A DNA stretch of 64,000 nucleotides from a virus. The DNA lies in the IMG/VR virus record IMGVR_UViG_3300046779_000879, positions 1-64,000 of that record; one strand, 5' to 3'. The notes beneath the pieces are model-generated. The model saw nothing but the letters and a program-made list of their open reading frames with translations, had not been told where the DNA came from and ran no database searches. Positions 1-64,000 of the stretch are shown piece by piece. A program made the position numbers and the translations under genes. Numbering within the stretch: the stretch's first letter is position 1; each line of letters opens with the position of its first letter.

Positions 1-1348
1 TAATAGAAGGATCTGCACCATCAATAATCCTAGTCAACTTAGAGAATCTTAAAATGCTATCAAATCTTTCCAACTCAGTATCATTGTATTCCATAATTGC
101 ATCTTTAACTATGGTCTCTATTTGTGATGCTGTTTTAATGGTTTCTCTTGGGTTATAGTAAACATAAGAAGTTACTTTAACATTAAGATATTCTGGATCA
201 ATAATTTCTGGAAAAATAGAAACAATATTTCTAGGTTTTAAAATACTATATACATCTTCTTTTTGTAAGTTTGTTAGCTTGTCTGCGTCTTTTGGTTTAA
301 TACAAATATATGTTTTACCAAAAATAGGAGGGCTATTAACTTCACCACCCCAAACAGATACTGCTTGAGCTGGAGCAAAATTAGATAAAATTATAGATTT
401 ATAATCATCTGGAGTTACTACACGATTTTGCGCAGCATATATTTTTGGTGCATTAAATTTGATACTACTAATATCTTCCGCAACTGAACCACCTGATGCT
501 CTTTCTACAGTATTAACAGATAGGTTACTTCCTATTAAAGAAATCCCACCGTAAGTAAAGACGTTGCATGTATTTGGTGCTTCTAAACTAGAAACATAAT
601 AGTCTAGAGTGACAACATTACCAATATTTAATTGTTTACCAAAAACACCTTGGCCAAAAGAGATTTCGTAAAGACCATCATCAATCTCTTTAATAAAATA
701 AACTTTTGTAAGTTCATTAACATCAGTCAATGATTCAGCACGAGTAAAAACTTCAAATAAATCTGAATTGGCATTTTCTTGAACACGAACTGTTAAGGTG
801 TCAAGGTCTACATTTGCATTAGGAACGATGTAACGAATACCATTTGCAACAGTATATTTAAATTGAAGTGGTGTTCCTTCAATAATCGATAAGTTTGGAA
901 AGGTATAGTTACCTGAGATATTTCTACTTGTAGTAACTGCAGATCTATTATAGAATGTATAAGACTCACCATTAATACTGGTATTAAAGGGTTGATTGGC
1001 AGGAAGTGTTACAGTGACAGGACTAGAAGTTGGTGCGGTAATAGTAGCATTTACTATAGCCTTTGCACATTTAGCAGAACGTGGAACATATCCAAGCATT
1101 TTAGCCAAAGAAACCACTGAAGATCTTTTACTAGCAGAGTCTAAGAAAACTTCATTTACAGCTAAGTTGGTGTAAATAGCATTATAGTGAGTATTGTAAG
1201 CTAGTACATCGAGAAGAACGGAAAGTCCAGATCCTTCAAAGTCATAATCAGAAAACTCTGATTGCCCCTGTAAAAATGTTTTTAAGTTAGTTTTGATTGT
1301 GTCAAAATCTAAATCTGAAACAGTTATTCTTTTATTGGTGTTTGCCAT
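1..1348 (-). CDS. gp6: baseplate wedge subunit gp6 (3' end outside window)
   Basis: ATG at 1348; reads MANTNKRITVSDLDFDTIKTNLKTFLQGQSEFSDYDFEGSGLSVLLDVLAYNTHYNA..., the T4 gp6-type N-terminus; directly follows gp25. Confidence 0.92.
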   Translation of the reverse strand, partial: MANTNKRITVSDLDFDTIKTNLKTFLQGQSEFSDYDFEGSGLSVLLDVLAYNTHYNAIYTNLAVNEVFLDSASKRSSVVSLAKMLGYVPRSAKCAKAIVNATITAPTSSPVTVTLPANQPFNTSINGESYTFYNRSAVTTSRNISGNYTFPNLSIIEGTPLQFKYTVANGIRYIVPNANVDLDTLTVRVQENANSDLFEVFTRAESLTDVNELTKVYFIKEIDDGLYEISFGQGVFGKQLNIGNVVTLDYYVSSLEAPNTCNVFTYGGISLIGSNLSVNTVERASGGSVAEDISSIKFNAPKIYAAQNRVVTPDDYKSIILSNFAPAQAVSVWGGEVNSPPIFGKTYICIKPKDADKLTNLQKEDVYSILKPRNIVSIFPEIIDPEYLNVKVTSYVYYNPRETIKTASQIETIVKDAIMEYNDTELERFDSILRFSKLTRIIDGADPSI

Positions 1349-1741
1349 TTATCGTGTTCTCTCTAATGCTAGATCGAGAGTAATAGGTCTCTCGGTATTG
1401 ACTATTTTAAATTCTAATGTAATATAGACTGCGTTTAGATCTGCGGCATCGTTCACTCTAACATCTATAATTTGAACTCTAGGTTCAAAATTATTAATAA
1501 CATCTATAATTGCACGCTGAAGCATAACATCAAACATTGGACCTGGAAGTTCAAACATCAATGATCTAATAGGAGAACCAATTTCACTATGGAATGGTCT
1601 CTCAAAGTTTCTGGTCAATAGAAGATTTTTAATGGATGCTTTAATAGCATTCTCGTCATATCTACGAGTTATGTCCCTACTCACTGGGTGTTTAGTAAAA
1701 TTAAGGTCGATGTCGGAGAAAAGTCTTGTATTTCTTGTCAT
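1349..1741 (-). CDS. gp25: baseplate wedge subunit gp25
   Basis: FSDIDLNF..HP..AIKASIKNLLLT..ERPF..IG..FEPRV, gp25/GPW family motifs. Confidence 0.93.
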   Translation of the reverse strand: MTRNTRLFSDIDLNFTKHPVSRDITRRYDENAIKASIKNLLLTRNFERPFHSEIGSPIRSLMFELPGPMFDVMLQRAIIDVINNFEPRVQIIDVRVNDAADLNAVYITLEFKIVNTERPITLDLALERTR

Positions 1742-1746
1742 ATTCT

Positions 1747-1753
1747 TATTTAG
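1747..1753 (-). promoter_or_regulatory. T4-type late promoter (CTAAATA), 5 nt before the gp25 ATG
   Basis: Variant of T4 TATAAATA that recurs before many genes in this window. Confidence 0.65.
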
Positions 1754-1754
1754 G

Positions 1755-2057
1755 TTATTCTATAAAAGAGTTGGGAGATCCTTCGCCGATTGCATCCCCA
1801 CATGCAATATTATCGCCAATTCTTGCAGCCAATTTACCTTCTATAAAAGTCTTACTAGCTCCAGAAGACGGAGATCTAGTTGATCCTGCATGCGTGACAA
1901 GACCACATGTATGAGGTGCGTGTAGGCAACTACTATCTACCACAGACGCTAGTTTTCCATTAAAAAAGGTTTTTGCTACTGGTGTAGATACCAAAGCAGT
2001 CGGAGGGAAACATCCGTGCCCTGTACTCATATCTCCGATTCTACTTACCGCTGGCAT
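1755..2057 (-). CDS. PAAR spike-tip protein (gp5.4-like)
   Basis: MPAVSRIGDMSTGHGCFPP...AARIGDNIACG..I..GS; lies downstream of gp5. Confidence 0.92.
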   Translation of the reverse strand: MPAVSRIGDMSTGHGCFPPTALVSTPVAKTFFNGKLASVVDSSCLHAPHTCGLVTHAGSTRSPSSGASKTFIEGKLAARIGDNIACGDAIGEGSPNSFIE

Positions 2058-2500
2058 TATACTGTATATCCTACAAATGTTTGTAAACTAGTTTTACCAG
2101 CTGTCCAATCATTAGTTACAGTTTTAGTGTAATTTTGAGTAGCAACTATGGTTTCTCCATCTTTAGCTACTGCAGTATATGTAAACACTTTAGAGCGAAC
2201 GGTAGACGCTTTATATGAAACCATTTGATAAAGTTTATTTAAATTTATCTGATTAAATTTTGTAACAACTGGAAACTGTCCATCGTCTGTTCTATATGTT
2301 ATGATATTATCGAATGAATCTGTATAATAACCATTTATACTATTTGCAGAAATAACAATAGTTAATGGATTAATCTCTACTGGGATTATAGTAACTGGAT
2401 ATTCTTCCATACTGTCGTCATCGATGTAAGTGAAAGAATGAGAAATATTAACATTCTCATTTACTGATCCTAAATCGACCTCAGATGGTGTCCAAGCCAT
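2057..2500 (-). CDS. hypothetical baseplate-associated protein
   Basis: 147 aa ORF coupled between gp5 and PAAR. Confidence 0.65.
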   Translation of the reverse strand: MAWTPSEVDLGSVNENVNISHSFTYIDDDSMEEYPVTIIPVEINPLTIVISANSINGYYTDSFDNIITYRTDDGQFPVVTKFNQINLNKLYQMVSYKASTVRSKVFTYTAVAKDGETIVATQNYTKTVTNDWTAGKTSLQTFVGYTV

Positions 2501-5500
2501 TATGCACTCTTAGGTGGAATATTTTCAACCAACACAAATCCAGTTGGTATACCAGCAGTGTTACGTTTATATGTCGAATCATTGACCATTGTAAATGCCA
2601 TTTTTCTAGAACCCTTCGGTCTGTATGATACGTGAATCCACACAGACGACGGATGCCGATATTCTAAAATTAACTGGTCGTATGGAAGAATTCTTTCCAA
2701 CTTTTGAATAAGTTCATACGTTTTGGTAGGATCTCTTCCTACCAATTGAATATCAAGAGCTAGTCCCTTGCAGTGATCAGAAGTTGGCGATTCAACCCCA
2801 AGAAGACCCTTTAATCTATATCCAGAAGTGATCAACCACTGAGTTTTATATCCACCGATACCACCTGGAAGAACATCCAGCATTGGTTCAAGAATGTTCT
2901 GTGCGGTTTGAGCAAGATTACATACAATTTCTTGAACTGTGTAAAGACGTTCTGGAGAAGTCTTAGTTTCTTTAAGCATCTGATCAACCAGCCGATGTTT
3001 GCCACCAACACCACCATCAATTAACATTCCAAGAGTAAAGTTTTTAGACATTCTAAAGTCATTTGAGAATTCTTTTCTTGCGTAGATAATATCGCAATTT
3101 ACTGGAACGTCAGTTTTAGAACCACCAGTTGGAGCAGGTGCTTCTTCTGTAGCAACTGGTGGTGGTGCTCCAACAACACCTTCTGTCCTGGCTTGTTGAG
3201 CAGATGCAGCACGACCCTCTGGTGTTTCAAAGTCATCTGGAGTTTCAGCTGTAGTTTTTTCTTCAAACTCACGCTCTGGTGGAATTGCAAACGGCACGAT
3301 CGGACTTAAACCAACTGTTGCTTCTGGTGGGGTTAGTGGAACATCTTCTACATCTTGAGCACCAGATGCTCCATTACCAAACTGACCTTGTGAATAATCC
3401 ATACGGGTTTCGCCACCACTTAGGTAGTTTGCTGCACCTTCAGCTTCTTGATTGATTGTAGAACCTTTGACATTCATGGCACCAACAGCCTGAGTGTTTA
3501 AAGCACCCTGAGATTTTGTATTAATATTAGCTGCATCAATAGAGTAGTCACCAGCAACTTTAACTTTAAAATCTCCACCGACTGCCATGGTCACATCAGT
3601 ACCAACACCAATGTCTAGATTATTACCAACTTTAATAGTTGCGTTTTGATCAACTTGAATGTTTGCGTCTGTTCTTGCATAAATGTTTGTATTGCCATCA
3701 ACCGTAATATTACACTCACCTCTTACACTAATACATCCATTCTTTTCCATAAGAACAAAGTTATCGCCAATAATATAGTTTACTTGTGTTCCATTAGTAT
3801 CAATCTCATGAAATGTTCCAGAGCGATGATAAGTGTGAATACGTTCGTGTCCTGGAGTATCATCAAACTCTTGAACGTGACCAGCTTCTGTTTCAAAAAC
3901 TTTATTAAATGGATATTTTGCTCCATATGGTGCTTGAGGTTGATCCCATGAACCAAGATCTAATGCACGAGGAACAGCACGAACTCGCAGAGCGTCTTTT
4001 TTCTTAACAACCGTACCTTCAATAATACCACGTGCCAAACGATTTGTGTCTGGTTCACCAATATATTCTTTTAAAGGGTATTTACTATTTGGATCTCTAA
4101 AACCAGTATTATCTGCACCTGAACGAACAGATTCTTCTGATGGTCTAGGTGTAGAATCTCCATCTGCTGGAGGAGTTGCTACTGGTGCACCTGCGTCTTT
4201 TTCTTCTCCACCAGTACCAGATTTGCCGTAAAAGTATTCATAGTAGTTTTGCTTTAACGCTGCAATATCTGGTGTGTTTACACCAACTGCTTTTTTAGCT
4301 GCAAGAAAGTATCCTGGATGTGCAGATGGCGCAACACCTTTAACACGATCCTTAAAATATAATGCAGCTACCAAAGCAGATACGTTAATATCATTGTCTA
4401 GAGAATCTGGGTTATTAACGATATCAAGATTTAAACCCATCTCATTGGCAAGTTTTTGATATCTTGCATAGTTTGCTTTACCAGTTAACTGAATAAATCC
4501 ACGACCAAAATACTTACCACCATCAGCATCTGTTTGATTACCTAAGAATCCCTTACCACGTTTTGTTGGACCATATGCCCATGAGAAAAACTGCTCACGT
4601 GTAACTCCCTTTTTACTTGCATCAGAATATGTTGCAATATCTTCTGGAGTAGCAAATGAATAAACCTGCTTCATACGATTAGAAGAATAATTAAATGATT
4701 CTAACTGAGGAATCCAACGTGACTCACCGCCAGCGATACCTAGCAACGCACACTTCTGTTCACGTGTTGTTAATCCAACTTTATCACAAGCTGCAATTAA
4801 TGCTTTAATACCTGCTTCAGATTTAGATGCACTCGGTGATGATTTTGGGGGAGGAATTGTTGGTATCGCAGTATTAGTCGCTGATGGTTTTACTTTATCT
4901 GGTTCAGCATTACCTGTCGTAATAACTGTACCATCACCACTAACAACTGGATTACCGCTACCATCAGTTAATACATTTTGTATTTTACTTGCATTTACTG
5001 CAGCAAGATTGGTTGGAGCATCATCAAAAGATAAAATATTTTCAGTGTAATTCGTAACTGCATTGCTAATAGTAATTTGAGTTCCACTATCAATAGAAAC
5101 AATAAATGTACCCTCAGGTAAATCAAAACCAAACACTTTCATGTTTGCTTTTAAAGGTGCAGTCAAATCAGTTGCACCTGTTTCTGGATCATATAATGTT
5201 AATTGTTTACCAGTTACTGGTCCAGAAATAGTTCTTAATTTTAAATTAATAATTTTTGGCGACGCACCAATTGGACCGCTGTCATCTGCATCTGGTGGAA
5301 TCGGTATTGATGGAATACCACCAACTGTACCAACAATAATTGGTTGTTGTTGTTCGCTATCAGCAAACATAATAATAACAGCAGTTCCTTCAACTGGACC
5401 AATTGGAGAATATCCAATACCATTCATTGCTGCAGAAGTTACTGGCTGAACAGGAGTCGCCCAAGGTAAATCTGTAGTTGGCAAATATGATTTGTCATGA

Positions 5501-5586
5501 GTGTGTAAACCTACCACTCTAACTTGACAACGACCAAGTCTTAAAGGATCTTGTCTATTTTCGACTACGCCATAGTAAAAGTTCAT
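2500..5586 (-). CDS. gp5: baseplate hub/tail spike gp5 with a GH19 lysozyme domain and a C-terminal M15-type peptidase
   Basis: OB-fold N-terminus GVVENRQDPLRLGRCQVRVVGLH; GH19 motif DGGKYFGRGFIQLTGKANY; gp5 motif YPFNKVFETEAGHVQEFDDTPG; beta-helix repeats; M15 motifs SGYR, SDHCKGLALD, WIHVSY. Confidence 0.9.
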   Translation of the reverse strand: MNFYYGVVENRQDPLRLGRCQVRVVGLHTHDKSYLPTTDLPWATPVQPVTSAAMNGIGYSPIGPVEGTAVIIMFADSEQQQPIIVGTVGGIPSIPIPPDADDSGPIGASPKIINLKLRTISGPVTGKQLTLYDPETGATDLTAPLKANMKVFGFDLPEGTFIVSIDSGTQITISNAVTNYTENILSFDDAPTNLAAVNASKIQNVLTDGSGNPVVSGDGTVITTGNAEPDKVKPSATNTAIPTIPPPKSSPSASKSEAGIKALIAACDKVGLTTREQKCALLGIAGGESRWIPQLESFNYSSNRMKQVYSFATPEDIATYSDASKKGVTREQFFSWAYGPTKRGKGFLGNQTDADGGKYFGRGFIQLTGKANYARYQKLANEMGLNLDIVNNPDSLDNDINVSALVAALYFKDRVKGVAPSAHPGYFLAAKKAVGVNTPDIAALKQNYYEYFYGKSGTGGEEKDAGAPVATPPADGDSTPRPSEESVRSGADNTGFRDPNSKYPLKEYIGEPDTNRLARGIIEGTVVKKKDALRVRAVPRALDLGSWDQPQAPYGAKYPFNKVFETEAGHVQEFDDTPGHERIHTYHRSGTFHEIDTNGTQVNYIIGDNFVLMEKNGCISVRGECNITVDGNTNIYARTDANIQVDQNATIKVGNNLDIGVGTDVTMAVGGDFKVKVAGDYSIDAANINTKSQGALNTQAVGAMNVKGSTINQEAEGAANYLSGGETRMDYSQGQFGNGASGAQDVEDVPLTPPEATVGLSPIVPFAIPPEREFEEKTTAETPDDFETPEGRAASAQQARTEGVVGAPPPVATEEAPAPTGGSKTDVPVNCDIIYARKEFSNDFRMSKNFTLGMLIDGGVGGKHRLVDQMLKETKTSPERLYTVQEIVCNLAQTAQNILEPMLDVLPGGIGGYKTQWLITSGYRLKGLLGVESPTSDHCKGLALDIQLVGRDPTKTYELIQKLERILPYDQLILEYRHPSSVWIHVSYRPKGSRKMAFTMVNDSTYKRNTAGIPTGFVLVENIPPKSA

Positions 5587-6863
5587 TATTTACCTTTATT
5601 CATATCGATTTGTGAAGAATCTTTAATCACTTCCATAACACACTCGTGTTTTTCTCTATCAATATAGTGATTAATAGCTGCAATAATATAGTAACCAGAA
5701 AACATTTTATCTGTGACGTCTTCGTCTTTATCTGAAACTGGTTCTATCTTATTTAATACTACTGCAATTTTTTGACCAACAGTATAATCTGCTCTACCAG
5801 GAACTGTTATCTCTAGCTTGTTAGCTTGAGCCAACTTCATTAATGAATTTCTTTCTTGAATTGTTCTTGTATTAGTAACATCACCAAATCCAGAATGGTT
5901 AGCAAACGCTCTTTGTTCAGTTATAATTAAAGCATTATTTCTAAAAATAGATTTATCAGAATTGATTGGAAAAATATTTAAGTGTTTCTGTTGATCAAAT
6001 CTTTGAAACATATTATAATTTTTAGAGGTATATGATTTCTTTGTGACATCATATGTTATCATTTTAGAAGACAGCATACCAGAACGAATACGATCTATGT
6101 AATCAAATCCCGTTGGAATACTAATTGATATAATTCTTTTATAGTCTTCTTGTACGTTTCTTACACTACCACCACCTGGAAGATCGTCACGAGTATATTT
6201 GTCGTAAGTAAATTCTTGGAATGTGCTATTTGAATACAATGACTCTAAACTAACAAAATAAAAACCATCTCTATTTTGAAAAAATATGTAATCTGGAGTT
6301 TTGTTTACATTAATAGCAGTATCAGCTAAGTACATAATGTTCTGCACTGGACTCCAAAAATTAGAAGTATACTTAGTTGAATTAATAGTTGGTTCGATGT
6401 TAAATGGTTTTATGCTTTCTAATCCATTAGTTCTACCACTAACAAACTGCTCAACCAAGTCAGATACTTTACCTGTAAATGTTTGACTAATCTTTTTATT
6501 TAAATCAGGAAGAGCTTCAATTGATATAAAATGCAATTGATAAACGACAGAACGATCGCCAAGCAATTCTCTGTTGCTTAGTTTGTAAATATAAAAAGTG
6601 CCTTTGATATTATTTTTTTGCAGAGTCGGAGTTCTAATTTCTAACTCTAAGTATTCTTCTCCAATAAATGGAAAAAGATTAATAAGATCTAAAGATTCTT
6701 TTAGAATTAAACTACCAGTAATAAATGGCGAAAACAAATCTTCATACATTTGTACGGTAATTACTTGACCTCCAACATCTTGATAAAAACCAGATGGTGT
6801 GATAACCCTTACTTTGTCAAGTATTACTTCGCCAGCAAATTTTAACTTCTCACCTGATTGCAT
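5586..6863 (-). CDS. baseplate hub protein (gp27-like)
   Basis: MYEDLFSPFITG..FPFIGEEYL..; C-terminal VPGRADYTVG..SGYYII..INH; position between gp53 and gp5. Confidence 0.7.
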   Translation of the reverse strand: MQSGEKLKFAGEVILDKVRVITPSGFYQDVGGQVITVQMYEDLFSPFITGSLILKESLDLINLFPFIGEEYLELEIRTPTLQKNNIKGTFYIYKLSNRELLGDRSVVYQLHFISIEALPDLNKKISQTFTGKVSDLVEQFVSGRTNGLESIKPFNIEPTINSTKYTSNFWSPVQNIMYLADTAINVNKTPDYIFFQNRDGFYFVSLESLYSNSTFQEFTYDKYTRDDLPGGGSVRNVQEDYKRIISISIPTGFDYIDRIRSGMLSSKMITYDVTKKSYTSKNYNMFQRFDQQKHLNIFPINSDKSIFRNNALIITEQRAFANHSGFGDVTNTRTIQERNSLMKLAQANKLEITVPGRADYTVGQKIAVVLNKIEPVSDKDEDVTDKMFSGYYIIAAINHYIDREKHECVMEVIKDSSQIDMNKGK

Positions 6864-7354
6864 TATAAAGAGTCTTTAAAGTTTTTAAGAATTGTGTCAA
6901 TTAACTGTGGTGCTATAATTTTAATTCTACGTTTTGATTCGTTAAGATTTCGTTCATATTGAGCAAAAGAAACTGGAACTGCACCTGGAGCATTAGAGTT
7001 AACTATAAACCCATCTGCATTTACATAATGTTTAACATTATTAGCAGTAGCACCGTAAACATCTTCAATATGTCTAGCCAGTTGTTGTTCTGGTAGAGGA
7101 AAGTCAGTTAAGTAATCATACCTATCGTTGGCAAGCATAATGATCCAATGATATTCTGCATTACCGTAAATCATTTCTGCAATAATTTCAGGAGTTTCTC
7201 CATCCACAATATCATACTCATCATAATAAGTTATGGAAGATAACACTTCTTTACGAAACCTTATGTTTCTAGTTATATCTGTAACTACAGAAGTTTTGTT
7301 GGTTGTTCCGTAGTTAAAGTCATACAGAAACTTTGGAAAATCTTTAAAATACAT
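6863..7354 (-). CDS. gp53: baseplate wedge subunit gp53
   Basis: MYFKDFP..YDIVDGETPEIIAEMIYG..YHWIIMLAN..YERNLNESKRRIKII. Confidence 0.9.
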   Translation of the reverse strand: MYFKDFPKFLYDFNYGTTNKTSVVTDITRNIRFRKEVLSSITYYDEYDIVDGETPEIIAEMIYGNAEYHWIIMLANDRYDYLTDFPLPEQQLARHIEDVYGATANNVKHYVNADGFIVNSNAPGAVPVSFAQYERNLNESKRRIKIIAPQLIDTILKNFKDSL

Positions 7355-8505
7355 TATAAACCATCCTGGATTTTATCTTTAGTAAGAAGGGCAAGTTCAC
7401 GGAATGTCATCTGTACATTAATTTGTGTTGGCATACCATCCTCAAATGTATTAAATGTTCCGTTAGGTGTATAGTTGATACTCATCTCCGTCAATACACA
7501 AGATGTATGACGATGTATATTTAAGTTTTCTTTTCCATTTTGATAGTAAAAAATATCAAATTCAGAGGGATAAATGTAAAGAAAATTATTAGCATCTTTA
7601 AACTCTGGATGCATATGATATTTAAACTGGTAAATAATCTGTTTAACATTTTCAGCTTCGATTGAATCACGTGGAAAAAATTGATACTCAAGTGAGAATG
7701 TTCTAAAATCTACACCACCAAATATCTGTTCTTTTTTAGGGTTTGCAGCTAAACCAGTAGCAGCAGAATTTGCATCTTTAAATGGACCCTTAGACAAAGC
7801 TGCATTTGCTCCAATCGCAGCTGCTAGTGATGCTGAATCTTTGGCAGCTTGAGTTCTACCATTACCTTGGTTCAATGCTTTAGCGATTTCTTCACCTTGA
7901 TTTAATGTGGCTGCAGCTGCAGCTAGTGCAAAGGTATCTTGCTCACCATACTGCATACCATAACGAATTTGTAATTGATTTGGTACGTGTAAAGCAATGG
8001 CAGTTTTTAATCTTCGTTGAGCACGTGAAGCAGTAACTGCGTTTGCTGCAACTGCACCAGCACCAATAGTGGATAATCCAGCAACCTTAGTTGCACCTGT
8101 TATCCTAGTTCCTCCACCACCTGCTGGTCTTTTAGATGTGAATAAATTATCTCCACCAGCTTTGTTTGCAATAGCTGCTGCACCAAAATTTAATCCAGCA
8201 TTTGCAGCAAGTAACTTACCAGTTGTTAAATTCTGTGCTATTAAATCACCACGATCTCTCGGAGTTAAATCCTCTACAAATTCAACACCGCTGTTTGGCT
8301 GTGCTAACTTAGAGTCTACCTGTACATTAATATAAAAGATAACATAATTTCCACCATATTGACCAGTACTATCAATTAAATCTCGTGGATAAGAATGTCT
8401 TTCTACTGAATACTTAGTGCTCATCATACCTGCAGCACCCCTACGACCATAAAGATTTTCTATTGGTGTAGGTGGGGTTCCTGGTTTCCCTGTATTAATT
8501 GCCAT
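7354..8505 (-). CDS. gp48: baseplate tail-tube cap gp48
   Basis: NPKKEQIFGGVDFRTFSLEYQFFPR..E..II..FK..MHP; CVLTEMSINYTP..F.E. Confidence 0.85.
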   Translation of the reverse strand: MAINTGKPGTPPTPIENLYGRRGAAGMMSTKYSVERHSYPRDLIDSTGQYGGNYVIFYINVQVDSKLAQPNSGVEFVEDLTPRDRGDLIAQNLTTGKLLAANAGLNFGAAAIANKAGGDNLFTSKRPAGGGGTRITGATKVAGLSTIGAGAVAANAVTASRAQRRLKTAIALHVPNQLQIRYGMQYGEQDTFALAAAAATLNQGEEIAKALNQGNGRTQAAKDSASLAAAIGANAALSKGPFKDANSAATGLAANPKKEQIFGGVDFRTFSLEYQFFPRDSIEAENVKQIIYQFKYHMHPEFKDANNFLYIYPSEFDIFYYQNGKENLNIHRHTSCVLTEMSINYTPNGTFNTFEDGMPTQINVQMTFRELALLTKDKIQDGL

Positions 8506-8519
8506 TCTAGTCCTTTACC

Positions 8520-8563
8520 CTAAATAAAAGTGGTGTTATTTATTTTCCTATTACTTATTTATG
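8520..8563. promoter_or_regulatory. overlapping divergent late promoters for gp4 (+, CTAAATA 8520-8526) and gp48 (-, CATAAATA 8556-8563)
   Basis: Late-promoter motifs on both strands in the divergent gap. Confidence 0.6.
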
Positions 8564-9004
8564 TTCCATAAAAGAAAGTTTGTTCCAATATTTCCAGAAA
8601 AATACACAGGAGACCCAACTAACATTATCATGAGATCTAGTTGGGAAACTATGTTCGCATCTTGGTGTGATAAAAACCCTAGTATTATAAAGTGGAATTC
8701 AGAGGAAACGATTATACCCTATCGTTGTCCTACGGATAATAACATTCATCGATATTTTGTAGACTTTAAAATACAAGTAAGGTCTAAAGACTCTTCTTTA
8801 AAAACCTATCTGGTAGAGGTAAAACCCCAAAAACAGACAGTGGCTCCAGTGTATCCTGGAAAACAAACTCAACGATACCTAACAGAGTCCCTAACTTTTA
8901 TGAAAAATAAAGCTAAATGGGCAGCTGCAGTGGAGTATGCCAAAGATCGAGGATGGGAGTTTAAGATTATAACTGAACACGAGTTGGGTTTGGCACCTAA
9001 ATAA
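8561..9004 (+). CDS. gp4: head completion nuclease gp4
   Basis: PEKYTGDPTNIIMRSSWE..WNSEE..IPY..HRYFVDF..LVEVKP..NKAKWAAA..ITE. Confidence 0.92.
   Translation: MFHKRKFVPIFPEKYTGDPTNIIMRSSWETMFASWCDKNPSIIKWNSEETIIPYRCPTDNNIHRYFVDFKIQVRSKDSSLKTYLVEVKPQKQTVAPVYPGKQTQRYLTESLTFMKNKAKWAAAVEYAKDRGWEFKIITEHELGLAPK
8997..9003 (+). promoter_or_regulatory. late promoter (CTAAATA), 6 nt before the gp2 ATG
   Basis: Recurrent late motif. Confidence 0.6.
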
Positions 9005-9009
9005 CTAAT

Positions 9010-9600
9010 ATGGCAAAACTAAAAGACGTTTTTGAGCGAAATCAGTACGACCTCTTAACAGCAGTTAAGAAATCTCGTGCATGGTTTGAACAGCAAGTAC
9101 TCTTAATAAGTAGGCAACAAATCACACCTCAAAGAGTTCTTCAGGGCAATCCAGAACAATTAACAACTAGAGTTATGCCTGGATTTTTGTATATGTTTGC
9201 ATACGATCCAAAGGGTAAAGCAGAACTTCCATATTATGATAGATTCCCATTAGTTCTTCCGTTTCGTAAAACACCAGATGGATTTATTGGGTTAAATCTA
9301 CACTACTTACCATATCAATTACGTATTACGCTTCTTGATAATTTATTAGTGTTTAAAAATAACGCTAAGATAGATGAAACTACTAAAATTAAGTATTCAT
9401 GGGCACTCATCGATGGAGTCTCAAAATACGCTGCAGCAAAACCCTGCGTGAAGCAATATCTTACTGGTCATGTTAGATCTCAATTTAGACAGATAAACTC
9501 TAATGATTGGGCGACCGCTATGTTACTTCCAGTTGAAAGATTCGTGGGAGCAAGCAAACAAGAAATCTGGGCAGAGTCCAGAAAGATAATGAGAAAATAA
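9010..9600 (+). CDS. gp2: DNA end protector gp2
   Basis: MFAYDPKGKAELPYYDRFPLV..GLNLHYLP..R..KPCVKQYL..HVRS. Confidence 0.92.
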   Translation: MAKLKDVFERNQYDLLTAVKKSRAWFEQQVLLISRQQITPQRVLQGNPEQLTTRVMPGFLYMFAYDPKGKAELPYYDRFPLVLPFRKTPDGFIGLNLHYLPYQLRITLLDNLLVFKNNAKIDETTKIKYSWALIDGVSKYAAAKPCVKQYLTGHVRSQFRQINSNDWATAMLLPVERFVGASKQEIWAESRKIMRK

Positions 9601-10287
9601 ATGCTTAAAGATTTTATATCACAAATTAAAAAGGGTGCGTTAGCTAGAAACAATAGATACGCTGTGCTTTTTACAACCCCAGAAAAAATTAATCCTGCTG
9701 ATCTTAGAACAGTTTTATTGTTTTGTGATCAAATCCAATTACCAGGTGTTAATTATTCAACAGTTCAAAATAGAACATTCGGTGAATTTAGAGAAACACC
9801 TTATGAAAAATTATATGATAACTTATCCATGTCTTTTTATGTAGATAATGAAATGAAAGTTAAATCGTTATTTGACGACTGGATTGGTATTATTCAAGAT
9901 CCAGAAAAAAGAACATTTAGTTATTATAATGATTATACTTCAAAAATGACTATTGAGGTTCAGGATCTTCAAAATAATACACGTTATGAAATGACTTTGT
10001 GGGAATGTTATCCAAAAAATATTGGTTCAATTCAAATGGATTATGCCAATAAAGAATATATGAAAATGCAAGTAACTATGCAGTACAAGTATTGGACTTC
10101 TACACCAGTTAGCACTCTAGCAAATGGACAAAAGATTCCAACAAACTTTATTGATAAATTCACTCAAAACTTCACTGGATTCCAGCGACAGTTAAACGGA
10201 GTTATCGGTGAACGTGCTGGTAATTTCGTAACAGGTGCTTTAGGTTCTGCTGTTGTGACTAAACTTCCAGGATTATTAAGGTTCTAA
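9601..10287 (+). CDS. tail tube initiator / gp54-gp19-like protein
   Basis: GALARNNRYAV..LFCDQIQLPG..FDDW..LWECYPKNIG..QVTMQYKYW. Confidence 0.75.
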   Translation: MLKDFISQIKKGALARNNRYAVLFTTPEKINPADLRTVLLFCDQIQLPGVNYSTVQNRTFGEFRETPYEKLYDNLSMSFYVDNEMKVKSLFDDWIGIIQDPEKRTFSYYNDYTSKMTIEVQDLQNNTRYEMTLWECYPKNIGSIQMDYANKEYMKMQVTMQYKYWTSTPVSTLANGQKIPTNFIDKFTQNFTGFQRQLNGVIGERAGNFVTGALGSAVVTKLPGLLRF

Positions 10288-10568
10288 TGCAACAAGAAAG
10301 TTGGTTAAACAATAAATGGCGTCCATCGATGGGGTGGATGTACATGGTCGTTTGTATAATGGACTTTATCATTTTTCCAGTGCTATGGAACCTACTACAA
10401 AATAGTGCAGGGCAACCAATCACTCAATGGAAACCATTAACACTTGAAGGTGCTGGATTATTTCATATGGCAATGGGTGCTGTTTTAGGTATCGCTGTAT
10501 GGAGTCGTGGTAAAGAGAAATTAGCTGGGGTTGCAAATTCGTCAATAAATAGCAAGGATGAAGAATGA
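10287..10568 (+). CDS. holin-like membrane protein (3TM holin family)
   Basis: WRPSMGWMYM..DFIIFP..GAVLGIAVWSRGKEK. Confidence 0.6.
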   Translation: MQQESWLNNKWRPSMGWMYMVVCIMDFIIFPVLWNLLQNSAGQPITQWKPLTLEGAGLFHMAMGAVLGIAVWSRGKEKLAGVANSSINSKDEE

Positions 10569-10981
10569 GAATAGATGATAGTTTGTCTGAGGTGTTTGAT
10601 GTTCAAACATCACCAAAGACAGAAGTGATTACACAGGATGGTGAGATTATTTCCGCATCAAGTCAAAAGATTGAATCAGACTACGATACTACTCGTAATA
10701 ATCTTCTTATATTATTACAACAAGGACAAGAAGCACTTCAAAAGTCTCTCGATGTAGCTATGCAATCTGAACATCCACGTGCTTTTGAAGTAGTGGGTAA
10801 TCTTATGAAACAACTTGCTGAAGTGAACCAACAGTTGATGGATTTACATCAACAGAAACAAAAACTAGATGAACCATCTAAAGCTGAAAAAGCTAAACAG
10901 GTTACGAATAACAATGCTATCTTTGTCGGTAGCACTGCTGAATTGAATAAGTTAATTAAGAATATGGCTAAAGGAGAATAG
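10565..10981 (+). CDS. gp16: terminase small subunit gp16
   Basis: DYDTTRNNL..SEHPRAFEV..NNNAIFVGSTAELNKLIK. Confidence 0.9.
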   Translation: MRIDDSLSEVFDVQTSPKTEVITQDGEIISASSQKIESDYDTTRNNLLILLQQGQEALQKSLDVAMQSEHPRAFEVVGNLMKQLAEVNQQLMDLHQQKQKLDEPSKAEKAKQVTNNNAIFVGSTAELNKLIKNMAKGE

Positions 10982-10983
10982 TA

Positions 10984-11706
10984 ATGGCATTACCAATAAT
11001 GAATACACCGACCTATAATATGGTCGTACCTTCGAGTGGAGTGAATGTTAAGTTTAGACCATTCCTCGTTAAAGAGGAAAAGGCACTATTAATTGCACAA
11101 CAAAGCGAAGACTTAATGGTTATGGTTGATACTCTTAAGAGTGTCATTAAAACCTGCGTTTTAGATACTATTGATGCTAATAAACTAGCAACATTTGATT
11201 TAGAGTATATGTTTACTCAAATCCGTGCTAAGTCTGTTGGTGAAATTATTGAATTAATCTTTCCGTGTGATAACGACCATGGTGAAGATAATGAAAAGGC
11301 TAGAGTTAAAGTTTCTATAGACTTAACTACATTGCAAGTAGAAAAGGATCCTAGTCACGTAACCAAAATTGATTTATTTGATAATGTTGGTGTTGTTATG
11401 AAATATCCAACAGTTGACATTATGAAAAAATTAGAGTCTTTAGACGAAGATAACCTAGACAAGATTTTTGATGTAGTTGCTTTATCTGTTGACTACATCT
11501 ATCAAGGTGACGAAATCTTTTACGCAAAAGAACAAAAACATGAAGAAGTGTTACAGTTTTTAAACAACTTAACATCTGACCAATTTTTAAAGATCCAGAG
11601 CTTCTTTGCAACTATGCCAAGAATTAAAAAACAAATTGAATATACTTGCCCTGTGTGCCAAAAGCAACACAAGAAGATGCTGGAGGGCATGCAAAGTTTT
11701 TTTTAA
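10984..11706 (+). CDS. gp26: baseplate hub assembly protein gp26
   Basis: MALP..PTY..PS..FRPFLVKEEKALL..FDLEYMF..IRAKSVGE..CPVC..LEGMQSFF. Confidence 0.9.
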   Translation: MALPIMNTPTYNMVVPSSGVNVKFRPFLVKEEKALLIAQQSEDLMVMVDTLKSVIKTCVLDTIDANKLATFDLEYMFTQIRAKSVGEIIELIFPCDNDHGEDNEKARVKVSIDLTTLQVEKDPSHVTKIDLFDNVGVVMKYPTVDIMKKLESLDEDNLDKIFDVVALSVDYIYQGDEIFYAKEQKHEEVLQFLNNLTSDQFLKIQSFFATMPRIKKQIEYTCPVCQKQHKKMLEGMQSFF

Positions 11707-11888
11707 TAAATCTTTGTCATGAAAGTTTAGCGAATTACTATAAAATGAATTTCGCTCTGATGCAGTACCACAAATACTCGCTTGCGGAACTTGAGGAAAT
11801 GATTCCGTTTGAAAGAGAAGTGTATGTCTTTATGTTAATTGAATATCTGGAAGAAGAGAAAAAAAGAATAGAATCTAAGAGAAAATAA
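11703..11888 (+). CDS. gp51: baseplate hub assembly catalyst gp51 (first ATG at 11745; possibly reached by a -1 frameshift from gp26)
   Basis: HESLANYYKMNFALMQYHKYSLAELEEMIPFEREVYV; the family-like sequence starts upstream of the first ATG. Confidence 0.85.
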   Translation, partial: LINLCHESLANYYKMNFALMQYHKYSLAELEEMIPFEREVYVFMLIEYLEEEKKRIESKRK

Positions 11889-11889
11889 A

Positions 11890-13683
11890 ATGGCAAAAAA
11901 CAAAGACTATCAAGTTCATGTTACATCAAGTGATATGAAATCCTTACTTGAGGCACAGAGACTATCTGTGGGTCATCTATCAACTATACAAAGTTTGATG
12001 GAAAAGACAGCAAACATTAAAGACGATGAGAGATTAAAACTAGAACAAGAAACATTAAATGTTCAAAAGAAACAACTAATAGTTCTTGAAGATTCTGAAA
12101 CAGACAGAAAAAAGTCACAAGAGGATATTCAAAAACTAATGGATAGTATAAAGACGTTTAAGTCTCCGTTAGAACGTGTGCGTGATAACGTAAAAGGTTT
12201 TGTAGGTAAGTTCTCTGGTGAAAATGTTAAAAAGAACTTTCTTGAGTCTACTAATGTTTTCGGTATTAATAATAAACGAATAGAAAAAGAAAAGTTTATT
12301 AAAGAACAAAAAGCACTTGGTGCTGAAGGTGATCTTAATAAAAAGTTTGAAGGTGCTTATTCTGCTAAAAAAGAATCTTTAAAGGTCGAAGCAAATATTC
12401 AAAAACTAAGAGATGCCACTGGTGGTAAATTTACTGATGAAGAATTAGCTAAATCTAAACCTGAAAACGCTGCACTATTTGCAAAAAAAGCAGCACTGAC
12501 AGAAGAGTATGCTCAATTTGATAAAGGTGCTCAATTAAAAGCTGGTGATAAAGCATCAATGGTTTCTCCTTCTGCAAAAGAAGTAGCTAAAACTCCAACA
12601 GAGGCATTTGCATCGGCAGGAGAGCAACAAGAAGCTGCACAAGAAAATGCTAAGTTAATGGGGGATCAAACTTCTCTGTTACAGAAGATTGAAGAAAACA
12701 CTCGTGGTGGAACTTCTGCCAATGCTAGTTCACAGAGTTCTGAGGATTCAGGTGGTGGGCTATTAGGTGGATTAGGTAAAGGATTAAAATCTCTTGGCAC
12801 TGGTCTTGGAAGAGGACTTGGTGCTATTCTTTCTGGTATCGGTAGAGGATTATTTGCCTTATCTTCTGGTCTTGTCGCACTAACTCCAGCCATTCCAGTT
12901 ATCGGTGTATTGACTCTTGCAGCTGTTGGATTGGGTGCTGCATTAAGATTAGCTGCACCTGCCATTGAAGCATTCGCCCCAGTTCTTATGAAGGTTGCTG
13001 AAGTCGTTGGTACTGTGTTTGTTGCAGCCATTGAAAAAATTCCAGAAATTATCAAAACAGTTGGTGATGCTATCATGGGTGTTATCGGTGCAATTTCTGA
13101 TTCTATTATCGGAATTATTGATGCAGTTACAGCAAGTATTGAAAGGCTTGCTAATATCGATGGTGGTGCTCTACTTCAAGTAGCTGGTGGACTTCTGGCT
13201 TTATCTGGTGCTATGGTAGCATTCGGTGGTGCACAAGCATTGGCTGGACTTGGTTCTTTGGTTGGTAAACTATTAACAATCGGTTCTGATTCTCCAGTAG
13301 AACAGTTAATCAAGATCGGAGATCGTGGTGATGGTATCCAAAAAGCTGCAGATGGCATGGAAAAACTTGGTACAGCCATGGGTGCTTTTGGTAAGATTGA
13401 TAAAAAGACAATGGAAGCTATTAATGATTTTCCATGGCTTAAAGCAACTGCCTTCGTTGCAGCAGGTGGTTCTATGCAAGTGGATGGTGCTGTTGTAACA
13501 AAGGCATCTAAACAAAATGCTGACGCAGCTGCAGCAAATAGTGGTTCTGGTGGTGGTAATACTGCTGTTGTTAATGCTCCAGTAACAACAACCAATAATA
13601 ATTCTCAGATAATCAAATCACCTATCAGAAATCAAGAGTCATCTCTAGCCAGATACAGCGTTAGTAGATATTCTTACGCATAA
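11890..13683 (+). CDS. tape-measure / hub protein (gp29-like)
   Basis: 597 aa; coiled N-terminus with Ala/Gly-rich helical repeats; follows gp26-gp51 as T4 gp29 does. Confidence 0.7.
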   Translation: MAKNKDYQVHVTSSDMKSLLEAQRLSVGHLSTIQSLMEKTANIKDDERLKLEQETLNVQKKQLIVLEDSETDRKKSQEDIQKLMDSIKTFKSPLERVRDNVKGFVGKFSGENVKKNFLESTNVFGINNKRIEKEKFIKEQKALGAEGDLNKKFEGAYSAKKESLKVEANIQKLRDATGGKFTDEELAKSKPENAALFAKKAALTEEYAQFDKGAQLKAGDKASMVSPSAKEVAKTPTEAFASAGEQQEAAQENAKLMGDQTSLLQKIEENTRGGTSANASSQSSEDSGGGLLGGLGKGLKSLGTGLGRGLGAILSGIGRGLFALSSGLVALTPAIPVIGVLTLAAVGLGAALRLAAPAIEAFAPVLMKVAEVVGTVFVAAIEKIPEIIKTVGDAIMGVIGAISDSIIGIIDAVTASIERLANIDGGALLQVAGGLLALSGAMVAFGGAQALAGLGSLVGKLLTIGSDSPVEQLIKIGDRGDGIQKAADGMEKLGTAMGAFGKIDKKTMEAINDFPWLKATAFVAAGGSMQVDGAVVTKASKQNADAAAANSGSGGGNTAVVNAPVTTTNNNSQIIKSPIRNQESSLARYSVSRYSYA

Positions 13684-13709
13684 AAAAAGGGATCTTTACG
13701 ATCCCTTTT
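13682..13709. terminator. bidirectional intrinsic terminator
   Basis: AAAAGGGATC-TTTAC-GATCCCTTTT between convergent genes. Confidence 0.85.
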
Positions 13710-13743
13710 AACTAATAACTCAAGCGAGTTGCAGAGTTAGTGT

Positions 13744-14655
13744 TTAACCTTCGTCAGCAATTTTCTGGAAGTATGACATAACATCTTCATCGTCATCTTC
13801 TGCTACAGACTTTGGTGCTGGCGCAGCTTTTGATGCGATCTTAGGTGCTTGTGCTGTTGGTCGATCTTCATCAGCGATTTCTGCAGCAGACTTGCTAGCA
13901 AAAGCATCACCAGAAAGAACATCATTCAACTTCTTCTTTAGTTCATCATAAGACTTGAAGTTCTTACGATCTGTAAACTCAGACAACTTGTGTTGAGCAT
14001 TTACAATTGCCAACAACTTGTCTTCATCATCAGAAACTGCAGCTGGTTCGCTGAATACAGACTCATCATAGTTTGCGTAACCATCTTTCTTACGCATACG
14101 CAGTTTAAAGTTTGCACCTTCCCACAAATCAAATACGTTCACTGGCTTTTCATCTTCGAATGTTGGACGTGCTTTGTCCATAATCTTATCAAAGATCTTC
14201 TTGCCAAACTTGAACAAGAATACCTTACCTTCGTTCTCAGGATGCTTCGGATCTGAAACAACGAGTACGTTAGCGATGAAAGAAAGTTTACGCTTTTGTT
14301 TGCGTGCGATTTCTTTGTTGGCTTCAGAACCAGAGTTCCAAAGTTGAGTGTTTAGTTCACCAACAGGATCGTTTTCACCAAGAGTGGTTAGGGAGTTTTC
14401 GATATACCACTTTCCAGTTGGACCTTGGAAACCATGACTGAAGATTCGAACCCATGGGAGTTCATCACCTTCTACACGTGGTAGGAATCGGAGTGTTGCA
14501 GTTCCATTACCTGCCTTGTCACCTTCGAGTCGCCAAAAGCGATCGTCAGCAAAAGATTTAGTATTGGCTGTTTCGGGATTCGCAATCTTGTCGAATTCTC
14601 CAGCGATTTTGCTGAAGTCAGAATTGCGCATTTTACGGAGTGCTTGAATATCCAT
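13744..14655 (-). CDS. gp32: single-stranded DNA-binding protein gp32
   Basis: DDRFW..DKAGNG.A.LRFLP..HGFQGPTGKWYIENSLTT..FKFGKKIFDKI; acidic tail; start set at MDIQ after AAGGA. Confidence 0.96.
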   Translation of the reverse strand: MDIQALRKMRNSDFSKIAGEFDKIANPETANTKSFADDRFWRLEGDKAGNGTATLRFLPRVEGDELPWVRIFSHGFQGPTGKWYIENSLTTLGENDPVGELNTQLWNSGSEANKEIARKQKRKLSFIANVLVVSDPKHPENEGKVFLFKFGKKIFDKIMDKARPTFEDEKPVNVFDLWEGANFKLRMRKKDGYANYDESVFSEPAAVSDDEDKLLAIVNAQHKLSEFTDRKNFKSYDELKKKLNDVLSGDAFASKSAAEIADEDRPTAQAPKIASKAAPAPKSVAEDDDEDVMSYFQKIADEG

Positions 14656-14677
14656 CGTATTTTCCTTTGTATTAATA

Positions 14678-14902
14678 TTACGGTGTATTTTTAGTATGTT
14701 GTATTTGAATTTCATCAGTCAGTTCGACTTCATCATCGAATGAATCATCATCGAATGAATCATAATCTTCATCTACATAGCTATTTAGCGTTTTCATTCC
14801 GCCATTTTTTCGACCATTCGAATGTTTAGCGTGCTTTCCAGATCGCCCACTGGTCTGCTCATCTTCAAACCTTTTAGGTTGCTTATGATATGTCTTGCCC
14901 AT
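14678..14902 (-). CDS. hypothetical protein (basic N-terminus, acidic C-terminus)
   Basis: 74 aa ORF between gp59 and gp32. Confidence 0.6.
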   Translation of the reverse strand: MGKTYHKQPKRFEDEQTSGRSGKHAKHSNGRKNGGMKTLNSYVDEDYDSFDDDSFDDEVELTDEIQIQHTKNTP

Positions 14903-14904
14903 AA

Positions 14905-15516
14905 TTACTCTGCAATTTCTTCCATGAAATGATTAAAAACTTTTTGAATCTTAATCTTATCGTATTTTACGAATCCAGTCAACTTTGTAATACGTCTTAA
15001 TTCATTATCCCATATGTATTTAACTGATAAGTTCTGATTCCACTTTTCAACAATAGGATGAAAGTCATCTATGATTCGTAATGTTTCTATGGAGATCTTT
15101 CCACCAACAAACAATGATAGTGCTACAGGGTACTCACTGTCTGTAAAATTAAATAATGCAGAGTGTTTCAATTTGTTCACTTCGAGATGAGTTAGTAATG
15201 TTGCTAAATCATCTACAAATACTTTTGTAATGCTTTGTTTTCTTTTGTTCCATTGTCTAAAGTTATCATCTGCTTCTGCACCAGCATAAATTGCAGTATC
15301 ATTACCATAAGCAAAGTTAGAAACAAAGAACTGAATAATCTCTTTGTCGTCTTCGTGCTTTCTGGCTAACTTCTCAAATATGTATCTGTCATTTCTAGCA
15401 TTAAATGCTTCACGAGTGCCTTTAACATTTCCTCTGTTTTCAAAGACATTGAATTTGTCAGTAGTAAAGTGGAGTTTAATTGCTAGGTAATAACGATATG
15501 CTTTAAATCCATCCAT
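14905..15516 (-). CDS. gp59: helicase loader gp59
   Basis: GFKAYRYYLAIKLHFT..RNDRYIFEKLA..GKISIETL. Confidence 0.9.
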   Translation of the reverse strand: MDGFKAYRYYLAIKLHFTTDKFNVFENRGNVKGTREAFNARNDRYIFEKLARKHEDDKEIIQFFVSNFAYGNDTAIYAGAEADDNFRQWNKRKQSITKVFVDDLATLLTHLEVNKLKHSALFNFTDSEYPVALSLFVGGKISIETLRIIDDFHPIVEKWNQNLSVKYIWDNELRRITKLTGFVKYDKIKIQKVFNHFMEEIAE

Positions 15517-15740
15517 TATACATCTAATTGTGCCAGCTTAGGCAAATAATTAAGTTCACGAAAGTCCATCTCAATTTTATCTTTTAAAGATTTGTTAATT
15601 AACTTGGCAATATCTTCTGGCTCAAGATAGTTCTCTTTACAATACTCAAGGACAGCGTCCATGTAGGTAGTATTGGAAGTAGAAACTATCTGTTCAATGT
15701 ATAAAGAAAAGTCATTAGCATTCTTAAATATAGCTGACAT
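15516..15740 (-). CDS. gp33: late transcription coactivator gp33
   Basis: FSLYIE..YMDAVLEYC..E.EDIAKLINKSLKDKIE..LNYLPK. Confidence 0.9.
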   Translation of the reverse strand: MSAIFKNANDFSLYIEQIVSTSNTTYMDAVLEYCKENYLEPEDIAKLINKSLKDKIEMDFRELNYLPKLAQLDV

Positions 15741-15963
15741 TCTGATCTTTCTTAATCCAATATTCAGTATGTTTAAGTTCTTGATTCACTTTATCATACT
15801 CTTTTAGTTTAGATTTGTAAAGTTTCCATATAGGTGTATCTGTTTTATCAGCATCCATCTTACGTTCAAACTTCTCAAGAAACATGGAAAAGAATTTGTC
15901 CAACTTCATCTTTTGACATATCAAATTATCACGTTTGTTTTCTAAATCACAAATATTGTTCAT
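15724..15963 (-). CDS. hypothetical protein
   Basis: 79 aa ORF in operon. Confidence 0.6.
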   Translation of the reverse strand: MNNICDLENKRDNLICQKMKLDKFFSMFLEKFERKMDADKTDTPIWKLYKSKLKEYDKVNQELKHTEYWIKKDQNVSYI

Positions 15964-15965
15964 TA

Positions 15966-16253
15966 TTATTCTTCGCCGATATACTCGACACCTCTATATT
16001 TTTCCAAATCAACTTTAGAAGTTTTAAAGAAGTAATTATGTTCCCTAATTTCTTCATTAATTACAACTAACTCAGCTTCTTTTGCAGCAATAATTTTTAA
16101 CAATTCATTTTTAGAAGAAATGACATTTTCATCTTCTGAAGAAGAGTTAAGAATTTTTTCATTTTTTGTTTTAATATTTGAAATAAAGGTTGTTAATCTA
16201 TTTTTCAAAGATTCTAATTCATCAAATCTTTTCACACGTTGTCTAATTTTCAT
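15966..16253 (-). CDS. hypothetical coiled-coil protein
   Basis: 95 aa ORF; GAGG RBS; TATAAATA at 16292-16299. Confidence 0.6.
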   Translation of the reverse strand: MKIRQRVKRFDELESLKNRLTTFISNIKTKNEKILNSSSEDENVISSKNELLKIIAAKEAELVVINEEIREHNYFFKTSKVDLEKYRGVEYIGEE

Positions 16254-16306
16254 GGGGTTCCTCTTTTAATGGGTTTAAGTATACAAGACATTATTTATAT
16301 TATATC

Positions 16307-16498
16307 TTATTTGTTATTGCAAGACAAGTTTGTGATTTTACCTTCATAAAATGCAAGATCAAATGAAAGACTCTCAACTTCATCTTTAAGTTTCTTAATC
16401 TTTTCTTTCATACATTGCATTTCTTCGTAGTGTTTCTTTCGAAGCAATTCCATTTCTGATTCTAGTCCAGAACACTTCACGCAAAATTCACTCATCAT
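16307..16498 (-). CDS. hypothetical protein
   Basis: 63 aa; CxxC followed by coiled coil. Confidence 0.5.
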   Translation of the reverse strand: MMSEFCVKCSGLESEMELLRKKHYEEMQCMKEKIKKLKDEVESLSFDLAFYEGKITNLSCNNK

Positions 16499-16845
16499 CC
16501 TCTCCTCATAGTGGCGATATCTTTGGCTTCTTCATCACTGAACACAGGAACTGCGTTCGACTTATGCATAGTGCCGATACCTTTAATCTTATCTCCAGTA
16601 TAGACTGGATTAGGTTTCAGAGCACAGACGCCACCAGTAAATGGAAGACTTGGAATCTTAGGTGTCTCCCGACAAGCAGGTCTCCCAAGTGAGTATACGT
16701 CACTGAGTTGTTGTTGCTTTTTTGGAACAACAGTCTTTGTGGCATACTTCTTAATCATCGCTTCCCAGCTTGCTTGCAATTCTCGTTGCTTTGCAGTAGG
16801 TTTGCGTTTTTTAGATTTACCGATTGATGTATGTATCATTTGCAT
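16495..16845 (-). CDS. conserved basic phage protein
   Basis: C-terminal YTG..GIGTMHKSNAVPV..DIATMRR motif typical of large myoviruses; start moved downstream of the promoter. Confidence 0.7.
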   Translation of the reverse strand: MQMIHTSIGKSKKRKPTAKQRELQASWEAMIKKYATKTVVPKKQQQLSDVYSLGRPACRETPKIPSLPFTGGVCALKPNPVYTGDKIKGIGTMHKSNAVPVFSDEEAKDIATMRRG

Positions 16846-16851
16846 AATATA

Positions 16852-16880
16852 ATTATACTCCAAGTATGAATTAATGTCAA
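16852..16880 (-). promoter_or_regulatory. sigma70-type early promoter
   Basis: TTGACA-17 nt-TATAAT. Confidence 0.85.
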
Positions 16881-17378
16881 TCAATTTTGTCCAGATAAAG
16901 TCATTGAATGTCCCTCGTTTGCAGCCTGAAGAGACAATAACTTCTCCAAAGATCTAATATGAGAAGACTCTAGAGTGTATCCGCAATAATCTATATTGAG
17001 TTTAGGCATTTCATGAGTGTAAACTTCCATTACAACTTTCTTCCCATACTTTTTATAAACCTCTTGCATGGCAAGATGAATAGTAATTACAGATCTGTCG
17101 TATCTTCCAGTTTCTGATTTGCCTTCTACACGATTTTTACCTGAAGACCTATATTGTGACAATCTTTGCCAAATTCCTTTAGCACCTTCAGCCTTACCTA
17201 CTTTAAGAATCACTAGTTCACCATCTACACGAACGCAAATAAAATATATTCCAGGATTTTTATTTGGATAAGATTTCATAATCCACTTATAGTCAGAATT
17301 ATCATAAGTGACATTATCGTCGTGGAGAACAGCATGTTTATTAATAAATTGCAAAACTGAAAGACTTTTCTTTTTCAT
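16881..17378 (-). CDS. GIY-YIG-like protein
   Basis: NPGIYFI...LKVGKA...QRLSQY and a distal Glu (LEKLL). Confidence 0.45.
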   Translation of the reverse strand: MKKKSLSVLQFINKHAVLHDDNVTYDNSDYKWIMKSYPNKNPGIYFICVRVDGELVILKVGKAEGAKGIWQRLSQYRSSGKNRVEGKSETGRYDRSVITIHLAMQEVYKKYGKKVVMEVYTHEMPKLNIDYCGYTLESSHIRSLEKLLSLQAANEGHSMTLSGQN

Positions 17379-17379
17379 A

Positions 17380-18078
17380 TTACACCACCACGAAACCAGT
17401 TGTGTCTTTCTTCGCTTTACCTTTGGCTTTCAAGCCAACGATAACTCCCTTTGGATCTAAAAATCGCAGATCTGTCTCATCACCATTAATAACTGGACGA
17501 CCGATGTATTTCTCTGGCAACTCTTTGAATACAGCTGCAATATTCATACCATTACTTGCAGCAAGACGAACATCCATGTCATTGCCATCTGCTTTAGAGA
17601 AAGTTAAATGGTAGTTAGGAATATGGCTTACTTTGCGACCAACAATTTTAGTGTAGTCATAGAATTGCACATCTGGGAACATTTGGAAAATATTCTTGCC
17701 GTTTGCAACTTCATACTTCTCCCATGCAATGTCAGAAGTACCATTAAGACGAAACACTGGAATAAGATTTTTCTTCTCAGCTGACTTAATTGTCTTAATA
17801 ATTTCAACAGTCAATTCATTCAAGAATGCACGACGATCTTCGAAGAATGCTTTGGTTTTGCGAATGCGTGCTTGTTGGATGACATTGGTTGTTTCACCCT
17901 TCTTGAAAATACCACCACGACCAGCAGTATTTAAACATGCAGCTTTGCAACCAGCAGTGGCTTTTGGACAGGTGTTTTTGCCAGACAAGTCAGCAGGTGC
18001 AAGATGAAGGACAGAAGATAAGTATCCCTTCTTTTGACCCTTCATCAACTTTGGGTTTCCAACAGTAAGTAAAGCCAT
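17380..18078 (-). CDS. GP88-family phage protein (Cys-rich)
   Basis: LHLAP..TCPKATAGCKAACLNTAGRG..RLNGTSD..FYDYTK..YHLTFS..GDETDLRFLD. Confidence 0.75.
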   Translation of the reverse strand: MALLTVGNPKLMKGQKKGYLSSVLHLAPADLSGKNTCPKATAGCKAACLNTAGRGGIFKKGETTNVIQQARIRKTKAFFEDRRAFLNELTVEIIKTIKSAEKKNLIPVFRLNGTSDIAWEKYEVANGKNIFQMFPDVQFYDYTKIVGRKVSHIPNYHLTFSKADGNDMDVRLAASNGMNIAAVFKELPEKYIGRPVINGDETDLRFLDPKGVIVGLKAKGKAKKDTTGFVVV

Positions 18079-18112
18079 TTTTCACATCTCCATAATCAAC
18101 GATATAAGAGAT

Positions 18113-18141
18113 ATTATACAGTAATTGTGAATTAAAGACAA
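18113..18141 (-). promoter_or_regulatory. sigma70-type early promoter
   Basis: TTGTCT-17 nt-TATAAT. Confidence 0.8.
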
Positions 18142-18150
18142 CACCCTAGA

Positions 18151-18210
18151 ACCCCTCTAGGAGAGAGGGTCTGGGAGTCGAAAATAACCCTACAGAGTGT
18201 AGGGATTACT
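18151..18210. repeat. stem-loop element upstream of early promoter (copy 1)
   Basis: ACCCCTCT..AGAGGGT and AATAACCCTACA..GTAGGGATTA; related copies at 34204 and 56075-56132. Confidence 0.6.
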
Positions 18211-18436
18211 TTTTATTAGAAGGTGGTTGATTATGAGACGCAGCGTAAGCCACACAAACCAAATCTGATTCGTTTGCATAGGCACAACGAACTGCAACAG
18301 GATCAATTCCCTTTACAATCGCTGATTCTACATTTCGTTCAACTGACTTCAACACATTGTACTGATAAAAAGTAACAGAGCAAATAAGTGTCACTAATGC
18401 AAGGGTTACACATCCAGTAAAAACATTATCATTCAT
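18206..18436 (-). CDS. small membrane protein
   Basis: N-terminal TM segment; GIDPVAVRCAY; AAGGAG RBS. Confidence 0.65.
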   Translation of the reverse strand: MNDNVFTGCVTLALVTLICSVTFYQYNVLKSVERNVESAIVKGIDPVAVRCAYANESDLVCVAYAASHNQPPSNKK

Positions 18437-18452
18437 AACAAACTCCTTTAGT

Positions 18453-18632
18453 TTACCAAGATCCATCATCAACCACCACTCTTAACCATACCAAACCAAG
18501 ATATAATTCAAAGTGAAACATATATGTATCAATTTCATGCGGAGGATTAACCTCCAATTTAAAATTCCAGTGGTAAGGATTTAAAACTAATCCTGCCCAC
18601 AAACCTGAGTATTTAAGATAGTTCTTTAACAT
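18453..18632 (-). CDS. hypothetical 59-aa protein
   Basis: Read by eye: MLKNYLKYSGLWAGLVLNPYHW...DDGSW; fills the gap after clpP. Confidence 0.5.
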   Translation of the reverse strand: MLKNYLKYSGLWAGLVLNPYHWNFKLEVNPPHEIDTYMFHFELYLGLVWLRVVVDDGSW

Positions 18633-19170
18633 GGTCGCATAGTCCTAATTTTTTGGCTTCAGGTGGACTTAACCAGATATCTTGTGGTGGCAAAAGAACC
18701 TCTCGGATTTTTGCATCAGAAAGACCAGTGCACTTTTTGTAATGTGCAATCATCTTTTTAGTGGTTAAGTCAAACTCCTTTACCGTTGCGAAAAGTTCGT
18801 GTTCTTTACCAAACGCACCCCATGAATATTGATGGGATAAGATAGAAGTGTTTGGTGTAAGAATACGTTGGTCTTTATCTCCAGCGATAAAAATCATAAG
18901 TCCAGCAGAAGCAATCTGACCAAGACCGATTGTACGAATCGGAATAGCAGAACCTCTCATAACATCAATCAGTGCAAACGCTGCATTTAAATCACCACCT
19001 GGAGATGTGATGATTAGATTGAGCAACTCTGGTCGCTCTTCAGCAAAGTTTGCTTCAAAAATCCACTCAACTGCAGTCTTGGCAGTTGCCAATGAGATTT
19101 CTTCCATTAATAAAAAGAATGAGTGTTGTGAAGACTCTTCTTTTAGTTGTAGATTTAGTTTTTGCATCAT
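18613..19170 (-). CDS. clpP: ClpP-family serine protease
   Basis: ITSPGG; GQIASAG (Ser); ILSHQ (His); QDIWLS..EA..LGL.D (Asp). Confidence 0.88.
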   Translation of the reverse strand: MMQKLNLQLKEESSQHSFFLLMEEISLATAKTAVEWIFEANFAEERPELLNLIITSPGGDLNAAFALIDVMRGSAIPIRTIGLGQIASAGLMIFIAGDKDQRILTPNTSILSHQYSWGAFGKEHELFATVKEFDLTTKKMIAHYKKCTGLSDAKIREVLLPPQDIWLSPPEAKKLGLCDHVKELS

Positions 19171-19685
19171 TAAAGTTTACTACTTTCTTTATAAAAAATA
19201 TGTCTACCAATTACGGCAGTCTTTTCAAGTCCACGCCATCTTGGATTCACGTAATCGGCATGGTAAAATAGTGCACCATGTGTGACATCCTTAATTTTAT
19301 CGTAATTCGCATAAACAAAGAGTGCAACTTCTCTTGCTTCTCTATATGCATGTGAATTAGATACTCTTTTACCTTCTTGACAGAACCAAGTGAACTGACA
19401 AGTATAGTTTACCTTTTGTTTCACTACAGAACAAATATCTTTTGGATATCTTGGATCTTGCACTCTGTTCATTGTTACAAGCGCAACTGCAACACGACCT
19501 TTTTCTGGTTCATGACCAGCTTCGAAATAAATGTTATCTGCCAAACAATCAACTTGCTTTTTAGCATCTTTAGTTAATTGAGTATATTCCACATCAATAA
19601 GTTTGTCAGATGAAAATGTAGAACTCATGAAAACAATACTGCTCATGAGAAACAATGCTACTAAAACGTATAATCGCTTTTGCAT
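19170..19685 (-). CDS. SleB/Hydrolase_2 cell wall hydrolase
   Basis: Signal anchor; CLADNIYFEA..VA.V.MNRV..P..IC.VV.Q..QFTW..HADYVNPRW..IGRHIFY. Confidence 0.9.
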   Translation of the reverse strand: MQKRLYVLVALFLMSSIVFMSSTFSSDKLIDVEYTQLTKDAKKQVDCLADNIYFEAGHEPEKGRVAVALVTMNRVQDPRYPKDICSVVKQKVNYTCQFTWFCQEGKRVSNSHAYREAREVALFVYANYDKIKDVTHGALFYHADYVNPRWRGLEKTAVIGRHIFYKESSKL

Positions 19686-19743
19686 ACGATCTCCTTAAAT
19701 CAGTTAGAGAGTAACACAAATGAATGTGTTACTCCGATCCCTA

Positions 19744-20019
19744 TCAGGTTGACTTTTTGCTAGTCTTTGTAGTATCTAGTGGGATGTTTGAAACAAAACC
19801 ATTAAGGGTCTGAGCCTTTGCAATGATTTCAGTTTCTGATGGATATGCTGGGAATCCTGGATGTTCAGGTAGCACACCGCCATTGATTTTAGCAACTTCT
19901 AACTGGGCTTGCCAGCTATTGCTAATTACTTCACGCTTACCGTAGTATTCATCGTTAAGCATGTCTTTCGCCATTTTTAATAGTTCAAGGCGAATCTCGA
20001 ACGGGGTCATATTACTCAT
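19744..20019 (-). CDS. conserved hypothetical phage protein
   Basis: PFEIRLELLKMAKDML...YPSETEIIAKAQTLNGFVS; strong AAAGGAG RBS. Confidence 0.75.
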   Translation of the reverse strand: MSNMTPFEIRLELLKMAKDMLNDEYYGKREVISNSWQAQLEVAKINGGVLPEHPGFPAYPSETEIIAKAQTLNGFVSNIPLDTTKTSKKST

Positions 20020-20102
20020 ATTAAATCTCCTTTGTGTGTTATGAGTTGTGTGTAATGAAGGTTTTATTGGGATCCTTCAACCCACTGTGTATAATTATTT
20101 AG
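20020..20102 (-). promoter_or_regulatory. late promoter plus structured 5' leader (H-type pseudoknot and ACACA repeats)
   Basis: CTAAATA 20096-20102; pairings UGGG/CCCA and UGAAGG/CCUUCA (20056-20084); three ACACA(CA) motifs. Confidence 0.55.
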
Positions 20103-20108
20103 GAAGAA

Positions 20109-20306
20109 TTACTTCTTTGCTTCTTCTTTCTTCTCTACTTTCTTAGGTGTTGGCTTATCACCTTTTGGTGCTGGAGGACACTTGCCGTCTTTATCTTTCT
20201 TTACGCAATTGTCTTCTTTCTTTGTCTCTGCTTTCTTCGCTGGTTCTGCAGCTTGTACTGCAACAGATGCAAACGCTAACATAATTGCTGTTACTAATGC
20301 TTTCAT
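20109..20306 (-). CDS. small secreted Lys-rich protein
   Basis: Signal peptide ending AVQA; two Cys. Confidence 0.65.
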   Translation of the reverse strand: MKALVTAIMLAFASVAVQAAEPAKKAETKKEDNCVKKDKDGKCPPAPKGDKPTPKKVEKKEEAKK

Positions 20307-20788
20307 TTTGAAACTCCTATAAAATTAATATTGACATCTGGATTACTATCGATGATATCATTCCATCGTTTTCGCCAAATACTTACTTTCTCACTACTAT
20401 CTAATGATCTACTATCAATCCACTGATGTGTGTAACTTTCAGTGTTTTCTGTAAACCAAGAGTCACATCCATAGATATCTACTTCTTTATATCCAAGATC
20501 AATAACCTTTCTTGTGGCAGCATGTCCACTTGAATCATGTTCTTGAAATTTATCTACGAATCCTAAAAAGTATGGTTCAAATCTCTGTCTCTTATGTAAC
20601 TCTCGCCAAGCATCAACACTTACATAAAATGGACATGGAGTTTCCCATCTCTCTAATACATTAACATCTATGACAACTGTTGCATTTACTTTAGTCCAAG
20701 GTATGTTACAACCTATTACATAATCATACTCTAAAGATGAAAGATAGTCAACTCTACTTGGTCCATTACAAAGAACTGCAACTTTCAT
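20303..20788 (-). CDS. DUF115/MptE- or sialyltransferase-like fold protein
   Basis: VAVLCNGPS..VIGCN..SSGHAA..LGYKEVDIYGCD. Confidence 0.5.
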   Translation of the reverse strand: MKVAVLCNGPSRVDYLSSLEYDYVIGCNIPWTKVNATVVIDVNVLERWETPCPFYVSVDAWRELHKRQRFEPYFLGFVDKFQEHDSSGHAATRKVIDLGYKEVDIYGCDSWFTENTESYTHQWIDSRSLDSSEKVSIWRKRWNDIIDSNPDVNINFIGVSK

Positions 20789-20805
20789 TTCTATCTCCGA
20801 ATTAG

Positions 20806-21150
20806 TGATAGGTTATTCTGTTACGAGGAAACCTATCGAAACCCTAAGCAGTGTTTAGGCTGCTAATGCGAACTGTGCGTCGTTTGCGTTTACGTTTTTT
20901 GCGCTTTTATTTGGGGTCTTTGAAATTATCTCTTGAACCTTTCGGTCTACACCCAAACCAGTAGTCGCCTACTGTGCTGTCCACTCTGTTACTCATTGCC
21001 CTGTCGAAACCTAGTCACCCCCATCAGAAGTATATTGCCACTTTCGTGTTTGCTTCCAGAATACTCGGATCGTCAATATACTTTTGGTGGAGGTGGAGGG
21101 AATCGAACCCTCGTCCAGAACACCTTTCTCTTTGCTTCATACAGCAATTC
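20806..21150 (-). ncRNA. ssrA: circularly permuted (two-piece) tmRNA; tag ANDAQFALAA; outer limits approximate
   Basis: T-arm and acceptor 3' strand ..GGTTCGATTCCCTCCACCTCCACCA (ends 21085) come first. An intervening stem follows, then GGGGGTGACTAGGTTTCGAC (starts 21022). G3:U70 is present; tag ORF 20855-20887. Confidence 0.93.
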
Positions 21151-21251
21151 TTTACATAAGCCAATGTACAAACACTAATATCATTAGTAGTATTATTACA
21201 ATGACTTCATATGCTTTCATACATCTATTATACTTTATATATTGTTACATG

Positions 21252-21962
21252 TCAAATATTAATTGACTCTACATTTGCAGCTTGTTTTAAAAATTCATAA
21301 GTCTTATCGGTAGCAACACCAGTAGTCACTAAAGTAAATCTAGGATTACGACCAGCATTTGCTGTACAGTGAGGTACATGCTTCCAATCAAATGTATGAA
21401 TGTCGCCAGCTTTCCAATGAGTATAAACGTGGTTACCATATTGATAGAAATGTCCAGGTTCCCAATCAGAAAGCATAATTACAATTCGCATAATCCTACT
21501 GTGATCAGAAGGATAAATTCTACCTAACTTATCCATGTGGATGTTAAACACTTCACCAACTACTTGCATGTGAGTTTTATCATGGCCATTCTCAAGACCA
21601 ATCATATCACAAATCTTTTGCAACTTAGGTGTTAATGATGCACCCATGTGACAAATACTCATATTAGGATTACCGCCACCTTGTTCAATATCATATTCTT
21701 CTGCTTTGATCCAATTGTTTGGTGGTGTTTCTTGTCCACCATCGCCACGATCAGTTTTTGCTCCAAATATACGAGTGCGCCAAGACGATGCTTGTGAGTT
21801 GTTTTTAATCCATTCTCTTTCTTCAGAGAAGTCGCTATTAAATCTTCCAAGTCCTTTGACACAATCCCAACGAGGATCAAAACGATTCACATCGAAGTGA
21901 TATTGAGATTGTGTCTTTTTAATTTCCTCAAAAGAACTTTGTTTAAGTTCTACAAATTCCAT
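21252..21962 (-). CDS. cupin / 2OG-Fe(II) oxygenase-like protein
   Basis: IHMD...WKAGDIHTFDWKHVPHCTANAG..PR (HxD..H..R pattern). Confidence 0.6.
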   Translation of the reverse strand: MEFVELKQSSFEEIKKTQSQYHFDVNRFDPRWDCVKGLGRFNSDFSEEREWIKNNSQASSWRTRIFGAKTDRGDGGQETPPNNWIKAEEYDIEQGGGNPNMSICHMGASLTPKLQKICDMIGLENGHDKTHMQVVGEVFNIHMDKLGRIYPSDHSRIMRIVIMLSDWEPGHFYQYGNHVYTHWKAGDIHTFDWKHVPHCTANAGRNPRFTLVTTGVATDKTYEFLKQAANVESINI

Positions 21963-22927
21963 TACTTTTTATCCATTTTTGCATTTAATAAAAGAGCAGT
22001 TGGTAGATATTTTGTACGGAGATTTTCAATAACTTTCTTTGCGTCAGTTGGATTAAGATCTGATGCAGCGGTCATATAGTTCTCATCAAAATATTTTTTG
22101 ACATTTGGACTTTTAATAGCTGTGGAGAATGTTTTAACATACCAGTCAACAATTTCTTTTGGAGTATCTTTTGGTAGTGTAATGTTCCACATAGCCATAA
22201 CTTCTACACCTGGAAGCAATTCAGCAATTTTTGGTACATTTGGAAATGCTGGATGTCTTTTATCACCAGTAACAGCAATAAGTTTAACTTTACCATCTTT
22301 AATTTGTGGAGCAGCGACAGCTAATGGCATCATACCAAATTCAGTGTGCCCACCTACAACATCCATTAATGCTTGCATTGGACCTTTGTAACTAACTTGT
22401 TGGACTCGTGTTCTGTCACCATTCGCTTTGTCCATAACAAGACCAAAAATTAAATATTGCACATTACTTCCGATAGCAATATCTACTGGTTTTCCTGGAT
22501 TTTTAATATATTGTACAAATTCTTTAGCAGTATTAACTTTACTATTCGGTCTTGCTACGATAACCTGTGGTGAAGTAGCAATACTTAATATTGGATTAAG
22601 ATCTTCATACTTGTATCTAATCGCTTGTGCATCAAATGCTTCATTAGTTACATATGTGCTTAGATTTCCAGTAACATTTAAACTATATCCATCTGGTGGA
22701 AGTTTTACTGTATGATTTACAGAAATAACACCATCTGCTCCAGGCATATTTTGAACAACAAAATTTATTTTTGGATTTGTTCTTTCGATTTCAGCAATGA
22801 CACCTCTGAATGAAAGTTCATTACCTGATCCTGGACCATATCCAATAATAGCAGTGATAGGTTTGGTGGGTTCCCAAGCGAACGCAAGGGTAGGGATGAG
22901 TAGCATAGCTACTAAGAGTTTTTTCAT
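21962..22927 (-). CDS. Bug/TctC tripartite tricarboxylate transporter solute-binding protein
   Basis: Signal peptide; WEPTKPI..IIGYGPGSG..VVQNMPGADG..PPDGYSL..VSYKG..ALMDVVGG..GKVKLIAVTG..RHPAFPNVP. Confidence 0.9.
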   Translation of the reverse strand: MKKLLVAMLLIPTLAFAWEPTKPITAIIGYGPGSGNELSFRGVIAEIERTNPKINFVVQNMPGADGVISVNHTVKLPPDGYSLNVTGNLSTYVTNEAFDAQAIRYKYEDLNPILSIATSPQVIVARPNSKVNTAKEFVQYIKNPGKPVDIAIGSNVQYLIFGLVMDKANGDRTRVQQVSYKGPMQALMDVVGGHTEFGMMPLAVAAPQIKDGKVKLIAVTGDKRHPAFPNVPKIAELLPGVEVMAMWNITLPKDTPKEIVDWYVKTFSTAIKSPNVKKYFDENYMTAASDLNPTDAKKVIENLRTKYLPTALLLNAKMDKK

Positions 22928-22994
22928 TTTAAATTACCTTTTAAGTTTTAAATTAAAAAGTATATTGGCACTAATCGTCCGTCAATACTATATG

Positions 22995-23543
22995 TTATAA
23001 CAAAATACTTCTCACATCGTTTGGCAACACTGGATCTTTCATTCGTTCAGGATGCCAGACGATTCCGTATATGGATTTATATTTATGCTTAAATGCTTCA
23101 GTATAACCATCTAAATCCATAGCAACTTTTTCCATATCTGGTCCAAGTTTATCTATAGATTGACCATGATAACTGTTCACAGTATAAATGTTATCTTCCA
23201 TAATAATCTCATGATCAGTTTGAACATGACCATCGATATATCCATTTACTCCGCCTGTTAAATCATTAACAGCAAATGCTCCATGACAGAAACCAAATAT
23301 TGGTTTGTTTAATTTATATGCATGGGCAAATAGTAAATCTTCAGTAGTATGACGTTCAATGCTATCTGGACCACCAGTCAACACTAAACAATCAAACTCA
23401 ATTGATTCATCTATCATACCTAAATTTGGTACAGGAATCAAATTATGTTTTTTAAACAATGCATACCAACTACGCTCTAAAGCATCGAAAGTAAAATGTG
23501 ATGGAGGGATGCGAACATCCCTCTGTGAAATCAATATATTCAT
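22995..23543 (-). CDS. class I glutamine amidotransferase / peptidase C26 (gamma-glutamyl hydrolase-like)
   Basis: LVLTGG; GFCHG; VNSYH; WHPE (catalytic triad). Confidence 0.88.
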   Translation of the reverse strand: MNILISQRDVRIPPSHFTFDALERSWYALFKKHNLIPVPNLGMIDESIEFDCLVLTGGPDSIERHTTEDLLFAHAYKLNKPIFGFCHGAFAVNDLTGGVNGYIDGHVQTDHEIIMEDNIYTVNSYHGQSIDKLGPDMEKVAMDLDGYTEAFKHKYKSIYGIVWHPERMKDPVLPNDVRSILL

Positions 23544-23559
23544 AACGAAGTGTAGAAAA

Positions 23560-24288
23560 TTAAATCGCTACGCTTAACTCACGAGTTGGTTGACCGTAAG
23601 CCTGTTTCATAGCAACTTGACCTTCTTCAGAAACTTGTGCGATAGACAAGCAAGTATTCTCATAAAGATCCCAAACAAAATTTTGAGCCATGTCTAGAGC
23701 ACGTTGCTGTGCTTCTGGAGTAGTACAAAGTTTTTCTAATTTCAAACGACCGATCTCGCTGTGGAATCTTTCGTCACGAGCAATTTTAGCGTAACGTGAA
23801 GAAACATAATCATCTTCAATAGACTCAGCCATTGCTTGCCATACAACTGCAGCACGACCTTCAGCCAAGAACTGATAAAGAGCCAATACTAACTCATCGT
23901 TCTGTGCATTGTACTTGTCAAGAATAAACACACCTTGTGATGGCATTTTCTTACCATGAGTAGCACCAAGTGCAGCTAAGTCAGCTTCAACACCAGAGAT
24001 GTGCTCGATAACTTCTTTAACCATACGGAAGTGATTGGCTTCATCGTATGCTTGTTTAGCTAACAATTGAGTTTCTTCGATTGGAGTATCAATTGGCTGA
24101 TTAGCAACTGCTTGTGCCAATTCAACCATGTTCCAACGCTCGTTGAATAAACGAATCTTAAAATAACCCAACAACTCTTCATTGCTTGGCTTAGTTGCGA
24201 AATACTCACGAGTAGTCTTATCAGCTACTGAGTAAAGAGTATCAAATGTAGATCTTAAATCTTGTACGAATTCTTTAGATGATTGCAT
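23560..24288 (-). CDS. ferritin-like di-iron protein, paralog B
   Basis: NERWNMVE..DEANHF..AEGRAA..DERFH; start MQSSKE after AAGGA. Confidence 0.8.
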   Translation of the reverse strand: MQSSKEFVQDLRSTFDTLYSVADKTTREYFATKPSNEELLGYFKIRLFNERWNMVELAQAVANQPIDTPIEETQLLAKQAYDEANHFRMVKEVIEHISGVEADLAALGATHGKKMPSQGVFILDKYNAQNDELVLALYQFLAEGRAAVVWQAMAESIEDDYVSSRYAKIARDERFHSEIGRLKLEKLCTTPEAQQRALDMAQNFVWDLYENTCLSIAQVSEEGQVAMKQAYGQPTRELSVAI

Positions 24289-24301
24289 ATTATTTCCTTG
24301 A

Positions 24302-25000
24302 TTATAGTGAGCCGTAAGCATCTTCCATAATCTTCTTGCTTTCTGCATTCATACCAGATTTTGCACAAGTGATTAGGAATAAATCTTTACGCATTGCATC
24401 AGCGACTTCCATGATTTGCTGTTGAGCAACTGGATCTTCGCATAACTGCATTAATTGGCGACGACCGATAGAAGCATGGAACTTTTCATCTTTAGCGATC
24501 TTAGCATAAGTGCTGGCGATAAACTGATCTTCAATGCATTCTGACATCATAGCCCAGTTACGAGCAGCACGTCCTTCAGCAACCAATTGATAAAGTGCCA
24601 ACATTACTGGACTTTTATCTCCGCCATATTTCTTAATAAGTGCAGCACCTTTAGTTGCTAATTGGTCAGCGTGTGCTTCAACAGCAGCACCAACATCACA
24701 TGGTTCGCCAGAGAGATGCTCGATGACGTTTTTAACCATACGGAAGTGTTTAGCTTCGTCTTGGGCTTGTTTAGCTAAAAGATTTAATTCAGTAGTATCT
24801 GCGTCTGCTGGAGCAGCTGCGATTTGCGCAGAGATTTCTACCATATTCATACGCTCGTTAACCATACGACCTTTAAAGTGTTCGATTAGTTCAGCCTTAG
24901 ATGGCTTAGAGTCAAAGTATGATTTTACTTGAAGTTCTGAGGCACGAAATAGTGCTTCATTGTTCTTTTCTAATTGTTCAACGAATTGTGCAGCTTGCAT
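24302..25000 (-). CDS. ferritin-like di-iron protein, paralog A
   Basis: NERMNMVE..DEAKHF..AEGRAA..DEKFH. Confidence 0.8.
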   Translation of the reverse strand: MQAAQFVEQLEKNNEALFRASELQVKSYFDSKPSKAELIEHFKGRMVNERMNMVEISAQIAAAPADADTTELNLLAKQAQDEAKHFRMVKNVIEHLSGEPCDVGAAVEAHADQLATKGAALIKKYGGDKSPVMLALYQLVAEGRAARNWAMMSECIEDQFIASTYAKIAKDEKFHASIGRRQLMQLCEDPVAQQQIMEVADAMRKDLFLITCAKSGMNAESKKIMEDAYGSL

Positions 25001-25034
25001 TTTTAATTTCCTCGTTAGGGGTTGCTTTACGTAT

Positions 25035-25041
25035 TATTTAG
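25035..25041 (-). promoter_or_regulatory. late promoter (CTAAATA) of the ferritin-like operon
   Basis: Recurrent late motif. Confidence 0.55.
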
Positions 25042-25052
25042 TAATTCATAAA

Positions 25053-25706
25053 TCACAGATTTTTGAGATTTTTATAGTCTAATCTCAATTTTCTGAATCC
25101 ACCGATCCAATTATCTCTTTTTTCGATAAACAACCTAGGATCGTCGTTATCTACCGCCATTATAATAACAAGCCTACCAACAGGTATTCCTGTTCTTTCT
25201 TCAAAAGCCACTGCATATGCTGCAGTTTGCATAAAATAGTTATGGATATCGTCTCTATCTTTAGGTTTACTAGACGTTTTAAAGTCTATGACAGACAGTT
25301 TACCCTGAAATTCTGCGATACAATCCACAGTACCTGCTACTTCTAAAAAGTCTGAGTATAGTGGATCTTCCAAAGCATGTATATTATTTATATCACCTAG
25401 CCAGTCTTTAATCGACCCAAACATCTCTGCATCAAATATATCTGGGTCAGTAGGTTCTCCACGCAGATAGGATTCACAGAGGGAGTGGATTCTTGTACCT
25501 CTTGCGCTGGCTCTTCCAGAGATTTTATTGGCTTCTTCTTCTCCAACTCTCTTTCGCCATTCTGCAATTCCTTTTGCTGAGTGCAATCCTGTGACTGTTG
25601 TAACGGAGGGATAGGCTCGACCCGAAGGGGTTTTGTATACCCTCGTACCATTTGAGGCAGTGTCACGTTCAAGTTTGGGTAAATCATGATGTATAAATGT
25701 TTTCAT
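25053..25706 (-). CDS. PD-(D/E)XK exonuclease
   Basis: R.Y.TP.G..YPSVTTV..WRKRVG..RGT.IH..AGTVDC..IDFKTS..YFMQ..AY. Confidence 0.88.
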   Translation of the reverse strand: MKTFIHHDLPKLERDTASNGTRVYKTPSGRAYPSVTTVTGLHSAKGIAEWRKRVGEEEANKISGRASARGTRIHSLCESYLRGEPTDPDIFDAEMFGSIKDWLGDINNIHALEDPLYSDFLEVAGTVDCIAEFQGKLSVIDFKTSSKPKDRDDIHNYFMQTAAYAVAFEERTGIPVGRLVIIMAVDNDDPRLFIEKRDNWIGGFRKLRLDYKNLKNL

Positions 25707-26326
25707 TATGTAAGTAAGTGAATTGCTTCCTCGTAGTGATGAATACGATCTTCAAGACCAATGTAACCACCATTAATTTTTTTCGTCATTAGTTTAATGT
25801 CACCAGAATCTGCCTGAACATTTAACTTGTTCTTGTTCCAGAACCAAATAGCAGACATCAAAGCAAAATCTTTATCTGCACAAACCCAGTCTGGATTCTC
25901 AAATAGATTTTCCCAGTCTTCAAACATATCTTTGGCAAATGAACGATAGTTGTCTTTTCCAGTTAACTGAATTGGTCCACGTCCACGATATTTCCATCCG
26001 TCACCTGATGACTCTGGTCCATTACCCATACGACCACCATAAACCTTGTTAGCAATCATTTCTGGTTTGCGTGCATAAGGTTGTGCTGATTCAATTGTAG
26101 GGAAATACTTTTTGAAGATACCATTTAATCCTTGTGCAGAATAGTTAAGGTTTTCTTCAAACGTAGTCCAACCACCAGACTCGTGTCCGCACTGCGCAAG
26201 AAACGCAGCAACACGTTTTGGTGTATTGATTTCGTATGTTGGGAATACTCCACTCATAGAAGTCGCCCAGCCCTCTGGGTCTTGTGCTCTTGGGAATAAT
26301 GTTTTAAATTGTTGTCCTGTAATCAT
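25706..26326 (-). CDS. GH19 endolysin
   Basis: AAFLAQCGHESGG..ENLNYSA..GDGWKYRGRGPIQLTGKDNY..TKKINGG..GL.DR. Confidence 0.93.
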   Translation of the reverse strand: MITGQQFKTLFPRAQDPEGWATSMSGVFPTYEINTPKRVAAFLAQCGHESGGWTTFEENLNYSAQGLNGIFKKYFPTIESAQPYARKPEMIANKVYGGRMGNGPESSGDGWKYRGRGPIQLTGKDNYRSFAKDMFEDWENLFENPDWVCADKDFALMSAIWFWNKNKLNVQADSGDIKLMTKKINGGYIGLEDRIHHYEEAIHLLT

Positions 26327-27093
26327 TCTCGATCCTCTAGTTTTAGTTTAGCCAAGATGTAATCTTTGACCAATGACGAACGAACAATATCATCAGGTGT
26401 AAATTCAATTCGAGTGAAAGCACTCATGTGCATGGCAATATCAAAAAATTTCAGAATACCTGATACATCATTCTTCTTTTTATTTAGATCAGTCTGGCGA
26501 TAATCACCACACCAAATAATCTTCGAGCGATAACCAACACGTGTCATAACAGTGTCAATTTCCTCGAATGTTAAATTCTGCATTTCATCAACAATAATAA
26601 TAGCATCATCAAATGACATACCACGAATGAATGATGTAGAGATAAACTCAATGTGATGTTGTTCTTCTAAACGATCCCACGCATCTTTGCGACCAAATAA
26701 TGTTTCGCAAATTTGACGATAAGGCTGTTGGAAGATTTCCATCTTCTCATTCACATCTCCTGGAAGATGACCAATCTCACGTGATTGTACTGCTGAACGC
26801 ACTACGATAATTTTATCAAATGGATTTGATTTATCCATCACCTCTTCAATGGCTTTATATAAAGCGATAAAAGTTTTACCTGTTCCTGCCACTCCATGTA
26901 ATGCTACGAAATAGTCACCACGTTTATATGCATCAAAAAATAATTTTTGGTTATTTGTTAGTGGTTCAAAAGTTTTTAAATCATCAAGTCGTAGTTTTAA
27001 ATGATTATTAACAGGTTTGCTATTTCGTGTCGCTTCTTTTGGCTCACATTGTACATTATCTACTGGTTTTATTGCTGCTGGTTTACGAGCCAT
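26323..27093 (-). CDS. phoH: PhoH-family ATPase
   Basis: GVAGTGKT; IGHLPG; FIRG.SF; IVDEMQN; TRVG; GD..Q.DL; DIVRS.LV. Confidence 0.95.
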   Translation of the reverse strand: MARKPAAIKPVDNVQCEPKEATRNSKPVNNHLKLRLDDLKTFEPLTNNQKLFFDAYKRGDYFVALHGVAGTGKTFIALYKAIEEVMDKSNPFDKIIVVRSAVQSREIGHLPGDVNEKMEIFQQPYRQICETLFGRKDAWDRLEEQHHIEFISTSFIRGMSFDDAIIIVDEMQNLTFEEIDTVMTRVGYRSKIIWCGDYRQTDLNKKKNDVSGILKFFDIAMHMSAFTRIEFTPDDIVRSSLVKDYILAKLKLEDRE

Positions 27094-27106
27094 TCGTGTC
27101 CCCTAA

Positions 27107-27355
27107 TTATAATTGTGATGAAGACTTTTGTAGTTGACTTCCTGGAGTTTTTTCGTGGATTCTTTGCAGCACCTCCTTAAATCCTGTGTCGAATTTGCGT
27201 GTGGATGACATTTTAGTTGGGTCACCAAATGCCACTGATTGAATCACTGTTTCTAACTGAGGATTTTCATTTCTGAAAGTATCTAACTCAGAAATTTTCA
27301 TAATCTTCTCGAACTGCTCACCTGTTTCTTTATTTCGAAATACATAAGTTGGCAT
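27107..27355 (-). CDS. FmdB-like small protein
   Basis: MPTYVF.N.ETGE.FE..M...GFKEVL.RI..PGS. Confidence 0.65.
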   Translation of the reverse strand: MPTYVFRNKETGEQFEKIMKISELDTFRNENPQLETVIQSVAFGDPTKMSSTRKFDTGFKEVLQRIHEKTPGSQLQKSSSQL

Positions 27356-27375
27356 AATATCTCCTTCACATGTAT

Positions 27376-27984
27376 TTATGCTGGAACCATTTTGAATTTT
27401 ACTTTATTCTTCTCGGAAAGTGCAATTGCCTTGTGATTTCTGGTTTTCCACTCAGAAACATACCAAGATGGGATAGGTCTATTCGTCCAAACAGCAAATG
27501 GTTGTTTATCATTGATATAATAGTTGTGATATGCTTGAATCGAATCTGGAACTTTATATTGTTCAGGCATACATTGTGGCATTGGAGTCATACCACCAAT
27601 TTTAATATTGGTTGGTACATTATCAAGAAAAGGGATCAATTTTTCTGCTACGTGGTGTTTACCGTAGCGGAAAGTATACTCTTTCATAAGATCTCTCCAG
27701 AGAGAATATAACCACATGTAGTTGGCAGATGTCTCACGACACCATATGCCTGAAGGATGTTTCATATGTGATGCAAGATACAAATTATCTTCACGTTGGT
27801 CAGCTAATTTCCATCGCATGGCTTTTCGACCAGAAATAGACTTACCTTCATACTCATATCCATCAAGAAGACGATGAGCAGTAGACAAAAGTTGTGCGTA
27901 TTCTAAAATCATCTTAACGACATGTTTGTCAAGATGTTGTTTTGCACATTCTGTTGTGTCTTCGTGGAGATAAAATATATTCAT
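27376..27984 (-). CDS. pyrimidine-dimer DNA glycosylase-like protein
   Basis: MNIFYL..A..H.DKHVVKMILEYAQLLSTAH..HP..W..NY.WL..EYT.RYGK.H. Confidence 0.8.
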   Translation of the reverse strand: MNIFYLHEDTTECAKQHLDKHVVKMILEYAQLLSTAHRLLDGYEYEGKSISGRKAMRWKLADQREDNLYLASHMKHPSGIWCRETSANYMWLYSLWRDLMKEYTFRYGKHHVAEKLIPFLDNVPTNIKIGGMTPMPQCMPEQYKVPDSIQAYHNYYINDKQPFAVWTNRPIPSWYVSEWKTRNHKAIALSEKNKVKFKMVPA

Positions 27985-28283
27985 AGCATCCTAAGGAGTC
28001 CAACAATATCAATAGTTACCAATAACAAGTAGTTAGCCAACATGCCAAATGATTTCCGAGTATAAGCAGCCCAAGCATACATAGCACAGCCAGCAATCCA
28101 GATAGGATAAAGAATGAGTAGCGGTGGAGTGGGCACTGTGAGTGCCATGACGATTGCACAGCCAATACTAATAGCCCAAGCCAACAACTCAATAATAAAA
28201 CGAAAAGGACTACTATTCCAGTCATCACGAATCCAATCTAAGGTAGGTTTAAATAAATTTTTTATATTATGTTGTATAAGCAT
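27981..28283 (-). CDS. small multi-pass membrane protein
   Basis: Three hydrophobic segments. Confidence 0.7.
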   Translation of the reverse strand: MLIQHNIKNLFKPTLDWIRDDWNSSPFRFIIELLAWAISIGCAIVMALTVPTPPLLILYPIWIAGCAMYAWAAYTRKSFGMLANYLLLVTIDIVGLLRML

Positions 28284-28764
28284 TATGCATCTTTATTTTT
28301 TTAAATATATTTTCTAATTCAATAATAGTAGTTTTTGTATCTACGTGTAAAATGCCCCATCCACCTTTTTTCACAAATGGATCAATGCATCCTGGAGAGT
28401 CATCAATTAAAATTGACATAGAATCAGCAAAATTTGCTTTTTCAGGCTTGCATCTCACAAAATTTGTTTGATAGAAGATGTTGTTTCTGTCTAACCATGC
28501 TCTTTTTTGCACTTTTGCTTGATACCCACGCTCCTCATCGAATGTTCCGACAGAAGTGAGGATCTGAATGTCGATAAGACGCAAACATGCAACATAATCA
28601 AGCAATTCTTTGGCATCAGGCATTGGTTTTAACAGTGTAAAAATCTTATGATCCAATACTGCATGTCTAAAACGCTGATGATCGGGCAATTCTGGTAAAA
28701 TTTCTGCAAATTTTGAGTCAAAATCACAAATAACACCATCCATATCAAGAAAAAGTTTAATCAT
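28267..28764 (-). CDS. HAD-family 5'(3')-nucleotidase-like protein
   Basis: FLDMDGVICDF..ILTS..K..W..ILIDD..GG.GILH. Confidence 0.85.
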   Translation of the reverse strand: MIKLFLDMDGVICDFDSKFAEILPELPDHQRFRHAVLDHKIFTLLKPMPDAKELLDYVACLRLIDIQILTSVGTFDEERGYQAKVQKRAWLDRNNIFYQTNFVRCKPEKANFADSMSILIDDSPGCIDPFVKKGGWGILHVDTKTTIIELENIFKKIKMHNAYTT

Positions 28765-28783
28765 AATGTGTTTTTTTAAAATA

Positions 28784-29185
28784 TTAACGAATACCAGCTG
28801 GTTTAGGAGGAATTTTTGTGAATTTTGAGAAATCTGGAGCCTTCCAATCTTTTGGTTTTAAGATTTTTCCATCGGCACGACGTATAACACGTCCAGTATC
28901 TTGATCAATTTTGTATAAATTACTTTTTGCACCTTCATCCCACGCTTTATCAATGTCCCAACCACGTGTTTTTGCGTATGCAACAATAACCCATATCATA
29001 TCAAAGCAAGCATCAAGCTGTTCAGCATCATCATTATTAGAAAATGCCTCTTGAAACTCATTGTATTCTTCTTCGATGAGTTGTTTATACAGTTCTGATA
29101 GTGCAGTAGGTTCTGTTGGTAAGGATGGTGTTGCATGGTCACATGCTTTCATAAAAACATGTACGTCTGTGAATACTTTACTCAT
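28784..29185 (-). CDS. MazG-like nucleotide pyrophosphohydrolase
   Basis: LIEEEYNEF..LDACFD..SNL.K..RRADGKILKP..W..PD. Confidence 0.85.
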   Translation of the reverse strand: MSKVFTDVHVFMKACDHATPSLPTEPTALSELYKQLIEEEYNEFQEAFSNNDDAEQLDACFDMIWVIVAYAKTRGWDIDKAWDEGAKSNLYKIDQDTGRVIRRADGKILKPKDWKAPDFSKFTKIPPKPAGIR

Positions 29186-29478
29186 TTGTTACGCTCTGTA
29201 TCAAAATATTGAGGAGATTTGTCTAATGGAAATTCTGGAAGATCATGTTGTGGAGTATCCCACTCTTCAGTGTTCCATTCTGGATCATTACCATAGTATT
29301 CCTCATCTGGAATAAAATCTAGTGTTCCTTGTGTGTGAAAACCAACTCCACTAAGAAACATTTGAAAATTCTCAATAACTGTATTAATATGGTCAGTAGT
29401 AAACTCGGTGCTTACTTTGTGACCAGATGGTTTCCCATAAATGTCTTCGTGTTCTGCAATAAATGTATATTTTGTCAT
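29182..29478 (-). CDS. hypothetical protein
   Basis: ORF with RBS; FQMFLSGVGF motif. Confidence 0.6.
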   Translation of the reverse strand: MTKYTFIAEHEDIYGKPSGHKVSTEFTTDHINTVIENFQMFLSGVGFHTQGTLDFIPDEEYYGNDPEWNTEEWDTPQHDLPEFPLDKSPQYFDTERNK

Positions 29479-29592
29479 CAGTCGTGCTCCTGTAGTATCC
29501 AATATAATTGTTTAATAGTTTCTTTAAGTTCTTGATTTTCTGTTTCAAGTCTACTGACTTTTTGCAGCAATTCTAATATTGCTTCTTCAGTA

Positions 29593-29793
29593 TCACTCAG
29601 TGGTATTTGTAGATGTTTCATTTTCTTTTCTTTTTATTGACCAAGTACCATTTTTATTATCAATCCACTCAAGTGTATCACCAATCTGCCAACCAGCAGA
29701 TTCCATAATTTCATCAGTGAGAGGGAGAACTAAATCTCCACTACCATCGTCTGCTTCTTCAAGTTTAATTGTCCATGATGTAGGTTTATTCAT
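29593..29793 (-). CDS. AbrB/MazE-like DNA-binding protein
   Basis: GDLVLPL..E..GWQIGDTLEW. Confidence 0.7.
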   Translation of the reverse strand: MNKPTSWTIKLEEADDGSGDLVLPLTDEIMESAGWQIGDTLEWIDNKNGTWSIKRKENETSTNTTE

Positions 29794-30121
29794 AGTTTAT
29801 CTCCAACCAATTAGTATCTTCTGGTAAAATCTCAATAGTAATTGCATTCTTAGATGCATTGTCAATCATATTCTGAAGAACACTACGACCATATCCATTC
29901 GTACCATAAGATGCTTTGTGACAAGCATATGTGGAGCCACTGCTTCCGTCAAACATGATACACTGACCATCTTCATACGCTCTTGTAATACCACTGTTTA
30001 GTTTCCAAGAATCAGCACCTGCCCATCCACCATACCAACAAGCAAAAACTTTATGGAGTGGTGGATGTTTGTCACTGGATATCTTAACAACTACCCAACA
30101 ATCTGGAGTATATTCACTCAT
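29786..30121 (-). CDS. conserved hypothetical phage protein
   Basis: YTPDCWVV..W.GG..G.DSWKLNSGI..G.SGS.Y.C. Confidence 0.75.
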   Translation of the reverse strand: MSEYTPDCWVVVKISSDKHPPLHKVFACWYGGWAGADSWKLNSGITRAYEDGQCIMFDGSSGSTYACHKASYGTNGYGRSVLQNMIDNASKNAITIEILPEDTNWLEINYE

Positions 30122-30987
30122 ACTTCTACTACCTTTAATTTAAAACGATCTGCACGATCTTCGTAGTTGATGTAACCACGAGGATTACAGACAACACGAC
30201 AACTTTTAACCATATAGTCAAAGTCTTCGTGAGTATGACCATGAGTCCACAATTTAATTCCTGGACGCTCCATGATAAAGTCATCCAAGCGAGAATTGTA
30301 AGCACCATTCATCAAGGTGTCATGCTTGTATTTTGGATGCTCAGAACCTTTGCTGGGTGCGTGATGAGTACAAACAACAATAATCTTCCATGGAGGAATA
30401 TTATCATATGCTTCTTCAATCACTCTTAGCATGGCTTTGTGGTCTTCAACAACATGTCGTGGAGACAAAGTTGCTGGACGACTCTGAAAACGAACTGTCT
30501 TATGATCATCTTTAGTATCAAAGACTCTGTAGCTGACCATCTCATCACTATTCTCGCAGATTTGAAAGTCATTCATACGACGAGAAACATAATTCATGGT
30601 CTGCTCACATTCACCATTCATATCAGTCCAAAGTGTTCCACCGATAAAGACGTGGTCATTTAATTCCCATATATCTTTATCAAGAACATGAATGTTTTCC
30701 AGATGCTTCAATGCACGCTTAATGTGAACAATAGACTCAGCAAAGTCACCATGATAGTGCTCATGATTACCCATAATATAAATCACGTGAGGAAAGTTTT
30801 TTGAACATGCAGTAAAGAACTCCATGTAACGATCCGTCTTTGCAGAAGAAAGAATACTGTCCGTGACTTGCAGATCTACTGCAGTGCAGATATCTCCTGA
30901 AAGCACAAGTACCTCAGCATTCTCAGTATTCTCTAATTCAAGTTGCCCAAACTCTAGATGGACATCGGAGCAAATTGCGATTTTCAT
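30118..30987 (-). CDS. calcineurin-like metallophosphoesterase
   Basis: SDVHLE; GDI; GNHEHY; TLWTD; THHAP; HGHTH; NPRGY. Confidence 0.92.
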   Translation of the reverse strand: MKIAICSDVHLEFGQLELENTENAEVLVLSGDICTAVDLQVTDSILSSAKTDRYMEFFTACSKNFPHVIYIMGNHEHYHGDFAESIVHIKRALKHLENIHVLDKDIWELNDHVFIGGTLWTDMNGECEQTMNYVSRRMNDFQICENSDEMVSYRVFDTKDDHKTVRFQSRPATLSPRHVVEDHKAMLRVIEEAYDNIPPWKIIVVCTHHAPSKGSEHPKYKHDTLMNGAYNSRLDDFIMERPGIKLWTHGHTHEDFDYMVKSCRVVCNPRGYINYEDRADRFKLKVVEV

Positions 30988-31019
30988 TTATTTTCCAAAG
31001 CAAAGATTAACATAAGATT

Positions 31020-31048
31020 ATTATATCGCAATTCGTAATTAAAGACAA
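31020..31048 (-). promoter_or_regulatory. sigma70-type early promoter
   Basis: TTGTCT-17 nt-TATAAT. Confidence 0.8.
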
Positions 31049-31051
31049 GCA

Positions 31052-31654
31052 TTATCTAAATCTTGGTCCTGCAATCCAAACAACCAGTGAATATCTGGTT
31101 CCTCTTGTGACAGGGGTTACTTTATGCAGCAGTAGACTATTAAAGAAAAACGCTGCACCTTGTTCACGTGGAGCCAATTCTGGATATTGCAAACTGGTAT
31201 AAAGTTCTAAATCACCACCATCATAATCATTGGGATCAGATAGTTGCAAAGTCATAGAAAGTTTTCTTACTGAAAATCCAATACTATCTCGATCAATGTG
31301 TGCGTCATAATGACCTGTTGGTGCAGTATACTTTGTAAATTGTATACCTTCGTGTAATCCAGTCAGTTCAAAATTAAATAACTGTTCATTTACGCTTAAG
31401 ATAGTAGATTCTAATCTTTCAAAAATCCATTCATTTTCTTCATCAGGATGGAAGAAACGTACATCAGATTCTCTGACATTAGTTTTGACTACATCATTAG
31501 CAACCTTTGCGTTATGCAATAGCTTGGACTCACCAATCTTTATAATCTCTCTGCATTCCTCTGGGGTAAAAACTTTTTGACAGTGACCAGTGAGCCATGA
31601 TGACTCAGCATAGTTGATATTAAAGTTCCATTTTTCATTATAAGTCGAAGTCAT
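31052..31654 (-). CDS. 2OG-Fe(II) oxygenase (PKHD-type)
   Basis: HYDAHID..RKLS..LS...YDGG.L..H.VTPVTRGTRYSLV.W. Confidence 0.9.
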   Translation of the reverse strand: MTSTYNEKWNFNINYAESSWLTGHCQKVFTPEECREIIKIGESKLLHNAKVANDVVKTNVRESDVRFFHPDEENEWIFERLESTILSVNEQLFNFELTGLHEGIQFTKYTAPTGHYDAHIDRDSIGFSVRKLSMTLQLSDPNDYDGGDLELYTSLQYPELAPREQGAAFFFNSLLLHKVTPVTRGTRYSLVVWIAGPRFR

Positions 31655-31901
31655 CGTTTTCTTTCTCTAGTTCAAAGTGTTCTAGTACAATATTTTTAGC
31701 TGTCATGGGATTAAATTTAGTATCAGAAGCAATTAATATGGCAAACATGCACTCTTCAATAATCTCTCGAACTAGACTCTCTCGATCAACCCCATGAGTA
31801 TCAAACAGTTCATCTATTTTACTCATAGGATAATTCGATCCACTGCCACGAAAGTAGAAGGATGTGGAATATCCCAGCCCATGAATGCCAGTTTTACCCA
31901 C
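31638..31901 (-). CDS. hypothetical protein (start may be ~31827)
   Basis: ORF track; lies within operon. Confidence 0.45.
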   Translation of the reverse strand: MGKTGIHGLGYSTSFYFRGSGSNYPMSKIDELFDTHGVDRESLVREIIEECMFAILIASDTKFNPMTAKNIVLEHFELEKENDDFDL

Positions 31902-32005
31902 TGTTCCTTTAAGATTTCCAATGATTCTTCTTCACTGTCAGCCACAATGGTCACAGCAATGCCAGCTGTTTTGTGTTTGTAAATGTATTTAAAATTACCA
32001 TCCAT
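31823..32005 (-). CDS. hypothetical protein
   Basis: AAAGGA RBS downstream of an early promoter. Confidence 0.55.
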   Translation of the reverse strand: MDGNFKYIYKHKTAGIAVTIVADSEEESLEILKEQWVKLAFMGWDIPHPSTFVAVDRIIL

Positions 32006-32031
32006 GATACATCCTTTCTCTATCTTGTAGT

Positions 32032-32060
32032 ATTATACCGCATATCGCAATGTAAGACAA
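32032..32060 (-). promoter_or_regulatory. sigma70-type early promoter
   Basis: TTGTCT-17 nt-TATAAT. Confidence 0.75.
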
Positions 32061-32232
32061 TTATCTTTTCCAACGACTAGGATGTCCTCTATTTAAAAGG
32101 ACTCCAAACCATAGCATACGAATACCATTCTTTACTTGCAAGACTCCATTCCTCCAATAGTAGGAACGATAGTTTTTGGCTGCAACCCAGTCGTCCATTA
32201 GTCTAGTCTCTTTTTATCTCGGGATCGAAAAT

Positions 32233-32442
32233 TTAACCCTTGTAATGAGCCAAAGCAGTTAATGCTTCGAACTCACCCCATGTAAGAGAGATACTCTTAG
32301 TATCACTGATAGTAACATCGAATCCCTCGCCATTGTGCCATTCACATAGCTCGATGAAGTCGTGTTCCTTTGCAAGATGATCATAGTTCTTTAAAGCAGT
32401 CATCTTAGTCTTACGATTATACGTTTCCATTATCAACTCCAA
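32233..32442 (-). CDS. hypothetical protein
   Basis: IELCEWHNGEGFDV motif. Confidence 0.6.
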   Translation of the reverse strand: MELIMETYNRKTKMTALKNYDHLAKEHDFIELCEWHNGEGFDVTISDTKSISLTWGEFEALTALAHYKG

Positions 32443-32656
32443 AGTGTCTTAGTATTACATCTGAAGATCGATATGGTTCACATGTATCTGCAATATTAGC
32501 ACATTCTCTAATAATTAACTCTGCAAATTCCTGTAGACGAACATGAGAGATACAATGTTCCACCTTGGCATTAATAGCGATTTCTGTTAATTTTTCGTTC
32601 ATAATAGCACCAATGCTCCAATTACTAGAACATAGCATATTCCCATAATATGCCAT
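32417..32656 (-). CDS. hypothetical protein (likely start at MNEKL)
   Basis: FAELIIRECA motif common in phage proteins. Confidence 0.55.
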   Translation of the reverse strand: MAYYGNMLCSSNWSIGAIMNEKLTEIAINAKVEHCISHVRLQEFAELIIRECANIADTCEPYRSSDVILRHFGVDNGNV

Positions 32657-32746
32657 GCTCGTCTATATTCGTAGTTCATATGCAACCTTTCTAAGTCAAA
32701 ATTTTTCTCGGGGAATTTTTTAGTGAAAATGGGTTTCAAATCGTGT

Positions 32747-32841
32747 AACCCTCTATAGATTCATAGGGTAGAGAGATAGATGTGATGGGGGATAATACAT
32801 CGCTCCTCTATCGGACGGGACTCCTAAACCCTCTATAGATT
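32747..32841. repeat. 15-bp direct repeat AACCCTCTATAGATT, two copies, in a non-coding gap
   Basis: Copies at 32747-32761 and 32827-32841. Confidence 0.75.
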
Positions 32842-32969
32842 TATTCTAAGGGGAACCCCCTCTTACCTAGTGAGCCAATACAGACCAACAGGCACAGCGT
32901 AGATCGCCACAGCATATATTAACTGCGACACGGTATCTGCCATTATACTGAATTCTTTCATATTATTCC

Positions 32970-33176
32970 TTATTTGTTTATCTGAATATCATAACTAACA
33001 CGATTCATTTTGCTATCGTATACTGTAATCCTACTACTAATACCGACAGCATTAAACATGTTTTCATATAACTGAGCCACTGCCAGATTTATATTACTAT
33101 CGCTACCAATATTACGATTCTTAATCCTACTCTTAGTGGTGTAGAATGAAACACCATTTACTATTACTCTAATCAT
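32970..33176 (-). CDS. hypothetical protein
   Basis: AAGGAG RBS; 68 aa. Confidence 0.6.
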   Translation of the reverse strand: MIRVIVNGVSFYTTKSRIKNRNIGSDSNINLAVAQLYENMFNAVGISSRITVYDSKMNRVSYDIQINK

Positions 33177-33185
33177 AATAACTCC

Positions 33186-34085
33186 TTAAGCAGTTAACAT
33201 GTAAGTAGCAAGGTCTTTCCAGTCTTTGTTACTGGCACGAACCTTAGATACAGCGATAAGAGTACGCAGAGAGATCTCCTTGCACTCACTCTTAATCTTA
33301 CGAATCAGAGCCAGTGCGTCTGCCTTAATAGTGGCATCGTACTCAGGGAGGAATTCATCGCTTTTTGCAATAAACTCCATACGATCGATCTTCTGGTCCA
33401 AAGTCATGGACAGGTCGATCATCATACTACGACTACGAATGGCTTGGTCGATACGATCTTGGTCCATGTTCGAGATGAAAATCACACGACCAGTAAACTC
33501 GAATGAACGTGGCAGATCATCGTCCTTCATATCAGCATTCCAGCTAATGATGCGTTTACCGTAAGAGTCCAATGCTCCCTTTAGAAGATTCAGTGCCACT
33601 GGATCCTTCAGAACAGCGTCACAGTCATCGAACACAACGATCGACTTGTTGTTCTCGAACAGAGTGCGATATAGACCCTTGGCAGTCGAGAAACCCTTAA
33701 TCATGGTAAAACACTTGCGTGTATTGATGATTGAACCAACTTGGAAATCAGCAAGGTCACTGATGTCTTTATAGCCATTTGCTTCAAGTGTCTTGGTGAC
33801 AGTGTAAGTCTTACCCAAACCACCCTCACCAGTAATCACAGCTGATGGCTGAACACCAGTGGCAACCATGTTCACCAACTTCTCAACGAAACCGAAACGA
33901 GTGTTGATGTCGTAACGATTGGATTTTTCAACAGCTGCAGCAACTGCCACTTCGATGTCACCAACCATGGACTTCACACGACGCTCCACGTATGCCTTGG
34001 AATAAGACTTAATGGTCTTAGAGCCAACTTTCGCAAAGTAGTTACCAGATTTAGCATCAAATTCAACAGCAGTCACAGTAGTCAT
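33186..34085 (-). CDS. AAA-type P-loop ATPase
   Basis: Walker A GEGGLGKT; Walker B VVFDDCD; LLKGALD; VIFISN; AIRSR arginine finger. Confidence 0.82.
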   Translation of the reverse strand: MTTVTAVEFDAKSGNYFAKVGSKTIKSYSKAYVERRVKSMVGDIEVAVAAAVEKSNRYDINTRFGFVEKLVNMVATGVQPSAVITGEGGLGKTYTVTKTLEANGYKDISDLADFQVGSIINTRKCFTMIKGFSTAKGLYRTLFENNKSIVVFDDCDAVLKDPVALNLLKGALDSYGKRIISWNADMKDDDLPRSFEFTGRVIFISNMDQDRIDQAIRSRSMMIDLSMTLDQKIDRMEFIAKSDEFLPEYDATIKADALALIRKIKSECKEISLRTLIAVSKVRASNKDWKDLATYMLTA

Positions 34086-34113
34086 AATTTTCCTTAATTT
34101 CAACGATAGAGAG

Positions 34114-34142
34114 ATTATTCCTCAATTCGCAATTAAAGACAA
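34114..34142 (-). promoter_or_regulatory. sigma70-type early promoter
   Basis: TTGTCT-17 nt-AATAAT. Confidence 0.75.
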
Positions 34143-34161
34143 CACCTTTCTCTCCAAGAGC

Positions 34162-34233
34162 TAAGTTGTTGATTTTACAGGGAAAATCATGATTTTACAG
34201 GGAAAAATAACCCTCAAGAACTGGGGGTTATTT
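34162..34233. promoter_or_regulatory. IHF-consensus site, 17-bp direct repeat and stem-loop (copy 2)
   Basis: AATCAACAACTTA (34162-34174, minus strand); TGATTTTACAGGGAAAA twice (34170, 34190); AAATAACCCTCA..TGGGGGTTATTT. Confidence 0.6.
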
Positions 34234-34369
34234 CGATGGAGTAGACAGGTGTCTCTCCAGTTTCATGAGTAAGTAACCACTCTCCTACCACAAAAAACAC
34301 CTCATCGATCGAGTCTATAGAGTAAGCAACTACTTCATGCATTTCGGTCACAATTTTAACAGAGAACAT
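34214..34369 (-). CDS. hypothetical 51-aa protein
   Basis: Read by eye; AAGGA RBS and its own promoter. Confidence 0.5.
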   Translation of the reverse strand: MFSVKIVTEMHEVVAYSIDSIDEVFFVVGEWLLTHETGETPVYSIEITPSS

Positions 34370-34398
34370 AATATATCCTTATCAAGTCTAACACAGTG

Positions 34399-34427
34399 AT
34401 TATGTCTCAAAGTCAAATAAATGTCAA
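34399..34427 (-). promoter_or_regulatory. sigma70-type early promoter
   Basis: TTGACA-17 nt-CATAAT. Confidence 0.7.
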
Positions 34428-34448
34428 ATTTAAATTGCAAGTTGCAAA

Positions 34449-34751
34449 CTAGACCTCAGTCCAAAGATCTCCATCCTGAACAAACTGATTTGGCTGTAGG
34501 GGTTTCTTAGTAATAGGTGCGATGGGCTCAGCTGGTTTATTGGCACCACCACTAGTGAAGTTATGGATAGCGACTTCAGCTTCATCACTACCACCAGTGA
34601 GCCATGCTGATTTCTTCTGTCCGATTTTCTGCTTCTGTTCTGCCGTTAGTGGTCGTGAGTTGCCACAGCTACGTGAACAGAACTCACCACGCTTGGTATG
34701 CTTGACAGAACACTTAGGGCAGATTTTTTCTTTATACGCCATCATTCCCAC
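34449..34751 (-). CDS. small Zn-binding, NUMOD3-like protein
   Basis: CPKC..FCSRSCGNSR..EQKQKI. Confidence 0.55.
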   Translation of the reverse strand: MGMMAYKEKICPKCSVKHTKRGEFCSRSCGNSRPLTAEQKQKIGQKKSAWLTGGSDEAEVAIHNFTSGGANKPAEPIAPITKKPLQPNQFVQDGDLWTEV

Positions 34752-34799
34752 TCATTAACACAGAAACCACACTTCTCACTAATATACGTCCACCATGCA

Positions 34800-34991
34800 T
34801 CACCAATGCCTTATCGTATTCGCAATAATGACTAAACAAGTAATTACATGGATAACTACCCAGAAAGTCTTCAATGCAAGAGCAATTCTGGCTTCTTTCA
34901 GTGTTAGGATTGGAACATCTGGTCGATCGTCATCGGTATTTCCCATTAGATGACCAGTGGCTCGTGCCCAGATTTTTTCAAAACTATTCAT
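34800..34991 (-). CDS. small membrane protein
   Basis: IWARATG..IHVITC..IIANTIRHW. Confidence 0.6.
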   Translation of the reverse strand: MNSFEKIWARATGHLMGNTDDDRPDVPILTLKEARIALALKTFWVVIHVITCLVIIANTIRHW

Positions 34992-35169
34992 TATTCTTTC
35001 TCGGAGCAGTACACGAATCATTCCAGAGTTCCATCGCTTGTTTACGGTATTCGGCTAGTGATTCTTCTCTCTTCTTAGCGAATTCCTTTGCTTTTTCATC
35101 GTCCAATGGTAGCACTTCAAAGTCACCATTCTCCAGTGATTTGATTGTATTATTCATTTCTTTCTCCAT
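34984..35169 (-). CDS. hypothetical protein
   Basis: ORF in operon. Confidence 0.5.
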   Translation of the reverse strand: MEKEMNNTIKSLENGDFEVLPLDDEKAKEFAKKREESLAEYRKQAMELWNDSCTAPRKNNE

Positions 35170-35315
35170 ACACAGGATTTAGATGTAATGCAACAGGGGG
35201 ATTCTTCGGTGCAGTAGGTATATATGAGTAAGAGTGGTGTGCAGCCCGATAAAAGAAAAGAGACTAATAAGACTGCGATTTTCATTTCGTTTCCCGTAGA
35301 GATAGAAAGACAGAT

Positions 35316-35669
35316 CTATCGCTTGTTTGGTTTTGGTAGTTGTGGCAGTGATTTCCAATGCTCAATCCAACGAGAATGCTCATCGATTTTCTTCTCGTTC
35401 TCCATTTCTCTTGTACGAATCTCATTTAGATCTCGACGATAATCACCGAGTTTTTCATTCATCTTGTCGATCTTTTGCTCAATGTAGAGAGTCCTTTGAT
35501 CCATTAAATCAATGCGACTCTTAAAGTATTCGATATCGTTTCCACGACTTATAAGAAATGCAATGAGTATCAGTACGAGAAAGACGAGTGCAAGTAGAGT
35601 TGTAAGAATTACCTGACTCTTTTCGGAGGAATTTAGATCTTTCCAGAGATTCATGATCTCCACTCGCAA
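35316..35669 (-). CDS. membrane-anchored coiled-coil protein
   Basis: One TM segment followed by heptad repeats. Confidence 0.6.
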   Translation of the reverse strand: MRVEIMNLWKDLNSSEKSQVILTTLLALVFLVLILIAFLISRGNDIEYFKSRIDLMDQRTLYIEQKIDKMNEKLGDYRRDLNEIRTREMENEKKIDEHSRWIEHWKSLPQLPKPNKR

Positions 35670-35944
35670 CGTAGTGTACCATCTGTACCAGACTGTTTAA
35701 AGGCACGTTCGATCATCTTGCGATGTTCCTCACACGCACCATTTGTTTTAAAGGATGAATAGTCTATTGTATATCCGTTTAGTAGTAGAATTAAGACCCA
35801 CATTCTTTACTTGCCTTCCAATTGTCCCATGTGGTCTGTAGCCATTTTTCTGCTTCCTCTGAACTATCAAAGTAAGGACTGACGACTTTATCTTTATCGT
35901 CCACGTAAAAGTAGGTATAAGTATGCAGACCTGCATCTCGATAC

Positions 35945-36211
35945 TTAATGAGTTTCATTCTTCTTTTCCATCCATTGTTTTATGTCCATCATCTTCTCGT
36001 GTTCAATCATATCAATAATGTCGCTGGTCAGCCTGATCTCCATTTTGAGCCACTTCATCTTTTCTTCCAGCTTGCGCAGCTCATCTTGATAGAATGCCAG
36101 TTCCTTCTCCTTCCGAGCACGTGTGTCCAGCAGATCTGATATGATAATTAGTTTGGCATCACTCATCGTCGTCTCGGTATATCTCGTCGCCTGCCCAAAT
36201 AATATATCCAA
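35945..36211 (-). CDS. hypothetical coiled-coil protein (likely start at MSDAK)
   Basis: RKEKELAFY..L..L..EI.LT..II.MIE.E. Confidence 0.6.
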   Translation of the reverse strand: MDILFGQATRYTETTMSDAKLIIISDLLDTRARKEKELAFYQDELRKLEEKMKWLKMEIRLTSDIIDMIEHEKMMDIKQWMEKKNETH

Positions 36212-36450
36212 TAATTGCCATTACCACTAAAAATATTACAACTTCAATCATCTGCAACACCTCCTATCGTCACTGTAATTCCTTTATAACTTCTCTCTGG
36301 CTTACCACGATGGCTTCTAATTCTGCGACTCGCTTCTTTGCATCTGCCAGTTGTTGTTCCAGCGTTTTTATTGCTTCAATCATTGATAGGATTGATTCGG
36401 TTTGTTGTTCTTGGAGTGTTTTCATTTTCGTTTCCCTTGGAGATATAGAA

Positions 36451-37434
36451 TCACTGTAGATTCCGTTTAAAAATATTCCAGCATTCTTCCCATGTCCAGA
36501 CTTCGGATGATTTTTTTACCCTTTCCCTAGGAAGAAATAGAGCACTATTAATAGCTGTTTTCAGATCGTTATCCATTACACCATTCTCTGGAGTAAGTAT
36601 GTCAATTGGTCCAGGAACAGGATATGCAGCAACTGGTGTACCCAGTGATAGTGCTTCAATGATAACGATTCCAAATGTGTCGGTCTTGGATGGAAAGGCA
36701 AATACATCGGCACTATGATATTCATTGGCAAGTTCAGTACCAGACTTATAGCCCAGAAACTTTACGTGAGGATAGGTTTTCTCTAGTCTGGCTCGATCTG
36801 GACCATCTCCAACGATTCGAATATAATAATCAGTGAGTTTGCAAAGTGCGTCTAGATTCTTTTCTCTCGATACACGACCAACATAAAGAACACGTGGAAT
36901 CTTACTCTTAGTTCTTGATTGATTTGATTGTAGATTGATGCGATTGACACCACGAGTCCAAGGAATAATATCACCATCGAATCCATTGGCTCTTAGGTCA
37001 TTGACCATGGTCTTTGTGGTTGTCAGTACAATTCCAGAGTGCTTATGAAACCAGCGTACATAGGCATACGTCCATGACATTGGAATGCCATAGATTTGCT
37101 TTAGAAACTCGGGGAATTTTGTATGATAGCTAGTGTTGTAGCGTATTTTCTTTTTATCCAGATAGAGTCGTGCAGCGAGACCTATTGGACCTTCTGTGGC
37201 GATGTGAATATGATCCGCATGTATCGCTTCAATCGCTTTACCAATACCAAAGGGGATTGAGATCTTAACTTCAGGATAGCCCAAAGCATTAAAATGACGG
37301 AACTTCCTGGGATCAAGATAAACAATACGATACCCATCACGAGTAGCGTAATCTTCCAGGTTTTTAAATGTGGTAACGACACCATTGATTTGGTCTGGTA
37401 AATTATCTGTAATAATTAAAATTGTTTTTGACAT
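36451..37434 (-). CDS. GT4 glycosyltransferase (Agt-like glycolipid synthase)
   Basis: ITD...QINGVVTT; HIATEGPIG; YHTKFPE; YVGRVSREKN; FPSKTDTFGIV.IEA..GTPVAAYPV.GP.D. Confidence 0.88.
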   Translation of the reverse strand: MSKTILIITDNLPDQINGVVTTFKNLEDYATRDGYRIVYLDPRKFRHFNALGYPEVKISIPFGIGKAIEAIHADHIHIATEGPIGLAARLYLDKKKIRYNTSYHTKFPEFLKQIYGIPMSWTYAYVRWFHKHSGIVLTTTKTMVNDLRANGFDGDIIPWTRGVNRINLQSNQSRTKSKIPRVLYVGRVSREKNLDALCKLTDYYIRIVGDGPDRARLEKTYPHVKFLGYKSGTELANEYHSADVFAFPSKTDTFGIVIIEALSLGTPVAAYPVPGPIDILTPENGVMDNDLKTAINSALFLPRERVKKSSEVWTWEECWNIFKRNLQ

Positions 37435-37494
37435 CTTCCCTCAACTTTAAAACTCTCAAATTTTAACCAATAAGTCATAGATTGTAATGCACTC

Positions 37495-38340
37495 TCACAT
37501 TGTTGTTGAGTCTGAAATTGTATCGTTACTCTTCCTGGAATGTCGTTTGGATTGTTTATGTGCACTGCTATCAATAGCATCAGCCACATCGTCGTTCTCC
37601 TTGGTCCATGTTACTATTTCCCAGCGACCATCATGATGTTCTACAAGTGCAGTCATTGATTCTACCCAGTCGCCATCGTTCATATACATAACACCATCGA
37701 TTTCTTTTATCTCTGCATGATGTATGTGTCCACAAATGACTCCATCATACCCACGCTTTTTACAATATGATGCTAGATTCTTTTCGAACTGAAACATAAA
37801 GTCAGACGCTTTCTTTACTTTATGTTTTAAATACTTACTAAGTGACCAGTATCCAAAACCCAGCTTATGACGAACCCAATTAAAACGAGAGTTCCAGTCA
37901 AGAACTAGATCGTATAACTTATCACCGAGAAATGCCAACCATGGAGCAAGACGAGTGATTCCATCGAACAGATCTCCATGAGTAACTAGGTAATGTTTAC
38001 CGTCCACACCCACATGCTCTGTTTGATTATGAATCTCAACCAACCCAAAGGAAAATCCATAAGGAATCATTGGTCTTAAAAACTCATCATGATTACCAGC
38101 CACGTAAATCACTCTCGTCCCACGTTTTGCATGTCCAAGCACACGACGAACTACATTGGTATGACTCTGTTTCCATCGCCACTTGTTTTGTTTAATTTTC
38201 CAAGCATCAATTATATCACCAACCATGTAGAGTGTCTCACATGTGTTGTGCTTTAGAAAGTTATTCAGCTGTTCTGCCTTGCAATCACGAGTGCCAAGAT
38301 GAACATCTGAAATAAAAATAGTGCGGTATGTTTTGACCAT
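37495..38340 (-). CDS. PlcP/LpxH-like metallophosphoesterase (putative phospholipase C)
   Basis: ISDVHLG; GDIID; GNHD; HGD.FD; CGHIH; YMNDGDWVES; adjacent to a GT4 gene. Confidence 0.85.
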   Translation of the reverse strand: MVKTYRTIFISDVHLGTRDCKAEQLNNFLKHNTCETLYMVGDIIDAWKIKQNKWRWKQSHTNVVRRVLGHAKRGTRVIYVAGNHDEFLRPMIPYGFSFGLVEIHNQTEHVGVDGKHYLVTHGDLFDGITRLAPWLAFLGDKLYDLVLDWNSRFNWVRHKLGFGYWSLSKYLKHKVKKASDFMFQFEKNLASYCKKRGYDGVICGHIHHAEIKEIDGVMYMNDGDWVESMTALVEHHDGRWEIVTWTKENDDVADAIDSSAHKQSKRHSRKSNDTISDSTTM

Positions 38341-38345
38341 ACCTT

Positions 38346-38353
38346 TATTTATG
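38346..38353 (-). promoter_or_regulatory. late promoter (CATAAATA), 5 nt before the ATG
   Basis: Recurrent late motif. Confidence 0.6.
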
Positions 38354-38522
38354 AATTACTTGTACCAGCCGATGCCGTTGTGCTTTTGCTCGGTCTTCTG
38401 TAAATAGTATTCATGTCCCATTTCGTATGCAAAAAGTGGTAACCTCACCACGATTGTATACAATATTGCGATCGCCAGAATTAGTGGTGATAGTATTACT
38501 AAGATTGCTCCGATAATCCACT

Positions 38523-38708
38523 TCATAGTTTCTCCAATTCTTTTTCACATCGTGAAATTTCATCCTTTAATTTTAGACGTTGTTTCTTTAGTTCTTCACA
38601 GTGTTGATACTCGTCGTAGTGACAGTCAAGTTCAGTGATTTCTTCATCTAATCTACGATGTTTTCGTTTAAGAGATGTAATATGATGTTCCATTTTTAAT
38701 CTATCCAT
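38523..38708 (-). CDS. DUF465/YdcH-like protein
   Basis: L...H..LDEEI..L..LKKQRLKLKDEI; GGAGG RBS. Confidence 0.75.
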   Translation of the reverse strand: MDRLKMEHHITSLKRKHRRLDEEITELDCHYDEYQHCEELKKQRLKLKDEISRCEKELEKL

Positions 38709-38733
38709 ACTGTCCTCCGTATGTAAGTGTTTA

Positions 38734-38940
38734 TCACAATAACCAATTTCCATTTAGATTTGATAGGTATTCTTGATACTCATTCTTTAGTGTTTCTTCC
38801 CAATGTTTCTTGTAGTCGATGTCGTGCATTCTTGACATGGCACTAATCTTATCTTCTGGCATGCTTGGTGCCAAATTCGCTTTCCACTCTTCAAATGAGA
38901 GTTTTGGTTCTATTGTTTTATGATAATCTTTAAAGTCCAT
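38734..38940 (-). CDS. hypothetical protein
   Basis: 68 aa ORF in operon. Confidence 0.55.
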   Translation of the reverse strand: MDFKDYHKTIEPKLSFEEWKANLAPSMPEDKISAMSRMHDIDYKKHWEETLKNEYQEYLSNLNGNWLL

Positions 38941-39544
38941 TTAAAATTCTTTCTGACAATCCTCCAGGCATACCTAAACCAACTCTACCATCATAGATAT
39001 TAGAAGCATATTCTCCATCAGCGTCTACATAGTGTAAAAATGCTTGAATCTGTTTAGTACCCTTATACTCTTCTCTCCAGTGTTTTAATTTAACACCTTG
39101 ATATACTACCATAGACCCAACTGGAATTTTTATAGGATTGGTTTCACCATTTAAATTCTCCATCCATATATCCCATGGTCCAGTATCATCAACGTCAATA
39201 GTAATGGTGGCAGAATATTCACAGCTTGGACGATCTTTATGCACTTTCATAATCGCACCATTATAATATATTCTAGCATATGAGTAAGTAGGATGCAGAG
39301 TTTTACCAGTGACTTTCTCTACGATTGGTTTAACCATTAGTAAAAGAGATTCAAAACAATATGCTCCATACCATGCAAAACATTTTTCAACTATATCACT
39401 ATTAAAACCAACTTGATTTAAATTCACATTGTTTAATAAAAATACATTATCTCTTACCATATTAAATTCTAAGGATAATAGATCTGCTGTTTCTTTTGAA
39501 ATAGCATCATTAACTATCTCATATCCATTTAATTTAAAACTCAT
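38930..39544 (-). CDS. 2OG-Fe(II) oxygenase-like protein
   Basis: PTYSYARIY..HKDRPSCEYS..Y.G..HWR..Q.FLHYV. Confidence 0.8.
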   Translation of the reverse strand: MSFKLNGYEIVNDAISKETADLLSLEFNMVRDNVFLLNNVNLNQVGFNSDIVEKCFAWYGAYCFESLLLMVKPIVEKVTGKTLHPTYSYARIYYNGAIMKVHKDRPSCEYSATITIDVDDTGPWDIWMENLNGETNPIKIPVGSMVVYQGVKLKHWREEYKGTKQIQAFLHYVDADGEYASNIYDGRVGLGMPGGLSERILNGL

Positions 39545-39569
39545 TTACATTCACGCTTTCATTAAATAA

Positions 39570-39594
39570 GAAAACCCTCATGCGAGGGTTTTTC
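39570..39594. terminator. intrinsic terminator
   Basis: AAAACCCTC-ATGC-GAGGGTTTT. Confidence 0.75.
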
Positions 39595-39776
39595 TTTATA
39601 GTTAGTTTACATAATTATACGTTATTTGTTGCGTTTTCGAGTTTCCACTTTAACGCATCTTCTTCTTTGAAGAAGTATGGACTAACAGTTGTATTTTCTT
39701 CATCCATGTAGAACCAAATCATTTTACCAGTCCTACCATCTTTGTGTTTAACCAAAGTCATAATAATAACCAATTC

Positions 39777-40037
39777 TTATTTTTTAATAGAAACATCCAC
39801 TGTAACTTTCAACTCACGTGCTGCAGCTTCAACCAATTTTATCCAAAGGTCTGCAGTTGCTTTGTCTTTCCAAACACGTTCTCCACCAAACTGAACACCA
39901 TCAATTTTAGTTCCTTCTGGACTTACTTTACCAGCTTCAATTGCTTTATTTAAGAAATCTCGTTTTAACTCGTCCCACTGGTCACTATGTTCCTGTGTGA
40001 ACTCTTTACCCCAAATTGTTTTAGTAGTTACTGACAT
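39777..40037 (-). CDS. hypothetical protein
   Basis: AAGGAG RBS; late-type motif at 40063-40069. Confidence 0.65.
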   Translation of the reverse strand: MSVTTKTIWGKEFTQEHSDQWDELKRDFLNKAIEAGKVSPEGTKIDGVQFGGERVWKDKATADLWIKLVEAAARELKVTVDVSIKK

Positions 40038-40083
40038 AATAATCTCCTTGTTAATTATTGATTATTTATTGATTTAAAATGAC

Positions 40084-40440
40084 TTATATTAATCCTAAAA
40101 ATGTATCTTCATCACACTCACCACGACATGTTAGTTTACCGCAAACAAAACATTTCATTGGTTTTGGTATTTCTACCTTTCTACCACGTTTCCAATCAGA
40201 CATCTTTATGATTAGTATTTTTTTATCTTTATAGCATGGTGCAGTTATTGTCATCATATCAGCTGCTGATTCTATGACTAACTCTTCATCCCATGTTTCA
40301 CTTATAATGCGTTTTTGATTTTCATACACAACAACTTCTATCAATCTAGATTCATTGTCAATTGTGTAAGGATGGCTCAATTTACCATTGTCGCTTAATG
40401 CAATGCACTCGCCAGTCATTGTATCGAAAACAAAACTCAT
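40084..40440 (-). CDS. hypothetical protein
   Basis: 118 aa; C-terminal Cys cluster. Confidence 0.55.
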   Translation of the reverse strand: MSFVFDTMTGECIALSDNGKLSHPYTIDNESRLIEVVVYENQKRIISETWDEELVIESAADMMTITAPCYKDKKILIIKMSDWKRGRKVEIPKPMKCFVCGKLTCRGECDEDTFLGLI

Positions 40441-40706
40441 ATAAGTTCATTATCTGTTTCTGGGCAGTTTCCATTCTTTAGTTGAAATGGTTTACTATCA
40501 TCTGCTTGAACCTCACTACCGTATTTATTCATAATTTGAGTATAAGCATCTTCGCCTTCAGCTTGTGCCAATTTAGCAGTCATTGCACATCTAAATACGA
40601 TTCTTTGTGCAAATGCTTCAATATCAAATACCATATCGTGCCATACTTTGGCACCATCTTCATTCTTGTATGATTGTTCGTATAATGTTTTAATCAAGGG
40701 ATGCAT
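40437..40706 (-). CDS. hypothetical protein
   Basis: 89 aa ORF. Confidence 0.55.
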   Translation of the reverse strand: MHPLIKTLYEQSYKNEDGAKVWHDMVFDIEAFAQRIVFRCAMTAKLAQAEGEDAYTQIMNKYGSEVQADDSKPFQLKNGNCPETDNELI

Positions 40707-40723
40707 AATTTATCTCAGTTAGG

Positions 40724-41095
40724 TTATTCGTGTCCTAGCGGATCCTCTGCTATTCCAGCTAGACGTTCTTGTCTTCTTCCACGTGGAGTGTATTTATTTC
40801 TATTTGGTTGCAGATCAGGCATTTTACCATTTCTGTCAGAATTATAATAACTCATTGGACCATAATCAAATCGTGCTGTTGATGCTGGATTTTGTTTTTC
40901 TATGAATAAACGAACAGAATTCCATTCATTTTCTGTCATCAATTCTCTTGGTGTTCTAAGAAGAAATGGAGGGTTTGGATTTGGGGTATCCCACCATGCA
41001 ATAGCACGTTGTTCGTTTCCACCATGCATTTCATAAAGTCTTTGCCAAAGACCATTGTCTTTAAAGTATAAACTAAATGGGTCAATAGTTGTCAT
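40724..41095 (-). CDS. protein with an MbcA/ParS-like (DUF2384) domain
   Basis: GGNEQRAIAWWDTPN..F..RTPRELM. Confidence 0.45.
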   Translation of the reverse strand: MTTIDPFSLYFKDNGLWQRLYEMHGGNEQRAIAWWDTPNPNPPFLLRTPRELMTENEWNSVRLFIEKQNPASTARFDYGPMSYYNSDRNGKMPDLQPNRNKYTPRGRRQERLAGIAEDPLGHE

Positions 41096-41123
41096 TTTTA
41101 TCTTTCCTTATTCTTATGGTGCA

Positions 41124-42392
41124 CTATCGCCAATAATGCCAATATTCTCTATTACGATCATTTTTGTATTGTTCGTAACGAATGATAACGATACCAGATC
41201 CACCAGCACCACCAGCACCACCATTTGAAGATCCAGCACCGCCACCACCAGTGTTTGAAGATCCAGCACCACTATTTCCACCTGGACGTAAATTAGCTGC
41301 AGATCCTCCGCCACCTAGTCCACCCAGTCCACCAAATGTTCCACCAGTTAATGCTGTGGTTCCAAATATACCAAAACTATTTGCGCATCCACCGCCACCA
41401 CCACCACCGTAGTAAACATCTGAGCCAGTAATATTTGATAGAAAACCAATTCCACCATTTCCTGCTCTATCACCGCCACCAGCTATACTACCATTTGTTC
41501 CAGGACCACCAGCACCACCACCGCCACCAGCTAATCCTATTGCGCTGTAGTTTCCTCCAGCAAAACCTTGTCCATTTGTTCCAAGTGCACCAACAGAGTG
41601 ACCATATCCACCGCCACCACCAGAAGATCCTGGTCGGGCTGCAGCAGGATTACCTGCTCCGCCAAAATTTTGATTACTAATTACACCAGAAGATCCAGCA
41701 CCACCACCAAGAGCAACTATTCCAAATATAGAAGAGTTTCCTCCGTTTGAAGATTGTCTATATGGTACGGCAACTTGATTATCGAAACCAGATCCTCCAC
41801 CACCCCCAACTGTAACTTCCCATGTACCACTTGGAATAAGGATAGATCCATAAACAACACCGCCACCACCGCCACCACCACCTGAAAGGTCGGTTCTTGT
41901 GCTATCTTTAAATGGGAATGATCCATTATATCCACCACCGCCACCACCGCCACCGCCAACGATAAGATACTCTACTAATCCACCCACTGACATATACAGT
42001 GTAGTTGAAGATGTAAAGGTATGAATTTTATAGTTGACTGGAGAACCAAATTGTTTTTGGTAGTATGAAATTGATCCACCCTCTGCAATTACTTGGGAAT
42101 CTCTTAATTGATTTGTGATTTGGTTTCTATTGTTATTGTTAGTGGAAGATTCATTGAAATAATTTACGTCATTATCCATACCACCAGCCACATTTTCTGC
42201 AAACCATCTCTCTAATTTTGAGTAATCTTCAACTGTGAGCAGTTCTTCTGGAGATCTCAAATTAAATGGAAAATATGGAAGTGGTGTTCTCCACCATTGT
42301 TCAACCTGCTCTTCTGTTCCACCACACATTAACTTCTTTGACCTACTATAAAGAGCAGTATTTTTAAAATTTGGATTTTTTAGTTGTGTCAT
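41124..42392 (-). CDS. MbcA/ParS-like N-domain fused to a glycine-rich virion-type domain
   Basis: GGTEEQVEQWWRTP..RSPEELL; then IHTFTSS..VEYLIVGGGG..GGSGIVIIRY. Confidence 0.65.
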   Translation of the reverse strand: MTQLKNPNFKNTALYSRSKKLMCGGTEEQVEQWWRTPLPYFPFNLRSPEELLTVEDYSKLERWFAENVAGGMDNDVNYFNESSTNNNNRNQITNQLRDSQVIAEGGSISYYQKQFGSPVNYKIHTFTSSTTLYMSVGGLVEYLIVGGGGGGGGGYNGSFPFKDSTRTDLSGGGGGGGGVVYGSILIPSGTWEVTVGGGGGSGFDNQVAVPYRQSSNGGNSSIFGIVALGGGAGSSGVISNQNFGGAGNPAAARPGSSGGGGGYGHSVGALGTNGQGFAGGNYSAIGLAGGGGGAGGPGTNGSIAGGGDRAGNGGIGFLSNITGSDVYYGGGGGGGCANSFGIFGTTALTGGTFGGLGGLGGGGSAANLRPGGNSGAGSSNTGGGGAGSSNGGAGGAGGSGIVIIRYEQYKNDRNREYWHYWR

Positions 42393-42439
42393 TTAGAATA
42401 CCATTAGGATAGTTGTATATTTATAATAGGCATTTTTTG

Positions 42440-42820
42440 TTATTTTATGACTTCTTCAGCTGATAATTCTAAATCTTCTGATAAAAGGTTTAGATCCCCA
42501 CATCCTGTTAAGACGTGTGGTTTTGTCATTCGTTGTTTTTTTTCTGCGATAAATTCGTGAATTTTCTTGGAGTTTTCCAATAATGATTCTGCTTCTAATT
42601 TAGCTGCATCTATATCAATATAGCCACTGGCGATAGAAATAACAGCTAAACAGTGTAATTCATCTTTTGTTAAAGAAATCTTTCGCAAATCATCTGTATC
42701 ACCATAAAACAGTAGATCCAACCCAAGTTTAGAATTCCACTCACTAAACTCTAAACACGCTTCAGTGGTTCCAATATTTTCTAACTTACCATTAATCCCA
42801 TCGAATCTTATATCATTCAT
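42440..42820 (-). CDS. hypothetical protein
   Basis: 126 aa; AAGGAG RBS. Confidence 0.6.
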   Translation of the reverse strand: MNDIRFDGINGKLENIGTTEACLEFSEWNSKLGLDLLFYGDTDDLRKISLTKDELHCLAVISIASGYIDIDAAKLEAESLLENSKKIHEFIAEKKQRMTKPHVLTGCGDLNLLSEDLELSAEEVIK

Positions 42821-42831
42821 GATTTTTCTCC

Positions 42832-43560
42832 TTATACACTAAATGGACATCTTTTCATTTTTTTATAGTTTGAAATAAAATGTGGTCTAAATGAACTGCC
42901 AGTCTGAATTTTATCATATTCTATTTTATCTACTTGAATAGATTTAAATTCAACATTATGATCACCATCTAAACAAATTAAATGATACAATGGATCAAGA
43001 AAATTCATTTTAATTCTTCTAATATATGATGGTAGTAATAAATTAACATTAATTCCATGGTTATATTTAAAATCTAAAACTCCTGGAAGATATACAATTC
43101 CATAATCATTAACGATATTATTGTATGTTGGTTCAATTGCTACAAATTTAACATCTTTGTTACATTTAAATAACCATGGTGCTACTAATTTTATATGATG
43201 AAAATGTTCAAATTTATATTGATCAGTGGCAAATTGTTCTTTTGGATGAGTTTCAGGATTATCAAGGTTACTACAATCTGAATATTGGTAACAGTATGAG
43301 TTTTCATCGACATCTATTAAAAGGTCAGACCACATTGGAACGATATTTCCTCGGTTGTATAGATCAATAAACCCTGCACAAGTTTTCATTGTCGGAGTTG
43401 GCATCGCCACCCCAAGATTATTTGCTTTGTAAATTTCCTTTGGTATTTTTTTCCACCAATCAGGTAAAAACTTTGATGCTCTAGGAATACCAATATTTGC
43501 CAATTGTTCAACTTTGGTAAAACACTCTACAACTAACTTTTTTTTCTTAAAGAAAAACAT
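42832..43560 (-). CDS. hypothetical phage protein
   Basis: P.WWK..TMKTC.GF.D..P.WSD..K..PW..PG..; C-terminal KCPF-like tail (KRCPF). Confidence 0.7.
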   Translation of the reverse strand: MFFFKKKKLVVECFTKVEQLANIGIPRASKFLPDWWKKIPKEIYKANNLGVAMPTPTMKTCAGFIDLYNRGNIVPMWSDLLIDVDENSYCYQYSDCSNLDNPETHPKEQFATDQYKFEHFHHIKLVAPWLFKCNKDVKFVAIEPTYNNIVNDYGIVYLPGVLDFKYNHGINVNLLLPSYIRRIKMNFLDPLYHLICLDGDHNVEFKSIQVDKIEYDKIQTGSSFRPHFISNYKKMKRCPFSV

Positions 43561-43563
43561 ATA

Positions 43564-43767
43564 TTATCCACCTCGTCCAGCAGCACGTTTGATTGGCTTA
43601 TTGGATTGAATATTCTTCAGTGCCTGCTTAATCATACCACTAGCTTCTTTTGGAGAATGACCACGCTTTAATAAATCTTTCTTCGCTTTCTTTTTTGTTC
43701 GCTTGAGCAGTTTCTTTGCTTCCCACTCTTGTTTAAATGTAGATACTTCTTTGTTTTCTTCAGTCAT
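43564..43767 (-). CDS. small basic protein
   Basis: GGAGG RBS; Lys-rich; start corrected to avoid overlapping the tRNA. Confidence 0.65.
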   Translation of the reverse strand: MTEENKEVSTFKQEWEAKKLLKRTKKKAKKDLLKRGHSPKEASGMIKQALKNIQSNKPIKRAAGRGG

Positions 43768-43780
43768 AACTCCTCCATGT

Positions 43781-43854
43781 TGGAGCGGATAGTGGGAATC
43801 GAACCCAACCCTGCGCAGCTTGGAAGGCTGGCGACGCACCTCACGCTTATCCGC
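43781..43854 (-). tRNA. tRNA-Gly(TCC), atypical D-arm
   Basis: GCGGATA/TATCCGC acceptor stem; CAGC-CTTCCAA-GCTG; GGTTCGATTCC; TCCA end. Confidence 0.8.
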
Positions 43855-43860
43855 TTATTT

Positions 43861-44682
43861 CTATATCAATTTTTTTTCTATTAAATACTTTTCAAAATCC
43901 CATTCAAAAAGATCGGTTACGCATAACATTGGGTTTGCAGAAGCTATTATTGGTAACTTTTTATTAAACCAATCTTCTATATGAAAATGAGATCCACGAT
44001 TTTTCTTAGGAAATACTGTATCAGGAAAACAATCTTTGTAAATTTTATCTCTTATGTCAAATCCCTTTTCTTTAGTAGTCTTAAACTCTTTTAAGAAAAT
44101 TGGATGTCGGACATAAGATAATAGTATTCTGTCTGTTGTAAAGTTAAACCATTTTTCTGAATTGTTTCTAATAAGTTCTCGACACTGCCAAGTTATAGGC
44201 ATTTTACCATTAATAACTTTATATTCTGAACATGCACCAGATAAGAATATTCCTTGAAATCCTTTGTCTTGTTGAAGTTTCATCATATATTCCATCATAT
44301 ACAGATTAAAAACCCTATGAACTACCCTATTAGTTTGTGATCTATGCATCACAAACTCGGAAAATAATCTTTCATCTAAGTAAATCGGCTCATGATTTAT
44401 TTTCCATTGTCTACAAAAAGAAGTGCTTACTAAACTATCGTAATCACTAAGATCTTTTTTATGAACATAGGTACAAGCAGTGAATGGAATACCAAGTTCA
44501 ATTAAACATCTTGCTATAAATCTACTGTCACAGCCACCACTAAGAATTAGTTTTACATCTTTATTTTTACATATTTGTTCAAAGTGATCTAATACTTCTT
44601 CTTTGAATGATTTTAAAGTAGATTCAACTGAGAAATCTATTTCTACATCACACTTGTTTATATGTATAAAATTATACTTCAT
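43861..44682 (-). CDS. PP-loop (adenine nucleotide alpha-hydrolase) family protein
   Basis: LILSGGCDS motif. Confidence 0.6.
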   Translation of the reverse strand: MKYNFIHINKCDVEIDFSVESTLKSFKEEVLDHFEQICKNKDVKLILSGGCDSRFIARCLIELGIPFTACTYVHKKDLSDYDSLVSTSFCRQWKINHEPIYLDERLFSEFVMHRSQTNRVVHRVFNLYMMEYMMKLQQDKGFQGIFLSGACSEYKVINGKMPITWQCRELIRNNSEKWFNFTTDRILLSYVRHPIFLKEFKTTKEKGFDIRDKIYKDCFPDTVFPKKNRGSHFHIEDWFNKKLPIIASANPMLCVTDLFEWDFEKYLIEKKLI

Positions 44683-44685
44683 GTA

Positions 44686-45258
44686 TTATTTTTTAAATTT
44701 TAGTACAGTGTTAAAAGCAATTGAAATTCTATCTTCACTTGATTCATTAGAAATTACGCTATGTGGTAACCAAGAAGGAAACAACACTAATTGTCCTGTG
44801 CTTGGTTTAATCCGAATCACTGTAGAGTTGTACGAATTATATTCTTTAATCATGTTAGGAAAAATGACAAATGCAGCAACTGGATTTGGATTACTAAACT
44901 CCAACGCTGACGCATCTTTCCCTGCCTTAACATAATACACTCCTGACATTAACATCCCTGGACAATCATTATGTACATGATGTGCAACAATATATGGATT
45001 AGAATTTATATTCACCCATGCATTGTAAATTTTTTGTTCAGTGGCATCAGAAAATTGTAAATGGTCATGTAATGCATCAATTCTAGCACCAATCTCAGTG
45101 AACAATTCTTTTAATTCTGGTTCTGTTCCTTTGAAATAGGTAGTTTTATCTTTCTCTACACCTTCAGTCACTTTGTAGCAATAGTCAGCTATAGAATCAT
45201 TATCTATTTCCAATTCATCTGCTGCAAAGAAATTACTAAAAACATTTTCAATCTTCAT
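44686..45258 (-). CDS. putative 2OG-Fe(II) oxygenase (TIGR02466-like)
   Basis: WVN..H.H..SGVYYV..P..G.LVLFPSWLPHSV..N..RISIAFN. Confidence 0.85.
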   Translation of the reverse strand: MKIENVFSNFFAADELEIDNDSIADYCYKVTEGVEKDKTTYFKGTEPELKELFTEIGARIDALHDHLQFSDATEQKIYNAWVNINSNPYIVAHHVHNDCPGMLMSGVYYVKAGKDASALEFSNPNPVAAFVIFPNMIKEYNSYNSTVIRIKPSTGQLVLFPSWLPHSVISNESSEDRISIAFNTVLKFKK

Positions 45259-45283
45259 AAACTCACTCTCTTTTATTTTAAAA

Positions 45284-45358
45284 TGGCTCCAAAGGTAGGG
45301 ATCGAACCTACGACCAATTGATTAACAGTCAACTGCACTACCGCTGTGCTACTTTGGA
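45284..45358 (-). tRNA. tRNA-Asn(GTT)
   Basis: Cloverleaf; TTGA-CTGTTAA-TCAA; CCA encoded. Confidence 0.95.
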
Positions 45359-45366
45359 ACAAACTT

Positions 45367-45450
45367 TGGTGCGAGAGGAGAGACTCGAACTCTCACGACT
45401 CACGTCACTGGCTTCTAAGACCAGCGTGGCTACCATTACACCACTCTCGC
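45367..45450 (-). tRNA. tRNA-Leu(TAG)
   Basis: Cloverleaf; long variable arm; CTTAGAA loop. Confidence 0.95.
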
Positions 45451-45462
45451 ATCTACTTATCT

Positions 45463-45540
45463 TGGTCGGAGATGAAGGATTCGAACCTTCGGTCTTCTGC
45501 TCCCAAAGCAGACGGATTAACCAGACTTTCCCAATCTCCG
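45463..45540 (-). tRNA. tRNA-Pro(TGG)
   Basis: Cloverleaf; TTTGGGA loop. Confidence 0.95.
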
Positions 45541-45548
45541 ATAAACTT

Positions 45549-45622
45549 TGGTGCTCCCTGACAGAATCGAACTGCCATCAGAGGATTACAAATCCACTGT
45601 AATACCATTATACTAAGAGAGC
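45549..45622 (-). tRNA. tRNA-Thr(TGT)
   Basis: Cloverleaf; TTTGTAA loop. Confidence 0.9.
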
Positions 45623-45623
45623 A

Positions 45624-45697
45624 TGGTTGCGGATGCTGGAATCGAACCAACAACTGAAGCATATGAAACTTCCGAGATACCGTTTCTCTAATCCGCT
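45624..45697 (-). tRNA. tRNA-Met(CAT) with initiator-like 1:72 mismatch
   Basis: GAAGT-TTCATAT-GCTTC; unpaired A1:A72; ACCA end. Confidence 0.85.
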
Positions 45698-45703
45698 ACA
45701 ACT

Positions 45704-45778
45704 TGGCGACTCGTGGGAGGATCGAACTCCCGTGATCGGATAGACAATCCGACGTAATAACCATTATACGAACGAGCC
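45704..45778 (-). tRNA. tRNA-Asp(GTC)
   Basis: TCGGA-TTGTCTA-TCCGA; GCCA end. Confidence 0.93.
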
Positions 45779-45784
45779 ATTATT

Positions 45785-46368
45785 TTAAAATGGAATGTAA
45801 TGTTCATTGTATGTTTTTTGAATACTATTTTGAACAACTGGTATTAAATCAAATGCTATAGTTATTCTTGGAAAATCTTCATCCCACTCTGAACTTTTAT
45901 GTTTGTCGCCATCAGACTTACCAAAAACTAAAAGACCATTTTTATTTTGAACATCATATTGTATATCTGGAGGAATTTTATAACTTGTATAAGAATTTCC
46001 TACATTTACACAATAATATCCATGATATGCTCTGGCACTACTTTCCCAGTGTCCATGCCAATCTATAAAACTTCCTTTTTTAAAAACATTTAACCAACAT
46101 TGAATCACATATTGTTTTTCTGGTAGTAAAGGTTTAACAACCTCTCTTATATTTTCTAACAAATCATTTGTGTGTTGAGTATGATAACTAAAAAAGTTGT
46201 ACTTGCTAAAATTTTGCGTAGTGTAAGAACCAGCTAGTGTAGATATTTCTTGTTCACCATTTTTATCTATCACATACTTCTCTAATTCTAGACAGTTTTC
46301 AAGTAGTTTTTATTATCAATTTGTATCATCTTTGAAAATAAAAAATTAGGAATTAGTTCATTTATCAT
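45785..46368 (-). CDS. putative 2OG-Fe(II) oxygenase with an apparent 1-nt frameshift near the 5' end
   Basis: CWLN..WHGH..HGYYCV..H.S..RITIAFD; the RBS-led ATG at 46368 is 1 nt out of frame with the main ORF (45785-46273). Confidence 0.65.
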
Positions 46369-46383
46369 ACATTATCCTTATTT

Positions 46384-46467
46384 TGGTGGAGAATCTTGGA
46401 GTCGAACCAAGTTTCCAGAGGACACAGATTTACAGTCTGCTGCAGTCGCCAATGCTGCTCATTCTCC
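46384..46467 (-). tRNA. tRNA-Tyr(GTA)
   Basis: CAGA-CTGTAAA-TCTG; long variable arm. Confidence 0.93.
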
Positions 46468-46474
46468 AATACTA

Positions 46475-46590
46475 TTAGTTTAGCTGACGCACTGTTTGCT
46501 ATACCTCAACAGCTTTACTCGAGTTTACTGTTTATTGATATAGTTACGGAGAGTTGACGTTTACTCAATGGCTTACATCAGCTAAACTAA
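46475..46590 (-). ncRNA. candidate structured ncRNA between tRNA-Glu and tRNA-Tyr
   Basis: Termini form a 13-bp perfect stem (17 bp with G-U pairs): TTAGTTTAGCTGA/TCAGCTAAACTAA. Confidence 0.5.
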
Positions 46591-46665
46591 TGGTACACGA
46601 TAGGAGAATCGAACTCCTCTTCCTGCCGTGAAAGGGCAGTGTCCTAACCGATAGACGAATCGTGC
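46591..46665 (-). tRNA. tRNA-Glu(TTC)
   Basis: CTGCC-CTTTCAC-GGCAG. Confidence 0.95.
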
Positions 46666-46779
46666 ATAGTGGTAGTTTTTAGAGAACTACCAAACTCTGC
46701 GTACTTGCATGGGTAACTTATCCCAACTTCATGCTTTAGATTCGACTAAAGACTCATAGAAGATTTCAGAAGAACTACT

Positions 46780-46808
46780 ATTATACATCAAAACTTATTG
46801 CAAGACAA
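46780..46808 (-). promoter_or_regulatory. sigma70-type promoter inside the tRNA array
   Basis: TTGTCT-17 nt-TATAAT. Confidence 0.75.
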
Positions 46809-46816
46809 CAATTATC

Positions 46817-46893
46817 TGGAGTGGGTGACAGGGATCGAACCTGCATAATACGGATTTGCAATCCGTCACCTAACCATTCAGTAGCACACCCAC
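46817..46893 (-). tRNA. tRNA-Cys(GCA)
   Basis: ACGGA-TTGCAAA-TCCGT; TCCA end. Confidence 0.93.
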
Positions 46894-46899
46894 ATAATC

Positions 46900-46974
46900 T
46901 GGCACGGCATGGAGGAATCGAACCACCATTCTGAGTTTAGAAGACTCATGTCCTATCCGTTGAACGAATGCCGT
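46900..46974 (-). tRNA. tRNA-Arg(TCT)
   Basis: TGAGT-CTTCTAA-ACTCA. Confidence 0.95.
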
Positions 46975-46979
46975 ATAAC

Positions 46980-47067
46980 TGGCGGAAGAACTGAGATTCG
47001 AACTCAGGGAACATTTCTGTTCGGCAGTTTTCAAGACTGCTGGTTTAAACCACTCACCCACTCTTCC
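46980..47067 (-). tRNA. tRNA-Ser(TGA)
   Basis: GCAGT-CTTGAAA-ACTGC; long variable arm. Confidence 0.95.
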
Positions 47068-47073
47068 TAAACT

Positions 47074-47158
47074 TGGTGCGACTGACCAGAATCGAACTGG
47101 TATGACTTGCGTCGAGAGATTTTAAGTCTCTTGTGTCTACCTATTTCACCACAGTCGC
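47074..47158 (-). tRNA. tRNA-Leu(TAA)
   Basis: AGAGA-CTTAAAA-TCTCT; long variable arm. Confidence 0.95.
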
Positions 47159-47167
47159 AATAACTCT

Positions 47168-47196
47168 ATTATACCCCAAACGATCTTGCAAGTCAA
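47168..47196 (-). promoter_or_regulatory. sigma70-type promoter upstream of tRNA-Leu(TAA)
   Basis: TTGACT-17 nt-TATAAT. Confidence 0.75.
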
Positions 47197-47271
47197 TGGT
47201 GTGCCAACTAAGAATTGAACTTAGACTCAACCGATTATGAGTCGGACGCTTTACCATTAAGCTATTGGCAC
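47197..47271 (-). tRNA. tRNA(CAT), probably Ile2 (lysidine, reads ATA)
   Basis: CCGA-CTCATAA-TCGG anticodon arm and TTCAA T-loop resemble bacterial tRNA-Ile2; elongator Met not excluded. Confidence 0.8.
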
Positions 47272-47278
47272 ATTGTTC

Positions 47279-47326
47279 TTATTGCACGTTTTCGTGAATC
47301 CACTTCCAGTATTCTTCTACTGTCAT
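47279..47326 (-). CDS. 15-aa micropeptide MTVEEYWKWIHENVQ
   Basis: AGAGGAG RBS 6 nt before the ATG; lies right after the terminator. Confidence 0.45.
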   Translation of the reverse strand: MTVEEYWKWIHENVQ

Positions 47327-47340
47327 TTCTTTCTCCTCTA

Positions 47341-47377
47341 AAAACAAAAAACCCTCGGAGATTTCTCTGCGAGGGTT
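47341..47377 (-). terminator. intrinsic terminator of the putative attenuator
   Basis: AACCCTCG-CAGAGAAATCTC-CGAGGGTT followed by TTTTGTTTT. Confidence 0.85.
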
Positions 47378-47398
47378 GATGAAAAGTATAATTACCTA

Positions 47399-47491
47399 TC
47401 AGCTAACCCTCACTCCTAGATTTAGGTATGAGTGTTCCAAGCCACATAATAGTGGATTGGTTGTTCTAAGTGTAGGTATATGTTTCATCAT
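47399..47491 (-). CDS. putative attenuator leader peptide (30 aa) MMKHIPTLRTTNPLLCGLEHSYLNLGVRVS
   Basis: Its last codons carry GTGAGGGTT, complementary to the terminator 5' arm; its codons match the phage tRNA set. Confidence 0.65.
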   Translation of the reverse strand: MMKHIPTLRTTNPLLCGLEHSYLNLGVRVS

Positions 47492-47499
47492 AGTAATTC

Positions 47500-47506
47500 T
47501 ATTTAG
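47500..47506 (-). promoter_or_regulatory. late promoter (CTAAATA), 8 nt before the leader ATG
   Basis: Recurrent late motif. Confidence 0.6.
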
Positions 47507-47514
47507 GATTTATT

Positions 47515-48021
47515 TTATACATTTAAAACTTTTGCAACACTGTTCATTACTGCAGCAATGCGACCAATGTCACGTAGTTGCTCAACAGTGTAACCCTCTT
47601 TCTTCAGAGTTTCGTAGTGTGCCTTCACGCAGAAGTGGCACTTACCAACGATACTTGCAGCAAGAGAGAATGCTTCAAAATTTACCTTAGTTGTTCCACC
47701 ATGAGATGCAATCGCATTCATGCGTAGTTGAGCAGGTAGACCAGCCAATGCAGGATCGTCTGCCATCTCAACATACGGATACCATACGTTGTTCTGTGCC
47801 ATAATACTTGCAGCAGTCATCGCTGCATTCGCATGAACTGGATTGTCTGCCAACATCACTGCTAGAACTTTACCGTTACCAGTTGCAGCCAATGCAGCCA
47901 CGGCACAACCCATAGCAACATCGGCATCCAATGTGCTACGCAGAAGAACAGCATCAAGATTTAACTTGGTGTCCTTTGCATATTCAGGCAACGCTTCTTT
48001 AATAGAATCGTTGAATGCCAT
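47515..48021 (-). CDS. ahpD: alkyl hydroperoxide reductase AhpD
   Basis: LPEYAKD.KLNL..MAQNNVWY..FE..SLAAS..GKCHFCVKAH. Confidence 0.93.
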   Translation of the reverse strand: MAFNDSIKEALPEYAKDTKLNLDAVLLRSTLDADVAMGCAVAALAATGNGKVLAVMLADNPVHANAAMTAASIMAQNNVWYPYVEMADDPALAGLPAQLRMNAIASHGGTTKVNFEAFSLAASIVGKCHFCVKAHYETLKKEGYTVEQLRDIGRIAAVMNSVAKVLNV

Positions 48022-48563
48022 TAGAGAGTCTCCCCACCCACTGTACGATTACATGCGCACAACTCACCAGTCTGCAATGCATCTAGTACACGAAGTGTTT
48101 CTTCTGGTGAACGACCTACATTCAAGTTATTCACAGTCACGTGTTGAATCACATTTTCTGGATCAACGATGAAAGTGGCACGTAGTGCTGCACCTGCAGG
48201 TTGATAGAACACACCGAGTTGATCAATCAATGACTTATCCCACTCACGTGATGTGTCAGCAAACTGAATGTGCTTCACTTTTTGTAAGTCAGCGTGTGCT
48301 TTCTGCCATGCTACCTTACAGAACTCATTGTCTGTGCTACCAGTCAATAGAACTGCATCACGATCTTCGAAGTCTTGGAACAACTTATCATACGCTACGA
48401 TCTCTGTAGGACATACGAATGTAAAGTCTTTTGGATAGTAAACGATAACCTTCCACTTACCTTCAAATGATTTCTCTGTAATATCAAAGAATGCGTCTTC
48501 TGGTTGTCCAGGTTTTACACCAGTAACAACAAACTTCTCAATTTTATCTCCAACTGTCAACAT
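48021..48563 (-). CDS. ahpC: peroxiredoxin AhpC
   Basis: YPKDFTFVCPTEI..RATFIVDP..VGR..E.LR.LDALQTGELCACN. Confidence 0.95.
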   Translation of the reverse strand: MLTVGDKIEKFVVTGVKPGQPEDAFFDITEKSFEGKWKVIVYYPKDFTFVCPTEIVAYDKLFQDFEDRDAVLLTGSTDNEFCKVAWQKAHADLQKVKHIQFADTSREWDKSLIDQLGVFYQPAGAALRATFIVDPENVIQHVTVNNLNVGRSPEETLRVLDALQTGELCACNRTVGGETL

Positions 48564-48590
48564 ACTCTTTTACTCCATTAGTTTAGTTAA

Positions 48591-49310
48591 TTAAATTTGT
48601 TTTTCATGTAAATATAGATTTTGATTACCATCTATATTTTTAGAAAAGTAAATACCACCAGTTTCTACATTGTCTACATATCTATAATGATTTAGTGGTA
48701 AATTTAAATCCTTACAGTAATTTGGGTCTATGTCGAATATAACAGAAATTCTATCATCATCTCCGATATTTTCTGCCCAATGTAATTGTTTATTATCAAA
48801 CCAAAATAATGTTCCAGGTGTTATTGTTACCTCTTCATCTGCAACATAATATTTGTACGTACCTTGAATAGAAAAATGAAATCTATTTTTCTGATATTTT
48901 CTACCAAAGTCATAGTGTTTTTGTACTTTATCTCCAGGATACAACTTAGTTATTATAATTCTTACCAATTCTGTTTTCAAGCATGGGAATTTAGAAGAAA
49001 GACATTCTAATAACAATGGATAATCTTGAAACAATTCTGTTTTTCTAAACTCTACTAGTGGACTATCATAAATTTGACCAAGTCTATCCCATTCATCATA
49101 AGAATGTTCTTCTTCAGGCTTTCCAATTTTGTATGGTCCAGATACTAAAAAAATATCTTTTTCAAAAGCAGCCCTGCGTAGTTCACAATGAATTTTACCA
49201 GACTTAAATAAGTCGTGGGTTCGTTTCCAGTTAATTGAATTTGTAACAACTACTTCTTCACATATAGAAGAAACGTCCAAATTTTGTTCAATTATTTTTA
49301 TGTGCTTCAT
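48591..49310 (-). CDS. Asp/Asn beta-hydroxylase-like oxygenase
   Basis: L.PG..V.KHYD..RFH..G..FWFDN...H.A.N.G...RI..IFD. Confidence 0.82.
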   Translation of the reverse strand: MKHIKIIEQNLDVSSICEEVVVTNSINWKRTHDLFKSGKIHCELRRAAFEKDIFLVSGPYKIGKPEEEHSYDEWDRLGQIYDSPLVEFRKTELFQDYPLLLECLSSKFPCLKTELVRIIITKLYPGDKVQKHYDFGRKYQKNRFHFSIQGTYKYYVADEEVTITPGTLFWFDNKQLHWAENIGDDDRISVIFDIDPNYCKDLNLPLNHYRYVDNVETGGIYFSKNIDGNQNLYLHEKQI

Positions 49311-49797
49311 TTATTTTGATAACTTCAATATTACATTTATTTAAAAAGTTTATACCAGCATCATCTCTATAAAAATTTCTGTAATAAACATTAGTTATTC
49401 CTGCACCATAGATTAACTTAGCACAGTGAACACAAGGAGCATGAGTACAAAATAAACTGGAACCATTGCCTGATTCACCATCACGAGCCAATTTGAGAAT
49501 AGCATTTGCTTCAGCGTGGATGACCTCATCTTTAGTTTTTAAACGATACCAACCATTGTCAGTACCAGTGAATCCCAATCGTTTCATTTCATCTGGAGAT
49601 GGAATTTGTTCGTCACTACCAACATATTCAGTATGCTCACAATTATTATCCCAACCAGATGGCATACCATTATATCCAATTGAGATGATACGATTGTCTT
49701 TCACGACAACCGCACCAACCTGCAATCGTTTCGCACTGGACAACTCTGCGAATCTCTCCGCAGTGTCCATAAATGCATCAATCCACTTCTGTTTCAA
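49288..49797 (-). CDS. cd: dCMP deaminase
   Basis: VGAV.VKD.RIISIGYNG..HAEANAI..THAPC.HCAK. Confidence 0.93.
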   Translation of the reverse strand: MKQKWIDAFMDTAERFAELSSAKRLQVGAVVVKDNRIISIGYNGMPSGWDNNCEHTEYVGSDEQIPSPDEMKRLGFTGTDNGWYRLKTKDEVIHAEANAILKLARDGESGNGSSLFCTHAPCVHCAKLIYGAGITNVYYRNFYRDDAGINFLNKCNIEVIKINEAHKNN

Positions 49798-50461
49798 TAT
49801 ATTCCTTAGTTAAACCTCGCCACTGGACAACTTTAATGTCATCATCCTCCCAACGACCCCACTTACCGTTTTTATATTCACAGTATTGTGGAAAATTCCA
49901 TGCTTCTGTTGTCACTTCATAACGACCATCGACTGCAGGAGTAACACTGATTGGATACCATTCAGTTCGTTCTAACTCTGAAAGAGAATCTTCTAACTGT
50001 TCTTCTTCATGTCGCTCTAATTCATCCCAAACATTGGCAAAGTCAGCAATGTCCTCTGGTAGATTTTCTACCTCTTCACGATTTGTATAATCGAACTCGT
50101 AGTAATCATCATATCCATCTTCGAAACGACCAGCAAATCCCATTCCAGGTTCATGATACAATGCACGAACACTCCAACCATTCTCGTTTAAGAAATCATA
50201 AAGAGCAATTGGTGGTGACCACGCTGTGTCAAAATGCATGACAATCGTATTGTCATCCTCTCGTTCCCAATCATGCATTGAAACATCCCACTTTGTACCC
50301 CAATTTTCGCACGACCAACCATAGTCCCACTCACCATCGGGGTTTGGTCGCAGGTAGTTAAATGGTTGTGCATCTTCTTTTAGAAGTTCTTGCTCTAGCC
50401 CATCGATTTTAGTTTTGTCTTCGTTAGACAGGGTTGCTGTATTGTAACACCAGTTTGGCAT
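49778..50461 (-). CDS. DUF1281/YubB ferredoxin-like domain protein
   Basis: MPNWC.N..WY/WD.W...NWGTKWD..FDTAWSPP..Y.EPGM.F.G. Confidence 0.75.
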   Translation of the reverse strand: MPNWCYNTATLSNEDKTKIDGLEQELLKEDAQPFNYLRPNPDGEWDYGWSCENWGTKWDVSMHDWEREDDNTIVMHFDTAWSPPIALYDFLNENGWSVRALYHEPGMGFAGRFEDGYDDYYEFDYTNREEVENLPEDIADFANVWDELERHEEEQLEDSLSELERTEWYPISVTPAVDGRYEVTTEAWNFPQYCEYKNGKWGRWEDDDIKVVQWRGLTKEYIETEVD

Positions 50462-50487
50462 ATTTCACTCCGTTCATAATAAGGTTA

Positions 50488-50516
50488 ATTATACTACACT
50501 TGCTCTTTGGAAACAA
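50488..50516 (-). promoter_or_regulatory. sigma70-type promoter
   Basis: TTGTTT-17 nt-TATAAT. Confidence 0.6.
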
Positions 50517-50931
50517 CTTTTTCTTTCTTTACTGGTGCAGGAATGATACCTGCATCTGATACTAATTTGTGTGTAATCTTTGGATACAACTTTGTAAGTT
50601 TCTGGTCTTTGACTGCAATAAGAACTTTGGCTTCATCAGGATGGACACCTTCCAACAAAGAGATGAATAAAGATTCTCTCTTGAGAGGTGTCAAATCTTT
50701 GCGAGTAAACACATACATTCTTCGTGCTTCATTGAACAAATTTGTTGGTGTCATTCCCATTGGTTCAGCAGCAGGTTTGAATGGTGGCTCACCATCTGGT
50801 AAAATAAACTTGTAGTCTGGTAGGAATGAGTGTGCAAAAATCACTTTAAGTAAAAAGTCTTGTTTGTAATTTTCGATTGCTTTTGGATTCTCATTAATAT
50901 CCGTAAGCATTTGCGTTAAGTATTTTCTCAT
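50494..50931 (-). CDS. conserved hypothetical T4-like protein
   Basis: LPDGEPPF..KRESLFI.LLEG.HP.EA..L..KD..L..Y. Confidence 0.75.
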   Translation of the reverse strand: MRKYLTQMLTDINENPKAIENYKQDFLLKVIFAHSFLPDYKFILPDGEPPFKPAAEPMGMTPTNLFNEARRMYVFTRKDLTPLKRESLFISLLEGVHPDEAKVLIAVKDQKLTKLYPKITHKLVSDAGIIPAPVKKEKVVSKEQV

Positions 50932-51824
50932 TAAAAGTCTTCCAATTCTTCTAGTAGTAGTCGGCAACGATGTTCCATAAGGTAATTCATAACAGTCATC
51001 TTATCTCCATTCGGTTTATTACTTAGGTATGTATCAACGATACAAGTTTGAACATCCTTTGGAATGAATTCAAAATCAACCAATGTGGCATTGCGATGCC
51101 AGTTGCGACGTTCATCATCATTCTTACACGCATCGAATCCTTTGTCAATAAACTCAGCGAGACGTTTAGCTGACATAGGTTTCTGTCTTTCTCCAACCAT
51201 AAACACATCGTCTTTGCTTAAGATATTTGGAACACCATCACCAGTGTCACCTTTAACAATGTGTTCAATCATAAAGTCACGAATCTCTTGTTTTGTTGCA
51301 GTGATATATTTTTTCTGCATCGGAGACCACTGCTTTACAGTAGGATACAATTGTAACTGTTTGAAGTCTTTGTCAGAAGAAAGAATCAAAACTTTCTGAG
51401 GATCCTCTACCAATCCTTCTTGAACCAACTGATTGTCTTGCAACCACTTAGACATCACTGCAATAATATCATCTGCTTCTGCACGATCCACGTGAATAAC
51501 TCTCCATGGAAAATACTTGGCAATGTCTTCACGCATTTCTGATAGAGTGTCAAAGATAAGTTTCCAATCTAAATCTGATTTATCTCGATTAGTCTTACGC
51601 ATACCTTTATAGAACTCAAAGAATTCTTTACGCCAATACTTACGACCATCACAACAAATGACCAACTCGCCATACTCTTTGCCATACTTTTTCTTGTATG
51701 ACTTGATTGTGGATAATGTTACGTGACGAATCAAATTCTTAACTTCTGATTCAGTACCCTTCAATTCTCGCTGAAAAGTTAAGATTGCTGCAAGAGCAAC
51801 TTGAGAGTAATCAACTAGAATCAT
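50931..51824 (-). CDS. rnh: T4-type RNase H (5'-3' exonuclease)
   Basis: ILVD..RH..YGE.VICCD..YWR..YK..R..EADDII..SSDKDF.QL..GD.GDGVPNI. Confidence 0.94.
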   Translation of the reverse strand: MILVDYSQVALAAILTFQRELKGTESEVKNLIRHVTLSTIKSYKKKYGKEYGELVICCDGRKYWRKEFFEFYKGMRKTNRDKSDLDWKLIFDTLSEMREDIAKYFPWRVIHVDRAEADDIIAVMSKWLQDNQLVQEGLVEDPQKVLILSSDKDFKQLQLYPTVKQWSPMQKKYITATKQEIRDFMIEHIVKGDTGDGVPNILSKDDVFMVGERQKPMSAKRLAEFIDKGFDACKNDDERRNWHRNATLVDFEFIPKDVQTCIVDTYLSNKPNGDKMTVMNYLMEHRCRLLLEELEDF

Positions 51825-52033
51825 TTCATATCCATTTCTTTAACAAAATTCTTAAATAAACCAACAAACGTAGTCATTTCCTGCTCAACATTAACAGGTT
51901 TCTTTTCAACACAATAAGTTTCTCTTTGAACACGCTGAACAACAGCTTGACATTCTGCCAGTGTTTTAAACGTATTTGGTGCTTCAACGACACCATTCGC
52001 TGTAATAATCATTAAAACAAACATGGTGTTCAT
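51821..52033 (-). CDS. hypothetical protein
   Basis: Hydrophobic N-terminus; two Cys. Confidence 0.55.
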   Translation of the reverse strand: MNTMFVLMIITANGVVEAPNTFKTLAECQAVVQRVQRETYCVEKKPVNVEQEMTTFVGLFKNFVKEMDMK

Positions 52034-53142
52034 CAAAACGCTCCAAGCAAAATACATTCTTCATTAATACGTCCATTCGGTGCGGATGGTTTCGTAGTTA
52101 GTTTCTTCAGTGCACCATTCAATGCACGTTTACCCAGTGCCAATCCTTTAAAGAATTCCTCTGGTTTGCGCAGTGTCATCTGTTGAGATTCTTTAATATC
52201 AAAACCGATGATTGTAGTGCCTTTGACTGACAGTGGGTTACCACCTTCACCCCTGTAAACACCGATGCGACGATATTTGGTATTGTAATACCATACTTCA
52301 GTAGAACCAATAATCGACTCTGGTTTGATAGACTTCAATCCGAGATCTGCAAACTCTCGCATGAACTTCATCTTAGATACCAGTTTAGTAGGTGACTGTG
52401 GTTTACGTTTACGTGGTTTACGATCTGCTTTGGCAGTCTGAATCATTTGCTGGCAGTCGTCAATAATCTCACCAACAAACTTGTGGAGTGCTTTTAACTC
52501 TTTCTTAGAGAAGTTTGAATATCCCTCAATAAGTTGGTCATCTTCACCATTAATTGCATCTGCTAGTTCGTTATAGCAATTAACAAAACTATCACCGATA
52601 CGTTTAGCAATTGGTGCGGATACTGCTTGAGCAAGCAAGTAGTTCTTGGCAGAAAAAGTAGTTTTACCCTTACTAAGAACAAAGTCATCGATAGCACCTT
52701 CGATCTCGCCAGCAAGTTCTCTTGCTTTTTCATCCATGCGTTCTTGAATGCTGATTACATTGGTTGGTGCAACAACTTCTTTCTTAACTTCTTTGACGAT
52801 GTTATGTTTGGCAACGAGAACAGCAACACGTGACTCAAGAAGAGCCATGTGTTCATCTGATAGAGTATTGCCATTGGAAAGCAAACGACACATAATGCCA
52901 ATCTGGCGAACATCAAAGTCACTTGCTTTGTTTAGTGCAAGAACTTCATTCTTTCGATTCAGTTTGGCAAAGTACTCGAGTGCATATTTGCGACGTTTCT
53001 TTTCGTCTGTTTGATCAGTGTACCAGACCAAAGCAGTGCTGATATCTACGTTGTAGTGTTCAGCACGAATAGTTGGCTCGTCTTTAATCTTGTTTAATTC
53101 AGCGTGGGCTTTGGCACGTTTCTTTGCAGCATTAACATTCAT
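52033..53142 (-). CDS. conserved hypothetical T4-like protein
   Basis: SIQER..L.EGYS..S.KPE.IIG..YNTKYR..VKGTT..TLRKP..NGRIN. Confidence 0.8.
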   Translation of the reverse strand: MNVNAAKKRAKAHAELNKIKDEPTIRAEHYNVDISTALVWYTDQTDEKKRRKYALEYFAKLNRKNEVLALNKASDFDVRQIGIMCRLLSNGNTLSDEHMALLESRVAVLVAKHNIVKEVKKEVVAPTNVISIQERMDEKARELAGEIEGAIDDFVLSKGKTTFSAKNYLLAQAVSAPIAKRIGDSFVNCYNELADAINGEDDQLIEGYSNFSKKELKALHKFVGEIIDDCQQMIQTAKADRKPRKRKPQSPTKLVSKMKFMREFADLGLKSIKPESIIGSTEVWYYNTKYRRIGVYRGEGGNPLSVKGTTIIGFDIKESQQMTLRKPEEFFKGLALGKRALNGALKKLTTKPSAPNGRINEECILLGAF

Positions 53143-53171
53143 AGGTTTGTAACCTCCATAATATAATATCT

Positions 53172-53200
53172 ATTATACCGCAAATACGAATTAAAGACAA
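53172..53200 (-). promoter_or_regulatory. sigma70-type early promoter
   Basis: TTGTCT-17 nt-TATAAT. Confidence 0.8.
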
Positions 53201-53203
53201 CAC

Positions 53204-53458
53204 TTATTTTGCAGTAATTTTCTCGTATAGTTCCACGAAGTCCTCGTGGTCTGCAACCTCTTGAGCCAGATTCTGCTTATGATATGTCTTTGCAATCTTA
53301 GAAATAACTTTCTTTGGGATTTGCAATGTATCGGATTGTTCCTTAACGATTTCTCGAATAAGATCTCGCTCTGCTTCAGTACGAACCATTGAATTGCTAA
53401 TCTCTTGAATAGCACCTTGTAAATCTTTTTTCTGTTCTGGTGTTAATGCGTAATTCAT
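53204..53458 (-). CDS. dsbA: dsDNA-binding protein (T4 DsbA family)
   Basis: AIQEISNS..R.EAE.D..K..K.AK.YHKQN..LYE. Confidence 0.8.
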   Translation of the reverse strand: MNYALTPEQKKDLQGAIQEISNSMVRTEAERDLIREIVKEQSDTLQIPKKVISKIAKTYHKQNLAQEVADHEDFVELYEKITAK

Positions 53459-53658
53459 TTTTTACCTCTAAATGATAAAGTTGTTCCAAAAAATATCTGC
53501 ATCAATACCATCGCAGACCAAGTTTCAAGTGTATATGCAATAGTAAACCCAAATAAAGTATTAATTGCCCATATAAAAAGAAATGGGAATATAACTGCAA
53601 TGGCGATAATAATTGCAACACCGATAACTACCCCAAATGTTGTTAAGATTTTATTCAT
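53455..53658 (-). CDS. small membrane protein
   Basis: P...IWAINTLF..I.YTLETW. Confidence 0.65.
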   Translation of the reverse strand: MNKILTTFGVVIGVAIIIAIAVIFPFLFIWAINTLFGFTIAYTLETWSAMVLMQIFFGTTLSFRGKK

Positions 53659-53954
53659 AGTTCAAATCCTATTTTCGTCACTGATTCCCAACGAAAGGAT
53701 CTCCACTCTTGCTTTTCTGTGTCAAAGACTCGTACTGCGGATCCAGAATCCTTGCTAGTGGTTTCTGTCTTCGGTTGTTTGTCTGTGGGAATTCTGGATT
53801 CGACAAGGGTGCAGAACATGTCTCTGCTTGAACCATCTTTTTTGATAAAAGTAATGCACAAGTCTTTGATGTTTTCATCGTGGAGTACTCCGAGAGTCCA
53901 GGTTTTAAATTCTTCAAATTCTTTTTCATTCTTGAATACTGTTTGGAATGCCAT
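53655..53954 (-). CDS. SH3/WYL_2-like protein
   Basis: F.KKDGS.R.M.CTL..VFD.EK.EWRSFR. Confidence 0.75.
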   Translation of the reverse strand: MAFQTVFKNEKEFEEFKTWTLGVLHDENIKDLCITFIKKDGSSRDMFCTLVESRIPTDKQPKTETTSKDSGSAVRVFDTEKQEWRSFRWESVTKIGFEL

Positions 53955-54189
53955 TATCTAATCTTTCTGTCATGTCTTTAAAAATTGGACCAAAAAACTC
54001 TCTAAACTCTTTTGGAGAAAAGAAAGATGTGTGCCCATTGTCAATTATAACTTTACCATTTTCATCTGTTAATTTATTTTTGATTGTGAATTCAATCGTT
54101 GCATAAGATGTGCCTTCGTTTCGTTCTTTAATCACAACAGTCTTTAATAGACCCCCACGATAGATCTCTGCTTCATAGTTAAGACTCAT
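53926..54189 (-). CDS. hypothetical protein
   Basis: 87 aa ORF; AGGA RBS. Confidence 0.55.
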   Translation of the reverse strand: MSLNYEAEIYRGGLLKTVVIKERNEGTSYATIEFTIKNKLTDENGKVIIDNGHTSFFSPKEFREFFGPIFKDMTERLDNGIPNSIQE

Positions 54190-54322
54190 AATCTTCTTTC
54201 CTGTGTTTAGGTTTACGAATGTATTGAACCTTACTCTCTACCACACGCATGCGATATTTCGGAGTACGTAAATCCTTTGCAACAGGATCTCTAGGTTTCA
54301 AAGTCTTATTATACGCTTTCAT
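54179..54322 (-). CDS. ArfA-like small basic protein (47 aa)
   Basis: Read by eye: MKAYNKTLKPRDPVAKDLRTPKYRMRVVESKVQYIRKPKHRKEDYES. Confidence 0.5.
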   Translation of the reverse strand: MKAYNKTLKPRDPVAKDLRTPKYRMRVVESKVQYIRKPKHRKEDYES

Positions 54323-54336
54323 TTTTTACAAGGCAA
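54308..54336 (-). promoter_or_regulatory. sigma70-type promoter
   Basis: TTGCCT-17 nt-TATAAT. Confidence 0.6.
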
Positions 54337-54553
54337 ATTTCTTTAGGTATTCTTTTGCTTCTTTATATTCTGTTTGTTCTATTGCTTCTTCTGCATGTGC
54401 AAGAATAATCATTTCTTGCAAATAGTCTGCAAGTTTCTGATCTTCCTCATCCAATAAATTGTACCACTCAAAAAACTCTTCTTCTGTTTCAAGAGTCCAC
54501 ATATGGTCAAGCATTTCTACTTCATAAGATGATAGATTATTAATCTGAATCAT
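54326..54553 (-). CDS. hypothetical protein
   Basis: 75 aa acidic ORF. Confidence 0.6.
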   Translation of the reverse strand: MIQINNLSSYEVEMLDHMWTLETEEEFFEWYNLLDEEDQKLADYLQEMIILAHAEEAIEQTEYKEAKEYLKKFAL

Positions 54554-54849
54554 GCAACTTCCTTAATGTTAGACCATTTTGCAAGTTTAGCCATTTTGGC
54601 ATTCTTTGCACGATAGACAGTCATCTCATCCACCATGTCACTTGCGATTAACAATTCAATCATACAAAGCAAGTCACCTAGTTCTTCTTCCAGATGCTCT
54701 CTGTTTGTTACACCATTGTATTCGTCATCCATACCAAATCTGAATACCTTACTTATCGCTTGTGTGACTTCAGCACACTCTTCCTGAGTGATCAAAAGAA
54801 TTTCTTGATCTGACTCATTTTTAATTTTATTATTCACAAATTTATTCAT
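54550..54849 (-). CDS. MazG-like protein
   Basis: QEECAEV.QAISK..RFG..LEEELGDL. Confidence 0.8.
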   Translation of the reverse strand: MNKFVNNKIKNESDQEILLITQEECAEVTQAISKVFRFGMDDEYNGVTNREHLEEELGDLLCMIELLIASDMVDEMTVYRAKNAKMAKLAKWSNIKEVA

Positions 54850-55052
54850 TTAGCTCTTTCAATTGTTACACGATAACTCTTACCATTCCTGTCAATTACT
54901 GTCATAGTTTTCTTTGTAGACAGGAACTCACCATTTGGACCAAGATCCCATTGGACTTTTCCAACTGAATCAACGAATGATCCATATACATGAGCATCTT
55001 TCTTCAAAGAGTCATGTATCACTTTCGCCATATAATCACAATATTCTAACAT
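54846..55052 (-). CDS. hypothetical protein
   Basis: AAGGAG RBS. Confidence 0.6.
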   Translation of the reverse strand: MLEYCDYMAKVIHDSLKKDAHVYGSFVDSVGKVQWDLGPNGEFLSTKKTMTVIDRNGKSYRVTIERAK

Positions 55053-55176
55053 AATCAATCTCCTTCAAATTAGTGCTGGTTTTTCTTTATAGTCTGTAAC
55101 CAGCAAAAATAGACTGCTGCTGTTTTGGCTGTTTAAAGTCTGCCACGGATATCCCTCCAGTAAGACTTGTGGGGTT

Positions 55177-55419
55177 TTAATCCCAACTCTTTTTATCACC
55201 GAACTGCTCGTTGTACTCATAGCCCATGAAGTACGCACGCATTTCTGCAATGCTCATGTCTTTAGATTCAACTCGGTCACCATTGTAACTTCCCTTAGGA
55301 TACCAGTGTGGATCTTGTGGACGACTGTAGTAACTATCAGCTGAACCACGATCAAAGGGACTGCCATGTGTGCGATCAAAAGTCTGACCACGATATTCAA
55401 TTACATTATCAATAACCAT
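55177..55419 (-). CDS. conserved hypothetical phage protein
   Basis: HGSPFDRGSADSYY.R..PH..AY..GY. Confidence 0.7.
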   Translation of the reverse strand: MVIDNVIEYRGQTFDRTHGSPFDRGSADSYYSRPQDPHWYPKGSYNGDRVESKDMSIAEMRAYFMGYEYNEQFGDKKSWD

Positions 55420-55420
55420 T

Positions 55421-55639
55421 TCACTTTTCTCCATAATATTGTGCATCGTCATTTGCCATCTCATCGGCATACGACATCATTTCATACTGCCTTTCTAATT
55501 CCAAATTCTCAAGCTGTTCGATGACATCATAAACCATTTCAACTGGACACTTCAATGTCGCTACAATATACTTTGGCGACATGCCACCTTTTAACAACTC
55601 TTCGATTTCCATCGATAACTCTGCCATTCTGCTCATCAT
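55421..55639 (-). CDS. hypothetical protein
   Basis: 72 aa; HTH-like pattern. Confidence 0.55.
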   Translation of the reverse strand: MMSRMAELSMEIEELLKGGMSPKYIVATLKCPVEMVYDVIEQLENLELERQYEMMSYADEMANDDAQYYGEK

Positions 55640-55791
55640 TTCATTGCCTTTGTGCCAGAAAACATTAATAACAAACCAACGATTGTAAATAAAATCTGTG
55701 CATAAAAGTAGTCAGATGGACCATGATCCATGCCACCTACTGCACCAAACACCATCAAGAATCCAACTACCAAACGAATAGAACCTTGCAT
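55636..55791 (-). CDS. small membrane protein (51 aa)
   Basis: Read by eye: MQGSIRLVVGFLMVFGAVGGMD..., two TM segments. Confidence 0.55.
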   Translation of the reverse strand: MQGSIRLVVGFLMVFGAVGGMDHGPSDYFYAQILFTIVGLLLMFSGTKAMK

Positions 55792-55792
55792 A

Positions 55793-56020
55793 TCAAATCC
55801 TCACAATCAAACCATAAACATAAACAGCCAATAAACCAACATTGACCACCACTAAACTCACACGATTAATTCTGACAGCCCACACTAACCACAACACAGA
55901 ACCGATGTTGAACATATAGATGTTCAATGGATCGATAGAGAGTGCAGTGGCGAGTGCAGCACCAACAGTAACTATCGTGGCTGACCACTCTAAAATTGCA
56001 TTCACTTTTTCATTTTTCAT
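55793..56020 (-). CDS. small multi-pass membrane protein
   Basis: Three hydrophobic segments; start moved downstream of the promoter. Confidence 0.65.
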   Translation of the reverse strand: MKNEKVNAILEWSATIVTVGAALATALSIDPLNIYMFNIGSVLWLVWAVRINRVSLVVVNVGLLAVYVYGLIVRI

Positions 56021-56026
56021 ACAACT

Positions 56027-56055
56027 ATTATACCGCATTCTGCAATTAAAGACAA
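56027..56055 (-). promoter_or_regulatory. sigma70-type early promoter
   Basis: TTGTCT-17 nt-TATAAT. Confidence 0.8.
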
Positions 56056-56073
56056 GCACTTTTTGGATGTAAA

Positions 56074-56132
56074 AAACCCCTGTGGATACAGGGGTTTAGG
56101 AGGGTAATAACCCTACAGGTCGTGGGGTTATT
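56074..56132. repeat. stem-loop element upstream of early promoter (copy 3)
   Basis: AAACCCCTGT..ACAGGGGTTT and AATAACCCTAC..GTGGGGTTATT. Confidence 0.65.
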
Positions 56133-56213
56133 CCTTTATTTTGCTACCTGCTAGTCGATACGGAAGATACCAGATTTGTAGAAAATACCAAACCCAGAGA
56201 TCTACTGGGTGTA

Positions 56214-56639
56214 TCATGCTTTTAATTCGCCACGTTCGATTAAAATCTTTTTATTGGCTTGATGTTCTGCTTGAGTCAATTCTTTGTTCTCACCTTTGTA
56301 TGGAACTGCATAATTATTCTGAATTAACCAGTCATTGACACGAGTGCCATCTTCAAGAATAAAGACACCAAGAATTCTACCAAACTTATCATCGTTACTG
56401 TCAGGTTTTTGTGTTTCAATAATTTGCCAAGAACCCACAGGTAGTTTCTCTGCTAATTTCTTCTTAGAGAGTTGCCCACGAACTTTTTCTTCTGCAATAG
56501 TAGTTCTTGATTCTGGAGTATCAACTCCAGCCATACGAACTCTTTGATTAGCAAGGATAATTTTGAAACCTAAGTCTAAATCGATGTCAACTGTATCACC
56601 ATCAAGAACTTTAATAATCTTACATTTATATTGATACAT
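56214..56639 (-). CDS. SNase/thermonuclease-family nuclease
   Basis: KVLDGDTVD..RVRMAGVDTPESRT..DKFGRILG..N..L. Confidence 0.88.
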   Translation of the reverse strand: MYQYKCKIIKVLDGDTVDIDLDLGFKIILANQRVRMAGVDTPESRTTIAEEKVRGQLSKKKLAEKLPVGSWQIIETQKPDSNDDKFGRILGVFILEDGTRVNDWLIQNNYAVPYKGENKELTQAEHQANKKILIERGELKA

Positions 56640-56647
56640 AATATTCC

Positions 56648-57130
56648 TTAGTCGTTACGACTATTTCTGTGAGTTGGATCTCCAGCTTCATACACTGGCA
56701 TTGTAGTTGCTTCTGCCAATGGAGACGAGTTGAAGTCAAATCCAAATCCATTTTGTGATGGAGCCATTGGACGTGGTGGCATCATACCCATTGGTTTTGG
56801 AGCAGGTGCAGTAGGTGTAGTTGCAACTGATGTTGGTGGTTTATCCCAACCTTTGTTTGCAGCTTGTAATGCTAATTTCTGTGCATCTTTATCCCCACCA
56901 GCCAACATGATACCTGATAAAGTACCAGTCAAGAATGTAGCGATAGGAATAATCAACTCAAAGAATTTCTGGTCGATAGGACTAATAGCGTTCAATGGTT
57001 GTGTCACAAAAATAATAGAATATAAAACAACGAAAACAATTCCAACAAGGGTAAATGATAAACAGATACCGATGAAGAATTTAAGACGAGCCATTAACTG
57101 CTCTTCTGTGTACATAAAATTATCATTCAT
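56648..57130 (-). CDS. two-TM membrane protein with Pro-rich tail
   Basis: Two TM helices; SPIDQKFFELIIPIATFLTGTLSGIML. Confidence 0.7.
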   Translation of the reverse strand: MNDNFMYTEEQLMARLKFFIGICLSFTLVGIVFVVLYSIIFVTQPLNAISPIDQKFFELIIPIATFLTGTLSGIMLAGGDKDAQKLALQAANKGWDKPPTSVATTPTAPAPKPMGMMPPRPMAPSQNGFGFDFNSSPLAEATTMPVYEAGDPTHRNSRND

Positions 57131-57399
57131 TTGCATGCTCCTGTAGTTGATACTGGTGTAGTTGGTTTAGAAGTAACTTCACCATCTTTTGGAGGTCCAA
57201 GTCTTGGATCTCGCTGCCCTTTAAAAATATGTTCAGGACAAGTTCTTGTCACGTCACATTGTGGTAATTTACAAATTTCTTTATCCCAGTTTTCTGGGTT
57301 TTGACATGGATAGCGAAAAGACTCTGTGCTAACCATAGAAAATCCAATAGGAATTATTAATAAGATTCCTAATAATTTAAATAATTTTTTATCATTCAT
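57127..57399 (-). CDS. small exported Cys-rich protein
   Basis: TM segment followed by FRYPCQNP.NW...C..P.C.V...CP. Confidence 0.7.
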   Translation of the reverse strand: MNDKKLFKLLGILLIIPIGFSMVSTESFRYPCQNPENWDKEICKLPQCDVTRTCPEHIFKGQRDPRLGPPKDGEVTSKPTTPVSTTGACK

Positions 57400-57415
57400 G
57401 GCAAATTCCTTATAG

Positions 57416-57895
57416 TTATTTTCCTGCCAATGGATTATCTAATGCCTTTTGTATCTTACTATCTATCTCTTTACGTAATTGACGAACATCCTGTTCAGTC
57501 TCACGAGAAAGTTGTTTTCCATCTCGTTCGACCTGCTCGACTACTTTTTCCATTCTACGTAAGTCATCTTTTAAGTCATTCTTGATGTCACGTGTGTAGT
57601 CCGCAGTCTTTTGACTGTTTTCTTCAACCACTGCAAGACGTTTGTCAAACACGCTAAGGTCTGGTGCAACATATTCTGCAATACGTTTCTTCATGCTTTG
57701 ATAGTCCTTGTAAACTTCAAATGCTCCATATAAACCACCAAGAACTGATGATACGATTGTAAATGCTACCATAAGTTTAGCTGGGGTGAATTCGTATCCA
57801 CCAATACTAATAACAGTATCTTTACTAGCATACTTTTTTACTGCTGCTTCTGCTTCGTCAATCTTTTTATTGACATCTTTAATTTCTGTTGTCAT
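57416..57895 (-). CDS. membrane-anchored coiled-coil protein
   Basis: One TM segment; C-terminal KALDNPL. Confidence 0.7.
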   Translation of the reverse strand: MTTEIKDVNKKIDEAEAAVKKYASKDTVISIGGYEFTPAKLMVAFTIVSSVLGGLYGAFEVYKDYQSMKKRIAEYVAPDLSVFDKRLAVVEENSQKTADYTRDIKNDLKDDLRRMEKVVEQVERDGKQLSRETEQDVRQLRKEIDSKIQKALDNPLAGK

Positions 57896-57905
57896 TTTAC
57901 TTTCC

Positions 57906-58109
57906 TTATTTTTGTCTTTCTAATTGTTTTACCATACTACGCATTTTTATCAATTCAGAAGCAGATGGACCTGCTGATGCTTCTTTATCCATTTGTATAG
58001 TCAATTCTTTTGGTTCACTTTTAGTGTACCAATATGCAGCGATTGCAAGAACTAGAACTTGCATTAAATAATAAACCATAAACGATTCGAATAAAACTGT
58101 TATTTCCAT
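57906..58109 (-). CDS. small membrane protein
   Basis: N-terminal TM segment. Confidence 0.5.
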   Translation of the reverse strand: MEITVLFESFMVYYLMQVLVLAIAAYWYTKSEPKELTIQMDKEASAGPSASELIKMRSMVKQLERQK

Positions 58110-60484
58110 TGTAGTTCTACCATTTCGTTGTGTAACTTATCTGACCCTGTCATAAATTTTCTTCCTGCAGGATTATCAATATTTTTTTGATTATTATATA
58201 CAGTGAATGGTTGATAACTACGACCATCTGGTATAAAAGTTTTTCCGTAAACATCAAAACCTGGAACAAATGACATTGCAGAGATAACTACAGTTTGAAC
58301 TTGTTTTTGTTGTTCAAAACTTTGTGCATTATTCATCTCTCTTTGTGCTTCTTTCCCCTTTGATATCTCTTGTTGTTTTGCTACTTCTGCTTTTCTTTCA
58401 GCAAGTTCTTGTCTAGTTGTTTTTTGAGTTCCAGTACTTTGAGTATCTGTTTTAGTAGGTGCATTCTGTGCACTTTCAGTAGTGCTTCTGCTAGTAGTCC
58501 CATCTTGTTTTTTCTCTTCTTGTTTTCTATCTTCTTGTTTCTCTTGTTTTCTTTCTGTCGCAACAGCAACAACAGTAGGTGTTGAACCATTATTGCTTTC
58601 ATTATTTTGTTTAGATAATTGTACTGGAGCAGCTGGTGCTGCAGAAGAATTTGTCGTTGTAGTTGATGATGAAATTGCTTTATCAACGTCACTATCACCT
58701 GTTTTAGAAATACCTGTTTCTACTTTACCGTCAGAGGCGATGGCAATAGTTGTTTCTGATGTTGATCTTGTAGAAGATAATAAAGATGTATTAGATTTTG
58801 TTGTAGTTGTATATCCTGGACACATTTTATTAGATTGTGGATTAGAACCACAAGAAGCAAGTGTCGTTGTGTAATTTGGGCAATAAGAATATGTTAATTG
58901 ATTACTAGAGCAAGCATTACTAGCAGTAGTATATCCTGAACAAAGAGTATTACTCAGAGGATTTGATGAGCATGTTGTTTGTGCTGTTGAATATCCTGGA
59001 CAATATGAAGCATATAGTGCATTCGAACTACATTGTGTTGTGGCATTTTGATAACTTGGACAGTAAGACGCATAAAGTGGATTTAATGCGCATTGAGTTG
59101 AAGCAGTATTATATCCTGGACAAGCAGAGTCATACAATGGGTTTGCTGTGCATTGTTGATTAAGATATGCTTGAGCATATCCTGGACATTGAGGTGCGTA
59201 TAGAGGATTTAACGAACATTGTTGAGTTAAATAAGCAGCAGCATATCCTGGACAAGAAGGATTGTATAATTGATTAAGTGTGCATTGTTGATTGAAATAT
59301 GCAACAGCATATCCTGGACATTGTGGATCAAACAAAGCATTAGATGAACACTGTTGATTGAAATATGCAACAGCATATCCAGCACAAGATGGTGATGATA
59401 AAGGATTCGCTAAGCATGGATCTGGTGTATAAACTGCGTTACTATACATATTACTAATTGTAGCAGCACCAATTGTCCAAGGTGACATTGCGAATGCTCC
59501 AAGAGTTGACATTGGAACAGAAGAGTTTAATCTGTATTTTTTTGAATACGAACCAGATACTCCGTTGTTTCCACCATTGTGTGTATTTGATTCGCTGAAT
59601 ATTGTTGCATTGTTGGTATCAGTTATAACTGTAGCAACACCTGCGTCTGAATAATTCCAACCAGTTAAACAAAATCCAAACAAATCAAAAATGGCACATT
59701 GTCTACCAGCAACACTGTAATTATATCCATAATCAAATCCATGAATAGTAGCACCTGCTCCTGCTAAAGCCAGTGCTTGATTGATGGCATATGCTTGAGT
59801 TCCTGTAGTTCCAGGTAAAAGATTATTACTTATTTGTACTGTATTATATCCTGGACATGATGGAGAGTATGCTGGATTAGTCGCACAAGGATCAACTGTA
59901 TACTGCAATGTTAAAGAGGGGTTGCGAACTTGTGGTCCATAATAACCTGCCCAAAATCTAGCATCTTTACCTGTAAATGATAATTCTAAATTAGATAAAC
60001 CTGATAAAGAATAATTTTGGGGGAACCACTGTGTGCCAGAGAAGTTTGTAAACCCTCCGCTTGTTTGTGGATAGTTGTAGTTATATGTTTGAAGAGCATT
60101 TCCTACAGAATCTTTCAATACAACTTGACCAGTAAGTGTTCCATATTGCATGGTGGCAGGGTCATTATTAATATTCCACGAATAATTGTAACCACCAACT
60201 TGTATTCCTGTTCCAGACAATGCTTGATTGATAGCAATTGTCTGCATAGCAGTGGCTTGTGTATATCCAAATATAATTGTGTTTGTGCTAGGATTAAATG
60301 CTGGAGTATTTCCTCCTATAAAACCAGCATTTTGACCTTGAATAGTTCCAGTCCATGCATTTACTGTTGGGTTTAATAGATTAGAAGTTGCTGTGTATGT
60401 TGCGGTAGGTGATGGCTGTGTTCCTACTACTTGAGCAAACAAGTTACTTGATGTTAATAACAATAACAATAAAATTTTTTTCAT
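58100..60484 (-). CDS. secreted protein with Cys-rich tandem repeats
   Basis: Signal peptide; two related beta-rich domains; 11 copies of CxxNxxxxxxCxxY. Confidence 0.8.
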   Translation of the reverse strand: MKKILLLLLLTSSNLFAQVVGTQPSPTATYTATSNLLNPTVNAWTGTIQGQNAGFIGGNTPAFNPSTNTIIFGYTQATAMQTIAINQALSGTGIQVGGYNYSWNINNDPATMQYGTLTGQVVLKDSVGNALQTYNYNYPQTSGGFTNFSGTQWFPQNYSLSGLSNLELSFTGKDARFWAGYYGPQVRNPSLTLQYTVDPCATNPAYSPSCPGYNTVQISNNLLPGTTGTQAYAINQALALAGAGATIHGFDYGYNYSVAGRQCAIFDLFGFCLTGWNYSDAGVATVITDTNNATIFSESNTHNGGNNGVSGSYSKKYRLNSSVPMSTLGAFAMSPWTIGAATISNMYSNAVYTPDPCLANPLSSPSCAGYAVAYFNQQCSSNALFDPQCPGYAVAYFNQQCTLNQLYNPSCPGYAAAYLTQQCSLNPLYAPQCPGYAQAYLNQQCTANPLYDSACPGYNTASTQCALNPLYASYCPSYQNATTQCSSNALYASYCPGYSTAQTTCSSNPLSNTLCSGYTTASNACSSNQLTYSYCPNYTTTLASCGSNPQSNKMCPGYTTTTKSNTSLLSSTRSTSETTIAIASDGKVETGISKTGDSDVDKAISSSTTTTNSSAAPAAPVQLSKQNNESNNGSTPTVVAVATERKQEKQEDRKQEEKKQDGTTSRSTTESAQNAPTKTDTQSTGTQKTTRQELAERKAEVAKQQEISKGKEAQREMNNAQSFEQQKQVQTVVISAMSFVPGFDVYGKTFIPDGRSYQPFTVYNNQKNIDNPAGRKFMTGSDKLHNEMVELQWK
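58811..59416 (-). repeat. 10 tandem 20-22-codon repeats (CxxNPLYxxxCPGY consensus)
   Basis: Visible in both the protein and the DNA (recurring ATATCCTGGACA). Confidence 0.85.
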
Positions 60485-60594
60485 AATTTATCTTTTTGTT
60501 ACTATACCTTGCTTTATTGCTGCGCTTTGGTGTTCTAACCAAATACCAACAAACCCAATTATTATACATACTGCTGCGAACATTTTAGCCATGA

Positions 60595-61032
60595 TTATAT
60601 CTTATACAGTTTAAAAAAATATACGAGTAATGCAGCTACACCAATGCAGTACCACAATAAATCTTGAATTTTTTGGCGATCTTTATCAATAAACTTCATA
60701 TCCTGCGCATTTTGTTCTTGTATCTCGGCTTTATATTTTTCTACTTTATTCCAAGCATCTTTACCATGTTTTACTGTTAAATCTGTTTTTAGTTTTTTTA
60801 CTAACTCTTCTCTTTGTAGTTCTTCTTCAAATTTACGTATGGCTGCTAGTTCTGCGTTGATTAAGAGTTGTTCTTTCTGACGTCTTTCTTGGACTCTTTT
60901 TTTCTGTTCATTCTGAACAGATTTTTCCATGTCGCTCTGTATTTCACCAACAAATTTACCAGTATCATCCCCAAGTTTCTTGGCTTGTTTTAAAGCATTT
61001 AGACCATTGGATATGTCCTTCGGAATTTCCAT
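60595..61032 (-). CDS. coiled-coil protein with C-terminal TM anchor
   Basis: 145 aa. Confidence 0.65.
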   Translation of the reverse strand: MEIPKDISNGLNALKQAKKLGDDTGKFVGEIQSDMEKSVQNEQKKRVQERRQKEQLLINAELAAIRKFEEELQREELVKKLKTDLTVKHGKDAWNKVEKYKAEIQEQNAQDMKFIDKDRQKIQDLLWYCIGVAALLVYFFKLYKI

Positions 61033-61563
61033 TTAATCGTTTTTCTCCGCTGGTTTGCTCATTTCAACAACTGGAGGTTTTACTGCATAATTACCAATTG
61101 ATTTTTTATCAACATTATCTAATGCGCCACGTTTCTTCCATTCTTCTTTTGCTGCTTCGCCAATTTTACCCTCAACAGGACATGGCGTTCCTGCTGCTAA
61201 CATAGAAGCAAATACACGCTCGTCTTGGCATAAAGTAGCAACTGCAGCTACTTTCATACCCATATCATACAAATTCTTTGATAATTTGATTCTTTCGCAA
61301 TTCATATCTCTCATAGTTCCACCCATAGAGATACCAAGAATCTGCGTTTGTACTGCACCTGATGCTGCTACTGCGCAGACATCATTATTGATAGATGTGA
61401 TTGCTGGAGCCACTGCTGTTGGTGGCGGAGATTTTACTGTTGTTGTGCTATTTGAAGTAGAATCAGTGGTACTTCTACTAGTCGAATCAGTTACAATTGG
61501 TTGTGCCAATGTAATGGATGAAGCCATGATAAAAAGCACCGCTGTAGCGATCTTTTTAATCAT
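61033..61563 (-). CDS. secreted conserved phage protein
   Basis: Signal peptide; SPPP.A.AP..D.C...SGAVQTQILG.S.G...D.NCER.KL..GMKVAAV..LCQD.RV..AGTPCP. Confidence 0.75.
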   Translation of the reverse strand: MIKKIATAVLFIMASSITLAQPIVTDSTSRSTTDSTSNSTTTVKSPPPTAVAPAITSINNDVCAVAASGAVQTQILGISMGGTMRDMNCERIKLSKNLYDMGMKVAAVATLCQDERVFASMLAAGTPCPVEGKIGEAAKEEWKKRGALDNVDKKSIGNYAVKPPVVEMSKPAEKND

Positions 61564-61618
61564 TTTATTCCCTAAATTGCTTGTTATAATTGATGTGTGG
61601 TTTAACCCACTCAACTAT

Positions 61619-62782
61619 TTAGGACTTCTTTTGTTTTTGGAGTTCTTCGACTTCTTTTTCGATGGTTTTTACACCAGTTGATTGAAACACTTCGCTAACT
61701 TTATTTAAGAAAGATTGTGTTTTTGATGGATTTATCTTCTGTTCGAGTTCTTCCTCAGTCTCTGGAGTAATACGTCTTCCAGCTGAGTCATATTCTACAC
61801 GCTTTTTAACTCTATTATATAACTGAGGTTCCCAGTCCTTAGAATGCTCTTCTATTTTGATTTCTGGTAACTCTGTTTCTTCTGCTTCTTTGAAAGTTTG
61901 TTCATAGTCCATGCCATCTACTTTAGTGACAGTAACTTCCTCTTGAACGCTAACTTTATCTTCAATATCAGCACCCTCCTTTGCGAAAAAGGAATTCCAT
62001 GTAGTTGGTGGTGTATCAACTACATCTTCTTTTTCTCTACGCTTCTGCCAGTTTGCAGCAACTAACAATAAAACTGCTAAAGGATCAAATACTATAACAA
62101 TAAGAATGGTGACGATGCGAACTGCCTTCTCAAGCATATTCGTATCATTCGCACTTTCGTCACCATATATCAATGCTGCGATATATTTTATTGGTCCAAC
62201 TTCTGCTTCGACTTTACGGACTTCGCTGGCGATTGGCGCACGCTCTTCGTTGAGTTTTGCGATCTTGGCTTGCGCTGCACCGATTTCGTTGAGGATTCTG
62301 GCTCTGTCTTTTTGCTGTCCTCTACGGATGGAAATTGCTCTGTCTGTTCCACTGGCTTCTGTGGTTCGGCTGAGGGTTTGATCAACTTGAGCATCGAGTT
62401 GAGAAAGTTCTTTACGACTTGCATTGATATTTTCCTTTTCTGTTTTAATCTTCTCATCAAGTAATGCTAACTTAGACTGAACATCTCCAGTAGGAATTGC
62501 TTGATCCAAATGTGCCTTTGATAAGAATCCAAAAATGCCCATCGATGTCAACATCATTAATACAACTAGGGCGACTACAAAGTATGACTTCATCAATTTT
62601 GGAATTTCTTTCCAATTTTGATAGAGCCAAGATGCAACTACAAGTTTCGATGCCTCAAGCAACGAACCCATAAGAGCAATTGGTACTACAGCTGCAGCAA
62701 AAATTGCGACAAGACCCATCACTGCGTAATATGCAGCGAGAGCCGACAATGATAGTGCAACTGCAAAAAGTAAATATGTCAT
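61619..62782 (-). CDS. multi-pass membrane protein with coiled coil
   Basis: LE.SKLV.ASW..TSMGIFGFLSKAH..EVGPIKYIA..VFDPLAV. Confidence 0.8.
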   Translation of the reverse strand: MTYLLFAVALSLSALAAYYAVMGLVAIFAAAVVPIALMGSLLEASKLVVASWLYQNWKEIPKLMKSYFVVALVVLMMLTSMGIFGFLSKAHLDQAIPTGDVQSKLALLDEKIKTEKENINASRKELSQLDAQVDQTLSRTTEASGTDRAISIRRGQQKDRARILNEIGAAQAKIAKLNEERAPIASEVRKVEAEVGPIKYIAALIYGDESANDTNMLEKAVRIVTILIVIVFDPLAVLLLVAANWQKRREKEDVVDTPPTTWNSFFAKEGADIEDKVSVQEEVTVTKVDGMDYEQTFKEAEETELPEIKIEEHSKDWEPQLYNRVKKRVEYDSAGRRITPETEEELEQKINPSKTQSFLNKVSEVFQSTGVKTIEKEVEELQKQKKS

Positions 62783-63204
62783 AGTTTGTTTTTAATATGA
62801 GAGCCATGAACACGAACAGATATCTGTCCGTTGTAGTAGTCGTCTGACTCCAACACCTTTCGTGCAAACTGTTCTCGTGCTTCTATGTAAGAACATTCAG
62901 CTTTAGATTTACAAAAGAAAAGAATCTCACGAACAAAGTTGTCTTTGCCGAAAGACTCTACATCTTTATTTAGTTCTATACTCGAACCATAGTACTCCAT
63001 CCAATCAGAGTCTATTTTGCTACGAATTCTTTTCCGTTTCTTAGTTCCGTTTTTCTGTTTCACCATTTTGTATGTAGTCTTAGAAAACTTAGACAGTTTC
63101 TTACCAATATACATACGACTGTTGGCTTTGTTCGTAATTAAATAAACAAAGCCAACACAGTCTTCAGGTAGTTCTTCAACGATTGAATTATTATAAGTCC
63201 ACAT
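62779..63204 (-). CDS. GIY-YIG-family small protein
   Basis: GFVYLITN...MYIGKK..SDW..YYGS..F.REIL..YYN. Confidence 0.8.
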   Translation of the reverse strand: MWTYNNSIVEELPEDCVGFVYLITNKANSRMYIGKKLSKFSKTTYKMVKQKNGTKKRKRIRSKIDSDWMEYYGSSIELNKDVESFGKDNFVREILFFCKSKAECSYIEAREQFARKVLESDDYYNGQISVRVHGSHIKNKL

Positions 63205-63214
63205 AGTAGACTAT

Positions 63215-63364
63215 TTATTCCTCCTCGTCAAAGTCCTCCTCTTCATAAATGTCTCCTGAACACACTGGACAGTAAACAATATCTTCTAATCTGTGGTCAT
63301 CACCCTTAACAATAATCTTTCCTTGCGCACCACATTCATCACATTCAAAAATTTTAGTTGTCAT
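63215..63364 (-). CDS. 49-aa Zn-ribbon protein with acidic tail
   Basis: Read by eye: MTTKIFECDECG...YCPVCSGDIYEEEDFDEEE. Confidence 0.65.
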   Translation of the reverse strand: MTTKIFECDECGAQGKIIVKGDDHRLEDIVYCPVCSGDIYEEEDFDEEE

Positions 63365-64000
63365 TTTTGACCCTTGCTAATTTTAATTTTTCTAGTATTT
63401 TAAACCACATCCAACCAATATCAAACTCAAACCAACGTCTGCTTAATTTAGGATTTGCAGGTTCAGCATGATGATTGTTGTGCAGTTCTTCACCACCAAT
63501 AATAATTCCAAATATTGATATGTTCTTTGATCGATCTTTGGTATCAGTGTTACGATAACCAAACCAATGACCAACTCCATTCACTATACCTGCTGCCCAG
63601 AATGGAATCCATATCATTTGAATGCCCCATAGTAGCAGACCAATCCAACCAAACAAAATAATATTGATGGCTAACATAATCATTATACCTGCTCTGCTAT
63701 GTTTAGAGTAAATATTATTTTCTACCCAGTCATCTGGAGTTCCAACTCCATATTGATCAATCATCGCTTTATTTTTACTGGCTTCATGATAAAGTAAAGC
63801 ACCACCAAACACAACTCTCCAAATACCATAGACATGAGGTGAGTGTGGATCGCCTTCTTTATCAGAATTCTGATGATGTTTACGATGAATGGCTACCCAC
63901 TGTTTAGTTACCATACCAGTAGTCAGCCACAACCAGAAACGCATAAAGTGTGCGACTGCTGGATGAAATATCAATCCTCTATGAGTCTGCCCTCTATGAA
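63354..64000 (-). CDS. membrane fatty-acid (delta-9-type) desaturase, 5' end outside window
   Basis: His boxes HRGQTH (at window edge), HRKHH and HNNHH; D...DPHSP; FDIGW. Confidence 0.92.
   Translation of the reverse strand, partial: HRGQTHRGLIFHPAVAHFMRFWLWLTTGMVTKQWVAIHRKHHQNSDKEGDPHSPHVYGIWRVVFGGALLYHEASKNKAMIDQYGVGTPDDWVENNIYSKHSRAGIMIMLAINIILFGWIGLLLWGIQMIWIPFWAAGIVNGVGHWFGYRNTDTKDRSKNISIFGIIIGGEELHNNHHAEPANPKLSRRWFEFDIGWMWFKILEKLKLARVKNDN

Follow-up and report, generated by a model that had tools for sequence, protein, structure and literature searches.

Leader-peptide transcription attenuation is known for amino-acid operons, among them those with the trpL, hisL, leuL, and pheL leaders, and the leaders of thr and ilvGMEDA are multivalent. 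Phage tRNA genes are usually viewed as passive cargo, serving to match codon usage or to make up for host tRNAs that have been degraded or cut by anticodon nucleases. For pheL, a leader-peptide transcription attenuator of enterobacteria, a description is available (PMC3082878). A search of the full-text literature for attenuation or leader peptides ahead of phage tRNA genes yielded nothing relevant. Judged from sequence, what would be new in the system considered here is the placement of such an attenuator ahead of viral tRNA genes and its multi-codon readout.

We describe a module that is, in our assessment, reasonably likely to be a ribosome-mediated (leader-peptide) transcription attenuator placed ahead of a phage tRNA array. 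Like the amino-acid leaders, it has a promoter-proximal short open reading frame (ORF) followed by an intrinsic terminator ahead of the genes that would be regulated. The predicted antiterminator 5' strand overlaps the end of the ORF, and a ribosome at the stop codon would favor termination, while a stalled ribosome would favor read-through. In the family of the window, a predicted 1:2 hairpin would terminate transcription without translation, again as in the amino-acid leaders, and several different codons would be sensed, as in the ilv and thr leaders. The module differs from the amino-acid leaders in five respects: (i) the regulated genes would be viral tRNA genes rather than genes for amino-acid biosynthetic enzymes; (ii) the leader contains a broad sample of codons, with no tandem runs of one regulatory codon; (iii) the leader mRNA is predicted to be leaderless or nearly so, unlike the Shine-Dalgarno (SD)-led amino-acid leaders; (iv) most families of the module have no protector hairpin, so that an untranslated leader is predicted to read through; and (v) a conserved micro-ORF of 15 amino acids follows the terminator. 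The set of loci contributes a predicted leaderless start, a test of cognate versus foreign antiterminator arms, ribosome-mask profiles, and an associated micro-ORF.

The window, i.e. the whole stretch of DNA that was analyzed, comprises the first 64 kb of a 163,642-bp IMG/VR virus record (37% G+C, CheckV-complete). The source phage is described as freshwater, and its genome is T4-like, with a gp5-type baseplate protein. The features of the locus are as follows.

48563-48021, minus strand: ahpC-like gene.
48021-47515, minus strand: ahpD/CMD-like gene, upstream of CTAAATA.
47500-47506, minus strand: CTAAATA, putative late-type promoter motif identified by sequence, its end 8 nt upstream of the leader ATG.
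47399-47491, minus strand: leader ORF MMKHIPTLRTTNPLLCGLEHSYLNLGVRVS, 30 codons plus TGA, without an SD; second in-frame ATG at 47488.
About 47411-47436, minus strand: predicted region 1:2 hairpin (AACACUCAUACCUAAAUCUAGGAGUG.., CACU..AGUG) from the minimum free energy (MFE) fold; contains the antiterminator strand in ribosome-free RNA.
47405-47413, minus strand: predicted antiterminator 5' strand GTGAGGGTT, leader codons 27-29, from the fold of RNA truncated before the terminator 3' arm.
47378-47398, minus strand: spacer, predicted to form a small internal hairpin GGUAAUUAUACU inside the antiterminator helix.
47341-47377, minus strand: intrinsic terminator, arms AACCCTCG (47377-47370) and CGAGGGTT (47357-47350), T-run to 47341, -15.6 kcal/mol.
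47279-47338, minus strand: strong SD GAGGAG (47338-47333) and 15-codon micro-ORF MTVEEYWKWIHENVQ with its stop codon (47326-47279), the first gene past the terminator.
47197-47271, minus strand: tRNA with anticodon CAT at the start of the array, either an elongator Met or an Ile2 tRNA, found by ARAGORN and Rfam.
47168-47196, minus strand: internal sigma70-type promoter TTGACT-17-TATAAT, which could drive the rest of the array independently.

The order on the minus strand is thus ahpC-like gene, ahpD-like gene, CTAAATA, leader ORF, terminator, SD, micro-ORF, tRNA(CAT), sigma70-type promoter, and the remaining array. All sequence features for which the original prediction gave coordinates are found there on the minus strand. 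The SD-led 15-codon ORF at 47326-47279 was not mentioned there. A simple terminator scanner overlooked the terminator of the window, as its loop of >8 nt exceeds the limit of the program. No second micro-ORF or module was found elsewhere in the phage genome. Public metatranscriptome contigs that matched positions 46900-47900 were tRNA-like or ahpD-like pieces of other organisms, none of them spanning 47274-47511.

In T4-type late promoters, a TATAAATA-like element sits about 6-7 nt ahead of the start, and a -35 element is lacking. CTAAATA agrees with TATAAATA at 6/8 positions. The motif is not enriched in the window (11 copies found versus 15 expected), and most of its copies there sit upstream of genes on the coding strand. 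Translation of the leader ORF, which has no SD, depends on the putative transcription start. Two internal promoters had also been claimed, and sequences of the sigma70 type are indeed present at 47168 and 46780, one right after the first tRNA and another, sigma70-like, that ends at 46780. These promoters would bypass the switch, which counts against the proposed regulation.

The 181-nt leader of the window folds far better than shuffled sequences (z -5.4). The full fold comprises a first hairpin, the 1:2 hairpin containing GUGAGGGUU, and the terminator. When the RNA is cut before the terminator 3' arm and the 5' part is left out, GUGAGGGUU pairs with AACCCUCGC around the small spacer hairpin. 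In the truncated-RNA fold, GTGAGGGTT pairs with AACCCTCGC (-23.8 kcal/mol, z -3.8), in agreement with the claimed pairing between the leader and the terminator 5' arm, and the antiterminator duplex of the window has an energy of -17.4 kcal/mol (P=0.01 versus shuffles). The spacer segment UUUUCAUCA can alternatively pair with the 5' segment AUGAUGAAA in predicted folds. The 1:2 hairpin of the original prediction is reproduced at 47434-47411 in the window fold; its presence is restricted to the window's own family A (the window and locus L088). Families A2 and D show it in part. It is missing from B, C, C2, and F, in which the default fold is the antiterminator. Spacer hairpins analogous to that of the window are found in A2, B, C, C2, D, and F, as well as in A.

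The ahpD-like neighbor was tried as a route to relatives and rejected: it is a mobile auxiliary gene with differing downstream DNA across 80 fetched loci. Only one of these loci (L051), in which the module lies 1.7 kb from ahpD, has a similar terminator followed by MSTEEYWQWIRDNVQ and a stop codon, and this was the lead to the micro-ORF. Relatives were then gathered from viral and metagenome contigs by patterns back-translated from the micro-ORF, which yielded 161 instances in 89 distinct DNA versions. A search of 185,579 species genomes turned it up in only four MAG contigs. The contigs that carry modules belong to uncultured, mostly freshwater phages. In blastn comparisons with cultured phages, the leader of the window, the modules of families C and D, and the micro-ORF gave only tRNA or chance matches.

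The full module is present at 46 distinct loci that form 12 families, with leader peptides not recognizably similar between families. The modules head tRNA arrays or lie between tRNA blocks, after the 3' end of the preceding block. In about 50 loci, the SD of the micro-ORF is immediately preceded by a homologous terminator of the form A-A-ACCC..GGGT-T-T, and terminator energies across all modules range from -12 to -22 kcal/mol. The original prediction had called for a conserved upstream ORF in relatives. Such an ORF, of 22-44 codons and with its stop codon 17-27 nt before the terminator stem, is found in 46/46 modules with true terminators. In dinucleotide shuffles, an ORF of at least 20 codons whose stop lies 15-30 nt ahead of the terminator arises at a rate of 2-8% per family; in the real sequences, 12/12 families have one (Fisher P=4e-7). 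All indels in families B and C, the two length-variable families, are multiples of three (3, 6, or 9 nt). In family D there is a single 1-nt insertion, and the shifted frame still stops at the same place. Leader substitutions are distributed over codon positions as 30/33/49. This third-position bias is weak, which fits a leader that is translated but whose peptide is unimportant.

A motif [ACG]TAAATA(A) occurs upstream of the leader ATG in 11/12 families, and because of this the leaderless or near-leaderless start, as predicted from the motif, is a family trait. In families A, E, G, H, and I, the motif lies 5-8 nt upstream of the ATG. In B and C, it is found inside the spacer of a TTGACA-17-TATAAT/TACAAT promoter, and 6-9 nt separate the end of the -10 element from the ATG. 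The leader start of family D is SD-led instead of leaderless, and the rest of the module is kept. Taken over all families other than this SD-led one, the TAAATA or -10 motif is located 5-10 nt ahead of the ATG.

These data bear on a simpler explanation, in which the locus would encode a stand-alone small gene or a stable small RNA of about 150 nt, the terminator would merely end that unit and the upstream ahpC/ahpD-like operon, and the complementarity between the arms would reflect the RNA's own fold or a relic of a duplicated terminator. Stable RNAs occur in the tRNA cluster of T4. The window leader is highly structured, as its z-score shows, terminated leader RNAs would accumulate in any case, and other, unassigned structured RNAs are found within the tRNA array itself, in the gaps 46468-46590 and 46666-46816. 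The terminator lies 138 nt past the stop codon of the ahpD-like gene, and elsewhere many ahpD homologs are immediately followed by a terminator. It also forms at every ribosome position in equilibrium folding of the window (see below). However, the peptide and RNA are unrelated between families, while the ORF, the distance from its stop codon to the terminator, and the pairing partner are kept; the indels come in multiples of three; the default fold in most families is the antiterminator, not the terminated RNA; and the module travels with tRNA arrays and not with ahpD, which it adjoins in 0/80 ahpD loci. We regard a stand-alone gene or stable RNA as quite unlikely.

In nearly every family, a G-rich run in the last leader codons is complementary to the terminator 5' arm, and the leader stop codon lies 4-18 nt past the paired GGG across modules. 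The duplex between the leader and the 5' arm has energies of -14 to -24 kcal/mol (P<=0.01 versus shuffles in most sequences). In a family-level permutation test, the summed energy with cognate arms is -187 kcal/mol, versus -140 +/- 11 kcal/mol with foreign arms (P=1.5e-4). MAFFT alignments bring the terminators of the different families into register, but even with sequences cut at a common anchor they fail to do so for the antiterminators; therefore, anchored pair counts and duplex energies were computed instead of a covariance model. With the invariant GGG:CCC core as the anchor for ungapped counts and six flanking pairs scored, 84% of the flanking pairs are canonical with the cognate arm versus 65% with a foreign one (0/2000 draws reach the observed value), and 12-48% with a slid partner. 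Double-sided changes are observed at three positions (C:G/T:A, T:A/C:G, and T:A/G:C), and within family C the series T:A > T:G > C:G is found, with T:G as intermediates. Family-weighted ungapped pairing is 0.70 versus 0.60 (P=0.053), and the covariation is partly carried by the shared ACCC/GGGT core. Because this excess is marginal, and because families E, H, and J pair poorly, having weak antiterminators, the antiterminator covariation, as estimated from these sequences, is real but not overwhelming. Thus, the covariation expected by the original prediction is borne out in the comparison of cognate with foreign arms and is marginal in the family-weighted pair count.

Alternative terminator and antiterminator structures are also a hallmark of riboswitches and T-boxes, and an RNA-only switch (a riboswitch, a T-box-like tRNA sensor, or a protein-binding leader), with the ORF playing no part, could be envisaged. 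T-box riboswitches (RF00230) likewise make the choice between terminator and antiterminator in a leader depend on tRNA supply. Unlike the phage leader, a T-box binds one uncharged tRNA directly, via a specifier codon and the T-box sequence and without translation; T-boxes regulate synthetase and amino-acid genes, and a conserved open frame is a feature of the phage module. Weak, sub-threshold Rfam matches to attenuator-type leaders were obtained (trpB motif, E=2.3; PyrR site, E=0.22). Against these stands the lack of a T-box or other Rfam match at a useful score: RF00230 gave no match in 44500-48200 up to E=10, nor in the modules of families C and D up to E=1, and no Rfam family accounts for these leaders. 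No aptamer-like sequence is common to the families. An RNA-only switch would also leave the open frame, the multiple-of-three indels, and the fixed stop position unexplained, and we consider it very unlikely.

The effect of translation on the proposed attenuator was modeled by folding with a ribosome mask of about 30 nt, which covered the A-site codon with 15 nt on its 5' side and 12 nt on its 3' side and was placed at each codon in turn. For RNA that ends before the terminator 3' arm, the antiterminator is the MFE structure in 11/12 families. In masked folding, upstream sequence occupies the terminator 5' arm at 0.6-0.9 as long as the A site has not reached the last 8 or so codons. Past this point, occupancy drops to 0-0.2 in families A, A2, C, F, and I, and the drop is less sharp in the remaining families. 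For the window itself, occupancy is 0.28 with no ribosome, 0.7-0.8 with the ribosome at codons 2-22, and 0.1 at codons 24-31. According to this modeling, the window profile is the three-state behavior of the trp leader; most other families, in which an untranslated leader would read through, are predicted to follow a two-state logic. The trp-type geometry that had been proposed for the locus is thereby recovered, since a masking ribosome footprint switches the predicted fold as the trp model requires.

Full-length equilibrium folding with the mask gives a clean switch in families C, C2, and F; in B and H, the terminator signal would fit a switch. In the window, the terminator wins at every ribosome position, which counts against the model. 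The decision there, if the attenuator operates, must therefore be kinetic and co-transcriptional, as it is in classical attenuators. In the trp leader, the 3:4 hairpin is likewise more stable than the 2:3 hairpin.

Based on these predictions, the attenuator may work in the following way. RNA polymerase would start at the late-type promoter and the ribosome at the 5' AUG; given the position of CTAAATA, the predicted 5' UTR is 2-3 nt, and the RNA would be leaderless or nearly so. A ribosome that keeps pace, being on the last 8 or so codons or on the UGA while the terminator is transcribed, would mask GUGAGGGUU; the terminator hairpin would then form, and the transcript would end at the T-run. 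A ribosome that lags anywhere in codons 2 to about 22 would leave GUGAGGGUU to pair with AACCCUCGC, and this pairing would block the terminator, allowing transcription to continue through the micro-ORF and tRNA(CAT) and on into the array. Without translation, the leader of the window's family would form the 1:2 hairpin and lead to termination, as in the trp-like three-state logic. Probably, the switch lets the phage make more tRNA when ribosomes run slowly. Since the leader uses many codons, most of which are read by phage tRNAs, the likely signal would be slow decoding of any codon of this panel, with tRNA supply feeding back on tRNA gene transcription. That the leader would sense damage by anticodon nucleases is pure conjecture.

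If this model is correct, a decoding slowdown raises tRNA transcription, and tRNA supply becomes a regulated, self-correcting viral function. Leader-peptide attenuation would then extend to tRNA genes themselves and to multi-codon readout, and the attenuator would explain the presence of terminators at the heads of tRNA arrays. A practical consequence would be an annotation signature for metagenomes, consisting of a leaderless mini-ORF, a fixed stop-to-terminator distance, and an EEYWxWI micro-ORF. The family C cassette, which has a consensus sigma70 promoter, should function in E. coli and is directly testable. Overall, the anatomy given in the original prediction is correct, and its attenuator interpretation is supported as far as sequence analysis reaches.

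The codon content of the leader was compared with random 30-codon windows of the genome, as the original prediction had proposed, using both coding windows and open windows in any frame. According to ARAGORN and Rfam, which concur, the array contains 13 tRNA genes. These represent 12 different anticodons, and tRNA-Gly is not among them. The earlier count of 14 tRNAs is thus corrected, and the claimed coverage through the codon GGA is discounted. Instead of 13/14 tRNAs, the leader covers 11/12 anticodons, or 12/13 genes if a CAT tRNA reads ATA. For this codon to count as covered, one of the CAT tRNAs would have to be a lysidine tRNA-Ile2. The array has two CAT tRNAs, the first of which carries C4:G69 and C5:G68, which may be TilS determinants. 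In the window leader, 18/30 codons are decodable by phage tRNAs versus 11.9 expected (P=0.03), and 11/12 phage anticodons are touched versus 6.7 expected (P=0.003; a feature noticed post hoc). The leader thus exceeds random windows, and the result holds against both the coding and the any-frame open windows.

Leader codons track the tRNA set of each genome in part of the families. In C and D, the leaders use more distinct phage tRNAs than random windows do (P<0.05 for the majority of loci); L093, the family D locus whose array is largest, has P=0.18. Families B and F, which have few visible tRNAs, show a tendency in the same direction that is nonsignificant. Every visible downstream anticodon is used by the leader in 10/24 loci. 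The leaders contain no single-codon runs, unlike those of trp or his. Taken together, these counts give moderate support to a "panel of codons" design of the leader.

A real switch could instead sense initiation or ribosome availability on a leaderless mRNA (e.g., the status of 70S ribosomes, IF2/IF3, or initiator tRNA late in infection) rather than particular elongator tRNAs, and the codon content would then be incidental. This would agree with the near-leaderless start that is kept in 11/12 families, with the lack of trp- or his-like runs, and with the predicted folding, in which any delay of the ribosome over codons 2-22 has the same outcome; the codon-panel statistics are also moderate and absent in some families. 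On the other hand, the leader codons cover more phage tRNAs than random open windows in three families and all visible downstream anticodons in the 10/24 loci mentioned above, and family D, with its SD-led leader, keeps the remaining module. We consider a sensor of initiation or ribosome availability unlikely.

The micro-ORF provides an additional characteristic of these loci. Its consensus is M-x-x-EEYW-x-WI-x-x-NVQ, with conserved Trp residues and a length of nearly always exactly 15 residues. Synonymous changes are abundant, and all three stop codons are in use. Because synonymous codons and all three stops vary freely while the peptide is kept, the peptide itself, judging from this pattern, is under selection. 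As a short conserved peptide ORF with retained Trp residues, the micro-ORF may be compared with tnaC in the tna leader, which acts via ribosome arrest that blocks Rho. One may tentatively imagine a tRNA-array cassette of two parts: a leaderless codon-panel attenuator that would read, through one ribosome, any limiting phage tRNA (e.g., after attack by a host anticodon nuclease or decay of host tRNA), and a functional 15-aa peptide, which would act either by nascent-chain arrest or anti-Rho escort of RNA polymerase into the untranslated array, or as a small effector that influences tRNA processing or a host defence directed at tRNAs. We regard this combination as doubtful. In its 161 loci, the micro-ORF is located inside tRNA arrays or at their heads, its ATG often 13-25 nt past a tRNA and its stop codon often 1-13 nt ahead of the next one.

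The spacer between the proposed attenuator's terminator and the first tRNA of the phage array holds a micro-ORF of 15 codons with a strong Shine-Dalgarno sequence. The features discussed here lie in the window as follows.

47279-47338, minus strand: micro-ORF, 15 aa, Shine-Dalgarno sequence included
47197-47271, minus strand: first tRNA(CAT), with pairs G1:C72, C4:G69 and C5:G68
46666-46816, minus strand: array gap of 151 nt without a tRNA or Rfam match
46468-46590, minus strand: array gap of 123 nt without a tRNA or Rfam match
47515-48563, minus strand: peroxiredoxin (AhpC/TSA) and AhpD/CMD-like gene pair, directly upstream of the 30-codon leader
8997-9003, plus strand: CTAAATA before the start codon of ORF 9010-9600 (plus strand)
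61616-61622, minus strand: CTAAATA before the start codon of ORF 61033-61614 (minus strand)
20764-21177, minus strand: phage-encoded tmRNA (ARAGORN), tag peptide AKNVNANDAQFALAA

The micro-ORF also occurs in the viral and metagenome loci L082-L243, and phage tRNA arrays are almost its sole setting. Its peptide is strictly conserved (M-[ST]-x-E-E-Y-W-[KQR]-W-I-[HR]-x-N-V-Q-stop), while synonymous change is free, the 161 instances comprising 89 distinct DNA versions. Often the ATG follows the preceding tRNA by 13-25 nt and the stop codon precedes the next tRNA by 1-13 nt. ORFs this short are missed by gene callers, and we found neither an annotation nor a paper for this one. It could encode a peptide that arrests ribosomes, one that serves as an anti-Rho coupling device, or a small effector.

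With its G1:C72 pair, the first tRNA(CAT) is not an initiator. It may read ATA rather than ATG, because C4:G69 and C5:G68 are candidate TilS determinants of tRNA-Ile2.

Arrays may contain further RNAs. In family C, one of 12 leader-peptide families of the proposed attenuator modules, a conserved stretch of ~160-190 nt containing ..GCAAnnnAACGCGnnCC..CTCAAAAC..GGGCGGCC.. separates the micro-ORF from the first tRNA (L085:1113-1298, plus strand; L094; L115). This stretch has no Rfam match; similar segments lie upstream of tRNA-Met in unrelated ahpD loci (L063:6990-7090 and L004:7090-7200), and it may represent a further array-associated RNA. In the window, a sigma70-type promoter precedes the 151-nt gap.

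The ahpD-like gene is carried by more than 590 viral contigs at 89-95% protein identity, and its downstream neighbour changes almost every time (loci L002-L081). This pattern suggests an auxiliary gene that moves very readily among freshwater phages.

At the two further CTAAATA sites the motif lies 2-7 nt before the start codon, a sign that late mRNAs of this phage may often be nearly leaderless. The tmRNA, together with the tRNA array, suggests that the phage invests heavily in translation maintenance.
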